Assembly (NCBI GenBank): GCA_039545335.1
Contig: BCIN01000004.1
Span: forward strand, 124,001 to 188,000
Reading direction: 5' to 3'
Length of the DNA stretch: 64,000 nt
Source: Kondoa subrosea
Lineage: Eukaryota
Shown: positions 1-64,000 of the stretch, in pieces
Layout: each line of letters begins with the position of its first letter
How positions within the stretch are numbered: position 1 is the stretch's first letter
The notes under the pieces: generated by a model
Seen by the model: only the letters and a program-made list of their open reading frames with translations
Databases searched by the model: none
Told to the model about the DNA's origin: nothing
Made by a program: the position numbers and the translations under genes

Positions 1-1207
1 ATGCCGGACAAACAGGTAAATCCTCTTCGTTTCCCAATTGATGTTTCTCGACCGACTTATAGCCAGTATCACCAGCGAAGAAGTAGCTTTTGTCGATGGA
101 TTTCACCACCCAAGAACTCCATAAGGACGATTGATGGTCAAATAGGCCTCTTCCAGATGCATGCTGCGAAGGGGTGCAGACGATAGAGTACTGTCCCTCT
201 TTGCTGTCTTTGATCTCAGCTGAATCCCACCAATCCATCTCATGCACGTTCGAATCAGCTGTAAGAGTCTTGACCAGTTTGGCTACTTTCAAAGGGACAA
301 AGAATTGTACAGGTCGATCTGAATGTTGCGAAGCGATGATGGTGCGTAAAGTTGGTAGATCTCTAAAGCGAACAGTATTAGCTCAGCAGAATACAAAAGC
401 GAGCAAAGACCTGCAAATGATCACTGTGCTCCCCACATAAATTTCGAGAGAAAGATTATCCACTGTGGAACACACTTACTAATGATTATGACTGATGCAG
501 ACCGCGTCAATCTCTGGTAGCTCTTGAGCTGTACAAGGTCTGCATAGGGAAGAAGCGCTGACTTCTACAGAGAGCAAGACAGACGTACGCTTTAGTAAAT
601 CGCGCTGGACCCATAAAGGAGAATGGCGAGCAGCGATGGGAAAGTATACTATACACGATCAGATTACCATTAATAAAGCATCAGCGATAGCTTACGGATC
701 AAATAAGACACGGAAACCTCTCTGCCCATCCTGTGAAGGGAACTCGACCAGGAAAGAAGCATGTCCCAGCTATTGTACGACGTCAGTAGGCTAGGTACGA
801 CAAAGATTACCTACTTACCCAAGTAGCCTTGAGTGATTTCGGTGCAGAAGTACCCCAATCGGGCTTGATTACTGGCACAAGATCTTCCAACGGGGGAATC
901 GGCTCGTTTCTGTCTTTCTCTTTCCATATATCCAATAGAACTATATAGCAGACAGTCAGATCAGACATTGAAGGGCTTCTCGTAACCGACTACGTCCATC
1001 TCTTGTCCGATCTCTACCGCCTCCATAATAGGAGGGCTGCAGATCTGTTAGCACAAGCTCATCTATGGACATGTTGCGCACCCATGGATTCTTGAAAGAT
1101 TTGTCAGGCAAATGATGCCGTTTATCGTTTTCGGATCTCTTGATTTGTACAGATGTAGCGGCCATCGCCAATTGTAGTGGTGCTACTCGAGTCAAGATGC
1201 GTTGCAT
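1..1207 (-). CDS. NAPE-PLD / FMP30-like metallo-beta-lactamase-fold phospholipase D (spliced, 3' end runs off window)
   Basis: Exons encode HH..SFKNPW, TWLGHASFLVEFP, VLFDP and IDAVCISHNH (start of the HxHxDH metal motif); short GT-AG introns. Confidence 0.8.
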
Positions 1208-2155
1208 GTAGAAGGAGAAGAGAAGAAAGCAAAGCCGAGTCAGGCGACCCTTTTGAATTATTAGGTAAGCGCGCCGCGGCAGTTGTGATGCGAAGCCTCA
1301 AGGCAGTAGTAGAGTAACGGCGAAAAAGAGGTGATTCGGCAGGCACAGAGAAGCTGAAAGCGTGTGATTGAACAAGACAACACTTTGCTGTTCAACTGTT
1401 GAAACTGTTGGCTGTTCCAAAGCAAAATACAAGCCAAATCGATGAATGATGGATTCCAAACAAAACAGCACAATCTATGATCTGCTTAGTCTTCTGCCGT
1501 TCATGCTCTTCTTACAATCCAAAGCGTATCGCCATCTTCTTCTCTACAGTCTGGGCTGCATGATGGGCGAGCAGGTCGGTTTCGCAAAACACGTTCAATC
1601 TAGAATTACCCATATATTCCTACTCCTAATACTCTTCCTCTCTTTCTTCATCCTCTCATACATCGGACTTGTCATACATTTACGAGATGTCCTCTCAGAC
1701 TGCCGTCAAAGTCGCTTCTTTCCCCTCACACATAGGGAAGACTCTCAGCGCTAAGCCTTTACTCCTTCACCTCACCGCGAGGAACGAGCCTGCATCAAAA
1801 ACCTCCTCTTCCGAGCCGCTCTTGGAACTACAAGAAGCTTTTGTTCGCTCAAAGGAATTTGACGAACTGAAAAGCAGGCGTCGGGTAATTCGAGCGAGGT
1901 TGGCGCTCATGACACATTGCAGTCATGCTCGGTACGCCCTCGTTGATAAAAAGGGCATTGATGGCTTACAAATATTTATAGGGAATATGTAGCGCTTTTG
2001 GTCGAGCTGATGAGGATAGAGATGGGTTTGGACTTCTTTTGGTCAGCAGAATAGCAATGCTGTTCAAGTCTGAACTTGAATGCAGAATTACATGTTTGCG
2101 ATTTTCTTACAATCCGCTCGCCTCTATTCTGTTCCTCTTTCATCTCTTTTACGGT

Positions 2156-4522
2156 TCAAAGTGCGATTGAGGCATATTTGACATCACTTGTGCCATAAGA
2201 GAGGCTCTTGACGAAAACTAAATTCGAGTCTCGAGAAGCTGCATCTGTTTCAAATAAGATCAGAAATCGCAACTATTGTTTGTGGCAAAACTTGCCGCTC
2301 GAGCTTGTAAAGATCCTCAAAGTCGAGGAATCCGATGCACTTGGGCTGTTCAAACCTGTAAGAGTTCCTTAAACTTGGCCCCAGAAGTCGACAAGGCAGG
2401 ATTTACCTGACAAGTCTTCTGCATGAGCGAATGCTGCGAAAAACCTCTTCCTGGTTGTGTCTGCATTCTCATCTTCATCTCTGTGCGGTGTTTGCAACTG
2501 TGCGGTTATTTGCCATTCTACCAAAGCGTTTCTAGGTAACTCGGTTACTCTGCAGACCAGTAAAGGTGTCTGTTCCCTAATCTTAGCACAAACGCATGTT
2601 ATTTGGTGTGGACTTACTGAATTATGTATTGAAGTGAAAATAGCGTTCGCAGCGCATTTCCTCGTTTCCCATTGTTCATCAGAACAGACGAGCCAGCAAA
2701 TAGCTCCTTCAAATTTACTTGCTGTTCGTGCATGCATGTCCAATGCCGCCTTCTGTACTCTAGTAGCATGTTGCAATGAAAGCACTAATTCGGTAGAGAA
2801 GGATTGAGGTGTTGGGAGTGTGAGTGTAGCTGGAAGTAACGCGATTTGACCAGCTATGAACAATCTAGTATCCGACTGTCGTGTCACCTCAGCAATCTCA
2901 GTCATAAGAGATTAGAACAAAGAAACGCACAAGATTAGCTTGAGAGTAAGGACCGATATTTGCTGGAGCCCAATAACTCATACTCTGGACATGCATCGTC
3001 TTCCTACTGCCTTGTTGTCGAATCACATCCATCTTGACTAATATTCCCGGTGGCAGATTTACCGCTACGCACGCACGAGTAGGCGGTTGCGAGCTGAAGA
3101 TTTCAAGGAAGGCTTTATTAAGTGAAGGGAAGTCTGACATGCTTGAAAGGTAGACATTGATATGCAGAAGATTAGCTAACGGTCCTCCATCTAGGGCGTG
3201 CAGTTTAGAGCTGCCCAAGGTTCTATACGGACAGACGGACCTAATATTTGCTTTAAACAGGACCGAGACTGAGATAATATGTCACTCGATAGATCGTGTG
3301 CCACTATATGCTTGACCAGCAAAGCAATGTCTGCATTCTCGTGAAGTACTTGTTCCGACGAAATCTGACCCGTCTGAAGCAGAGTAGAAGAGGAAGCAGT
3401 GTCCAGACTTCGAAGATCCGAGAATTCATCGTCGAGCAGAGGAGGAACCGTGACATTGTCGCGCCAGTCAGCAGAAGGCGAATCCTTGTCCACGAGCTTT
3501 GCTTCCTTGATGCGAAGATATGCGATGATGGAGTAATCGTCAGACCCAGGCGGTGACAGCATTACGACTTCAGTTTCGACTCTGTGTATGATTAGCAAGC
3601 AAGCAATTGACACTTCAGGAAAGACCTACAATTCTATCCGTTTCTTGAATAACGGACAATCCACAGTGAAGGTTTCGTATTCTCCGCCTTCGCCGCAAGG
3701 ATGTAATCTAAAGCGTTCATGCTGTTATGGCTGTAAGTGTAAGGAGCTGCGCAGTTCTAGAACAGAGCATACTAAATTCGTAAAAACAGCCATCATATTA
3801 TCGGAAGCGACGTTCTGACCGAGATGCTTGACACTCAATCCAGCTCCGGCGACTTTGATTATGGCACAATTCATGCCAGCTAACTGCATCTCACGCAAGA
3901 GATCGAATTGATCTCTTTGCCATAAAAACGCAAGAGCAGTCAAGCCTAATCGAGAGCAACTTGAGGAAAGTCAGACGTCTAAAAGATGGAAGAAGAGATG
4001 ACAGTAGCGCACATGTGTTCAACTCGCACTCTCTGGTAATTGCTCAGAATAGCCCCAACAGAAACAGCTTTAACATCTGGATGCTCCGACTGAAAAAGGG
4101 AAAAAGGGAAGGAAGGGTATAAGACAAAGCAAAAAGAAACAATATAGATGAGATGGGAGACGGACAAGAACTTGAGAAAGAAGCGCATGGAGATCTTCCG
4201 TCTCATCGCCATTGATTGCATTCCCGTATTCTGATTCTCGAGAAACAGCTTTGCCTTTGATCGTCCTTCGATAAAGAGGTAATTCCATAGCTTCCGCTAT
4301 CCAATGCACGCCATCTTGACCAACCGTTTGATACATATACGAATCGATTTCCTCTACAAGTAAAGCACATCAGCATGACTGCAGCGATAGAAGGCAATAC
4401 TGACCTTCCCCTTGAGGAGGTCTCAAACTAGCTAACGCAATAATCTCATGACCTTGCTTAACGCAATGACAGAGATTATAAACGCTATCTTTCCCACCAC
4501 TCAATAGTCCAACCACTTTCAT
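2156..4522 (-). CDS. DPH6: Diphthine--ammonia ligase with C-terminal RidA/YjgF-like domains
   Basis: MKVVGLLSGGKDS, MYQTVG, GAILSNYQRVRVE, HPCGEGGEYETFTVDCPLF, then PPTRACVAV, MHVQSMSYWAPANIGPYSQA and ELPRNALVEW. Confidence 0.92.
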
Positions 4523-5416
4523 TTCGATTATAACCCTGTAAATGTACCTCGTCAACTATGGTCCGCCATTCATTTCAACAAAAAAGAGATCAGTAGAAGA
4601 CCTCAAACAGAGAGGGATAGAGTTTCTAGCAGTCACGCAATTGGATTGCGTTTATCGTTCGAGCGTATGGTATCATTTAGCGCTGGACGGATGGTAAGCT
4701 GCGGGTTTTGAGAGAGAAGTTTGAAAAACATGGATTCATGCAAATTTGCTTCGAGCAAACAAGATGTTGAGATCGGTGTACGCCGAATGTAGAACATAGG
4801 AGGTAGGTAGAAGGAAGACACCAGTGAACAGCGAAACGCAGCTTACGATAAGTGACTGCTGCTGGTCAACTGAGCGCAATTTTCGAATGAATGATAGGCG
4901 CGCGAATGGGACGAAAGATACTCGAGATTGCTACCGCACTGCTGTGCGATTCATGTCAACGGTATACAAGCATCTGAACAGCAATCCTTCTAATCAATCC
5001 TTTGCTTAAGTAATCCGTCATGCTTGTTTGAGCAGCCTCTTTCCCGCTTCTCCTGCGCATTCTCTTCATATCGTAGACAGCAGGTATCTCGAACGTGTGC
5101 AGCCTGATCTGAAGATGGAGCTGGGGAACCTTATCACCAAACAACATTGCTGAGTATAGATTGTCAGCGTGCACTGAAGTATACCAGCAACATTCGCCGA
5201 TATAATGATGATGAAGAGATGTGAGATAGACACAGAAGAGGGTGTGACCAATAGAATCAGCAATAGACAGAATCGAGAAGGCAGAAGTAGTACGAGCAAG
5301 AAAAATAGCAGAACTAGACTTGAAGAGTGCTTGAATATTATCTTGACATGTATTGTACAGCTTCCTAGTATCTCTAGGAAGAAAATTACAGCATATTTTC
5401 GATTGCTTGGCAAAAA

Positions 5417-6373
5417 TCATGCGACTGGTGCTTCACTCCAAGGGTATGTTAAAGGTGGGTCCTGACAGACACTTAATGAGCTCTTATGACTTTACAGTAA
5501 AGATCTGGTGGAACTCACATCTCTCCTTCGCCAGAACGATTTCCTATGATGTGATAATCAGCAGAGCTCAAATGGAGCAACGAGGAAGGGCTTACTTTTG
5601 TTTCGTAGTGACATTCGTGCACCAAACATTGACGCAATACTTGGCCTTATAATCTCGTATGAAGCGTGGATCCCTTTATGTAGTAGTTCAGCACGATTCC
5701 ACTCAGCTTACACAATAGCAGCTCACCACAACTCTGAGGCGATCCCTAAATCTTTACAACACCTCATTAGTGCATTCGATTTACATCCTTCTGTTGCTGT
5801 CGCTACTCCATCGGCACTGAAGAAATCTTGTTCCCCTCTAGCAATACTGACCAGCCTGTTTACATTCTCAGCTTCATCTCTCATCTCTGGTAACATATAG
5901 ACGTACTGTCCATTCGCTATCAAAGCATACTCCCTAGACACCTGTTTACCAGTCACTAAACTTTCACCTCGAGGTGCTAAACCCCAAGCACCAGGACCAA
6001 AAGCTTTATTGAGTATCCTGCGATACTTGATTTCCGGTAAATAAAGGATCCCATCAGGTTTGATTTCCACATCCACTGGAGCCAAAGGTGCTAGTAAGAT
6101 TGCAGCTGATTCTGGTTTGAAAGCTTTTGAAGCTAAACCTGCGAAAGAAACTGACCAATCTTGTTGTTGCTGTTGCTGTTTAGGTGAAGGTAGAGTAGAA
6201 GTATCTGGTAAAGGTGTAGAAGGCTGAGGTACGGTTTTATTCGATTGAGCTGGAGGTTCCTGCGTTGAAGTTGCGTTGGTTGACGGGGATGAGGAGGTTG
6301 AAGCCTGCCTGATGAATTGTGTTGCTATTGCAGAAGTACTTCTAGTGCATCGATGCAGAAACAAGGCAGTCAT
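5417..6373 (-). CDS. MGM101: Mitochondrial genome maintenance protein Mgm101 (Rad52-like)
   Basis: [35 protein letters not shown] and [30 protein letters not shown]-terminus resembles a mitochondrial presequence. Confidence 0.93.
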
Positions 6374-6431
6374 CGTCACCGTGTCAGATCAAGCTTGTGC
6401 ATTATTATTTACGCTCTCTTCTCCTTGAGCC

Positions 6432-8302
6432 ATGAGGTCCTCTGTGTATATTCAAAGCGTACAGGCTGCGTCGAGCTCGCAAGAAGGCATCACTCTGGCT
6501 GCTCTGTTCAGCTTACATGATGGACATCTGGCTTCATTGGTCAATACACTTCAAGTCAATTGGAGAGATGTATGCTCTGTCATCGCTGCTCTGCTGTTTA
6601 CTCCTCGTTCTCAATTACTGCGTTACTTAGGCGATTCCTCCAAACATTCTGGGAGGAAAGAAATATCCTTGGGCTGAAATGGTTCATCTCACTTTCCCAC
6701 ATCTAATGTTCGCTTGAGCTCACCAGGAAGTACACGAGAACAGGTGATAGCTCATATTGAAGTCATTCTCTGTTCAAATCAAATACCAGAATCCTCGCGT
6801 CTACCGGATTATGAACAGAATCCAATAGTAGCATACGATGTTCAAGCTAAACTCGTTTCGTACGTTTCACACAATCTACTATACAGACAAGGATTACAGT
6901 CTTACGAAGTGATGGATACGTACAGCGCTTTCTTAAGATGGTTCTCTTCAGCTAATAACAATCGTTGGGCTTTACCTATTCTATGGACAATATGTACAGA
7001 CTTGCGAGAACTAGCGATAGAGGTGATGCGGTACACTTTTCCCTCAGTTTCTGGACTGATGAAAAAGCCTGCTCCATCACAGGCAGATCAAGCTTTAGTT
7101 CGAACGGGCGCAAAACCGAGTAAACTGGAAGAAGCTGCTTCAAGGCATTTGTTGAAAGCGTTCAGTGCTTGTGCATCGGATAGGTCAGCTTATAACCTAT
7201 TGCGATGGTTGATGAAACCTGATGTGATAGCGTGGTTTGACAGAGGAGGAGTTTTGGAGACTTCTAGACGTTGGGGAACTTATTCTATTGCTTCATTACT
7301 GTTCAAGACTTATTTCCGCGTACGTCTTGCTCGTCAATATTGCTTTAGCCGCAATAATGCTTGACGGGGGTGTACAGCTCAAGGCATTGGCGTTATGCAA
7401 AAACATCAGAAGAGCGATAGAATCAGCAAATGATTTACCACCTCTATCTGAGTTTCCGAGAGGGGATCAAGTAGCTTATCGATATCATATGGGCGTCTTT
7501 GCTTTCCTCAACGAGAATTTCATTCAGGTTCGTTTGCTCCTTACCTCTGACATCGTCAAAGTTGTGACGAATGCTAGACCAACAGGCAGAAGAAGACTTA
7601 GCATTCGCTTTGGATCTCTGTCCACCCTCGCCAAAGTTTACTAAAAACCGCGAGTCAGTCAACCTTCTTCGCGTGTTGCAATATTTTGCTTAGCGAGAGT
7701 GAATGAATGACAGACTAATCTTAACCTACCTCATACCGATCCGCCTCACGCGTGGTGTATTGCCCTCTTCAATCTTGTTACAACCGCATGCCAACCTCAA
7801 AGAAATCTATGAACCTTTCAGAGAATCGATTCTAGCTGGAGATCTGAGATCATTTGATTCGACACTCGTTTGGGCAGAAAAACGGTTATTGTCAAAGGGT
7901 ACTTATTTAGCTGTTGAATCTTCGAGAGAGATCTGTTTAAGAAGATTACTGAAGAAAATGTACGTTCCCTTTGACGCTGTTCGATGTTGATGGAGATTGA
8001 TGGGAAAGGGAAATAGATGGTTATCTCAACAAGGCCAAACTAGATTGAATATGGATATTTTCGCCAAAGGATTACGATATGTTGGAATTGAAGTCGATAG
8101 TGAGGAAGTGGAATGTATATTAGCTAACATGATTTTCAAGGTACGTTTCTGTTCTCCTCTTGATTCGAAGAGGATATGAAAGTGACTGTTTGTATGCGTA
8201 TAGGGATATATCAAAGGTTATTTAAGTCATACGCAGCAGAAAGTCGTGCTGAGCGCGAAGAACCCGTTTCCTCTACTACCAGCGCCTCAGGTTCAAGGAT
8301 GA
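6432..8302 (+). CDS. PCI-domain protein, CSN12/PCID2/THP1 family
   Basis: WALPILWTICTDLRELA, LFKTYFR, LPPLSEFPRGDQVAYRYHMG, LILTYLIPIRL, EEVECILANMI..GYIKGYLSH..KVVLS.KNPFP. Confidence 0.85.
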
Positions 8303-8539
8303 GGCTTATATTGTACATTGATTGTGCGAATATTATCTTCTGGATCAACCTACCTTTTCCTATCAATCGATCGGTCTAGTCGGAATCCATTTTAATGGAG
8401 CTGAAAGCAGAAGCTCGGCAACATTGCTCCCGCTTAAGTACTAAAGCATGTCCATTGGGTCTGAGGTCAATCAATTCATGATGCAGACAAATGTTCGACA
8501 ATGCTGAGCAATTTACATATATGTACAAGAGGGAGCGCA

Positions 8540-11336
8540 TCAGTACTCGAAGCCTTGTAGATTGAGAGGATTCTTGGGATCAAACTTGGGCACCGGCTTT
8601 TCAGTATCCTCGACAAGGTAGACGTCTGTGCATAAGTCCGTCAGAGATCTGTCTTGTTCCTACTTCTTTCGAGAATGAGCCGACGTACATGGCGCAAGAT
8701 CGTCAGATCCAGATACATCCCACTGAGCTTTACCGTCCCCTAAATATAGGAATTGCTCTGGACCATCTTGACTATCGATTGGAGTCCAGTCAAAGTGCTG
8801 AAAAGCGACATTATCAGGCGCTGTCAAGCCTACTCAAGAAAGCAACTTACTTCCCATCTTGGATTCTTCATGGCTTCCATCAAGTGTAAAGATGTACCAC
8901 ACCTGCACAGCGAAGACTAAATCACAACATGTCATTTCGAAGGTCCAGCTTCACTTACCAAATAGCTCGAATCTTGCCATCCTGATGATGCGGTCAGTCC
9001 GCTCGCTACACTATGCTGTAGAAAACGACGAGACACACTTTTGTACCGCCTTTGTACCAAGAACTACATTCTTGCTGATGAACAGTGCGTTTGAGATAGT
9101 GATCGGCATAAGCCATTAGATTGTTGACGCAGTGTTCTTTGACCACAACGGCCTTGTATCTTTCCCGTTGCATCTTCAATATGAATTTCTGCTACTTTGT
9201 TAGCATATTCTCCGACCACTACGGAATACTTACTAGAATATGATCCATGATCTTTTCTTGTCCGACTAAGAACTCTCCATTGAACGAACTCAGCAGTGGC
9301 GATCCTATGGAGAAATAGTTGGGCATCTTGGGTGCATGAGCGACAAAGTATGCGCGAGGGTTTTTGAGGTATTCTTCACTGTTCAAACTGAACCCATCCA
9401 GACCAGTGGTTTGGAAAGGCGGAGCAAAGTTGGTATTGTAGCCGGTAGCAAAGATGATTGCGTCACTTGACGAGTCCGTAAGTAGAGTTGCACCATAGAG
9501 CAAGTCGCGCAACTCACTATTCACGTTCGACGCCTTTAGTGTCGATCAGACCAGTTGGGGTCAGTTCAGCTACACCAGCTCGTATAACATCAACGTTGTC
9601 TTCCTGAATTGCTCGATGATAGGCGACGCCAGGTGTAGCTCTTCTACAGCCTGCGATGATGCGTAGAAGATGAAAATGAGCTCAAGCAATTCGAATTGCT
9701 GGACCCGCACCTGGATCCCAATTTGGCGTGAATATCTCAATCAGATCAGGCTTTTTGGCTGTATCAACGAGGCAATTAATTACTGAAGGAGAACGAAGTT
9801 GCAGATTGGGGCATACTGAGCTTCTGTCGAGTTGCTTCGATGACTGCGTCGCGGAATTGTTGCGATGTTTCACTACCTTCGTGCGTCAGACCTAATGCAA
9901 AAGCGCCGTTGGTAGATGTGAGAATGTCTTTGCGATGTTTCAAAAGCGTTTCTGGCTTCTCTTTCCACATTCTGCGATCGGCATCAGTATACCAAGGATT
10001 GATCGTGTCTGGATCTTCATTACTAAACGGAGTTGAGTTCTCTGTACAGCAGACAGAACCAGACACTTACGTGAAAGCATGCAGAGGGTCCTGTGTTGTG
10101 TCGATGCCAAAGTATGCATCGCGCACTTCATGACTGATGGAGCAGATCAGCAACGGATACTGGAATGCTTTTCCCACGGACCTGAACATGGGGATGATCC
10201 ACTGTAGCATGCAAGTGTGTGAAAGTGAGCTATATGAAGTTCGCGGTTCGTAGGCAGCAACGTACAGTCGAACTTCTGATGTAATTATCGAGATGCCCAA
10301 CCTGTGATTGGATTTGAGGCAGAATCTGAATAGCGCTTGAGCCTGCTCCAATCAAGGCAACACGTTTGCCCTTCAAATCGACAGAGCGCCAGTATGCAGA
10401 ATGCAAGAGCTGGCATATTTGCTCAGCAACGACCACTATGCAGAGATGATACTGACTTCGCCTTTGAACTTGTCCATGCCTGGAATCTTTGGCCACTTTG
10501 GCTGCGATAGAATGCCTTTATAGATACACGAATATTAAATGTAATGTTTGGACCTAACGCGAGCGATCTTACCTCCAGCATTGACAATAACATTGGCTTC
10601 ATCTGTGAATTTCCCACCAGTCGCCGCATCGGAGAGCTTGAGCTTCCACTTGCTGGCTTCATCATCCCATTCGACGCTCTCAACGGTAGTCTTGAATCGA
10701 GTAAGTTCTCGAATATTGGTTAGTGTAGCCAAATGGTTGCAGTAATCGAGGCAATCGCTGCCAGCCGCTTGAAAACGAGACCAGCCTGTCCAAGGCTGAT
10801 CCACTTGTCAGTATAGAGCCAAGCCTTGATTGGGAGACTCACAGCCCAAGATAAAGTATAAGCCACACTGGGACTATCTACTGCAACTCCCGGATATCTG
10901 TTCGAATACCTGTTGTGATGCTATTAGAGCTAGGCCAACTAGTGCGAGAACAGAGCTGACCAAGTTCCTCCAACATCGCTAGGGAATGATCAATCTTTGT
11001 CAATGTAACCAGCATTTCACTTACGCATTACGATCATAGACCTGAAGATCGATACCAGGTCCAACTATGCCGGACATCGTTAGCTGAACATATTGCAATC
11101 TCCCGAACGCAAGGGAGCAAACATTGCTAGGCATTTCAAAGCATGAGCACACTGAATGTATGAGAGTGAAGGTAGCACTGACTGTTACACGCGCTGCCAG
11201 ATGAATGCCAGAAAGTCCGGCTCTATAGCAGATTGTTAGCTAACCAGGCGCTGCAAATACGCTTTGCTGACCCAATGCAAACAACCCGGAAATCGCGTGC
11301 ATGATTAATTGGCTGATCTAACGTTTCGAAAACCAT
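8540..11336 (-). CDS. Flavin-containing monooxygenase, Baeyer-Villiger (BVMO) type, many introns
   Basis: VVCIG-AG-SG Rossmann motif, GGTW..NRYPGVAVD, FKG...LHSAYW fingerprint, KRVALIGAGSSAIQILP, DAIIFATGY. Confidence 0.88.
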
Positions 11337-11514
11337 GCTGATGCAGTGACCTGGATACGGTCTGCACGAGGGGAAGTTCAGGTAAAACTTCACATGCGCA
11401 ATTACCCCACAAGATGAAAGAGCGGGGATTTGCCGAGAACTGGATGCATTGCTGCCCTTTCCTCTTCTGGTCCGTCCAGTAGTCTTTTAGTAAGAGAGCA
11501 GCTCCCGAAGAAGT

Positions 11515-12681
11515 ATGACCTCCGAACGTAAAACATCAGAATGGGAGAAGCAAGATCCGCAATATGAGGCTTTCTTTAAAGATGACAACAATCGCGTCCT
11601 GTACGAGCTGCTGCAAGGCGAAGTACCAGAAATACGAAGTCGCTTGAAGATGATTGGAGATGCAGCACCTGTACCCAACATCGATGACCTAAAAGTGGAG
11701 ATGATTGATGCCGGTTCCTTTCAAGTGTTGCTTTACCGAGCCAAAGAATCCACTGGAAAGCTACCTGTTGTGATCGCTTTGCATGGAGGTATGCTGAGAG
11801 TGCATCGGCTGTCAATCGCTTCGCTCAGGCCATCTACAGGCGGCTTTATCTGTGGAAGTGTTTACAACGAACACGCTACCTCGATTGCATTTGCCAGAGC
11901 TGGATTTGCAGTAGCCAATATCGAATACAGATTGTGAGTGCCGAGTCTAGAGAAGGCTGCTGCTGATCACTCAGCCTGTAGAGCTCCAGAGCACATTTTC
12001 CCAGCCGCTGCAGAAGATGCTATGGCTAGTCTGGATTGGGTGAGTTGATTTGGACCACAGCGTCGGTATTTGCTTACTTCGCGTCCAGGTTATCGCCAAT
12101 GCGGACAAGTACAAATTGGACAACCAAAACATTCTTGTATACGGTACTAGTGCTGGCGGCAATCTAGCAGCAGTGACAGCGCAATACGCTCGAGACAAGT
12201 CCATCAAACTTTCTGGCCAGCTTCTTCGCGTTCCGACACTTTGTAGTCCAGAGGTTTTCCCAAAAGATCGATACGCCTACGAGAGCAGCGACTCGATGAA
12301 AGAAGGACCAATTCTAGGTCAAGCTGAATTGCTCTACTGCTTGAACACCTATTTCACCGGAGGCGATGCCAAAGATTACCGATTATCACCACTTTTAGGC
12401 AATCTGAAGAATCTTGCTCCAGCATATATTGAAATTGCTGGTCGTGATCGTTCGTACTATCCACGACTGTCTACCAAGGCACTGATTTCCGCTTGCAGCA
12501 CTCCGCGATGACGCTTTGGCCTATGTGCAGGAATTGAAGCAGGCTGGCGTACCAGTAGAGCATCGGGTCTTCAATGGTGTACCGCATGCTTTCTCGATTC
12601 TCCCCTTCGATGCTGGTGTACAAGCAGAACAGGCAATGATAGCCCAAGCGAAGAGGATGGCAGGGCTCTGAGGGCATGTAA
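11515..12681 (+). CDS. Alpha/beta hydrolase, hormone-sensitive-lipase-like esterase
   Basis: HGGGF oxyanion motif across an intron, EYR-APEH, GTSAGGNL nucleophile elbow, GRD-LRDD, GVPHAF. Confidence 0.88.
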
Positions 12682-13399
12682 CCAAAATTGTATAAGAAAT
12701 GCGGTTGACAAAGATGTATAGCAAAGGCAAGACGAAGGCAAACCTTCGCACATCTACACACAACACGAAAACGTAGACAGAATGACGAAAGGGAGGTATA
12801 GGACGAGAAAGAGCTCGATGGACATGCGCTGAATGGCACATATACAAGCAGCAGTAGCATTGAGAGACCCAGCTTCGCTAAAGCTGGTACGACATATCAG
12901 GATGCCTTATAGCTTTCTCAGGATGAGATTCGCCCAAGCAACTATCGCTTTCAACTATTCCTGAATGCATGAGTTCTTCTGTCAAGAGTTATCAATGTTT
13001 TTGTGTCATTCTGTCGAAATATGTAGACCTATTTCATATCTGTTCCAGGCGTGTGATATTATCGAGTTCTGGTATTGCACTTCTGGCTGCTTCGGATCAA
13101 GAGAAGCCTTTCATTGTTGAATTGCGAATGCCACAGTCGAAGTGACAGCAGCTCGCGAATCCTGGATGTATGCCCTGAGCTTGGCTATCTATCGTTCTTG
13201 TCGCGAAAACGTGTTTGATGGAATGGCTAGATTTCGTCAAGGTCCGCTGAAGCAGTCTGTTCGCTTATTTAAAGGATTTTGATGTGTTTTGATGAGCCGG
13301 GAGCAGTAGCTAATCAGTAGGAATTGAAGCAGTATAACCATCCATTTTATACATGTCTATCTATGCAAGCTATCAACCCAGAAGTTTACAATTATATCA

Positions 13400-16134
13400 T
13401 CACACTATCTCTGGTATCAGCGCTGCCAGTAGCGCCTTCCTCTGTAAAAATCTTTAGCCGAATGGCAGCAATAACAAATAGCCTGCTTACCTGATAAGGT
13501 TTCGTCAAGCACATGTCCATACCACTTGCCAGACCAGACTCGAGCTGTTCTGCTCGTGCGTTGCCTGGACTTGTTTTTCACTCATCATCTCATGTCTCAG
13601 CAAATGTCTCTCACCTGTCAATCCGATTATACGCACGCTCTTGTTCGGAAGAGCTCTAATGGCTCGTGTAGCAGAACAGCCGTCCAATATCGGCTGCGTC
13701 TAATTCAGCTATCTTACCGCGATCAAAGCCGAAAACTAACCATGTTAAAATCCATTATGATACAGTCAAAGCGAATTTTATCTCCCTTCATAGCATCTAC
13801 CGCTTCTTGGCCATTGGCAGCAACTTGTACAGAATGACCTGCTGTACTCAACTGCTTCTCTAAGATTTGCCGATTGACCAGATTATCTTCGACAACCAAT
13901 ACATTGCAGCCTGAATTTAGGGAATTCGCCGAACCGTTCGATTTTGTTCTGGGAGCTGCCTTAGGTCTGTTAAATTTCTGTACAGGAGATTCTGGTGCGC
14001 TGAATTGGCTCGATGAAGGCTTGTAACCATACTGCTCTGTAATTCGCGCTGCCGGTTCTTCAGCTATTTTCAGCAGGCGAATGCGAATATTGAATAGGAA
14101 GGTAGTGCCAATCCCTTCGATACTATCTACGCCTATTCGTCCGTTTTGCAAAGAACAGAGATCTGAGCTATGTGTGAGCTAGCAGTCTGCTGCGCAAAAG
14201 ACAATACAGAGCTCACGAGAGGCAATCCATAGGCCAAGTCCAACTCCTCCTTTCGATGTATGAACATGTGCATTTGCCTGTCGCTCGATCAGTCCAATTA
14301 TAGCCCCTATGAATTACAACTTACCTGTGTAAAGCGATCAAAGATGAGCTGAATATCCGACTGTGATATCCCTGTGCCAGTATCGGACTATATCAAGATG
14401 CTCAGTAAGACTCAGAGTGCAGCAAGCATGAGCAAGATATACCACTGAGCAGTACAGATATAGATCCTGACCGATTCCTAATTCGTGCAGAGTTGAAGTC
14501 GAAGGCATGACTAAAGCTGAATCAGGATCTGAAGGTCGACTAGAAGCATCCAAAGTAATTTTGATTCGACGATCATCGGAATCTGCGGTGTACCGGATCG
14601 CGTTCGTAATCAAGTTGGTCTGTACAGGTCAAGATTTTTAGCTCCAGAATAAAACCAGCGCATATTGAGCATACAAGTATTTGCATCACCCTTGTTGGGT
14701 CGGCTTCCACTTCTACAAGACCAGCTACAACAGGTTCGACCACAAACTGGAGGTCAATCTTCCTCGATTTGCATTCACCAGAAAAGACCTTGAGTGTACT
14801 TCGGACTCTTTCTAGCAGATTGATAGGAATAGGTGCAACAGGAAATCGTTGAGCCGTGACCTGTCCAAGGTGAAGGACGTCATTCGCTACTTGCTGTTGC
14901 GCCAAAGCACATTGAGTGATAGAAGACAGGGATTCGAGATTCTCGTCTAGCTGTAATACATGTTCATCGTGCCCGGCGAAAAGAAGAGTCGATTTTAGAT
15001 CGCTTAGGGAGTCATGTATCAGCTCGGTTAGCTGTAAAATAGCTGATGTTGGATTGCGAAGTTCATGTCTGTAGCGGGATGATCAGCTTTCGAAAGCTAT
15101 CTATATTTAGTGAAAGCTTACGAGGTGACATCGATCAGCATTCTGCTGGACGATCAGCCACAGTCGCGTAAGATAAGCAGGACCACGCACTCCTGATCTC
15201 GTTTCTGCTGTTCTGCCAGCTCCTTTTGTCTTACTGCTTCTTCTGTAGCCAAGGTTTGACGGATTTCGGCTTCTTTTGCTCTGCTCAATGCCTTTTCCTG
15301 TTCGATTTGTTGAGTGATATCCGTCATGTGACCAAGCCACTCTTTTGTATGCTTCTTCTCCGCGTGGTCGGGCTTCACTGAAGTGAATATACTTTTGTTC
15401 GTTTTCAGTCGAAATTGAATAGTTGTAGGGGAATGTAATTCCATCGCCTTCGTCCACGCTGTCATAGTAGGTTCTACATCTTCAGGTTTTATTGCATTTA
15501 CCCATGTATTGGGATCTTCCTAGCTCGCAAAAATCGTTAGCACACATTCTCTTCCGACTTCTGACCCGAAGATAAGGCTCACTTTCAGACCTTCCACATT
15601 GGTGAACACTTTCCACCATCCTTGATTTGCCCATATGAGTGCTCCCTAATGGTACATTTCAGGTCTTATGGGTGTAAATAGGACAAAGAAGCAAGTTACA
15701 GAAGCAGCATCATGTCTTGCTAAAGCAACAGGAACAAGATTACAAAAGGCTTCCAGTCGAGCATGATCTTGACGTAATTGCTGAAGCTCTGCAGACCGAT
15801 CTTGCGCAGAATCGATTGCAGTCAGGATGAATTGCTTTGGCGCATTTGCACCTTCTGCCTGAGGTAACAGCAATTTGACTTGCCATAATTGTCGACTGAC
15901 AGCGTGTAGCAGAAGATCTTCGTGCTTTCGAGAGATAGAGACTCTGTTGAGACATCCTTGAAGTTCGTGCAAGTCCTTAGGGCTGGTGAGCAAAGCTTGT
16001 AAATCTTGCGACCCATAGTCTTGAGCACAGCGATGATTTTGATACAGCGTGTTACATTGCTCGTCGAGTATGCAAACGGATGAAGGACAGCTATCGAGGT
16101 AGTCGCGGAAAGGAAGAGAGATCTGAGCTTCCAT
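13400..16134 (-). CDS. Hybrid sensor histidine kinase/response regulator with N-terminal PAS-like domains (start approximate)
   Basis: H-box SHELRNP, N-box NLITNAIRYT, DTGTG and GGVGLGL G-boxes, receiver VLVVEDNLVN..IIMDFNMP..IIGLT..KPY. Confidence 0.85.
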
Positions 16135-16799
16135 CCAATTGTCGCGCCGTAACAATCATGCAATCAAGCTCAGACAGGTATCACAGCGAGGGAATCAAGT
16201 GGCAGTCGGTGGTTGCTCATTGAGCATGCTATAATTAAGAGTATACCGGTAACAACTTGGCAGTCATTAGTTGCTCTTCATCCGCCAGCAAGGTACTTTA
16301 CGCCTGCTCTTACGCATTGGCAGACTCAGCAGGCTGGTAGCTTCCTGTTCCATGTAGAAGGTACTTGACTTGAGTTTCAGGTCAGCTCGCTTGCAAATCT
16401 CGCGTTGTCTACTCGCTACCGTGCTCGGTCCTTCCTTCCCAAAATGCTTCTACTCTCTTACTGTCAAATATCTCCCCCTCTAGACCCACCGATTATAATC
16501 CTGCTGTAATCAAATGTCGATGTTTGGTCTCTCCTTTCCTTCCAAGAAACGACATTGCATAGATTCACGAAAAGAGTGCCATTCCTGTTGATATCGGACG
16601 ATAGCACACAGGACAGGCGACCCTTGTTGGCAATTCAAGCGAATGCGTTCTCCTCTTCGAATGAACAGCAGATGAACCGGAGATCTCAACCACTCAGGAC
16701 CTGAATCATCCAGTCTTCGAATATATCATGCATTGATTGCCAACATTGTTTTGTTTTCAATTCCCTCTGCTAATTTCTAGTAAACTTCCAACTTAAAAA

Positions 16800-17090
16800 G
16801 CCATCTGCTAGAGCTAGAGCTAGGAAGCTTCTTTGAATAAAGATGATGAATTGTGCCCCTCTGGTACTTCTGCTTGCCCTACTTAAGCCAATAAATACAC
16901 TTTGGACGCTTTCACTACTGGTCATTGTCAATGCGAAAACCTGTTGGAAGACATGAACAACGTGAGTGTTTATCGTTCTCTCTTCTCACTTTACAAGAGC
17001 TGATTTGCTTATCGTAGTGCGTTGTTTGTGGATTAGCTTGCGATAGTCAAGCGGGCGTTGCTTCATGTGCCTAAGCAAGACATGCATCGC
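16800..17090 (+). pseudogene. Degraded fragment of a PriA/CPL1-like cysteine-rich protein gene
   Basis: PSARARARK, then after a frameshift DDELCPSGTSACPT*...CQCENLLEDMNN|CVVCGLACDSQAGVASCA*; one GT-AG intron retained (about 16962-17017); in-frame stops. Confidence 0.5.
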
Positions 17091-17683
17091 CTTCATTCCG
17101 CCGATGTTTGGGAGAAAGTCGCTCGAGCTACCAAAGCACATCGTCTGCCTGCGAATACATCATTCTGAACGCCTTGTCATTCATATCTTGCCACTCATTG
17201 CTATCAGTCAAGAGTGAGTGTTCTCGCATCAAAGTCTCTGTCTACTCTGCTTTCGACTTCATGATGAGGAAGCAGTCAATGTAAATCCTCTGTGTACCTC
17301 CCGGAGGGTGCATATGCATCGAACTTCGACGATGAGATTATCGATTGTCTTGCTACAGCCAAAATACGGTACAGGAGTAACTTCTCGCTCTCGCCAATCA
17401 TTGCGCCCTATTGTCCCACCCATTCCTGGTCCTGTAATACAGCAATGTTCTCTAGGGGCCAAGCGGTCACTTTAAACGTTTTTTTTTGGTTTTTTTTTTT
17501 TTTTTTTTTTTTTTTTATACAAATCATTAATTCTCGATCTCTCTATCAATCTNTTACGTGCTCGGTCTCGCTGTTTTGTTCTCTGAAGTAGAAAGGGAAC
17601 GCTGAAATAGACAATTTGCTTGTAGGTAGTACAGAACTTGTATGCTAGCTTATTCATAGAACGACCATTGCAAACGAAAATCG

Positions 17684-17900
17684 GCACGCGCCCTCTAGGA
17701 GGACTCGCACAGTAGAGTACTATTATGCGATATGGCAGGAGATTCTTCAGCCCCAGTCACCGAAGTTCCTGGAACGCCAAATTCACCGCCGAAACGAATG
17801 AAAGTGGGTATAGACGTTGTGAGGGATTCCAACCCGACCTCGCATTAGATGCGACGCCCCTCTGTGGTCTTAGGCCGCATTTCGCCTGCACAGAGGCCTA
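17684..17900. repeat. 217-bp direct repeat, copy 1 (3' UTR of the retrotransposon)
   Basis: Matches 19934-20150 with 6 substitutions by my count, all clustered at 17719-17743. Confidence 0.97.
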
Positions 17901-17911
17901 GAACTCCTGCC

Positions 17912-19909
17912 TTAGCGTTTGGGATCCGACTTTGGTTTGGATAAAACCGCAGTCTTTGATGATGTAGTAGAACGAGGAGCTGGCTTCCTCTTTTGAGCGC
18001 TCTTCCTCTTCTTCTGTGCTGCTGCTTTCTTGGCCATTTTCGCTCGAATCTTCATTTCTGCTGATGTTGCTGAATCGAAGATCTTCTTAGCGACTCGCAG
18101 CATCTGTTCTCTTGTCAGATGCTTTGATGCCATCATTGAGAAGCGTTGATGAGTTGCAAGTTTGTGGATTTGGTGTTGGTATACCATCATGAACGCTACT
18201 GTAATCGGATCGTACGATGGGCATACGAACTGCGTTATATCAGGTGGTTCCTTCAGATGAGCAGGTGGGCCAGCAAGTGCCCATATTTCCTTTGAGGTGG
18301 TGCAATGCGAGAAGATGTGAGCGAAATCTTCTCTGACCATATCTCCGCACAAAGAACACTGCGAATCATTGCCAACTGGACGATGATTCTTCCATTCAAT
18401 CTTGCGGGATTGTGGTTGTAGAGAGCCGAGAGATATGCGATGGGCTGTGTCGACCTCTTCTGGTAGAATTCGATCGAGTAAAGCTGTTGTTGTCCATGCT
18501 TTCTGCCATCGTTCATGGATAAGGTTTGGGAAACGAGACTTCCAGCCTCCCGGTTCGATTGTTCTCCTGAAGAGCTGATGTTGCCTACGCTGATTGACTA
18601 CATCTTGTGCTACTGCAATGATATCTCCACCTATTTGACGGAAATTGCTGGAGTCTACCATCGTAAGGAAACCCCACGCATTGTGCTGCTTCCTTTCTAC
18701 TTGCTTGGATAAGAAGGTTTCGCTCCAGTTGAGGTTCTTTGGAAGGTATGTTGCAAGCTCCCAGGCTTCAAGGTAATCTTGCCATGTTGGCGACAAGAGG
18801 TTGCGCATTTTGGATCTTGCGACTGCCCATGCGACCCGCTTGTCATCTGGTGCGTTGCAAAAGAGAGCTCTCCAGTTCCAGAAGTATCCAGGATCATCGG
18901 AAGAAGTTCTTGGCTGTTTTGCAACTGCATTGACTAATCGCTTGCGTATAGTGAGTAGATGCGGTTCCTGAGACATCACGGGATCGCATAAGAGCCAGTA
19001 GATCCACACTCCTCTGGAGCCATAGAGTTGTCTCTTGAGTGGAAGTAAGCCGAAACCGCCTGAGGCCATTGGAGTGGTAAGCCTGTCCAATGAGACCTCA
19101 TGCCTACCTCTCTTCCACATCATGTTGACTACAGCCCGCTCCAGATCATCTATGAAATGGTCTGGACATGGTAAGAAAGCGTCCAAGTAGAAAATCTTTG
19201 AGTAGAGACGAGTGTTGATGATATGCGTTCTAGTAGCTATTGGGAGGTCGAACATAGGTATACTGTTGCCGCGGCGCTTGACCTTGGCCAGCATCTCGGT
19301 CCAGACAACATTTCTGTCGACGTTTCTTCCAACCATGACTCCGAGTAATGGAAAGTCGTCCCTTTGCACTGGCCACCCTTGATATACTTCTCCTTGGACT
19401 ATATCCCTCATTGCACCCAGTGGATACAAGAGAGACTTCTTTTTCGACGCAAGTGAAGCGGAGGCCTTTTCATACGTGTTGTTGCAATTTGAAAGAGTCT
19501 GGAGATCCTCTCCATCGGCCACTCCTGTCTGGGCATCATCTGCAAAAGCTCTTTCGCGATAGACTTTACCTATGACAAGAGGGATCCCTCGAACGCGTTT
19601 TCGGATCATGCAGAGGAGAGGTTCGACCAATATTGCATATATCCAAGGCGATTCTGGTCCTCCTTGTCCGACACCAGTGTGTAGATCGAATTGCCGTCCA
19701 ATCCATCCGTTCATGTAGATTGATCCAGTTCGGCCAATGAATGCAGATTTGATGTTGGACATCATGCGTGGTCCGAAACCCAAGGTTTCAAGGCATTTGA
19801 TGATCCATTTGTGGTCGGGATAGTCGTATGCATTCTCGAAGTCGGTTACTGCGATCATGCCTGGATAGTCGTCTTCCTCCTCGACTCTTCTTTGGAATTC
19901 AGCAAACGC
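17912..19909 (-). CDS. Truncated ORF2: C-terminal part of reverse transcriptase plus CCHC zinc finger; endonuclease missing
   Basis: DFENAYD (motif A), GVGQGGPESP (motif B), AFADD (YADD-like), GGFGL, CSLC..EDFAHIFSHC; 17 further in-frame codons upstream of the ATG at 19858. Confidence 0.9.
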   Translation of the reverse strand, partial: AFAEFQRRVEEEDDYPGMIAVTDFENAYDYPDHKWIIKCLETLGFGPRMMSNIKSAFIGRTGSIYMNGWIGRQFDLHTGVGQGGPESPWIYAILVEPLLCMIRKRVRGIPLVIGKVYRERAFADDAQTGVADGEDLQTLSNCNNTYEKASASLASKKKSLLYPLGAMRDIVQGEVYQGWPVQRDDFPLLGVMVGRNVDRNVVWTEMLAKVKRRGNSIPMFDLPIATRTHIINTRLYSKIFYLDAFLPCPDHFIDDLERAVVNMMWKRGRHEVSLDRLTTPMASGGFGLLPLKRQLYGSRGVWIYWLLCDPVMSQEPHLLTIRKRLVNAVAKQPRTSSDDPGYFWNWRALFCNAPDDKRVAWAVARSKMRNLLSPTWQDYLEAWELATYLPKNLNWSETFLSKQVERKQHNAWGFLTMVDSSNFRQIGGDIIAVAQDVVNQRRQHQLFRRTIEPGGWKSRFPNLIHERWQKAWTTTALLDRILPEEVDTAHRISLGSLQPQSRKIEWKNHRPVGNDSQCSLCGDMVREDFAHIFSHCTTSKEIWALAGPPAHLKEPPDITQFVCPSYDPITVAFMMVYQHQIHKLATHQRFSMMASKHLTREQMLRVAKKIFDSATSAEMKIRAKMAKKAAAQKKRKSAQKRKPAPRSTTSSKTAVLSKPKSDPKR

Positions 19910-20150
19910 TTTTTTTTTTTTTTGATTTATTCAGCACGCGCCCTCTAGGAGGACTCGCACAGTAGAGTGCTATTGTGAGAAAAGGCAGGAGAATCTTCAG
20001 CCCCAGTCACCGAAGTTCCTGGAACGCCAAATTCACCGCCGAAACGAATGAAAGTGGGTATAGACGTTGTGAGGGATTCCAACCCGACCTCGCATTAGAT
20101 GCGACGCCCCTCTGTGGTCTTAGGCCGCATTTCGCCTGCACAGAGGCCTA
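19910..20150 (-). mobile_element. Short polyadenylated retroposed copy of the element 3' UTR (repeat copy 2 at 19934-20150)
   Basis: On the minus strand: 217-bp UTR copy, TGAATAAATC (contains AATAAA), then A14 (poly(T) 19910-19923). Confidence 0.85.
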
Positions 20151-20227
20151 AGCGCTCTACAGATAAATTTTGATTGATTTATAAACGCGTTGTGAGCGCA
20201 AGCCTCTCAATATTGATTTCCTTAGAT

Positions 20228-20382
20228 CTGAACGTGGTCGAGTGGTTAAGACGATAGACTTGAATACCCATTCAAACGTTATCTATTGCAATTTTGCGCG
20301 TAGGTTCAAATCCGTGAGTCGCTTTCCTCAGTAACAATTTCTATTCGCTCACGTTTGCGCTTCTTGAATAGTGCCGTTCAGG
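20228..20382 (+). tRNA. tRNA-Ser(UGA) with a canonical intron (20265-20280) and a second GT-AG insert in the T-stem (20314-20371)
   Basis: Acceptor CTGAACG/CGTTCAG with G73; D-arm GTC..GAC containing A-box TGGTCGAGTGG; anticodon stem ATAGA/TCTAT with anticodon TGA; long variable arm; T-arm GTAGG-TTCAAAT-CC|TGC. Confidence 0.9.
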
Positions 20383-20391
20383 TGACACATC

Positions 20392-20397
20392 TTTTTT
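20392..20397 (+). terminator. RNA polymerase III terminator (T6) of the tRNA gene
   Basis: TTTTTT starts 10 nt after the discriminator base and is the first run of 5 or more T after the tRNA start. Confidence 0.8.
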
Positions 20398-20816
20398 GCA
20401 TCTACGCCGTACGCAAAGGGATCAGCAAACTATCGCTTAGTGTGTTCTCATTCCGATCCCAAGAGCGCTGCAGCATACGGGGTGCCAGGCAATCATTCCC
20501 TCGCCAGTCTTTATGTTGAAGGCGTCCGGATAGACAAGGCAGGTCTAAGCACTGCAGCACACCGTAGTAGGAAGACTATGGAAAGCAGTGACACCACACA
20601 GAGCATGCAGCCAAGCAACGGACGAATGTAGAATAAAAGCGTTTGGATAGATCATGAAGAAAAGAGTTCCACACAACCCAAAACAGAGATATTGACAGCA
20701 CATCACGAGTTGCAGCAAATCTACGACGTATTTGGAGTACCGCAGACCTAGAGTTATTGATTAGAAATGTTATCGAGACATATTATAAGAAACGGGCCTA
20801 ACCTCATCGGCATTCG

Positions 20817-21493
20817 TCAATGCACACTTTTCAGCATCTTCACATGCGGCGCTCCCTCTTCATCAAACACGTCTCCTTCTTGCACATAACCCAAACTACG
20901 AAACGTCAGCTTCATCCATCTGAGAAGCTCCGCTCACCTTTTGTAAAACGGTATCGCATGCATTTGTGAATGCAGACTTATCGTCTTCCCGCCCAGAGAC
21001 CCAATCTTCCCATAGAGTGCGTTCATGAGCTGCTTCCCAGCTCCCCGGCCGCGCTGCGATTGCAGTACGGCTGCTCGAGAATCAGTTCCGCTTCGTCATC
21101 TGCGGGATAACCGACCTAGCCTGCCAAATTTGTAGACGCCTGGATACCCAGGGTATGGATAGTACCTCAGAGTACCGACCTATGTTATGTAAGTATAGGA
21201 TTTCGCTGGTAACCAGAAACTCACAGGCAGATCTTTGCTGGAGTCGATCAGGATGAGATGGCCACATTGATCGTCCAATCTGATCGACAGCTATGAGTGT
21301 AATCTACGCTAAGGAATGCGACTTACCCATCACATTCCGTTTCCAAAGGGAAGCCTTGTTCCGTCACAAACACCTACGTTCCCAGTCAGCTAGCTCCAGC
21401 AGCTGATCTCTGACGCACCTCGACACGGATCTTCACGCAAGCCTCGAAGTCCAGGCTACCGAAAGGAGCATCACGTATTGAATAGCTCGACAT
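20817..21493 (-). CDS. GNAT acetyltransferase, ElaA/YjcF-like (absent from ORF track because of short exons)
   Basis: Spliced translation includes CVKIRVE|VFVTEQGFPLETECD, AVLQSQRGRGAGKQLM, LHSQMHAIPFYK, LGYVQEGDVFDEEGAPHVKM. Confidence 0.8.
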
Positions 21494-22908
21494 GCGTAGT
21501 ATAGCAGACGACGTCAAGAGGGAAGAAAGGGAAAGACAAGCGACCAAGCAAATAGGGGAATGAGGAAAGACCCAAGACTACCGACGGACACTGCACAAGT
21601 GGGAGGATGGCGCCTGCACAATAACCATGGAGTTTAAAAAGTAGACATGTTACTCCCAAACGATCTGCCACATCAAGGTGCTCTCCTGATTCGTGATTAC
21701 TATCCGACAGAGCGTAGATTGAGGCATAGAGCAAAAGCAACACGCGCATATTAATGAAAGCAATGTTTCAAGCTTCAGAGATGCAAATCTTGGAAATGCA
21801 TTACGACGAGTTATGTGCTCTGTCGAGCGTGGTCACATTATCCCTATTGTCCGCACCATCTCGAATGACTCTTATTACATTAGACCAGATCGTCCGTTGC
21901 TTTGCACTCAATATTTCCTTGTATACCGAAGGCAACTTGAAGCAATCTGTCTATTCCTTATAATCGATCTTGGGTTCGATATTCGCCAAATGAGCTTTGA
22001 GGCCTGTAGTCGGATCGAAGACTTCGGGACACAGAGATAGCGGCAGTACTGCAAGTTACGAATTGCCTTGTAGCGTTTGCGTTTTGGGTTCTTCAAATTG
22101 CTCGTGTCGTGACCTACAGACGGATGCGAAGGATCTTGAGGTACCGCTTGTTCGTCATCTTAGTATGACCGGTTGAGCACTACCAATCTAAGCTGTTCTG
22201 AGCTGAATGTCTCAAGACCCTCCAAGTCGATTCACAGCATCTTCGCAATGCCGAATCGCCGATACGGAGCTGGTACCGTGGTAGAAAATCTCGCAGTGTA
22301 GAGAGAAGTGTCGCCGATAGCATCCACAGTCCATTGCTCAAGCGCGCCATAGCCAACTAAAGCATCGCTTACAGAAGCCAAAAAGACAAGCAAATTCGTG
22401 AAGATCGTGCATCTGAGGTATTGCTGGTGCTTTTGCAAATCTTCGAGAGAAGTCGGTCGTCTTACAGCTTCGCTTACGTAGGTTGTACGGAAGCATCTCG
22501 AAAGACCAGGCGAGAAGCTTTCCTATTTGGACTGAGCTCATTTACAGAGTATAAAGACCAGGAGCAGAAGAAGGAGAAGATGGCAATCATCCGATTAGTC
22601 AAGCGAAACATCGCTTTAAGGATCCGAACAGCATGCATTGACATTAAGTTTGGTCATTATAAGATCTAGATTAGAAGTTCTGCTAGTAGAGGCAGCAAGA
22701 CGCGCATGAAAAGCAACAAGAAAATATGACATGCAATGCATGAGAGAGAGCTCGAAGACTTGGGCTAGAGGGAGGCTCTTCCGCGCTCCCAGAGTATATT
22801 TCGCGCTCTAAAGACTCTGCAAATAAAGGACACATCATGGGCTATCACACCGCATGACGGCTTGGAACAAGAATGTTGATTTCCAATTTTTGACCTTGTG
22901 CAGCCTGG

Positions 22909-25900
22909 ATGCGCTTGTCGCCTGCTAGAATCTCGCCTGGCAAGCTCTACTTCGACCGCAAACAGTCTAGAGGCAACGAAGATGCCCAGCTTGCCGCTCT
23001 ATTGGATAACAATGGGCAAGAAAGTGATCTGCTTAAAGCCTTGAGGGCGGCTCAGCCAGACTCCCAATCTGCTCAAGAAACTCAATATCATCTGTACCTC
23101 GAACCAGGAACGCAGATTGTAGAGGAATTATGCTGGAAAGGCACTAAAGTCGTCTGGAGCAAAGCAAACGCTGTTTACAATGTCTTTGACTTTCAGAACG
23201 AGGGTACAGAAGGCGGCATTGTCATCAGAGCACTCTTTGCTTGGTTTGATCTATCTTCTTCTGCTGCTGCATCTTCTTCCGCAAGCAAGAAAGTGCGAGC
23301 TGGAACTACAAGCAAGACTCTGTTTGGTCCCTTCCATCATCCTGCTGACAAGCCCTGGTCCGATGAAAGGCAGCAAGATGGAGCCCGGTCTCAGCTACAA
23401 GTCAAACAGAAGTCGGAACGTGCTATCTGTGTTTGCTTGCGAGATCTGCTGCATCTGTATTTTCCAAGAACAGGAGAGACTTACGGCCTGCATCTTCCAT
23501 TTCTGATATCTTCAGCCAGACCTCTCGAGCACGGACTACTGATTGAAAGATCGCTTACAACAGCTGAAGCAGCATTAAATACGCCTAAGATGTACACTCT
23601 GACTGATCCTTACGACGAGTTCAGAAGCATCTCGACGTGTGACACTTTCGTTACTGAGCCCTTTAACAATTCTTCTGGCAAATTGCAAGTCGCGCCGCAA
23701 GGATCTTTTTCAAGCTTTCGTTCTCAAACTGAAACGGCTATCTACTGCTCTCGCGGCCAGAATGGCGAACCCAAGGTCCTCATCACATCTGATCTCAGCA
23801 CTTCTAAGATTAGTCTCTATCAATACAAGATCCTCGATCAGCCTCTACCTTCTTTATCCTCCTCGTTCACAACAAGTCCTCCTCAGCCAGAAGGAATGGA
23901 AGAAGACGATCTGTCTCAATTTGCTCCAGGTGATCCTCGAAGAGGTCTGGAAGATCTAAGAGCAAATACTACTCTGGCGTCGCATGCTGAGAAACGGACA
24001 AGGGGTGCAGCAATCGATCAAAGCATCAATATCGACCGGATGCCTTTGGATAGGGAACCCAGCATGCTGTTACCTAATACCGGAGCTGGTCATGCTGCTG
24101 GTCACACGAATGCAACAGCGGATGGGACACAGATTGAGCATGAGATGGATAATAGTCAAGATGATAGTACGAGCAAGAGCCTACTATGGCTACAGAAGGT
24201 CTGGGAGAGAAGTTTTGATCTGACACAGTCAGTCGTCTGCCGCTTTGTTCGTGTCAAAGCTAAGTTTTGCCGACAAGGGGTCCCTTTGAAGCACATTTAT
24301 TCGATTCTCGAAATGCGCACACGGTTTTGGCACTGCACGATACTTCCGCGAACGCTCTATATCTACTTCAGATCGAAACTTCTGGGCTTCAGATGAATGT
24401 TTCTGAGCTACGCCAGCTCGACGCTACATTCGCCGCGCCCGTGCTATCAACCAGACCTCAAGTTTACGATTTATTCTTACGCAAACTCGATGGCTCGCTG
24501 GCACTGCTTTCCGCAAATGCAGAAGAACGCCTTGTGCAAGGTCAGAGTGTTTCCGGCAGCAATTTATCCGCAGCGCTAGGATCCTCAGTGAAGATTTGTC
24601 AAGGTAACGACTCGAGGCAGCTAGATCTACAGCTCTGGTCCAAAGATCAGCTGACAAAGACTTGTTTGGAAACGCTATCTTCGGTTCTACCTTCCGAATC
24701 TTTTCTTCCAATTTACAATGCTGTGGTAGATGCACAATACACCAATGAGTTGGTGGCTTCCTCTTTTATCACCAACTTTTCTGCATTTTCTTCCGTGCTC
24801 GTCCAAAGCTTTCAGCAAAGACTAGACATCGAAGAGTCGACTTCTGAACCTCAAACAGCCTGGGACAAGCTGCAGGCGATGAGTAATTCCGCCATTAAGA
24901 GACAAAGTCAGGCATCTTCCTCTGCGCTTTCACCTGTCTCGCTAGGTGAAGCTGTTCATATTTCCTCTTTGCCCACTGAGCATTTGGAAGCTATTCTTCT
25001 GTCTCTACATCTGCTTTATGAAGATTCTCTACTCAAGTCCACAACATGGAATGAGGCAGTTTTACTTCAACCTTTGTTGAGTCGATTGGCGGCAAGTTTA
25101 GGCCAAGCTCGCTGGATTGACTATTACAGGCGAGACGGAGCCTCGATCGATGATGTTCGACCTCAAAGTAAGCAGGATAACGTATCACTTTATGCAAGTC
25201 TTATAATTTTCAATACAGCAGCAACCTCACTCCTTCCGCCTGAACCGCCGGATCTTCGCAAAACCCTCAATTCCCTCCTCAGTCGCAGATCGGACCACTC
25301 CTACCCATCACTTGATCTTCTCGCTACTCAAATCAGCGGCCACCCAGTCCTTTACTTTGGTCCAGTTGGACTATGTAACACGAGCCGAAAGCTTCTCGAA
25401 ATCTTTTCGCTGTGGCGACCTGAAAATACCAGCTTAACATCATCACAAAGAGCTCAAGACATTGTGCGGAAAGTCCACGATCTCGGATGGTCAGCAGCAT
25501 TCATCGAGAGTTTGGCTCCGGTTTTTGCACTGCCGATCAAAGAAGCTACGAGACATTGTTTGGCTTCGCCTCCATCAGACTGGTCGTCAAGCATGTATAC
25601 CTTGATTGGAAGACCAGATTTAGCCGTTCAAGTTGGAACAAGTACCGATCAAGAGCAGGTTAAGGCTAAAGTCAAGCGGGTGAGTGTCCTGGCTATAGCT
25701 TAGCTGTGATTCTGATAGTATTGTTGTGCTAGGCCACGCAAGCTTTCGACAACTTCTCAATCGGCGAGGCTTGTAATGTGCAGGTTCGCAAGAAAGGCAA
25801 TAGCAAGCAGGCTGGGATCCCAATTGTGGTCGACAACAAGAAGGCCTTTCCACTGCCAATCTTTATGGATAGGAGAGTCGAGGAGGTCATTCGGCTCTTC

Positions 25901-28746
25901 CAAACTCACAAGGTGACCGTAATAAAAATGGGCGATGCAAAGTGAGTACCGTTTCGACAGAGAGGTTTACTTCGGGCTGATCCTGAACTAGTGATCCTGG
26001 GACCAACGCTGATCATACTACTTTGGCAACTGCCGCTGTTGCCCGTGTTCTTTCAGTCCCGACGGGTTTGGCAGCCTTCACTTTCGGTACTCGCCCTCCA
26101 TTAACGACTGAGCACTCTGCTATTCCGGACATCAATGTCTCTGTCAAGATTGTGCCTCAAGGTGTGGCCGTTGAATTGGACATGGTACAATTGACCAAAG
26201 ACAAGCGATTCTGGGGCGACTTCCACCATGGTGTTGCGATTGCTCTTCAGCAGAGGGTATCTACAGACGTAGTGGACCCATCAAACATATCATTCAATCG
26301 ACCTAGTGAGCTGGACGCCAAACACGCCGGCTATCTACTCGGTCTAGGTTTGACTGGACAGCTTCGGTCAATGGCTTTGTTCCAAGCCTTCTCATACTTG
26401 GATCCGAAGCATGAATATACATCTATCGCGATGCTTCTCGGTCTCTCGATCGCTTTCATGGGTACTGCAGATCCCAAAGTAACGAATGTGTTGGCTGTTC
26501 ATCTCTCCGTTCTTCATCCTAGCAATTCGAGCGAACTCAATCTGACTCTCCTCACACAATGTGCTGGACTAATCGGACTCGGCTTCTTGTATCTTGGCAC
26601 TCACAATATGTACATGGGAGAAGCAATCTTGCGAGAATTGGGCAAGATGGTAGTACTCAATATGGAACAAGCTGAAACTTGCCGTGAATCTTATGCCTTA
26701 TCAGCTGGTATGGCATATGGTATGATTATGATGGGACATCAGAGCAAAGCTGGAGGCCCAGGAGATGCGTCAAATCTGCGAAAGTTGGCAAGTCTGATCG
26801 ATGGGACCGGTCAATATCCACTACCTGGGACAAAACGTGGTGCTGTTCCGGCGATAGATATCAATATTACAGGTCCAGCAGCCACATCTGCTCTGGCTCT
26901 TGGGTTCTTTAAAACAAACAGATCCGATGTTCTGGCAATGATTGAACTCCCTCGCACGCAAGATCGTTTGGACTTCATTCGGCCCGAGTTACTACTGATG
27001 CGAACCATTGCTCGGTGTATGATCACCTTCGATTCGGTTAGCGCAACAGAAGCTTTCATCTCGAGTTCAATTCCCAAATTCATCAGTGACGCAATGCACA
27101 AGCAAGCTTTTAGTTCCGTTGCTGTAGAGTTGGATATTGAGAACGCCTATTGGAATATCGTTTGCGGAGTCTGCTTTGTGATCGCTCTCAAGTATGCTGG
27201 AACTGCTTCGTATGAAGTCCATCAGCTGCTTCTGCATTACGTGGACACTCTTCTGCGAAATACTTCGATGAAGGGTAAGTCGCATTTGCGGTAGCTATGG
27301 AGGTTGCTCATATTCTGTATAGCATCTTCTCTCCAGCAGAAACAGCGGCGCTTTACTCTGCGGAACGCCTTTTCCATCATTACCCTCTCGCTCTCGATGG
27401 TATTTGCTGGAACGGGTGAGCTACAGATCTTCCGACGACTCAGGTCGCAATACGGAAAGATTACGGAAGGCTACGATTATGGCTCTCATTTGGCAAACAA
27501 TCTAGCAATCGGCCTACTCTTCCTGGGCGGCGGCAAGTACACATTATCAACTTCTCCCGCAGCTATAGCTGCCATGTATTGCGCTTTCTATCCTTCTTTC
27601 CCATCTCATGCGGGCGATAACCGCAGTCACATTCAAGCAGCCCGTCATGTTTGGGTATTGGCAGCAGAGCCGCGTTGCCTAGTAGCACGAGACATCGACT
27701 CTGGACAAATTGTGCACATGCCCTTGAAGCTGCGGACTTTCGAACCGGCAACGGGCGATGTTCGCTCAACCAAGATGACGGCACCAACTCTGTTCCAAGA
27801 GATCAGCCGACTCCACTCCATCAAAGTCGATAGCGCTCGATACTGGCCGGTAACACTCCAGATCGCAGAGAATGAAGATCACCGAGAAAGCTTTATTCGC
27901 TCGCAAACTATCTTTGTCAAGCGTCACGCGGGCAAATTAGACTACTCGCAAGATGCAAAGGGTGTCAGAGGGATGACATCGAGATCTGGTGCAGAAGCTG
28001 GAGCAACGGTCTCCGATCTGGGAGCAACTGCCCTGCTCATGCGATCCGATAACTCAACTTTACAGGGCGTCGTAGCTTCTTTCTCGGACGATCCGGTAGC
28101 TTCAGCTATAGTTCAATACTTGACTCCATCTTCAATATCAAGTGTGGAGGGAGAAGAAGCCCTGTTTGAAGCGTTCTCGTCTACGGTTCTTCTAGAATGC
28201 CTGAAAGAAGACAAGACCGATATAAGTAGTCTCTACTTCACGCTTTTCGCATTTGCAGGATATCAGAATCCTGTCTATGGCTTGCATCATCTTCAGAATC
28301 TCATTTCAGTCATTGGCTTCTACGCCAGTTCTACCTGGTCCAAACTCTTCGGCAACGATGTCGCAGAAGCCAGATCACCATTGATCACGAGATCGTTTAT
28401 CGATCATCTTCAATACCTTCTAGCGAAGCGTTTGGCTGCTTCTCTCACAACTGAACAGATAGAACACCTTCACAAATATCTAGAACATGGCACTTTCCCA
28501 GCATCAGCAGACCTGGCCAAGCTCTTACTTCTTCTTGATTGTCCGCCCCGACATATCGCATCGCAATTACAATCCCTTGTGAAGTCAGCTTCAAGTATTG
28601 TATTAAAACCTGAAGAAACGAGGGAAGAGCGAGCCAAATCGATCAACATGGTGCTCAACAGGACATTACAATCTTTGGCACGCCCAATGGGAACAGAAAG
28701 TCGAGCACAATTGACGGAGCTCATGATGCAGGCTTGGGCGAAATGA
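22909..28746 (+). CDS. APC1: Anaphase-promoting complex subunit 1
   Basis: EELCWKG..VVWS N-terminus, FHHGVA, HAGYLLGLGLTGQL, RESYALSAG, LDFIRPELLLMRTIAR, YGSHLANNLAIGLLFLGGG, DNRSHIQAARHVWVLAAEPRCLVARD. Confidence 0.93.
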
Positions 28747-28796
28747 AGGGGCCGATTGTACGAAAATTATAACGAATTGTAAAATAGAATGCATTG

Positions 28797-30616
<1,820 letters not shown>

Positions 30617-30761
30617 TCAATGATTCGAAGGATATATATACGTATTGTTAGACTAATCAATAGCGTGTCATCTTCCCTTACTCAATCCGCTGCCTTCCTA
30701 TGTAAAAGCTAGAATCAAAAGTCAAGTTCAGTCTTCCGATCATCTTCCCCCTTCTACAAGC

Positions 30762-33095
30762 CTACTTCGGATACGGTAAAGTACGTACAGAAGCCAACAC
30801 CATGCCCTGTAACTGTAGAGGCAGTACAACGAGGTACATGAGCGGAACGAAATAGCTTTGAAGCATTTCCGCATCTCTTGCAATAGTAGCAAATACATCC
30901 GGTGCCATCTTCTGCACTGCAATTTGTAGCATAGGAGGTGAAGTAGCCAATAAGACTAATATTTGTAAACTGGAGATGAAGATGTTCTTCCGCGGTCCAA
31001 GAAGAAGTAATGGTAATCCGACCAAGATGCCAATAAAGGTTGCTAAGCTGAAATTAAGGACTGCAATAATACAGATGATCATTCCTGCTAAGATGAGATT
31101 GAAAGCCTTGAGTGTGTCGAAAGTTACTGATGGTAAGCTTGTGCCTGATATGATGCAGATCAAGATGCAGGACAGGATAGCGAAGATAGATGTCGTATTC
31201 TGTTCCATCCAGTCAGACTATTCCCACATGAGAAGTAAAAGAACATACTGAGACCAAATCTGAGCAGCTATAAGCCATCACGCCAAGTATTTGGGAAAAG
31301 AGCACCACCAATCCAGTCCAACCAAAAGGTCTTTTGACCTTATTATCGAATAGTGACGCCCAAATCGCTAGACCTTTGACATTGAGCGCAATACCAACCA
31401 AAAGTGGTGCAGCTAGGTAATTCGGTAAAGCAATGACTTTGCGAGGTGAAGCCAGCAAATAGAGAAAAACTGAAGCATGAAACCTTTCGATAAGATTGTT
31501 CAGGGCCCGAAGTGTGCTTTCGATGGTCCTATCGCACAGCATGAGTAGTGCTCGATCTTTAATAGCAGAAGAGACATACTTTCCCATTGCATGAAATCCA
31601 TGCGGTCCTTCAGCTGGAACAGCATACAAAGCAATTGCATCAATCCGGAATCTATCAAACTATCCATCAATCCTAATCATATCAGTGAATTATTCTCTCA
31701 CCTGGCATAAACCCCTTCAGGACCACTCGGACTACCCAAACTTTGCTTTTTAACCAATTCCCAAATATTTTTAGCACTCAATTCATATTCTTTCACTTTG
31801 ATATGATCCAACAAAGGTAAATTTGGGTAAGCGTCTCCTCTATATTCATCTGGTACGTTGTGTAATCGGACTGGAACGTTACCCGTCCATCTTGCGATAT
31901 GAGCTACGGAATTGATATAGTCTATATTGGGTAATAAGCCATTTACTGCCTCTATTGTCTCTCTTTCTTGAGCTTTTTACTACGCGATGTAGTGAGGCAA
32001 GGACGAACCGAAAAAGATTCCAATGTGCGAGAATGAATGATAAGGGTAATCGACATGTAGTGCAGCCCAAATAGAGCCAGTCTTCAACGTAAGCGGCTGA
32101 CTTATCAAATCTGATAAGAATAGTCAGTGTGATGAGCAGGTCAAGATGTAAAAAAACGGACTGCTTTGAGGTTCTTCATGGTAAGCGTTAATCCATGCAT
32201 GAGCTCCAGAAGTATAGCCATCTGATATCAGGAAGATAATATCTTTCGACCAAACGGATAGCTCTGATCAGACAGGAATCAGAACGCGATATTCATGAGC
32301 CAGTAGGACCGACTTTGGGTATGTCGAGCCATTGCTAAAACGCTAGCTATCCCTCTGACGTTCACTTGCTCTTCCTCAGCTCTGGTAGACCAAGAAGCAG
32401 CTACGACAAGAGCTTCCGCTCCATCTGTTTTTGGTGCTCGCATTATAGCATAAACATTCGTTCCTTCGGTTGGCTAACATTGATCAGCATGAAAGGAAGA
32501 GATCGATATTTGAAGCTCACCTCTGTTGAATTTGAAATAGTATAAGAGTAAGATTGAGTAGCTGTTGGCAGACCTGCTGCTTGAAAAACTTTAGCAATCG
32601 CTTGTGCTCGTCTAAGCTATCAATCAGCTAGCTGCAGAGCTGTAAGAATGATCAAAGACATACTCTGTATGATTCAGAGTAGACCATGATCTGATCTTCG
32701 GGTCTAACTTGTCTGCTGCATTAACTTCCGCCCAAGTCCAATACGTGCTGACCTACTCTCATAATCAGCCTAGATATGGTTCAGGAAGGATAAGACGTAC
32801 TTGACCAGGCTGGATGGCATTCTCATCTACTCTAGTATTGCCATGTAAGAGGTCTAGGGGAATCAACAAAAGATATAAGTAGCCCAGAAACAATAGCAGA
32901 TGACTATTCCACGAGTCTCAGGAAAGAATATAGGATGAAGAGAGAGTGAACGAGGAAAGACCTGATGAAGTGTAGTCTGGGCAGCAGCAAATCCGTAATG
33001 CGTTTGTTCCGTCTCAAGCTCTTGACCAGCGCTGCCTGTCTTCCCTCTTTAGTCTTGGGTGCTCTCCAGTCTTGTATGGTTCTAATCAAGCCCAT
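30762..33095 (-). CDS. GAA1: GPI transamidase component Gaa1
   Basis: VDENAIQPGQV, NVYAIMRAPKTDGAEALVVAASW, WSKDIIF, NGLLPNIDYIN, ESTLRALNNLIERFHAS, C-terminal TM helices. Confidence 0.9.
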
Positions 33096-33177
33096 CTAAG
33101 GCCTTCCTTGTTCGAGGGTTTCGTTCAACTCAATATGACGAAGTCGCTGTATGTTGCGAACAACCGTCATCAGAGCA

Positions 33178-34419
33178 ATGTCAACCTATTCGAAAGAGAA
33201 AGATGTGGCCATCTCTGCTGTTCTTAAAGCATGCTTCGTCGCTCGCTCAGTTCAGCATCGTCTGATAAATGAAGAGACCGCAACTAAATCTGATAAATCA
33301 CCAGTTACTGGTCTGTTGTTGTAACCCTTATTTGCGTGTTCTTCGATCTCAAATCAAGCTGCTTTTCTGGATCACAGTTGCTGATTATACAGCTCAAGCA
33401 TTAATCTCTAAACTCATATTCGCACATTTCCCAAACTATGCTTTGATTGGTGAAGAAGATTCAGCTGATCTTAAATCAGAAGAACAAACTCCATTAAGGG
33501 AGAAGATTGTTGAATTAGCCAACGAAGCTTTAAAAGAATCTTTACCTGTTCAAGAAGATGAAGAACGTTGGTCTATACTAGGATCCTCAAAACAATTCTC
33601 AAGTCAAGATTGGTTGAATGCTATTGATAAAGGTGATGCTACAAGTACTGAAAGTGGGAAAGTTTGGGCTTTGGATCCGATTGATGGAACAAAAGGTTTC
33701 TTGAGGAAAGGTCAATACGCTGTTTGTCTAGCTTTGTTGCAAGATGGGAAACCTGTACTTGGTGTTATGGGTTGTCCAAATTTACCTGTGGACTACGAGA
33801 ACCCTGAAGGAGCAAAAGGAGTAGTCTTTATTGCTGAAAAAGGTCAAGGAGCTTTCCAGGTTAGTCCCTTCCCTTAACCATTGTCATCATAATAGCTAAC
33901 ACAACTAATAGAGATCATTCGATTCTGCCGAACTCAAGCCAATCAAAATGTCTGAACTCACTTCCATGTCCTCAGCCAAATTCTGCGAATCAGTAGAAGC
34001 AGCGCATTCAGATCAATCCACTACATCTAAAATCGCTTCACAATTAGGTATAACAGCTGCACCTGTTCGTATGGACTCTCAAGCCAAATATTGTTCAGTC
34101 GCAAGAGGTGATGGAGATATTTACCTTCGTTTACCTGTAGGGAAAACATATGTTGAGAAGATTTGGGTGAGCTCTTTTTCTTTTTGATCTTACTAAATTT
34201 GTGCTCATAATGGAATAGGACCATGCTTCGGGAGTTATATTAGTACAAGAAGCAGGAGGAAACGTATCGGACGTTAATGGCAAAGAACTGGATTTCTCGC
34301 TTGGAAGAACACTGAAAGCTAATTCCGGTATTGTCGTCTCTAACAAAGACGTGTTTGAACAAGTCATTGGCGCTGTCATGCAAGCGAGGCAGGATATTGG
34401 ATTGTTGGCAAAGGCATAG
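33178..34419 (+). CDS. MET22: 3'(2'),5'-bisphosphate nucleotidase (Met22/Hal2)
   Basis: KSDKSPVTVADY, GEED, WALDPIDGTKGFLRKGQYAVCLAL, MDSQAKY, EKIWDHASG. Confidence 0.95.
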
Positions 34420-34592
34420 CATTGAAGAAGGTCAAACATACAAAAGCACTTTATCAAATTGTTCTCAATTCATCACGAGCATCTATTTATTGTTCGAGTC
34501 TCTTGTTGTACAGTACTTGGTGTAATACTAGACTCCTTCATGCACGATCCTAAATTAAAGTGTACCTCTTCTTCGAAAGCAACGAGCTAGAA

Positions 34593-36873
34593 ATGTCTGA
34601 TACCATTCAATACGAACCTGAGAAGGAATATGACAGTGACGATGAAGATGCTCCTCAACAGCTATCGCCAGAAGGTGCGCAAAATAGCATGACTCTTCAG
34701 CTGTTATACACAAAATGCCTAAATTCATTGTGTGATTAGAACGGGCTGCAGCCCAGCAAAGAGCTCAAGAAGCTGCTCAATTAGCAGCAGAAAATGCAGC
34801 TGCTTTAGATCAAGTGCCAGATCCAGTCAAGAAAGTGTGTTCTCTCGCTCTTCATAACTTGATATGCCTTTTTTGTGTTCATGCTGTATAATGTGTTGTT
34901 TGCTTAGTTTATCATTCGTCTACATCAAGCTTTGTCAAATGGAAATATCAGCGAGATTGGAACTTTGTACGAGAGAGGTTACACTACTTTGTCAAACGAA
35001 TTTTACAAGGCTGAAGAATGGCCAAGAGCTGAAGTTGTCGCTTCGCTAGTCAGGAATGGTCAGTCGCGTGGACCATATGTGATCTATTACAGAGCTGATA
35101 TGGGTTATTAAATCTGTAGATGAAGTCTTTTTGACTTTCTATCGGTCAGCATGCATTGGGACGAAATGTGTTTATAAAGCTCATATTGTCCTCTGTGCGT
35201 GTTACAGAGAGCTCTACTTCCGTCACCTCTACTCTCGCTTCGCAGCTAACCTGGATATCGACGATCGCTTCGACTCGTATGAGAACTACTGCAACCTCTT
35301 CAACTATGTCTTGAACTCTGAAGGACCTGTACCAATCGATTTACCCACTCAATGGCTATGGGATATCGTAGACGAGTTCATCTGGCAATTTGGCGCTTTC
35401 TCGGCTTGTTTGTCAATTGGCATCAATTTGTGTGTATCACTTATATTGTGCAATAGGGCGAAGCAAGACTAAGGACAAGACAGAAGATGAGATTATGCTT
35501 TTGGAAGAATCGCCTCAAGTTTGGTCATGCTACTCAGTCCTCAACGTGTTGTACTCTTTAGTACAAAAATCTAGAATCCAAGATATCCTTCGCCCTTCTT
35601 CAACCGAAGCACCAGAAGTCAATGAATACGCTGGCAAGAATCTATACAAGATGTTGGGCTACTTTTCTATTCTCGGACTGCTTCGCGTTCATGTTCTGTT
35701 GGGCGATTATACTCTTGCTTTGAAATGTTTGGACGATATTGGAGATCTCAAAACTATGGTCAACCCTGCAACTCGATTCCATACAGTACATGCAGCTCAT
35801 GTTGCCGTCTTCTACTATGTTGGATTTGCGTACTTGATGATGCAAAGATGGAACGATGCGGTTGAAGTTCTGGGTAGAGGTATTGGGCATTTCTACAAGA
35901 ACAGGAGATTTACTTTTGGTGCTGATCAGGTACGTATACTAAGTGATCTTCCGCAAGTCAGAAAGCTGATAGAAACATATCTGTTACCGCCGCTCAGGTA
36001 TCCAAGTCTGTGGATCGAATGCTCGCTTTGGTCGCTATAGCTCACTCTCTCGCGCCTTATACCAAGTTGGACGATTGGGTGAAACAAGGCATCTCTGACA
36101 AATACGGAGAGCAAGCGAACAAGATGTACCGTGGTGCTTCTTCCTCTTCGACAACCGGAACTCAAGAGATTCTAGAAGTGTACGAAGATCTTTTCGTTCG
36201 CTCTTGCCCTAAATTCATCAGTCCTGCTCCGCCTCTTCTCACTTTACCTGAAAATGGTGAAGCACCAATCCAACCTAACGTTATTGATCCTACTAAACAT
36301 CAAGCTAACCTTTTCCTTTCCGATGTGAAATCATTGTTGGTCGTACCGGATATGAAATCTTTCCTCAAACTATACACTTCGCTTGGAACAGAGAAACTAG
36401 CGCAATTATTGAACAGGAATGAAGAGGATGTAATTCAAGAATTGGCGGTAGTGAAAGGAGCTACGAGAGTTACACAATGGCCTGGTGGAGGTGTTGGTCT
36501 TTTAGAGGGAGAAGTTGAGAATGTTGGTGAAGTGCAGTTTGTCATTCAAGATAGCACGGTCAGCATTACGGAAAGCAAGAAGAGCAATCCAGTTGCCGAT
36601 TATTTCCTACGAAAGTACGTAGCCTCGTTCGCTAGTGGCGGGATATGGAAAAGTAGCTTATTATTTGGTTTGGTGAACAGGAGTATCAAGGCAAGAGAAC
36701 AGGTTGACGCTTTGCGTTCAAGGCCTTTACCTGTTTCAGCTAATAAAACTGCACCTCAGCAAGCAACCGCCAACACTTCAATGCCTTCAATGACTTCTCG
36801 TCAATCTTATGCTACACCCGGAGCAAACCAAGCATCTAAAAAGACCGTAGTCTGGTCAGCAGTAGCAGCTTAA
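34593..36873 (+). CDS. Eukaryotic translation initiation factor 3 subunit L
   Basis: [72 protein letters not shown]. Confidence 0.92.
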
Positions 36874-37269
36874 ATGTATGTATTAGAGTTGGGCATTTGA
36901 GTTGGATAGACGAGACGAGTAGAATGCATTGTGAGCTGTTTCGGCCAGCAAGAGTTTTCTCAAGAGTCGCTTTGTCTCGCGAGCCTTGCCTGAATTCATA
37001 TTTCTCTCTTGTTCCCCGGCTTGTTCTTCTCTCTCATCTCTTATCTTTCTTCTTATCTTTGCATGCATCGAATAACATCGATCTATGTCTTCGGACAGTC
37101 GGGAGATCTTGGTTTACTCATGACAACGAGTTCAAGAGCCATAGATATTCAGTGCTATAGAGACAGTTTGGAAATGTGAAGGAGTTTTAAAGCACAGAGC
37201 AACATGATATCTATGACAATACAGCGCAGAATTTACTCTTCCAGCCCAACCCAACCCGCAACATACATC

Positions 37270-38930
37270 TCAATCCCGCGGTACAATAGCTAAAGGACAA
37301 CTCGTGATGCCTAATTCTGGCATAAGAGCAAACGAAACAGGCCCATCGAGCTTGAACGATTTGGTATTGCTGAGCAGTACTACATATAGGGAAGCAAATG
37401 AGCTCAACCTCATTGTCGATCAATTTGTCTTGCCTCTCAATGCTACTTGTAAAGACATTCTAGCCAGCGGCATTCCAGCACAACGATGTCTTCCTCGACC
37501 AAAGCCCAGATGCGCGGTGATATTTGGTCTGTTAATAATGAATTCGTCTGGGTCCTCGAAAACAGTCGGATCTCGATTAGCAGCTGCGTAAGTCATGGTA
37601 ATCGGTTCGCCTGGTTGTACCAGTTTGTCGTGAATGAGCGTTACCTTTGAAAGCGTCCGAGCGAAACCACGATATGGAGAGTAGAGTCGGACGAATTCTT
37701 CAACGGCTGCTTCAATGAGAGAAGGATCTGATCGAAGTTGCTCTTGTAGTTCTGGATGTTCAGATAGATGCTGATAGATTGAGCCTAGGATGATGAGTGG
37801 AGCCTTGTTTTAAGGTAAGGATCCGCACATATAGTCAAACTCGAAGAGGTGAACTTACGACCATGCCGACTCTGTTGCAGTGAAGAAGGACATAATGAGC
37901 GAAAGTAGTTGCTATTCAAGAGACTCATGACATACACAAGACTTTGTCTGATACAGCCGATCAAATGTGTTTCGTTCAGAGGTTCTCCCTTCACACGTTC
38001 CGATAGCAAAGAACTCGCTGGATCTTCTTCTGGATCCCTTGGGTGCTGTCGCCGATCATCGAACAGATCTGTAGCCAATTTGTACAGATGCTGACTGTAT
38101 CGAGTGACGTCTTCGCCTCGCTGATCTCTCCAGGCAACGACCCAATTCGAAGCAGTTTCGGCTAATTCAGGCGCAACCGTTTCATCGAGGCTGCAAATGC
38201 GTATCAGTGAGTATATACATTGTCATACAGCCGTCTCACTTCAACCAAAGAGCTTCCACATGAGCCGAAAAGATAGCACCAAAGCCCGAACATATATCGG
38301 TGTTGTCACTAGCTAGGTAGCGCTGGAGCTCTCGTTCGCCTAGACGTTCGAGTTGGGCTTCAAGACGCTTGATTCGCGCAGGCTTGATGGTGCGTTCCAG
38401 AGCTCGACGATACTGGCAAAGACTCGTGAGCTGGTCGAAGGAGACAGCAATTTCGCTGGCACCTCACGGGCGTATGATCGGGAGCGTCAAAATTCAGAGG
38501 AGCTCTTCGTAATCCCCTTGGATCAGAAGGGACAACACTGTGGTAGAATCAGCAACGGCAAGTTACTACAACAAACGGGAACTTACGCCTTGACAGATGA
38601 AATGAACAACTCCGGATTGTTTGCAGCATTCTTAATGTCTTCATAGCGAGTCAGAGTGTAGTAGCCGTTGTACGCCGATGTGTAAGCCATCGGACAGCGC
38701 TAGGTAGCTGTGTTCAGCGGTTCCGCGAAGCCTGATTCTCGATAAACCTACCATGCGAAGCTCATCATATTGCTTTCGAATCTCCATTGGACTGCGTTAC
38801 AGATTGATTATTAGCTGCCCGAATCATAAGACAGGGTCAAAGACAGACTCGTCCAAAGCCAAAACATCGAAGTCATCCTGCCTGAATGTTGCGGCATGAG
38901 GACAACCTGAGGTCGCAGCGCTAGATTCCT
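37270..38930 (-). CDS. Cytochrome P450 with bacterial-like features and no obvious membrane anchor (start not resolved)
   Basis: HLGFGRGRHRCAG heme motif, AVEEFVRLYSPYRGFART (ExxR), YAAANRDPTVFEDPDEFI, PSDPRGLRRAPLNFDAPDH. Confidence 0.85.
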
Positions 38931-39270
38931 AAGTCTTCAGATCGTGACTCTGAGCTGAGCATCCAATGACACACACCTCGAATTTTCAACCTTTGCGAAA
39001 TTCGACACAACCAACATACCTAGCTGACCTGCTTGTTGCTCGCAATCCTCATAGCATAGCAGTGCATCCGGCGCTTAAAAAACGGCCCTTAAACGGCTCC
39101 TTCGCATGGCTCTCATATTGAGACAACAAGGGGTACTTTTCGGAAACCTTGCTTAATGCCACTCTGGCCGTAACAGATTGCGGGGGATACAGTGCTTCTC
39201 TCTCTAAATACAATCATTCTCTCTATATTTTCGTTACTCCTCTTCTCCTCTCTGCTATACTTCTGAAAAG

Positions 39271-41800
39271 ATGACTACCACTTTGCCTGCAACTGGCGTA
39301 CCTGTTCCGTTCCAAAGAGACGAAAAGGCCCAGCTTGCTCCAAGTTCTAGTATCGAGGATGAGAAGACTGCACATTTCGGGGAGCAAGCAGCTCCTTCAC
39401 GAGTAGCTGTGAGTCGTCTTCTTCTACCCTTTCTGAGAGTTAGATCTTAATTCCATGCGCAGGAACTCGGATTAACGAAAGGCCCGGTGTCTTACTATCC
39501 CAGTACACCGGAAGAGATAATCTTGAACAAAAGAGTCAACCGGAAGCTCGACTTGATCATCCTGCCCATGCTGTGCTTGAATTGTGAGTAAATTGACTGT
39601 TTATAACCATATAACTGATTATTCCCGAAGATTTGATGGCCAGTATCGATAAGGGCTCTCTGGGAAATGCTGAAACCAATCAGTTCACCAAACGAGCCGG
39701 TTTGAAGCCTGAAGATTTGAACACTGGTGTTTCAGTTCTCTTTGGTGCGTCGGACTCCAGCAGATACTGGCTTTTTCGCTTAAGCTATGTTTTTTTTTTT
39801 TTGACTGTCACAGCATCTTTCGTCTTCTTTCAGCCAATCAGTACTTCTCTTTCTCGCCGATTTTCACCTAAGCTTTGGATTCCGTTTTTGATGATGTGAG
39901 CTTCCCCTTCCGCTTCACTAAGAAGGAGGATGCTCAAACACTAGTATCAGCCTATGGGGAGGTGTTTGTGCTGCTCAAGCTGGAATCCACAACTTGGCGA
40001 CTTTGGTGTCACCTCGATTCATTCTCGGAATGGTATGTCTCGGTTTGCTGACAGTTCGAACACCTACTGACAGTGCATCAGCTGGAGGCAGGATATTTTC
40101 CTTCTGCAGTCGTGAGTCGAGCGATCATTATTTGTGGGCTCAAGATCGACTTCCTAATCTGAACTTATCTAGTACTATTTGTCCACGCTCTATCCTCGCT
40201 ATAGTTTGGGTTTCCGTCTTGGACTGTTTGCTGGTGTCTTCTCTATCGCGTATGTATTCAGCCTAACCAGCTTCTTGTATTCGCTGAAGTCACGCTACTT
40301 ACAGATCGGCCTTTCAAGGTGCTATTGCATACGGCTGCTTCCAAATTCCTGAAACTAAGCTTTATGGTTATCAATGGTGAGCTGCATCAATCGAGATTGC
40401 GAAGGGTTCTTGTCTAAAAAGAATCCAGGCTCTTCATCATCACGGGCATTTTGACAATCGTCTTTGGAGCGGCTACCTACTTTGTTCTGCCCGCAACTCC
40501 AGCCTCTGCTTGGTTCTTATCAGCTGAAGAGAGAGACCATGTTGTCAGAAGAATGCAAATTGACAGTTCGTGTTTGCCTCAATGGCCTGCTGTACTTCAT
40601 GTCTGAGTATAATGCACAGTTCAAGACATCGTCAAAGCTGATGAAGAGGGCAAACAACGCTTCCAGAAGGTCACTGCTCGGGATTGGAAAGATTCGTTGG
40701 ACTGGCGCAAGATCTTGACTATCGTTTGCAATATGTGCGCAACAACCGCAGTAGGAAGTTTTGGTACTTTCTCGCCTCTGGTATGTGCCAATCTTCTACC
40801 AGGATCAGTCGGTATTCACGGATAGTGTTCAGATCGTCAGAGGAATGGGTTCGTCTGTTGATCTGTCGATCGCGAGAAACCACTGATAGCGATTGTGTTG
40901 TTAGGGTACAGCTCTATCAGAGCGAACTTGATGACTGTACCACCATTCGTTGTCGCAGCCTTCGGTCTATTTTGCTTCGTCTACAGTTCTGTAAGTTTAG
41001 AAGATTAATCTTGTTCACATACGCTTATTGCTCTTCCAACTGTTGTAGGATCGTAGAAGAGAAAGAGTCTTTCACTCTGTCGGTGGTCTGATCTTGGCTA
41101 TCATCGGTTTGGCTATCATGTCCACCTCAACAAACAACCCTCTTCGTTATGGCTTCCTTTTCGTTTGCTTAGCTGGCGCGTTCGTGCCTGGACCATTAAG
41201 TAAGTCTCCTCGGAACAAGCGAGAAGACTCGCTAAATGCTTGCACAGTTGTTGCCTGGCTGGCTGGAAACACTGCTGAACCCGGTTCGTAGTTGTATATA
41301 TCGACAGTGGAATCCACTGACAGCGATTGTATGTTCAGGTGTCAGATCTATCATCAGTAAGTCACAGTTTCGCAATCCTCATCGGCTAAATGAACTGCTA
41401 CAGTCGGCTACAATGGTCTCAGTAACATTGCAAGTATCATCGGCAGTCAGCTATTCAAACCCAAACACGCACCTCGCTACAAGATGCCATTAACAGTTGT
41501 TATGTACGTACAAAAAGCCATTTCAGTCTCGCGCGCTGAGTTATGATTGATTAAGGTGTTTGAGCGCTTTCGCTGCCGTTGGCTTCGTACTTATCAGATT
41601 CTCCTACGTTTGGGAAAACAAGAGAAGACGTGCCCTCGTAGCCAAAATGACTGACGAGCAGCTGCTCGAGGAGAAAAATTCAGAGTTTGTCTTCCTGTTT
41701 CTTTTTTGATTCTCTGCTGACTTTTCTTCAACAGTGTTAGACGAGGGGCCAAAAGGTTTATTTCATGTATGGGCTCTGATCAGAATGACGGGAAGAAAGG
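39271..41800 (+). CDS. MFS transporter, allantoate/nicotinate permease (ACS) family (3' end approximate)
   Basis: RKLDLIILPML, SIDKGSLGNA, RFILGMLEAG, YPRYSLGFRLGLF, SNLMTVPPF, multiple TM segments, many short exons. Confidence 0.85.
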
Positions 41801-42217
41801 GACATCACATTTGTACTACGGAGTTCAGTTACGGTTTACGAGAAGGCAATCAATATTACGAGTCGATTCCATGATTTGCACCTCTCGACGCGTTGGATCA
41901 CACAGCTGCAGTCTGAGGAAGGACCAAAACGCATCTGCAAAAGTCGCAAACGCGTCTCGCAGAAACGCGTCCCCAAACGACAGTGGATTTTTGAGCGGTA
42001 AACCAGCCTTTGAGATCAGACAGCGCACTTGCTCCGAGACCACCGAAACCTATCGCTGCTGAACAAAAAGCTTATCTCTCTCAGCAGCAATCAGGACTCG
42101 ATACAAGGACACAGAAGTGATTATTAAGAATGGGTGTACAAGAGTTTTCTGGTGCGTTTCTATCTGTCCGCACCCGTACCATCTGACAGAGACTCCTTCT
42201 CTTCTGTAGAATCGAAT

Positions 42218-43312
42218 ATGGAGAGCCCAGTAATTCACGAGAAAGAAGAGGACGCCCTTCTTGGCAGCAATCACGATATTGAAGAAGATCAATATGAAAT
42301 ACCTGTCAAGCGAAGCCAGAGTCCCAGATCTGCTCTATCACGTCTACTTAGACTTCTGATCGCTCTCGCTATTGGCTCTTCCCTTGTTCTTATATACATT
42401 TATCGGCTGCCAGATTACTTGCTGTTCAAGATAGGTTACCAGCAACCAGTAAAGGATTATGATAAGCTAGTTCTGGTCAGGTCGGGAGAGATGACAGGAG
42501 AAGGGCTGGGCGCTTTCACTACTCACATATCGGACGATATTTACTTGGCTACCCTTTGGGACATTCCGCTCAAGATTGTCTCAAGAGGTTATTATGAACA
42601 TGGCTACAATCCAGCCGAACTTCTGAGTGACCCAATTAAACTCGACGGGTATAAACCATGCGAACTGATGTCGTTTACTTGGTTTGGTCAACTTCGGTAC
42701 TTCATCAAACGAGATGATGATATCACCAGAGCGGAATTGAACAAATTCAAGCAAAAAGCTATCGATTTGGGTTGTAACGTGATCCACCATACCAGCAATG
42801 AAATTCAATCCAAGAACGCCGATAACGTTTACGGCGTTGGCACACATCTTCACTACAACCTCACCGCTGATTGGGTATACAAACATGCCTGCCCTCCTAT
42901 CAGCGAATTGAAGAACGCAACAGCTTTCACGATAAGATGGGGAGACGTAGCTACTTCGGATTGGAACACCAATCGCACTTGGCGAACCATTTCTCCAACT
43001 TATGCAACGCAATTGATTCAAGGCGAACGAGATGCTGGTCATCAAGATGTCACCTTGTTCATGCAAAATGCTTACAACAATGCAACCCAACTCATCCAAG
43101 ATCTGAATCTAACTTATTGGAACAACACAAGCGATCTTGAGACGTTCTGCGAACTTGCAAGTCATCGCCGTATATTCTACTCCTATGGCAACATGTATCA
43201 TTTGGCAGCAGCTTTCCGCGGAGAAGAAAAGACAGTAGTCATCACTCCTGGTTCAGATGATCCCGATAAAAGTGTGGGAAGGAGGCATAAAAGATCTAGA
43301 AGACCGCTGTAG
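42218..43312 (+). CDS. Intronless type II membrane protein, putative fucosyltransferase-superfamily glycosyltransferase (copy 1)
   Basis: Cytosolic N-terminus, one TM helix, GEGLG, FTIRWGDV (like HIRRGD), DLETFCELAS; paralog at 44014-45102. Confidence 0.6.
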   Translation: MESPVIHEKEEDALLGSNHDIEEDQYEIPVKRSQSPRSALSRLLRLLIALAIGSSLVLIYIYRLPDYLLFKIGYQQPVKDYDKLVLVRSGEMTGEGLGAFTTHISDDIYLATLWDIPLKIVSRGYYEHGYNPAELLSDPIKLDGYKPCELMSFTWFGQLRYFIKRDDDITRAELNKFKQKAIDLGCNVIHHTSNEIQSKNADNVYGVGTHLHYNLTADWVYKHACPPISELKNATAFTIRWGDVATSDWNTNRTWRTISPTYATQLIQGERDAGHQDVTLFMQNAYNNATQLIQDLNLTYWNNTSDLETFCELASHRRIFYSYGNMYHLAAAFRGEEKTVVITPGSDDPDKSVGRRHKRSRRPL

Positions 43313-44013
43313 GAAGAGCAACACCAATCGAGGCAAGAAGGGAGAGATGGTAGAGATGGAAGATCAGCCTGTTTCTTCGAATTAGGCTTGCGATCATTGC
43401 TCAAATCCGGGTGGATCGAAGCTCTCCAGGCTGTGAGAAGGTGAAGAACATGTATGGCATTTGTAGCATTGCATTAGAGTATTCTGTATAGATTTGAGGA
43501 CACGCGCACGGATAATATGTGACCCTGATCCCCCTCAAATCGTAGCATACCTCTCGAGACTGGTCTAGCTCATCGACAACTGTATCACACTGCTTACAGA
43601 TTGCCTCTGAATGACTTTCAGCAAAGGTGTCAGATTACCTAAGCACCTTTATGCAAGGTAGTTTCAGGCTTCGAGCCAGAAGTAAGGCAGCTGACTCACG
43701 ATCGTAGCTATGGACCATGTAGGCTACTATGATGGAGCACACCTGCTTATAAAACCTGAACGTCGCTCTGCAGTGAACCACCAATATTTGAATCAACGGA
43801 TTGGACCTCCATCCACTGGCAGTCGGCGCGAACGCCCATCACTCAAAGTCCTGGCGACGCGCTCTCAAGTCCTCCTTGGCACAGATCGTCCGTGTTTACG
43901 GCTTACTGTGGACTGATCGTAAGCGAACTTGGACAAGGCAGTATTCATCTCGGTCAGTATTTTTTTGAGGCCTATACACGCGCAATTGACAACGAGCCTT
44001 CTCCGATCAGATC

Positions 44014-45102
44014 ATGGATAGCCCATTCCAAGAGAAAGAAGAAGACTCACTTCTTGGTAATCGAGATCGCGAAGGAGATCAGTTTGAGAAGCCGTTCAAG
44101 CGAAGCCAGAACACTAAGCAATACCTACAAGTTCTGCGTATAGCTCTAATCACTCTTGCGATTGGCTCCTTGCTTGTTCTTATCTACATTTATCGGCTGC
44201 CAGAGTATTTGCTGTCTCAGATGGGTTACCAAGGAGATGCAGGGAGTTTCGATAGGTTAGTTCTGGTCAGGTCGGGAGAGATGACGGCGGAAGGATTGGG
44301 TTCGTTTACAACTCATGTCTCGGACGATATCTACCTGGCTACTCTTTGGAACATTCCGCTCAAGATCGTTTCGAGAGGTTTTTACGACCATGGCTACAAT
44401 GTCGCTGAACTTTTGAGCGATGAAGTCAATCTCGATGGGTATCGGCCATGCGAATTAATGTCATTCACCTGGTTTGGCCAACTACGGTACTTCATTGAGC
44501 GAGATGACGAAATCACTAGGGCGGAGTTGAACAAATTCAAGCAGAAGGCAATCGAAATGGGCTGTAACGTGATTCACCATACCAGCAACGAGTTTCAAGC
44601 CAAAAACGTTAACGATGTTCACGATGTTGGCACACATCTTCACTACAACCTCACCGCTGATTGGGTATACAAACATGCCTGCCCTCCTATCAGCGAATTG
44701 AAGAATGCAACAGCTTTCACGATAAGATGGGGAGACGTAGCTACTTCAGATTGGAACACCAACCGAACTTGGCGAACCATTTCTCCAACTTATGCAACGC
44801 AATTGATTCAAGGCGAACGAGATGCTGGTCATCAAGACGTTACCTTGTTCATGCAAAATGCTTACAACAATGCAACCCAACTCATCGAAGATCTGAAGCT
44901 GACGTATTGGAACAAGACAAGCGATCTTGAAACGTTCTGCGAGCTTGCAAGCCATCGCCGCATATTCTACTCGTATGGCAACATGTATAGTCTCGCAGCA
45001 GCTTTTCGTGGGGAGGAGAAGACAGTTGTGGTTACACCTGGTGCAGACGATCCTGACAAAAGTCTGAGAAGGAGGCACAAAAGGTCAAGAAGTCGTTTAT
45101 GA
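44014..45102 (+). CDS. Intronless type II membrane protein, tandem paralog (copy 2)
   Basis: Collinear with copy 1, with the same motifs and an identical central protein segment. Confidence 0.6.
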   Translation: MDSPFQEKEEDSLLGNRDREGDQFEKPFKRSQNTKQYLQVLRIALITLAIGSLLVLIYIYRLPEYLLSQMGYQGDAGSFDRLVLVRSGEMTAEGLGSFTTHVSDDIYLATLWNIPLKIVSRGFYDHGYNVAELLSDEVNLDGYRPCELMSFTWFGQLRYFIERDDEITRAELNKFKQKAIEMGCNVIHHTSNEFQAKNVNDVHDVGTHLHYNLTADWVYKHACPPISELKNATAFTIRWGDVATSDWNTNRTWRTISPTYATQLIQGERDAGHQDVTLFMQNAYNNATQLIEDLKLTYWNKTSDLETFCELASHRRIFYSYGNMYSLAAAFRGEEKTVVVTPGADDPDKSLRRRHKRSRSRL

Positions 45103-45804
45103 AGAGATCTCCAGGGAGCGATTACGGGAACACGTGATGAAGGCGAAGAGAACAGATCTTCAAGCTGAGGCGCAGAACCTGATCGCCGAGTCGTGGCGGA
45201 ACAGACGGTCATTAGGCAGTGGAGGAAGAGGGAACTATGTTGAGTCTATACCATTGCATCAGATTAGGGTGTTTCACTGTATAGACCTGTGCATTCGCAA
45301 AGCATAATTAGGATAGTACGCAAAGCTGGCCTCAACTAACCGCTATTCGCTTTCTAGTAAACTAGCTGATCCTTGTTTCGGCAGGCTTTCACCGACAGTC
45401 CCCTTTCGACCGCGTTCACCCAAAGGTGTCTGTGATTACGTAAACATTTTGTAGGCAGAATTCGATACTGTCATTTACTGTGTACTCCTGAACCACGATT
45501 GTCAGATCCTCCCTGCTTCGACACCCAAGATCTCGCGCAATGCACGCAAGATGCTGCTTTGGGGCTGTTTTGCAGTCAACAATGGCAAATTGGCAACTGA
45601 TATCCAACGGCTGTAGAGTCCAGAATCAACACTATAATTACAAAAGGCTTCTAATGGCGTTTAAATAACAACACGATCTTGTTCTGGAATGGTTCACGTA
45701 AATATAGGACGATGGACGATCCAGTGTGGACACAAGACCTTTTTTGGGCTGAAGCTCTGACTCTTTGTAGTCTACCTTGCCTTTGGTATCAGCTGTCCTG
45801 CTCA

Positions 45805-46949
45805 ATGGCAATCTCTCGACCAGCACAAATCCTTCTCGGCGCTGCCTTCCTGATTGGCCTCTTCGCGCTTGCAATACCTACCAATCAAATTCCCTCAGCT
45901 CCAACATTCATCACTTCAAGACTAACGTCGACGTCAACAGGAAATGAAGCCTTTGTGTCTCTTCTCAGTGCAACAGAATATCTGGCAGGAGCATTAGTTT
46001 TAGGACATTCTATCCAGTTGCATGCTTCTCAAGATAAGAGAAGGAGGAAGATCTTGCTCGTTCCGCATAAAGCTATTGAAGAGCCAGAACACATCAGCAT
46101 GTTAAATGCGGTGGGATGGGAAGTGGTACAAGTGGAGCCAATGAGTCTGCCAGGAGAAGTCGAGTAAGGCAGATCCACATCAGTGCTATTCCTAGCTGAT
46201 TGAATACAGTCAACGGTTTATAGACGTGTGAGCCGATTAGCACACAAAGAATTGAATTCCAGCTAACGCCTGGTTGAAGGATAACGAAACTATACGCTTT
46301 CAATATGACTGAATTCACTCAAATTTCCTTGATCGACTCGGATGCCGTGGTGATAGGCTCATTGGACGAAGCTTTCGGCCTCCTGCGAGCTACATCAGCT
46401 CACACTCGTATGGCCTCACCTTTGGCGCCTTCAATCCCTGTGAAAACCCAATGGTTTACCGATAAATTTGCTGGTCACTTCAACGCGGGCGTCATGTTTC
46501 TCAAACCTTCCGCGAACGATTATGAGACACTGGTTCGGTGTTCGCAAGATAAAGATTACTATAGGATAGAAATGCCAGAACAGAATCTATTGAATGAATA
46601 CTTTGGTGGAAGGTTTCTAGGTCTGCATGGTGGCTTCAATCTTCGTCAGTTACTCTTCTCTCGAACACATATTCTGCTGGTCAAGCTGATACCGACAATA
46701 GTCACAATGTACAAAAGCCGCAAATCGTACTGGGATTTGTTACGACCAGACGCAAAAGTCATACACTACGCAGGACCTACAAAACCATGGCATCTCAGTA
46801 CGGGAGAGGTACATGAGGCTAGTCAACTTTGGCGGGACATGTTCAAGAGTATGGTTCAGCTATACAATTTCAAAAAAGAAGACTTCTTGGCAGGTCACTC
46901 CAAAGATGGGATCCGAGGATTCGATTTCGATGGACTAATGACTTCGTAG
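45805..46949 (+). CDS. Glycosyltransferase family 8 (glycogenin-like) with signal anchor
   Basis: AFVSLL..YLAGALVLGHSI, TKLYAFNMTEF..LIDSDA (DxD), FNAGVMFLKPS, EQNLLN, IHYAGPTKPW. Confidence 0.88.
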
Positions 46950-47201
46950 TGGAGTGAGATCGTAGTATTAGTCGTTTTGTCGTTCCTGCAGCATATTGAT
47001 ACCCTTAACTGTACCATAGCATTACATTGAGTGTGCACAGACACTATAGATAACTGTTCTTGTAATCTCGTTCGCGCATTGTCGCCACAGAACTCGTGGC
47101 TTACAAGACCTTGAAGTATAGTACTTGACAATGTTTATCTGTTTCTTTGGTTTCGGCATGTTTCGTTGTTGCACTCAAAGCATACTTGCACAGTATTTAC
47201 T

Positions 47202-49267
47202 TTATGGTGGATATTCTTGAGCGGATGGCATAGACGACTGATCGATGCCTTGCAATAATGTGTCGAACGGTGTAGAATCCCAGTACCCTTGAGCGAAGGC
47301 GAAAGAAGCTTCTTGGTAACCGGGGGTATCGTAGAGAGGTAAGTTGTTCAAGAACGACATTGAAGCGATGGATGGATCAGCGAAAGCAGAGGGAGGGTTC
47401 CAGGAAGAGAAATCAGGTGAGAAAGCCGTATTGACACCTTGAAGAAGATCGGGATTTGCAGGAGAGACTTGCTCCGCTATGGGCGAAGCAGCTCGAGAAG
47501 GTTTGGCGCTCTGAGCACTTCGATATGCTCTCGGTTTACGAAGAATGGCGTTGGTTTGCCGAACGGAATCGACTTTGTTTAAAAGCGAATCGAACTCTAA
47601 GAGATGCATCTTGGCTTGCTGTTCCGCGAAAGGGTCATCTAAAGCCACTCTTGCTTCGATGAGATACTGCTTCGCCCGGTAGAGCATATCAATGTAAGTA
47701 GGGCCAGCTTGATCGACAAGATGAGAAGAAAGGGAGCTGAGTCTAGTTATAAGCTGTCCAGAGAGCCGTGCGATATGATGACGCCCGATAGTTTGGTAGT
47801 CAGAAAATACAAGAGTATGATATCGATGATACAATTCCAGACAGCCTAATTGCTGAGTGATGAAGAGCTGAATTGCATAGACTTGAATTATTGAATCTGA
47901 AGAAGCTGAAGCGTTTTCAGAAGAGGAGAGATTCAGTTGAGGCGAGACTTGATCGAGCGCAACGAAGATGCGTTGCAAGCTTTCGCGAAATGAGCTTCTG
48001 ACATCGATCCCATTGCGAGCTTGTCTAACATCTGAGTGATATTGAAGTAAACAACCTAGAGACATATATAAGCACAATTAAACCATTTACCAGTATAAGC
48101 TAACCTTCGATGACCAGGGAAAGTGAGGTTAAAGCATTGAATGCCTCCAATTGGATCACCAAATGATCTTCCTTCATTGAACGACCCGGTGGCTCAAACA
48201 TCCCACTTCTATGATGCGGTAGTTGAACATGCGCTTCATCCAATCTCATCGCTAAAGGATTGCCGCTCATCATTGCAGTCATAGTTGACCAGTTGTACAA
48301 GGTATAGAAGATTCTTCTTCTCGTTTCTTGTTCTACTAGAGGTAAGGAAGGATCTTCAGTATGATATTGCCAAGCTGAGGCAAAGCGAATTGCTTCAGAA
48401 ACCAAATGAATTGCAATACTGCTTCCAGCCAAATTTTCGTAGACTGAAACGAACATGAGGTTCTGTATGACTGAAACGTGTTTGTCTTGATACATGTCTC
48501 TTGTTCGTTTGCAAGGTATAGCTGCGTTGAAGGCTCTTGCTGCTTGCTCCCATGTTGCAAATCGTTGCTTGAGTTCCGCTGACATTGTGACATCAATCTG
48601 AAGGAACACATGAGCGGATTTTAAACTCGCAGAAGGATGTTCTAACATTATACATGCAATACATGCAAGTTGCGGAACATAATGCCATAAGTAAGCTGAA
48701 GAATCGCTGATCACTCCGATCTTGTCCGCTTTCGAAAGATTCGAGGAAGGTTTGAGGATGAAGGATGGGTACGAAGGGTTGAAGGTGTGAAAAGTATAGT
48801 TGGATGAGGTTTGAGAATTCAGCTCTTGACGCTATTTCTTCCACAAATTTGGCACGACGAGGTCTAGTGGAAGTGAATGAAGTGCTAGCTTCCAGCTGCG
48901 GCTGTGTTGCAGCTGATATCGGTAATGGTTGTGCGTCAAACGAGACATGAAGAGGTAATGCTGTAGGTAGCTTCGAGGGTTGAGGTGGTAGCTCTGACGT
49001 CTCTGTAGATTGCAGTTGTCTCAAAGCAGCTATAGCTGTAGCAGGGCGACCTTTCTTGCGCTGCGTCGGGGTATACGTGCACTCCAACTTCGAATTCGTG
49101 CAAGCTTGACAGCCGGCTTCATTCCCATCACAGCGGATCTTCCTCTTCTTGCAAGCATCGCAGGCCAATGCTACCCTGTTGCGCTTGTTTGAGCCAGAAG
49201 AGGAGTCGACAGGAAGCTGGGGAGACACAGCCGGAGTCCCACTTATGCGTGAGGGATCGTTCTGCAT
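47202..49267 (-). CDS. Zn(II)2Cys6 fungal transcription factor with middle homology region
   Basis: ACDACKKRKIRCDG...CQAC....LECTY, YFSHLQPFVPILH, EQETRRRIFY. Confidence 0.92.
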
Positions 49268-49833
49268 AGCTGCAGCGTGGTGGGATGTAGACGAGAAATA
49301 GTTAACTCGTTGGGTGAAGTCGTCCTACCAAATCTTCTAGCTCGAGTAATAAGCGAATTACTGTTAATTGGAGATTGATGAAATCCAGATTTACAATTGA
49401 AACAGCTGCACACGCCTTGTATGAGATTGCAAGGGTATTCTTTGCAGTGTTTGCACTGTCGGACAGCGTCAATGGCCGCTCGGAACGGATCTCGACATAT
49501 TAATTTGGGCCTTGGCACAGCTTGTCCCAAACAATGAACATAACCGACGCTGTTTCCTCTGCTTCCCCTCTCGTGTTGACTCTCTTTCCTTCACGTACAT
49601 CACATCGAGTGCGGTGCTTGACCGCGCTTCTGTTGCTTTCACGCGTTTGGCTTTGACACCTTGACCCCTCATGACCGTCTAGATTGCTTCTTTCGTTAGC
49701 GAGACTTCTCGACCATGCGATGCATTGTGTCAAGGTTCTTATTCGGAACTTATATAAATGCATCGATACTGGACTTTCCTCCTCTTCTTCCGTATCAACT
49801 TTTGCTAATTCCCCTTTTCTTAAATCTTTCTCT

Positions 49834-52423
49834 ATGCGGCTCTCTTTGATCTTGTTATCTTTTGCTCTTGCAGCAATTGCGCTCCCGCAAACAGACACTG
49901 CAGAGGACCCAAGTTTTGATGAAGGAGCAGCTTCTACTGATGAATATGACTCTTCCTCACATCAGCCACCACCTCCTCCAGGCCCTCCGTCAAATGATAG
50001 GACGATCGTTGAGTAAGTCAATTCCTTGAAATGCTCAGAACTCTATCTCATTGCTTTTGATCTCACAGTCTTGGACCAGCTGGCAAATTCAAAGGTGGAT
50101 ATGTTCAAGGAAACAGTGTCATCACATGGAGAGGTGTGTCTCGCAAACTTTTCTCTGCTCTACGAATAGGCGCACTCAAAATGTTTGTAGGTATTCCATT
50201 TGCGGCACCACCAGTTGGCGATCTGCGGTTCAAAGGACCGAAAGCCTTAGCTAGACAATCACCAGCAGTTCAAGATTTCAGCAAAGACACTGATGATTTC
50301 CCGAAAGCATGTGTGCAATTCGGCAGACCAGCTGAAGCTACTCCAACTGGTGAAGATTGCTTGAGGGTTAGTGCTTGCCTCGATGCATATGGCGCGCACT
50401 AATTCTCAACGCCAGGCTTGGATTTGGGCACCAGCAGGTGCAAAAGAAGGAGACGATCTAGCTGTTCACATTTATGCTCATGGGTGAGACCTGACTCAGC
50501 ACGAGTCGCAACTGTGTGTCTGATCGCTTTGTGTAGTGGAGGATACCAGAATGGTCAAAGGTAGTTGTGTGCAACCTTCTTTGGCACTTATGACTGATTG
50601 TCATTATCAGTGTCACCCACGACTATAGCCAATGGGTCTCTGACGACGCGAAGAACAACACCAAGGGTTTCATAGCTATCAACGCCAATTACCGTTCGTT
50701 CCCCTTCCGTCCCAATACCAATCTAGCGCTCATATCCTTGCTCAGGTCTTGGTCCAATGGGCTTCTTCAACAGTGTCGGATCAGCTGCAGAAAGGGAAAC
50801 CGCTAATGTTGGTCTGCTGGACTTCTCTTTCGCCATCGATTGGGCAAAGAAGAATGTGAGAAAGTTTGGTGGTGACCCGAACAATATTGCAATCAGTGGT
50901 CATTCTGGGTTAGTGTTCCTTAAAGATTTGCGAAGTATCCATCTGACGAATTAATCTAGAGGCGCTGGTGTCGTAAAAGGTTGGTCTACCCTATTTCCGA
51001 AGGCCTTTTGCTTTCGCTAAACTCTCTCCACTACTCCAGACTTGATGGTGCTATACGATGGCAAAAAGGCAAACTTCCAGAAAGTTATTCCTCGGTCTAT
51101 TCAACGCAGTCCTCAATTGCCTGTCAAGTCTTTGACTGTAAGCTTAAGCTTCCGTTCCAATGTTGCCTCTGACCGCTTCCATAGCCTCGTAATGATGCTT
51201 TCGCTAAATCTCTCAACTGCAATGACTCAGCTACGACTGCCGCCGGTGCCAAGAAACAGCTGGCTTGCCTTCGAAAAGTACCAGCAGAAACCTTGAGAGT
51301 GGCTGCAGAAGCCTTTGCAAAAGCGCTGGACGCTTCTGGGTGAGTCGCTTGTTCCCTGTTACTGCTGGGACGCACTTACAGGATGCTCTTTTTCCAGTTC
51401 GCTCTGGTCAGGGTGGCTGCCATCAGTGGATGGTACTACTTTGACGGATCAATCTGTTCGTCTCTTCAGAAACGGCCAATTCACCAAAGTTCCTATGATG
51501 CCTTCTTCCGTTACTGGAGAGTTTGCTGGGTTCGCACCAGTCGGTCCTCCAGTCGTCACCGTCGATGTTGTCAAGAAGTATGCTTTTGGTGTTGGAGACA
51601 AGGTTGCAAACCGGTTCTTAGAAATCTATGTGAGACTCTTTCTGATGCTCCTTCGATACGATGTTCAATCGTACCAACACAGCCCGCGCCCATCGTCAAC
51701 TCTTCATACGATACTTCCACATATCCTGACTCTACGCATCAGCTCTGGGCTTTGGTCGATGAGTCATTGGCAAAATGTATGTATGGTGTTCTACCAATAA
51801 CTTGTACTCGCTCACCTCAATACTTCTGTTCTATCCCAGGCGCTACATCTATGCTGTCTCGTGCTGCTACAAAAGCTGGTCTAGACTCATATGAAGTGAG
51901 ATTTAATGCTCCTCAACCCGGATATGCCGCATACCAGGTGAGCATTCGGTTTCTTCTCGCTGCAAGCCTAATATTTCTCATCGCTGAAAAGGATACAACC
52001 CACGGTTCTGATAACTACTATCTCTAGACGAATACAAGCCAAATGAACGCAACTCAAGCCGCTCTTGCTTACGAGTAAGTTCAGTCCAACCTATCAAGAC
52101 ATTCGCTGACCAGTGCGTTGAAGAATGCGCGCTTATCACGCTTCCTTCATTCGGTTTAGCGACCCAAATGTAGAAAAGTTGGCTTCCTCTCCAGTATGGA
52201 AGAAAACTCAAGTCGAACACAGATATGAACCAAGAATGGTTGTAAGTTCTTCAGTTCTGATTACAAACAAATCTGATCGATGCCATAGATGTCTCTTCAA
52301 ATCGAATCCACTGCTCAACATCAATACCCCACAAACTCAGGAATGGAGCTTGTGGACACTGCAGAATTCGATAGATGCACATATTGGCTATCAGCTGAAG
52401 TGGATGACGAGACAAAGCAATAG
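49834..52423 (+). CDS. Secreted type-B carboxylesterase/lipase
   Basis: Signal peptide, GIPFAAPPVGDLRF, EDCL, HGGGY, NVGLLD..FGGDPNNIAISGHSGG, THGSD. Confidence 0.88.
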
Positions 52424-52830
52424 AGAGTAACAAGGCATTTGGTTAAGATACCATACTTTGGTGTTTTTATTCTCATTTGGTATGGTTCAGTAATTCTACA
52501 GATTGTGTCGGGTCAAATACACGAACAGTCTTTACAGTCATCAAATGCGAACCCGAGTCGCAGACCTTTCGCTTCCGTCTATGCTTGATTCCGTACGCTA
52601 ACATCGGATTGTTCTTCTTTTGCCCTACATGCCCGTTTCTTCTACGCTCCCTTTACTCGAAGCTAGCACATGCTGCCTCACCTTTGTCAATATCTTCTGT
52701 CATCTACTATTGATTGTCCTCATAAATGCGGTTACTAATGCAGGCGTTGTAATTGGCTTAATTGGTTCGCTGCACGTCATCTGAAGCAATCCCCTCTTGT
52801 CCTTTTCTGTTTACTTGCATCCTCGCTCAG

Positions 52831-53588
52831 ATGTTGCTGCTCATCACTTCTCTGTATTGCGTCACTAGTTTCGTGGCTTCCTCTGCGATCTCTTCGTCAA
52901 ATCTATCGAGCAACAGCAACTTTGGTAGTTCTCTGCCCGCACCCGCTCTTTCTTTCTTGTACGAAATGTACGCTGAAGTCTCTCAACCTATTGATATTCG
53001 CAATACCTCTCGTGGTGATCGTGAAATCTATGCTTTGGTCGGTGGAGTATTCTCGGGTCCTCGTATCTCTGGTAAGCTCTTTCTCTTCCTCCGCTATACT
53101 TCTACTCAACAGTCTGCTTAAAGGCACTGTCAGGAATCTCGGAGCAGATTGGGGATTACGAAGAGAGGGTTTCTCGTTTTACCCTGATACCCGGTATGGG
53201 CTTATCGCCTCGAATGGTGAAGACATCTACATTCAAACAAAAGGTTCTTTCCAACCTTCTGGGCCTGCCCATCTGGTTGGTTTCTTCGAAAGTAGCAGAG
53301 ACGGGGAATACGGTTGGTTGAACGATCTTACCGGTCAGTTCATTCTCTAGTCAGAATTGCTCACACTGAGATCATTCCATTCTAGCTTACGGATTGATTG
53401 AGCCTGGCAAGACGGATCCAAGCGTCTACACAGCGAAAGATCCCAAGAATCGACTACTGAGGATCAGATTTTGGTATGTCAGTACTGTTCTCGCACACTT
53501 TCCGCGATCAGTAGCTAATGCAAGCTATAGTGGGAAGCTCAGAAGTAAAATCACTGTACTTAGCTATGTACTCAGTAGCATTACGTAA
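52831..53588 (+). CDS. DUF3237 (UPF0311-like) beta-barrel protein (ends approximate)
   Basis: RGDREIYALVGGVFSGPRISG|TVRNLGADWG, DTRYGLIASNGEDIYIQTKG, FES....YGWLND. Confidence 0.75.
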
Positions 53589-53636
53589 TCATGTCATGCA
53601 TTTTCAATCTACCATGATTCTCCTTCTTTCCAAGCC

Positions 53637-54406
53637 ATGTCTGCTGCATTTTACGTTCGTCACGCACAGGATACAGATGCAGACATCTCGGATATCGTCA
53701 GACTGAGTCAGTGTCGTCCGGGTCGCAAAGCGTTTCCTGATTTTCACCTTCTGCACTGCAGTCAAGGTCAGCTAATTTGTGTGGTGATCGCAATGCATTT
53801 CAAATTCTTCAGACTAGGAGCTAGCGATCTACGAGAAAGATCCTGATTCAGCTAAAGCTACACCTGAATTGATCCGACAGAACTTATTCAAAGAAGGTCA
53901 TGTAGCTAATTCATTGCTGGCTTTCGATGGACCGGAAGGGACTCAAGGAAAAGCGATCGGAATGGCCTTGTACTTCTTCAGTCAGTCTCGGTTCTGTGGG
54001 TCGAGATATTGGCACTTAAGGTGTAATTCAGACTTCTCAACTTGGACTGGAAAACCTGGTCTATACTTAGAAGATGCTTTTGTGGAAGAGAGTCATCGGG
54101 CGAAAGGGATAGGTAAAGCACTTTTCCGGGAGCTAGGCATCATCGCGAAGCAGAAGTAAGTAGAGCTTCAGACAGTTTGACTATGCTCAAGTGGTGTCTA
54201 GGGGATGTGCAAGAATGGAATGGGTTGGTACGTCTTATGCTCCGTACTTCTATTGATTGCTTTCGCTAAGATCTGCTTCGATTTCAGTTATAAGGTGGAA
54301 CAAGCCGTCGATCGATTTCTATGATCGGTTGGGAGCAAAACCAATGAATGAATGGCTAGGCTATAGATTAGAAGGAGAAGCGCTAGCAAATCTAGAGAAG
54401 CTGTAA
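53637..54406 (+). CDS. GNAT diamine N-acetyltransferase-like (SSAT/ats1 type)
   Basis: ELAIYEK, GMALYFF, FSTWTGKPGLYLEDAFV..HRAKGIGKAL, RMEW, WNKPSIDFYDRLGA. Confidence 0.9.
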
Positions 54407-54471
54407 CCCATGTGCATTTTCAAGTGTTACAACAATGTGCTCTATCTACAATCTTCCGATATACAGGCACA

Positions 54472-55778
54472 TCACCCGACAATCTTCCGCAAATCTCCTG
54501 TACTCGTTGCCAATCCCGTTACAGGACACACGGAATGCTCTGACACATATTTCCAAGCGCACTTATAGCAACACACCCAACCACTAGTTGTCAAGGCAGT
54601 AGCGTTGACTATCTCCAACTTGCAGACCGGACATTGTCCAGCCTTAGGTATTTCTACATCTGGTAAAGGTTTCGATTTGGCTGGTGGTGCTTTTACAGGT
54701 GGAAGGATTTCTGCTGATGAAGACATTCGAGCTGAAGGTCGCAAGGAAGCGGAAGAGTACCACCATTCAAGAAGTTTGAAGAGGAAAATAGATCCTGGTA
54801 AGGCGAAGCGAAGCGATTCAAACAGTGCGTGGGGTAGTCGACGATACCATTCTTTTGGCCATTCTGGATCGACTGATAGATCTAAAGGCGAGACACGCCG
54901 CAATTGTAGCTTCATTAGTTGAAACCAAGGTGTATGGTAAGAAGTCTTGTCAAAGATGAATGCGAGATTGTAGCCTAATTGTACGACTTCGTACGAAAGG
55001 TTGATGTAGGGCCATAGCAGCCGAAACCAATCTTTCAGCTTTGCTTTCCTTCTTTCTGGTGCGGATAACTGACAAAGGAATGTAAGGGAAGGCTTCTTTC
55101 TACGTTCAAGTTTGCTTACATTTGCATAGCGATCCTCCACTTCTTCATCTGCAAAGAGATCTGCTTGCTGGCTACCTCCTAGACTCTCAAATAGATCCTG
55201 AGCTTTTGCTTTCAAATAAGGCACTCCAATCTGCTTCATATGTTCAGACACGACACCCATCAACAGCACGGCAACGCACCAAGAACAGCAGGGAGAGCTG
55301 GATATTCCTTCTGGTCAGCTTCTCTTGTGAAGCCAGACCTGATCCAGTCAGCTGCTGATCTGGTCTTCTGCGCCTTTTGAGATTATAGAAGTGTTCTGCG
55401 AAGGATCCACCTGCAGTCTCTTTAGCTTACGCCTCTAACAGAGGTCACCGTACTCACTCCATGTTCTCAAGTAATGACGCTCGATGCAGTACATGCACAC
55501 CGCGTATAATTCATGATAATTGTTGACCAGACGGAGCAGGTAGCGAGGATGCCTTTGGGCGAAGACCTGCGGGACAAGGGATCAAGAGTATATCATTATA
55601 GCAGATGGATAGACTCACAGAAAGAATGTAACGCAGGACAGGCTGCAGCAGATCCGACAGTTGATCTGTTGCACTTCGTTTCAGCTTGTCTAAGTCGATC
55701 AGTCAAGAAGTATTACGCACTTGTCGCTGCTAACTCGAAGAAGCTCGGGCGAAGATAGTCGTCATTCGTGTCTGCCAT
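54472..55778 (-). CDS. PEX12: Peroxin-12 (Pex2/Pex12 domain plus RING)
   Basis: [65 protein letters not shown]. Confidence 0.92.
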
Positions 55779-55945
55779 GGCTGCACCTGGCCAAGATCAG
55801 CCAGGGGCCGTAGAATCATGTGAAAGTGGTCGAAGTCATGCAAAACAGCAGAATGGTTGATGCTTGCGCTAAATAACACCATACTATGATAATGTACAAT
55901 ATATACAGTCTAATAAATTAAGGAAGATGATTACAGTCAGGATTG

Positions 55946-58679
55946 CTACTCTTTCGATTGGAGAGTTCTAAAATCGCTTGACCTGCATGAGCATTTAGCG
56001 TATAGAAGAACATGTACAGTCGGTCAGCGTACCTTCCGTCTGAAGTATGAGAAGAAGAAAAGCAGAAGGGGAACAGCTTTTTGAAAGCAAGACCGATCAC
56101 ACCGAAAAGGCCTAGGCTGGCTACATGAGATGCTTTGCTCTTCTCAACTTCAACATTGATTGTTGAGCCTTCAAAAGGTATTAGCGAGACATGCGGCGAC
56201 TTGAAGTGTGTAGCATACCATATTTTAGACCCTCAGTGTTGTTTCGTTGATTGATGACACCGTCGCGTGTCACTGCCCTCGTTGTCAGATACGAACAACA
56301 GACAAGTGTAAGAGGAAGACTCGCATCTAGAAAGCACCTCTTCCCTTTCGTCGCCTTGTCTTTCGAGCCATTTCTTCACATACTCCATCATCTTTTCATG
56401 GAATTCGTTACCCTCTACAGCGAAGTAAGGATGATGCATGAATTGGCAGGCTCTCTCTGCTGCATCTTCTGGATCAATGTCGTCGTTGTTCCAGGCTTGT
56501 GTTACAATATCGACCACATGGCGAAACATGCTATAACGGATAATGAGCTCCAATGAGATTCAAGCAGGCATTTGACTGACATCTCTGATAATTTGCCTGC
56601 AGGACCATTCAGAAGATTGGTCTTGTACGAAGATATAAGCTAATTCCTCCAAAACAAACTACTAAGATCCAACTCACAAAGTGATCTTTGGCTAATACCG
56701 AATGCGAAGGGTTCTCGAAGTTCGGATCACTAAATTCTTTGTTCAAATCATGACCTTCAACAACAGCTTGAGATGCAGCCAGTAGTGCTTCTTCGATTTT
56801 CTTGACCAGAGGTGCGATGAGAGGTTCGATTGTCGCGAAAACGAATGTGCTGATCGGACCAGCCTCGTTCTATGTGAAAGAGATAGAGCACTTAGTATTG
56901 TCAACATACATCCGTGTCATCTTACCTTGAGTTTGGCTTTGCCGAATATACCTCTTGCAATCTTGTCGTGTAAAGTGTACAAGCCAACTAGAAGCTTATG
57001 CATCTCTTCTCCATCAAAATCACTTCAATAGAGATCAGACTCTCTCATTCGAATAGCAGCCAAAAATGAAGACTAACATGACTTTCTCCCGAACATTATC
57101 AAGTTTGTGCAGTAAACCAGGATCAGCTTCATCATCGTCTTCCTCTTCGTCCTGATCACCATTATCATCTTTATCGCCCTTCTTCTTGCCCAGCATTTTC
57201 TCGAAGACGGGACGCATGTGATCCACGCTGGTACTCCCCTTCTCCGCTATCTTTTTGCTCGCATCCGTTACACCAACCTGATTGAGCGAATCCATAAGCT
57301 CTCCGAGCATTGAGTGCATCGCATCAGCCCCTGTAAGGTAGAAAACCAGTCAGAAATGCATTGCATTGGAAGCATCGAAGATTTACCTCCAAAAGTTCCC
57401 GTGACGAGCGGCGGCACTCTCTCGCCCTACATTATCGATTAGTGGTTTCTCCACTTGCGTGAAAGCGAGCTTACATTCGGCGCTTCTACACGAACATTTT
57501 CGCCAACACAAGCGAAGACTTCTTTCTGTCCGAGCTTCTGTAGTGCCAGCTAAGGGCAAGCAGAATTAGTACAATTCGTCCGGATTAGTGTAAATTCGTA
57601 CTTCGATAAAGCTAAAAAAAACATTGTCAGCATCGTCTGCGCAGGTGTTAAAATGACTCACTTTGAATGAGCAGGAAAATCTTCCAAGGTATGCAGAGCT
57701 TGACCAAGAAGTCTCAGAGCTTCCCATTCATCTTTCTTGCTATTAACTAAACCATTTCGCCCAAGTTCGATGCATTTGATGATACTCCGCTTGAAGAATC
57801 GCGAAGAAGTATCCCAATCACCAGATTCGTCTGCGATATATCGTTTCATGCCAGTTTTAGGATCCACTTCACATTCTTTTGCAGTTACTGGACCTCGCAA
57901 GCCATCGTAGCCGGATAGCTTTCTTGGATCTGCGCCTTCCGGTTCTCCATCAGGATATCCGAATGCTAAATAGTTTCCAGTAAAGTTCAACACTAGAAGA
58001 TATACCAGGCGAGCACAACATACGGTTATCGATGTGCTCCTCTTGCCTATAACAGCCCAATCTCGCTTCAGTAACTTCAAATTCTCTTGATCCTCTGCTG
58101 AAAGCCAAGAAAGAAGCGACTCCAATAAAATTCGTAATTGGTCCAGGTCCCAATGCTTTCAGAGCCCCAATATCTAGCCCTTGACTCATATCTCTCAAAT
58201 AATTGCCAAAGTAAACCAAGGCAACTTCTTCTTCAGTAAAGACTACATCTTTCTTTTCTGCCAAAGCTGGATCTCTACGGAACTTGCGCTTCATTCGTTC
58301 CGAATAACTAGCAGCTCCTAATGTAGGGTGACGTTTCTTGGGTTTTTGAGCAGCCAATTTTCTAGCGATAGCACCTCCAGCAACGATTTTCGTCAAGCCA
58401 ACAAGACAGAAACTGAGATCGCCATGTCGAACTATCATTACTCATTAGTGCTTCTTCCCCTTTGAGTCCGGTCCCTTTGACTAACAAGCTCGACCTTCCA
58501 GATTCGCAGCGCTGGGAATATTGCCTGTAAGGAACATTAGCGACGTCCAGCACAGAGTAGGACTATTGCACACCTGCGCCAAATGCTTCACAAGTGCTGC
58601 ATTGCGAAAATAGGATGACGCAGAAAAAAACAAAGATATAGTTTGAGGCTGCTTGTAGGGTAGAGGAAGAGATGGACAT
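55946..58679 (-). CDS. Het-C domain protein with signal peptide
   Basis: Spliced N-terminus ...CEAFGAGNIPSAANLEGRAFRHGD, VYFGNYLRDMSQ, RLGCYRQEEHIDN, LRLLGQALHTLEDFPAHS, LVTGTFG, NPSHSVLAKDHF, FMHHP. Confidence 0.88.
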
Positions 58680-59091
58680 GTTGATCCTATATCGCGCTGC
58701 GCAGCTGAACAGCTTTTGCCCTGGTAGCAGGCGCCCGAGTTATTACCGAAGACTCAAGATACCAGCAAGAGGTATCAAATGCCAGTTGATCAGGGTAGTC
58801 TCTTGTCTTGCTTGGGGTATTGTTAAAACACAGATATACAGCTCAGCACGAGAGGACAGTGAGTAGAGAGGTTTAGAGCAAACCAAAAAGGTATCCGCTC
58901 GAGCAGGTCTGACTTTCCGACGTCACTTCCGCACAATTGCGCTTGGCATATTTTCAACAGAATGCACAGGAGTCTGTCTGAACTTGTATGATGTATGTAT
59001 ATACAGTTTCATTTCATTTCACAGTCGTGCAGTAAAAGAGTGGTAACAAGGCCAGCTCCGAACATCCATTTTTCACTGCGACCCACTAGTG

Positions 59092-62000
59092 TTATAATTG
59101 GACACAAAACGACTCGAGCGAACGCACAGAAAGCTCGACAGTTAATCCATCGGCCATCTTAGCTGATTGTAGCAAGACGGTCAAGGTTTGACTGCTTGAG
59201 TTAAAGGTCGAGTTAAGCCTCTTGCCTGATGCTGTAGCTTGTTTCTCGACGTTCTGGTTCAGGAAGACGATTGATTTGATGTAAGCATCATATTCTGCTT
59301 TGCCTTGAACGGTGAACTTGTCTTCAGCGAAGTTGAATTGCAGGTCGGTTGTCTTCTCCTGTTCGAGTGAAACACCATCGTCGATGTAGAGATCGCCAAC
59401 AGCTATTAAACTGTCAGTAAGATCATGGACATGAAAACAAGATCGCTCACCGCTATTGTTCAGTCCAGGTGCAACCAGGATCTCAAAGGCCTTGGTTCGC
59501 AATTCGGTCGTAGTCATAGCAGATTCAGCTCTCATTGGGATGATGCCACCTCCTCGAATATGGACTGGCGATAGAGTCAGCTATGCGACATTGAATGAAT
59601 ATCTGACTTACGCGGAATAGTGGTAAAGTCGATATCAGTCAATGTCAGATTGGCGCCCTTGCCTCGTATAGGTGTATAGGTGTAGAAGTCGTAGAATTGA
59701 CTATCACATTCATCAGCTCCCGGCAAATCACGATCAATGAACGATCAGACGAACTCGTCCGGCAGATATATGTCAACGGTTGTAGAGTTCTCTTCTGTGA
59801 CGGGTGACACAAGAACATAGTAGCCAAAGAAAGCTTGCAGATCTATCTTGGCAGCTTGCATGTCATTAGGGTATTTGTAGAAGACTGGGTTGATGGGTGG
59901 ACTGCCATCGATGCTAGCACGATGAATGGCTGTGTAGAGGTAATCGAGAAGTTGGTAGCGAATCGCGATGCTGATGAGAACAGGTGAGCTAGAGTAAAAG
60001 TGCAACAGTAATCACATACGCCTTGCGGGCTGATTCAGCGACTGTTGGCCATCGGAAGAATTCTTGCGAGATAGATCCATCGTTGTCTATACCATATGTC
60101 AGTATCGGGGTATTTGCTTTATCGAGAGACATACTGTGATTGCGATCTGTTGGCAAATTCAGCTCACCTGCTCATTATCAGATGTCACGAAAGAAAAGCT
60201 TACAGAATGGATAAATCAAGGCTCCGAGAGATGCCCATCGCTGTGTGTCTTCTGAGCACCAGACCTTACTGTACTCTAGAAAAGACTTACAGCACACAGT
60301 GTCTCGGTAGTGTTATCGCCAAAGCCTGAGTACAGAAACACTTTGCTTAGCGGCGTCACTACAAGAAAATAACAGCAAAACTTACCACAAACATCAGCTC
60401 CAACTACAGGTAAGGCGTAGATCGATGCGAAGTTGAGAGCACCTGAAGAGTTCATGAGCCCTGTATTATCGTAGAGCTCGAATAAGATATATACCAGCAA
60501 TAGATAGACGATAATCTGCAGAGGATGATGACAGTGAGAAGTGGTTCGTTTGACACAATCCTGTTAACCTACCTTTCCATTGAGACAAATTGTCACCAAG
60601 CCATTTCTGCGCGTATCGGCCAGCTCCAGCGAATGTTGAGCGAGTAATAACCAGTGTCTAGTGAATTGCATCAGCCTATCAGCCTGTAGGATCTCGCTGA
60701 CAAGTTTTCGCGTACTTTCAAACCAGGTCTTCGAGCAAGCATTGCATTCCTTGAGTTCTCAGACATCATCGTACCGTATCTGATCAAATTGTTAGCGACT
60801 ACTTCTTTTGACAGTGGAGATAGCTGACAAGTTGTGCACATTGTAATCGAGCACTTTACCATAATGGTATAGAGTCACATCAGCAGAATGGTTCGATAAT
60901 CCACCAGCAGCGTTTCTAATGACGAAACCAGGGAATTGATAATCGATTTCTGTCGTGTTTGCAGCTTCCACAATACCACCGCCCAGAGGTTGACTTGCAC
61001 CTGGTGCTTGTCTTCTTTCCAACTCCATGATTTCCAGACCTCTTCTAGTGAGATTGCTTCCAAAGGCAGGCGTTCCAGGCGCGGGTGGTTGAGCTGTTCG
61101 GTTCGGAGGATTTCCAGAAATAACAGCTTGTTCTTGTACGTAAGCCAGAGAATCAACAGGGTTTTCAATCCAGTTGACGAAATTGGCAGGTTCGTTCATA
61201 TCAATCCAAAGTCCATCGATATCGACTCTGTCTTTTGCGAAGAAGCGTGCAAATTCGTTCGTCCAGTAGTCGCCTACATTCGGGTTGAACCAATCTGGGA
61301 AAACAGTTGGTCCAGGCCAGACCACACCGCGGAAGAGTTGACCACTTTGATAATTGAGGAAGATGTTAGCTGCTAGACCACGAGTGTAAGCTGTACTGCC
61401 TGGTGAGTCTGGATCAGAAGATGAAGACGGAGGTCCTTCGTTGCTTGCAACAGCTGGATCTACCATGACGATGTAATGTTGATCGTGTTCGTGTAGATAG
61501 TCGATAACCTCCCGGAGACCTTCAATGGGGAAGTAGCTTGGATCGAGTGTAAACACTTGTCGTCTATCACTTTGATCAACGCACAGTCTGTAAGCAAATA
61601 CAAGCAACTGACCGATACATATAGTCGATATCGGTCCTGAGCGGCTTCATAAGCTCGTGTGACCTTTTTGTCCTAGCAAGAAACTTACCACATGGTCTCA
61701 AGTGGAATCTGAGCATTTGCATAGCCCTTGATTTGATTTGCAACCTGGATCGCCAGGATCAGTACACGCCCAAGTCAGAAAATGGAAACTTACATCAACG
61801 TAACTAGCATAACCATATCTGCATTGGTGGAAACCAAGACCCCAATATGGTACAGTCGCAGGATAGCCAACGGTCGTAGCGTATTGTTTGGCAGTTTCGA
61901 TAGGTGTGCTGCCGGCCAAGAAGTACATGTCGATCACTCCACCCAAAACATTGTATTCGAGGTATTGTAAACCAGCTTCAGTTCGATTGATGTTAATATC

Positions 62001-62746
62001 CATACCATTTGAATTGAGCAAGAAGACACCGTGTGTTCCGGTAGATCGATGTTCGAAATAGACTGGATGACTTCCATACAAATTGCTATCTGTAAACCGA
62101 GCGATCAGTCTCAAAATGCCCACAGATTGGGATTTCTCGCACGAGCTGGCACTCCATATGCATCTCTGTTCCAGAGCGTTCTTGTATAGTTGAAAGTAGG
62201 CAATCTCAATCCATCAGTATGTTCTCCAAGACCATAAATGTTGGTATCGTTTGGCAGAGCAGTTCTGACTCTGAAGTATTGATTCTCAAAGACCAAAGGA
62301 CCAGACAGATCGAAAAGAACTTCACCACTGTCTTTTCTCACGACCGAGAAAGCGAAAGGTGAAGCAGTCCACTTGAACAAGATATTGGGACTGCTAGAAG
62401 AAGAGTCTTCCGGTCGAGGTAATACGAAGTCAGGTACTTCATATCGTTCGTTATCGGCATCATAGATCTTTAAGTGCAGCCGATCATCCGTCTGATACTT
62501 GGCAGATAGCTTGAGATTCTTGATGTCCGCAGAGAATGCGTTGCAAGGTTCGCCATTGAGAGATAAATCCATGGTGATAGAAGTGTTGGATTGCTGGATG
62601 TTGCTAGCGACATATCCAGGGCAGTTATCAGGTTGATAAGTCAGAGGTGAATATTGCGAGTTTGAACTTTGTCGGACCAGTATGTCAGTGACTGGGACAG
62701 CCAGGGCACTGGCGCTCAGTAGCAGTGCGCTCAGAGCGACCTTCAT
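59092..62746 (-). CDS. Secreted glycoside hydrolase family 31 alpha-glucosidase (3' end approximate)
   Basis: Signal peptide, [34 protein letters not shown] nucleophile motif, WLGDN, VGADVCGF. Confidence 0.93.
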
Positions 62747-63013
62747 CTTCCAGAGGGTGTCGAGGTCGGCAGTCAAGAAATGAGCAAACCCCGCAAGTCG
62801 CGCATGTGTGCATCATCATTTTTTTCGAACTAATGATCGGCGAGTTAAGCTAGTTCGAGTCGCAGCACATGAGAAATCCTTGGCTTTTAGTCACTACCGC
62901 TGCCGATACCCACCAGAAGAAGGTTTCCGCTTCTCCTTCATGTATAGCATCAGCTTGAAGTCAATTGGGTTAGCTTGAGAAAGGTGCTTACTCGATCAAT
63001 AGATCTTCCTTAC

Positions 63014-64000
63014 TCACGCAGCTTCTACTGCCTGTTGCAACTTTTGTTCCACTCTCATTCTACTTCTTTCCTCCCTTTCCATCTTTCGCTCCCTTTCTTT
63101 CTGAGCAGTTTCGAATCTAGGTGTCCAGGGACCTTGACTTTCGTCTGACCAGAAATCCATTCTATACCTCGTATCTTTCCTGAAATCGACCGCTTTCCCT
63201 AGAGCTATATTGGCTTCGTATGGCGTTAGAAGAGGTCGAGGAAAAGCGTAGCCCCAGTCGATTGATAATCTTGGACAGGAAGTTTGTACAAAGAGAGAAA
63301 TGTGAGGTGACATGAGGGAAAGTTTGGCTGGTGAGAGTTCAGACAACAGAATGGGTATTGATCGGGAAGGTGGTAAGTTTTGCATAACGTTCTGTAGCAT
63401 TCCTTCAATAAGAAGAACCCTACTGCGAATGGAAGGACGATTACTAACCTGCAAGACCGGTAAACTTCCTTGTCGACCCAATGTACCCAAAACGACTCCC
63501 CAAGTTCCATTATCATCTTCTTTTGCTTTCAAGCTCACTTTGCCATTCTCTATAGCTTCACTTCTCATCTTTCTCATCTCTTCATGTTGATATCCCTCAC
63601 TTGTCAACTTCTTCTCGTATGGATCATAACGGAAAGCTGGCACGGTAGGGTTGGCAATCATGATGCTTTCCAAGTGGAAGCGACCATCGCCAACATAAAG
63701 GATCGCATCTGTATTCTTTGGTAAAGGAGGAGCTGTACACCCTAACACTTCACCAGGCGAAAGTGGTTTGATTTGTGGAACGATGATTTCGATCGTTCGT
63801 CGAGACGAAGAGGAAGTAGAATCTGTCGTGGAATCAGAAGAAGAAGAAGTGATGGCTAGTCTTTGTGGTGCAGCTTCCAACTGCGCGAGATTCGATCCGA
63901 GTGATTGAACGGCTGCTAAGAATTGGACCGTCCCTACACAAGCTATCCTGAATGGTTCGTTCGAGACAAGATTGGCTTCTGGTTGAGTTGCTGGTGAAGA
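63014..64000 (-). CDS. DPH1: Diphthamide biosynthesis protein 1 (5' end outside window)
   Basis: [64 protein letters not shown]. Confidence 0.93.

What the first reader, a model, noticed from the sequence alone, without database searches (positions are those of the whole stretch)
17479..20227. Non-LTR retrotransposon stack inserted head-to-head just upstream of the tRNA gene: candidate tRNA-gene-targeting LINE in a fungus
Seen: two polyadenylated units in tandem on the minus strand, with the outer 5' end (20150) only 77 bp from the tRNA start. It is the only mobile element I could recognise in 64 kb of gene-dense DNA. Established: position-specific integration upstream of Pol III genes is known for yeast Ty1/Ty3 (LTR) and Dictyostelium TRE5-A (non-LTR, about 50 bp upstream, 5' end facing the tRNA); many Tx1-clade elements are target-specific. 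Inference: an L1/Tx1-like family here uses tRNA upstream regions as safe harbours. If it depends on Pol III factors, this also implies that the interrupted tRNA gene is active.
Basis: partly seen in the sequence, partly recalled or inferred. Interest (0 to 1): 0.75.

Follow-up and report, generated by a model that had tools for sequence, protein, structure and literature searches.

The report
Truncated LINE pair beside tRNA gene
Two shortened copies of a jumping gene of the LINE type were inserted one after the other at exactly the same cut site 71 bases in front of a serine tRNA gene of a yeast-like fungus, which looks like the tRNA-seeking elements of slime moulds, but whether the family really aims at tRNA genes could not be tested.

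Summary
On the minus strand lie two poly(A)-ended, 5'-truncated units of one non-LTR family. The inner unit (19909 to 17479) has a 665-codon RT plus zinc-finger frame, a 220-nt 3' module and a 164-nt tail. The outer unit (20150 to 19910) is the same module with a short tail. The outer 5' end lies 77 nt from a tRNA-Ser(UGA) gene.

The protein belongs to an L1-like clade that is common in Microbotryum fungi.

Junction letters fit two successive insertions at one nick, AACGCT^CTACAG, 71 nt upstream of the tRNA. The target duplications match in 5 of 6 letters.

Contigs of two public runs point to roughly eight copies, all truncated, and no full-length master. Of four other 5' junctions, three carry the same YTACAR motif 4-7 nt from the junction, and one shares ten letters with the window's site. 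So the family picks its nick by a short sequence.

Homing on tRNA genes could not be tested, because no assembly is held and only 30 flank letters per copy were visible. My odds are about 40% for Pol III-directed homing and about 50% for motif-guided insertion with a chance or tolerated position.

The scan has noted similar LINE stacks beside tRNA genes in other fungi.

The parts
17479..17516 (-). Poly(A) tail of the inner unit (sense A27-CC-A9; on the + strand T9-GG-T27)
   Evidence: Read directly
17517..17680 (-). 164-nt 3' tail specific to the inner subfamily; includes the N at 17553
   Evidence: Absent from the outer unit. X2 contig 17554-17675 has about 2.9 times single-copy depth and no difference
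17681..17900 (-). 220-nt 3'-UTR module, copy 1
   Evidence: 97% identical to 19931-20150. It folds at -83.3 kcal/mol, z -2.4 against shuffles. No Rfam match
17912..19909 (-). 5'-truncated ORF2 remnant of the inner unit: the last two thirds of the RT domain, a C-terminal Cys/His motif, and stop TAA at 17914-17912
   Evidence: Pfam RVT_1 and zf-RVT. Aligns with APE+RT proteins P0002 and P0003; C525, C528, H538 and C543 are invariant. No stop in 665 codons
19910..19923 (-). A14 tail of the outer unit, abutting the 5' end of the inner unit
   Evidence: Read directly. Bridged by X2 contig 19115-19954
19924..20150 (-). Outer unit: 220-nt module copy 2 (19931-20150) plus the short tail, sense ATAAATC
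   Evidence: The contig covering 19954-20126 has about 5.8 (X1) and 7.2 (X2) times single-copy depth
17475..17480 (+). Left copy of the proposed target-site duplication, AACGTT (the last letters merge with the poly(T))
   Evidence: Matches AACGCT at 19905-19910 in 5 of 6 letters
19905..19910 (+). Middle copy, AACGCT: the right duplication of the inner unit and the left duplication of the outer unit
   Evidence: It overlaps the first codons of the inner frame (sense GCG TTT), so it may also be microhomology with the element
20151..20156 (+). Right copy, AGCGCT
   Evidence: Matches the middle copy in 5 of 6 letters
20157..20162 (+). CTACAG, the motif just beyond the proposed first-strand nick (20156^20157), 71 nt upstream of the tRNA
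   Evidence: YTACAR lies 4-7 nt from the 5' junction in 4 of 5 junctions of the family, this one included. Background is 0.00135 per position per strand
20228..20382 (+). tRNA-Ser(UGA) gene with a 16-nt canonical intron (about 20266-20281) and a 58-nt GTGAGT...AATAG insert (20314-20371) in the T stem. T6 follows at 20392-20397
   Evidence: ARAGORN after removal of the insert. The only B-box match lying in a tRNA gene in the window. Single-copy depth

Best explanation
Shown: the stretch is a head-to-tail pair of dead, 5'-truncated copies of two subfamilies of one low-copy L1-like LINE family. Its closest named relatives are in Microbotryum and other Microbotryomycetes.

Inferred from the junctions: both copies entered by target-primed reverse transcription at one and the same + strand nick, AACGCT^CTACAG. 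The inner copy came first. Its insertion duplicated the 6-7 nt on the primer side of the nick and so rebuilt the site on the tRNA side, and the outer copy then used it again.

Inferred from five junctions: the family's endonuclease chooses its nick by a short sequence, ^YTACAR. The best form is GCGCT^CTACA.

My leaning, at about 50%: this sequence preference, together with survival only in roomy intergenic DNA (here about 3 kb between divergent genes), is enough to explain the locus. On this reading the position 71 nt upstream of the tRNA gene is not a property of the family.

The family diverged while its ORF was under selection, but no full-length source copy is visible now.
For: Identity:
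- RVT_1 and zf-RVT match the frame.
- The family profile hits human L1 ORF2p at E about 1e-69 to 3e-70, against R2 at 1e-29.
- Relatives P0002 and P0003 carry an APE endonuclease domain.
- 26 of the 70 hits are Microbotryum proteins.
- The window's protein sits in an 18-row clade (SH-aLRT 100) with all 7 named Microbotryomycetes rows, out of 41 rows that I picked from 83 proteins.

Same nick:
- The three 6-mers AACGTT, AACGCT and AGCGCT sit exactly at the three junctions. Each neighbouring pair matches in 5 of 6 letters; the chance per pair is about 0.005 before allowing for offsets.

Motif:
- The other 5' junctions seen as loose ends are at 19168, 20093, 17876=20126 and 19983.
- Three of these four have CTACAA or TTACAA 4-7 nt from the junction; the fourth has CGACAG.
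- The 19168 copy shares GCGCTCTACA with the window, a string that occurs only once in the 64 kb.
- With a background of 0.0054 per flank, 3 of 4 has a probability of about 6e-7.

Copy number and history:
- Depth ratios are about 6-7 for the module and about 3 for a variant of the RT tail that differs by 13 of 610 and 41 of 963 letters. Depth is single-copy over 19115-19939.
- Of the 40 listed differences (46 exist), which fall in 37 codons, 25 codons are synonymous and 27 differences are at third positions.

Against a need for tRNA homing:
- The contigs of three other junctions run at least 255 nt into their flanks.
Against: The only transposon in 64 kb lies 71-77 nt from the only tRNA gene found there, in the TRE5-A orientation. 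A uniform draw puts it within 100 nt with a probability of about 0.3%, or roughly 1% if only intergenic DNA counts.

A motif worth about 10 bits has thousands of sites in a 19-Mb genome. Two hits on one site among about eight copies are therefore not expected unless something else concentrates insertions there, or the preference for the 10-letter form is very strong.

The duplications are imperfect. The middle one overlaps letters that also read as RT (FAEFQ aligns with I[AG]xMQ of relatives).

Only 30 letters of each other flank were visible, so nothing shows that those copies are away from tRNA genes. tRNA genes here are split by introns and may be unique at 31-mers, which weakens the contig argument. 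Depth is only a rough proxy for copy number.
Confidence: 0.5

Rival explanations
1. This is Pol III-directed homing, working like TRE5-A. The element's ribonucleoprotein is drawn to tRNA genes occupied by TFIIIB/TFIIIC, and its endonuclease cuts the nearest acceptable ^YTACAR site upstream. Copies therefore pile up head to tail with their 5' ends facing the tRNA gene. This would be the first tRNA-targeting non-LTR element in a fungus, and it would imply that the split tRNA-Ser gene is bound by Pol III factors.
For: The orientation matches TRE5-A, whose 5' end faces the 5' end of the tRNA. TRE5-A copies in the reference genome lie 37-211 bp upstream, 59% of them within 47+/-3 bp (PMC5391098, passages read). 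Here the distances are 71 nt (nick) and 77 nt (element end).

Two separate insertions used the same nick. This is the only transposon and the only tRNA gene found in 64 kb. The genome is compact at about 19 Mb, the setting in which such targeting evolved elsewhere (PMC5006619, abstract).

The tRNA gene keeps its A box, B box and a T6 terminator. The contig of the 19168 copy ends 61 nt past the junction, as it would at a repeated sequence; this is a very weak hint.
Against: This is one locus only. The family shows a sequence motif at the nick, and two sites share 10 letters, which a purely position-guided element does not need. With such a motif, a site inside a narrow window upstream of a tRNA gene would be rare: about 3% for a 20-nt window at the measured density. 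The tether would therefore have to be loose.

Three other junction contigs run at least 255 nt without a break. There is no ORF1 or full-length copy to inspect. The review table of Pol III-targeting elements lists non-LTR examples only from dictyostelids (PMC5911963, passages read).
Confidence: 0.4
2. This is poly(A)-seeded stacking, as for Zorro3. The short outer unit came first, and the long inner unit later entered the A/T run of its tail. On this reading the stack says nothing about tRNA genes.
For: The inner tail reads A27-CC-A9. That could be the inner unit's own tail followed by the rest of the outer unit's tail. L1-type endonucleases often cut T-runs, and Zorro3 integrates at poly-A sequences (PMC3956500, passages read). 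Earlier notes of this scan read two Microbotryum stacks this way; I did not check them.
Against: The 5' end of the inner unit (sense GCGTTT) would then match the flank behind the stack (CGTTT) and the duplication at the outer unit by chance, at about 1%. The inner 5' junction would lack the YTACAR motif that 4 of 5 junctions have. None of the four other 5' flanks seen is an A-run. The outer unit's own duplication would match in only 4 of 6 letters.
Confidence: 0.07
3. There was a single insertion event with a template switch. The reverse transcriptase stopped on the inner RNA and jumped to the poly(A) end of a second LINE RNA, giving both units at once.
For: A14 abuts the truncated inner 5' end with no extra letters. 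Template jumping is described for Zorro3 (PMC3956500, passages read).
Against: The outer flanks then match in only 4 of 6 letters, and the resemblance of the middle 6-mer to both flanks is left unexplained.
Confidence: 0.04
4. The tandem layout is an assembly artefact.
For: There is an N at 17553. The 38-nt poly(T) is not bridged by any contig, and the window's own version of 17914-18493 was not among the contigs laid.
Against: Contigs at single-copy depth without a difference cover 19115-19954 across the middle junction, and 20121-20700 from inside the module through the tRNA gene. A 57-kb contig runs from the left flank into the poly(T).
Confidence: 0.01

Closest known systems
L1-clade LINEs of Microbotryum (anther-smut fungi) and other Microbotryomycetes
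   Same: The ORF2 layout is APE, RT and a C-terminal Cys/His motif. The window's protein falls inside their clade (SH-aLRT 100). 26 of 70 profile hits are Microbotryum proteins. [quoted passage not shown]
   Different: Identity to any relative is only 25-35%. The family is low-copy (about eight copies), and all copies are truncated in a 19-Mb genome. A nick motif is described here, and I found it in none of the papers read.
TRE5-A of Dictyostelium discoideum (L1-type, tRNA-gene-targeting)
   Same: [quoted passage not shown] Copies are 5'-truncated with oligo(A) tails. Insertion is repeated at one tRNA gene. The host genome is compact (PMC5391098 and PMC5006619, passages read).
   Different: TRE5-A sits at 47+/-3 bp and needs no sequence motif; here the nick is at 71 nt and a motif is present. 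Targeting by TRE5-A is shown genome-wide and by experiment, while here there is one locus. No kinship beyond the L1 group was tested.
Zorro3 of Candida albicans (L1 clade)
   Same: A fungal L1-like LINE in a compact genome, with insertion close to genes and in promoter regions (PMC3956500, passages read).
   Different: Zorro3 integrates at poly-A tracts. The junctions here point to ^YTACAR with a 6-7 nt duplication.
Tx1-group sequence-specific LINEs (recalled, not read here)
   Same: Sequence-guided nicking, and head-to-tail re-insertion at a rebuilt target.
   Different: Those elements use one long defined target. Here the flanks differ beyond 6-10 letters. No Tx1 reference sequence was available for a tree.

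Membership tests
L1-group non-LTR retrotransposon (LINE) | Reverse transcriptase of the non-LTR type | tested here: met
   RVT_1 at E 1.2e-8. The family profile hits human L1 ORF2p at about 1e-69 against R2 at 1e-29
L1-group non-LTR retrotransposon (LINE) | N-terminal APE-type endonuclease in ORF2 | tested here: inconclusive
   This part is missing from the window because both copies are 5'-truncated. It is present in relatives P0002 and P0003 (PF03372)
L1-group non-LTR retrotransposon (LINE) | C-terminal Cys-rich zinc motif behind the RT | tested here: met
   zf-RVT at E 3.1e-5, 25 bits, just under the 27.5-bit cut-off. C525, C528, H538 and C543 are invariant in 6 sequences
L1-group non-LTR retrotransposon (LINE) | Poly(A) tail, variable 5' truncation, target-site duplication | tested here: met
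   Tails of A14 and A27-CC-A9. Six different 5' truncation points, two in the window and four from reads. Duplications match in 5 of 6 letters, so they are imperfect
L1-group non-LTR retrotransposon (LINE) | Placement with reference L1, Tx1, TRE, Zorro and Ylli in an RT tree | not tested
   No reference sequences of these elements could be brought in. The tree holds only database hits
tRNA-gene-targeting non-LTR elements (TRE5-like behaviour) | Most copies lie in a defined window upstream of tRNA genes | not testable with these tools
   No assembly is held. Only 30 flank letters of four other copies were visible. Metagenome scans gave 0 and 1 loci, neither with flanks
tRNA-gene-targeting non-LTR elements (TRE5-like behaviour) | [quoted passage not shown] | tested here: met
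   Both units at this one locus. This is one locus only
tRNA-gene-targeting non-LTR elements (TRE5-like behaviour) | Position set by the Pol III complex, not by target sequence | tested here: not met
   YTACAR lies 4-7 nt from 4 of 5 junctions, and two sites share 10 letters. This does not exclude a tether as well
Poly(A)-tract-seeking LINE (Zorro3-like) | Insertion at A/T runs | tested here: not met
   None of the four other 5' flanks, nor the window's outer flank, is an A-run. The inner unit abutting A14 has another reading

The most novel reading that the evidence does not exclude
A fungal L1-like LINE lineage (Microbotryomycetes) homes on the upstream edge of Pol III-occupied tRNA genes and picks the nearest ^YTACAR site there. 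This would be a third, independent invention of tRNA-gene targeting by a non-LTR element and the first outside the dictyostelids. In this genome many tRNA genes carry mRNA-type introns (notes of this scan, unchecked except for this tRNA-Ser). A reverse transcriptase working next to nascent Pol III transcripts would also be a candidate source for copying such introns into tRNA genes.
Probability: 0.38. Interest if true: 0.72.

Novelty: new member of a known kind. Interest (0 to 1): 0.42.

Why it matters
If the family does aim at tRNA genes, it would show that the safe-harbour strategy of yeast LTR elements and amoeba LINEs also arose in basidiomycete LINEs. The related Microbotryum genomes hold hundreds of copies on which to test it.

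It would also mark the intron-split tRNA-Ser gene as bound by Pol III factors, which bears on whether such split tRNA genes are in use.

If it does not, the locus is still a clean example of a LINE that re-uses a nick site rebuilt by its own target duplication, and it gives a testable cleavage motif for an uncharacterised fungal endonuclease.

Tried and rejected
- **Earlier notes of this scan:** look-ups by sequence with the module and with the protein found 0 windows. Look-ups by place and words found no other copy of this family.
- **Metagenome scans:** a 28-nt piece of the module gave 0 matches. The protein alignment gave one 1860-nt contig (L001) that lies within the element, so it has no flanks.
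- **Sequencing runs:** no RNA holder was listed, so nothing can be said on expression of the element or the tRNA.
- it laid contigs only. The poly(T) 17471-17552 was skipped as a repeat. The window's own version of 17914-18493 was not among the contigs laid. 62 pieces, 3 loose ends and 6 differences were not shown.
- **tRNA-like or ribozyme reading of the 220-nt module:** Rfam gave nothing at E up to 1. A B-box-like GGTTGGAATCC is present but no A box, so a SINE reading was dropped.
- **LTR or DIRS reading of the 220-nt direct repeats:** rejected, because each repeat is followed by its own poly(A) and the frame starts in mid-RT.
- **A tRNA gene in the rebuilt empty site or in the left flank:** ARAGORN, even at 80% of its usual threshold, gave only one weak call at 17303-17408 with no B box, which I take as spurious.
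- **Literature:** four searches (listings and abstracts seen) turned up no fungal tRNA-targeting non-LTR element. Supplements were not opened.
Full report
**Anatomy**

Read on the minus strand, which is the sense strand of the element, the stretch runs in this order:
- 77 nt of AT-rich spacer that starts at the 5' end of a tRNA gene
- a 220-nt module (20150 to 19931)
- the letters ATAAATC and A14 (to 19910)
- an open frame from 19909 to the TAA at 17914-17912
- 11 nt
- the same 220-nt module (17900 to 17681, 97% identical)
- a 164-nt tail
- A27-CC-A9 (to 17479)

The frame (P0001) matches Pfam RVT_1 from profile position 69 onward, so its front is missing. It also matches zf-RVT. The N at 17553 is the only one in the window.

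**The tRNA gene**

ARAGORN and Rfam see no tRNA anywhere in the window. By eye, 20228-20382 has a perfect 7-bp acceptor stem, a class II D arm, anticodon UGA with a 16-nt intron, a B box, and T6 ten nt behind the gene. A 58-nt insert (20314-20371, GTGAGT...AATAG) splits the 3' strand of the T stem. With that insert cut out by coordinates, ARAGORN calls tRNA-Ser(UGA).

I did not pursue that question further.

**What family it is**

- The closest proteins are only 25-35% identical. Two of them, P0002 and P0003, are full length and carry an APE endonuclease domain in front of the RT.
- A profile of the family hits human L1 ORF2p at E 3e-70 to 9e-69 and R2 proteins at 1e-29 or weaker (11 distinct chains matched).
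- A second search found 70 relatives at E up to 1e-10. Of these, 26 are proteins of Microbotryum intermedium, M. silenes-dioicae or M. saponariae.
- I built a quick maximum-likelihood tree of 41 rows, picked by hand from the 83 proteins held (42 were left out). The window's protein sits in an 18-row clade (SH-aLRT 100) with all 7 named Microbotryomycetes rows, and the plant L1-like rows form a separate clade.

**The rest of the family in this genome**

No assembly is held. Two public runs from one sample hold the stretch as contigs of about 19 Mb in total. They may be the data behind the assembly.

Laid at 80% likeness (27 and 51 pieces), the unique flanks have depths of 144 (X1) and 54.5 (X2). 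Against those figures:

| Region | Depth, X1 / X2 | Ratio to single copy | Differences from the window |
|---|---|---|---|
| Module contig 19954-20126 | 842 / 394 | about 6-7 | none |
| RT-tail variant contig | 479 / 152 | about 3 | 13 of 610 and 41 of 963 letters |
| Inner tail 17554-17675 (X2) | 156 | about 3 | none |
| 19115-19939 | 132.5 / 53.3 | 1 | none |

Depth is only a rough guide to copy number, as the tool itself warns. Taken at face value, there are about eight copies. All are cut shorter than the window's inner copy, and no full-length source is seen at 80% likeness or above.

Of the 40 listed differences between the window's copy and the variant (46 exist), 27 are at third codon positions, and 25 of the 37 affected codons are synonymous. 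So the two lineages parted while the ORF was still under selection, not by decay after insertion.

**Junctions and target choice**

On the + strand, which is the strand that primes, the three junctions read:
- ...CTTTAAACGT | poly(T)
- ...CAGCAAACGC | T14
- ...GGCCTA | AGCGCT CTACAGATAAA

The 6-mers AACGTT (17475-17480), AACGCT (19905-19910) and AGCGCT (20151-20156) each match their neighbour in 5 of 6 letters.

The simplest reading is one original site, AACGCT^CTACAG. The inner copy entered first and duplicated the 6-mer. The outer copy then entered at the rebuilt nick on the tRNA side. The nick is 71 nt from the tRNA.

The middle 6-mer overlaps letters that also read as RT (FAEFQ against I[AG]xMQ in relatives). 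That fits joining by microhomology, but it means the duplication cannot be proven from this locus alone.

The reads tool also showed where contigs of other copies leave the element, with up to 30 flank letters each. There are four other 5' junctions:

| Junction | Flank letters (+ strand) |
|---|---|
| 19168 | GCGCTCTACAACAAC... |
| 17876 = 20126 | TGTTTCCTACAAAAA... |
| 19983 | TGCCTTACAAAGTTT... |
| 20093 | TCGACAGACGTTTGT... |

Three of the four, like the window's own flank, carry YTACAR starting 4-7 nt from the junction. The fourth has a one-letter variant. The motif's density in the window is 0.00135 per position and strand, so the chance per flank is about 0.005, and 3 of 4 has a probability of about 6e-7.

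The 19168 copy shares ten letters, GCGCTCTACA, with the window's site. That string occurs only once in the window. Beyond those letters the flanks differ, so this is not one long fixed target. The family thus chooses its nick by a short sequence. I found this in none of the papers read.

**Does it aim at tRNA genes?**

For:
- The only transposon among 44 long open frames lies next to the only tRNA gene found in 64 kb.
- The orientation is the one TRE5-A always takes (PMC5391098, passages read).
- Two separate hits fell on one site. With a motif this short there are thousands of candidate sites in 19 Mb, so a double hit calls for something more.

Against:
- This is one locus.
- A motif-bound endonuclease would rarely find a site inside a narrow window upstream of a tRNA gene, so any tether must be loose.
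- A very strong preference for the 10-letter form could by itself explain re-use of a rebuilt site.
- Three other junction contigs run at least 255 nt (the table's cap) into their flanks. De Bruijn contigs usually break at multi-copy tRNA genes. This last point is weak here, because intron-split tRNA genes may be unique at 31-mers.

Notes of this scan describe LINE stacks just upstream of tRNA genes in two anther-smut windows and two yeast windows. One follow-up found other copies away from tRNA genes and read its stack as a pile-up at poly(A) tails. These notes are unchecked, and they were flagged because of the adjacency, so I count them as context only.

Weighing all this, I put about 40% on Pol III-directed homing and about 50% on motif-guided insertion whose place beside the tRNA is chance or mere tolerance. 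The stack lies in about 3 kb between a histidine-kinase gene and the APC1 gene, which point away from each other. The remainder goes to poly(A)-seeded stacking, a single event with a template switch, or an artefact.

**What is known**

- The 2018 review of Pol III-targeting retrotransposons lists non-LTR examples only from dictyostelids (TRE5, TRE3, NLTR-A, NLTR-B). It notes that the target choice of fungal LINEs is not worked out (PMC5911963, passages read).
- The 2016 survey covers dictyostelids (PMC5006619, abstract and passages).
- Four literature searches (listings and abstracts) turned up no fungal tRNA-targeting LINE.

As it stands, this is a new, low-copy member of a known kind of element, with a new observation on its nick motif and an open, testable question about tRNA homing.

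**Verdict**

The decisive step is a copy-by-copy census on the assembly and in Microbotryum genomes.

Noticed in passing
window 20228-20382: The tRNA-Ser(UGA) gene carries a normal 16-nt anticodon-loop intron and also a 58-nt insert (20314-20371) with GTGAGT at its start and AATAG at its end, inside the 3' strand of the T stem. ARAGORN and Rfam miss the gene until the insert is removed. It has single-copy depth in the reads.
   Followed up: partly
window 20168-20191: A 24-nt stretch between the nick and the tRNA resembles the 3' end of the outer unit (CGCGT..ATAAATCAA..AAAA, 18 matching columns). It could be a tiny third unit or a chance match in AT-rich DNA. It contains the TATAAA (20180-20185) that would otherwise pass for the upstream TATA element of the tRNA gene.
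   Followed up: partly
window 20152-20157 and 20194-20199: A perfect 6-nt inverted repeat, GCGCTC / GAGCGC, lies 36 nt apart and brackets the AT-rich stretch. The left arm holds the proposed nick. AGCGCT is itself a palindrome.
   Followed up: no
window 19925 (reads): One contig continues past the outer-type tail, after sense ...TGAATAAAT, with 21 other letters and no poly(A). Either a third kind of 3' end exists, or the outer unit was polyadenylated early, right behind its AATAAA.
   Followed up: no
window 17392-17430: A 39-nt piece of the left flank also lies on a short contig with different letters on both sides, so it occurs a second time in the genome.
   Followed up: no
window 17914-18493: In both runs, only the diverged multi-copy variant was laid on this part of the inner copy. 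The window's own version did not appear among the contigs shown. This may be the tool's filter.
   Followed up: no
window 20166-20180 and 20209-20219: The tRNA upstream spacer holds two copies of A(A)T(T/A)TTGATTT, 43 nt apart.
   Followed up: no

Follow-up and report, generated by a model that had tools for sequence, protein, structure and literature searches.

In Schizosaccharomyces pombe and other fungi, the gene for the U6 snRNA carries an intron of the mRNA type (Tani and Ohshima 1989, 1991; described in passages of PMC5855946). Spliceosomal introns are also described, in parts of PMC5855946 and PMC5832005, for the U1, U2, and U5 snRNA genes of the basidiomycete yeast Rhodotorula hasegawae, and the same sources mention them in fungal U3 snoRNA genes and in ascomycete rRNA genes. 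The canonical introns of nuclear tRNA genes, as outlined in sections of PMC10485636 and PMC10275265, lie at position 37/38, pair with the anticodon, and form a further pair between position 32 and the intron. For Cyanidioschyzon merolae, portions of PMC9602550 and PMC3728597 describe ectopic and multiple tRNA introns, among them a T-arm intron in tRNA-Ile(UAU). Recent reviews treat spliceosomal and tRNA introns as separate classes (PMC12530127, PMC10275265, PMC10485636), and textbooks likewise regard the two as unrelated and as found in different kinds of genes. Our search of open-access papers and bioRxiv found no report of a spliceosomal intron in a tRNA gene, although a report in a subscription journal could be missed by such a search; this agrees with an earlier note on the DNA studied here, whose author, a model, knew of no established tRNA case.

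The locus described below lies in a fungal stretch of DNA of 64 kb, all of which was analyzed and which we refer to as the window. Among the genes encoded in the window are those for MGM101, APC1, eIF3L, a Pex2/12 protein, a diphthamide-synthesis protein, and a GH31 enzyme. For MGM101, the named matches among the best 120 listed were all from Pezizomycotina (49 to 68% identity), and the eIF3L matches in the "longer" length class were from basidiomycetes (30 to 53% identity). We therefore describe the organism no more closely than as an ascomycete-like fungus.

Layout of the tRNA-Ser(UGA) locus

In the untouched 64-kb window, ARAGORN detected 0 tRNA genes, with or without its intron option, and Rfam gave no match at the gathering score. 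If the region was searched alone, Rfam returned a misaligned tRNA match spanning 20228-20310 with a score of 14.8 bits (threshold, 29). The expectation that standard tRNA finders would miss this gene thus held for both ARAGORN and Rfam. In contrast, in silico removal of 20314-20371 led ARAGORN to call a tRNA-Ser(tga) with a 16-nt intron in the anticodon loop, as would be expected if, as the earlier note had proposed, a tRNA-Ser(UGA) gene is split here by a 16-nt intron as well as by a 58-nt insert. Every sequence statement of that note on 20228-20397 (+) was reproduced. The locus and its immediate upstream neighborhood comprise the following features.

17681-20152, minus strand: retroelement cluster, ending 76 nt upstream of the tRNA
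20180-20185, plus strand: TATAAA, 43 to 48 nt upstream of the mature 5' end (read from the sequence)
20228-20264, plus strand: tRNA exon 1, positions 1 to 37, with the acceptor 5' strand, the D arm, the anticodon stem 5' strand, and the loop with anticodon TGA (ARAGORN after excision; MFE cloverleaf)
20235-20245, plus strand: A box, internal Pol III promoter
20265-20280, plus strand: canonical tRNA intron of 16 nt at position 37/38 (ARAGORN)
20281-20313, plus strand: tRNA exon 2, positions 38 to 62, with the anticodon stem 3' strand, the long variable arm, the T stem 5' strand, and the T loop; its last two bases, ending at 20313, are the first two of the T stem 3' strand (ARAGORN; MFE fold)
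20303-20313, plus strand: B box, internal Pol III promoter, ending exactly at the insert
20314-20371, plus strand: 58-nt putative intron of the spliceosomal (GT-AG) type, between tRNA positions 62 and 63
20314-20319, plus strand: 5' splice site GTGAGT
20347-20352, plus strand: branch-site-like GCTCAC, with A20351 located 20 nt before the 3' end of the insert
20369-20371, plus strand: 3' splice site TAG (the insert ends with AATAG)
20372-20382, plus strand: tRNA exon 3, 11 nt, positions 63 to 73, with the final three T-stem bases, the acceptor 3' strand, and the discriminator G
20383-20397, plus strand: trailer of 9 nt, followed by a T6 Pol III terminator (20392-20397)

The 81-nt product left after removal of both interruptions adopted a full cloverleaf, including the long variable arm, as its MFE structure (-21.7 kcal/mol). 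Pairs were of the standard kinds throughout (7 in the acceptor stem, 5 in the T stem including one G-T, 5 in the anticodon stem, and 3 in the D stem), and a stem was broken at none of the 81 exon positions. The hallmarks of a class II tRNA-Ser, i.e., a cloverleaf with a long variable arm and a serine anticodon, were present only once 20314-20371 had been removed. Inspection by eye showed that the bases which we take to be conserved in tRNAs were all in place, namely, U8, A14, G18-G19, and U33, as well as purine 37, the T-loop motif GTTCRA, and C61. Both internal promoter boxes and the downstream T-run terminator typical of a Pol III gene were intact. The A box (20235-20245) and the B box (20303-20313) each matched what we assume to be their consensus at 10 of 11 positions, and their spacing is unchanged, since the insert begins immediately after the B box. 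Within 20228-20400, runs of four or more T occurred only at 20292-20295, in the variable arm and thus in an exon, and at 20392-20397; the 58-nt insert contains no such run. The sequence therefore agrees with the statement that the insert is free of T runs longer than 3 and that the A box, the B box, and T6 are intact. Upstream TATA boxes are used at tRNA genes by some fungi, and TATAAA at 20180-20185 is a possible upstream Pol III promoter element.

The 16-nt intron contains a stretch complementary to the anticodon loop and pairs with the anticodon, which had already been recognized from the letters; in addition, C20259 at position 32 can pair with G20278, the intron base at -3 from the 3' cut. 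ARAGORN placed the cut one base further on, and an ambiguous base permits either choice. The location of the 16-nt intron at 37/38 together with the anticodon-intron pair is characteristic of a eukaryotic intron of the endonuclease type. Taken as a whole, the sequence of the locus supports its interpretation as a nuclear tRNA-Ser(UGA) gene with two interruptions of different kinds.

The retroelement cluster upstream of the tRNA includes an open reading frame (ORF) at 17912-19930 on the minus strand (672 codons), which has RVT_1 and zf-RVT domains and is flanked by 220-nt direct repeats (17681-17900 and 19931-20150; 97% identical). Along the minus strand, an A14 run comes after the right-hand repeat, with the truncated reverse-transcriptase ORF adjoining this run, an arrangement that looks like two retroposed copies inserted in tandem, one after the other. 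In some organisms, retroelements target the upstream side of active tRNA genes, and the family found here may likewise target tRNA genes, this cluster being a single instance. At about 20055-20075 (minus strand), and likewise in the left repeat, a motif differing by one base from the tRNA B box lies in a short hairpin; neither ARAGORN nor Rfam detected a tRNA at this motif of the 220-nt repeat. The single N of the window (17553) adjoins a long T run (17500-17550, i.e., an A run on the minus strand) just past the retroelement, and this run could represent a poly(A) tail or a place difficult to assemble. Elsewhere in the window, two tandem ORFs on the plus strand (42128-43312 and 43990-45102; 394 and 370 codons) showed no Pfam match. 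The pair lies in a duplicated segment with repeats of 300 nt and 99 nt that are ∼80% identical and 1,790 nt apart.

Nature of the 58-nt insert

The earlier note had suggested removing candidate GT-AG introns in silico and rerunning a tRNA finder. We did so with ARAGORN for both strands of the 64-kb window, deleting each GTNNGY..AG candidate of 30 to 150 nt singly. Only 1 of the 6,984 removals gave a tRNA call, and it was that of 20314-20371. When arbitrary deletions around the site were offered instead, ARAGORN accepted 6 of 2,601, all of them within 2 nt of the GT/AG cut; that six deletions were accepted and not one reflects its tolerance of a mismatch. The GT/AG cut alone left all five T-stem pairs (letters read by eye). 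Hence, it holds that a cut precisely at GT/AG restores the T stem and a perfect 7-bp acceptor stem and that other cuts pair worse. A full set of splice signals, defined as GTRAGT, a branch motif 8 to 30 nt from the end, and YAG, was present in 3 of the 127,884 58-mers of the window, the tRNA insert included.

These counts bear on the possibility that the locus reflects chance or an artefact: it could be a decayed pseudogene of a tRNA, its insert being random, or it could stem from an assembly error. The screen extended over a very large number of windows, so that rare coincidences will appear somewhere and are somewhat likelier than the single-window figures suggest. Against this stand the solitary call among the removals, the scarcity of the signal set, and the confinement of accepted deletions to the immediate surroundings of the cut; even allowing for the many windows screened, we roughly estimate the probability of chance to be far below 1 in 100. 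With respect to an assembly error, Logan contigs of two DNA runs covered 20151-20600 with 0 differences (word depths, 144.7 and 54.7). One contig per run, and no further contig, was placed on this interval at 80% likeness, and short matches may escape the aligner. Since both runs come from one sample, which may be the source of the window DNA, the agreement is not independent support and argues only against a slip in this particular assembly. Overall, chance or artefact appears to us a remote explanation, the least probable of those considered.

The insert might also be a noncanonical tRNA intron that is cut by the tRNA splicing endonuclease, as are the T-arm introns of C. merolae, with its GT and AG ends being coincidental. 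Ectopic tRNA introns, including introns in the T arm, exist in C. merolae and in archaea according to passages of PMC9602550 and PMC3728597. However, of the 16 possible ways to place the two cuts within 3-nt bulges, the best one offered 3 of 4 central pairs and no lower helix, and a bulge-helix-bulge intron was rejected. With its position at 62/63 and no bulge-helix-bulge, the 58-nt insert lacks the attributes of an endonuclease-type intron. Furthermore, the fungal and animal enzyme measures from the mature tRNA body to 37/38, as stated in part of PMC10485636, and the combination of GTGAGT, branch site, and TAG, seen in so few 58-mers of the window, would be left unexplained. We therefore consider an endonuclease-cut intron to be highly improbable.

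Further comparisons addressed possible sources of the insert. A duplication of tRNA sequence was rejected: the best alignment with the exons comprised 8 nt, a value reached by 0.11 of shuffles. Neither a source intron nor a second copy of the insert was found in the 64-kb window, where the best other match extended over 11 nt; the check for an introner-type, multicopy element covered this window and revealed no second copy. The insert joins no ORFs, as it is absent from the ORF-joining list. A metagenome scan for a T loop and a 3' exon separated by 35 to 65 nt hit at least 119 loci. Among the matches listed, all were chance pairs without a GT..AG insert; neither an excision-dependent tRNA-Ser nor a related locus was found among them.

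By its sequence, the insert has the attributes of a U2-type GT-AG intron, namely, the extended donor GTGAGT, the branch-site-like GCTCAC, and a terminal TAG. For comparison, we predicted mRNA introns in the window by looking for short GT..YAG segments that contain a branch motif and connect two open frames, each with a minimum of 80 codons. The 16 introns predicted in this way were 48 to 89 nt long (median, 55 nt) and had loose donors (GTNNGT or GTNNGC), branch motifs such as GCTCAT, GCTAAC, and GCTGAT at 9 to 30 nt from their ends, and 3' ends reading TAG (9 introns) or CAG (7 introns). Two of these predicted introns roughly agree with exon gaps of the eIF3L gene in homologue alignments. The gene for APC1 (anaphase-promoting complex subunit 1) at 22894-28746 (plus strand) consists of four long open frames, with predicted introns of 48 to 53 nt (e.g., 25680-25732, 25942-25991, and 27275-27322). 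In length, donor, branch site, and TAG end, the tRNA insert falls within the range of the predicted introns, a comparison that is descriptive only, since they are predicted ones, selected by a filter with the same motif classes. With the signal set present and a length of 58 nt against the median of 55 nt, the claim that the insert is of the same type and size as the mRNA introns of the window was upheld.

The fold predicted for the pre-tRNA includes a 7-bp helix between the 5' splice site (20313-20319) and the branch region (20347-20353). The consensus splice motifs alone would pair over 5 bp, and the 7-bp helix takes in the last exon base. If formed, such a helix could place the two sites next to each other, or it could make them inaccessible to the spliceosome. 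From the sequence evidence as a whole, we conclude that the insert is very probably a true spliceosomal-type intron by sequence and origin.

Live gene or disabled copy

That the insert is also spliced and that the gene yields a working tRNA is a distinct claim, which the sequence leaves credible but, in our judgment, slightly on the doubtful side. More specifically, we tentatively propose a live gene at this locus, perhaps the sole tRNA-Ser(UGA) gene of the organism, which would need the spliceosome first and the endonuclease thereafter. Pol III would start a few bases upstream of 20228 and read through both introns to T6. The nuclear spliceosome would then remove the 58-nt intron in the T arm as a lariat, as it does for fission yeast U6, and the acceptor/T-arm helix would form only upon its removal. 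Since this helix is required by RNase P, by RNase Z, and by the tRNA splicing endonuclease, these enzymes would act afterwards, and the endonuclease together with a ligase would remove the 16-nt intron at 37/38 last. The proposed order fits a nuclear spliceosome followed by the later steps of tRNA maturation. Since the two introns are of different kinds, a live Ser(UGA) locus would make its tRNA only with both machineries.

Several points count against splicing and a live gene. The 3' exon is just 11 nt long and is followed by a short trailer, and the 7-bp pairing predicted between the 5' splice site and the branch region could hinder binding of U1 and U2. Pol III transcripts in mammalian cells are reportedly not spliced, a finding ascribed to Sisodia et al. 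1987. Moreover, this is a single locus, and an intact tRNA-Ser(UGA) paralogue may exist elsewhere, with a dead copy here.

The main and serious rival to a live gene is accordingly a young disabled copy, in which a genuine intron, or its cDNA, landed in one member of a multicopy tRNA-Ser(UGA) family. To this reading we give somewhat less credence than to a live gene. The intron could have arrived by reverse splicing, with reverse transcription and recombination thereafter, during the repair of a double-strand break, or by way of an intron-generating element. In this reading, the copy, transcribed or not, would not be productively spliced and would still be free of decay. A disabled copy accounts for the perfect splice signals and does not demand that a tRNA precursor be spliced, a process for which we found no precedent, and loss of one redundant tRNA gene copy would be almost neutral. 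A retroelement 76 nt upstream of the tRNA also speaks for it, as it means that a reverse transcriptase exists in the genome, and the helix predicted between the 5' splice site and the branch region could render splicing inefficient. On the other hand, exons, promoter boxes, terminator, and all three intron signals are intact, so that the disabling event would have to be recent, and the window holds no second copy of the insert. In addition, one would expect at least partial splicing of any true intron that is transcribed, as in the U6 RNA of fission yeast.

A live gene could also be expressed by another route, in which the tRNA is embedded in a Pol II transcript, either a noncoding RNA or read-through from a retroelement; the intron would be spliced cotranscriptionally and the tRNA cut out later. 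Such a route would be in keeping with the normal link between splicing and Pol II. The locus itself points elsewhere: the A and B boxes within the gene and the T6 run that follows the discriminator after 9 nt are hallmarks of an independent Pol III gene, the adjoining retroelement is on the opposite strand, and the insert does not join ORFs. We regard expression within a Pol II transcript as improbable. Even if combined, the explanations other than the disabled copy, i.e., the Pol II transcript, the endonuclease-cut intron, and chance or artefact, are unlikely.

If the gene is live, the supposedly separate classes of nuclear introns would meet in one 155-nt transcript, and dependence on the spliceosome would extend the short list of spliced Pol III transcripts beyond the established case of U6. 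[quoted passage not shown] Such tRNA genes would be systematically missing from fungal gene sets, because standard finders cannot see them; with this blind spot, apparent gaps in the tRNA sets of some fungi could be hidden genes rather than losses. Even if the copy is dead, it would represent a clean and datable gain of a spliceosomal intron in a noncoding gene.

Comparison with known systems

The canonical introns of nuclear tRNA genes are matched by the 16-nt intron at 20265-20280 in position, in anticodon pairing, and in the pair involving position 32, whereas the 58-nt insert at 62/63 falls outside this class. C. merolae resembles the present case in that a nuclear tRNA gene has more than one intron, one of which is in the T arm. 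Its introns are of the tRNA type, with relaxed bulge-helix-bulge motifs at which the endonuclease cleaves; the 58-nt insert, in contrast, has no bulge-helix-bulge and has spliceosomal signals instead.

The snRNA genes of R. hasegawae, fungal U3 genes, and ascomycete rRNA genes share with the locus the presence of normal spliceosomal introns in fungal noncoding RNA genes. As with the tRNA-Ser insert, the introns of U3 genes were recognized largely computationally, from splice-site and branch motifs. Yet none of these hosts is a tRNA, and for most of them many species can be compared, as opposed to one locus here.

The likeness to S. pombe U6 consists in a short GT-AG intron of the mRNA type inside a small, structured RNA gene of the Pol III type, and the tRNA-Ser locus combines the same two elements in its sequence, a Pol III-type host gene and mRNA-type intron signals. 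In U6, the spliceosome must act on a Pol III transcript, and at the tRNA-Ser locus it would have to do the same. The two differ in that splicing of U6 has been shown experimentally, whereas the tRNA-Ser insert is known from its sequence. Likewise, the U6 intron has been proposed to stem from reverse splicing at the active site, an origin that cannot simply be transferred to a tRNA, which is not part of the spliceosome. Spliceosomal introns in small Pol III-type RNA genes are thus known, and what is apparently new is the tRNA as their host.
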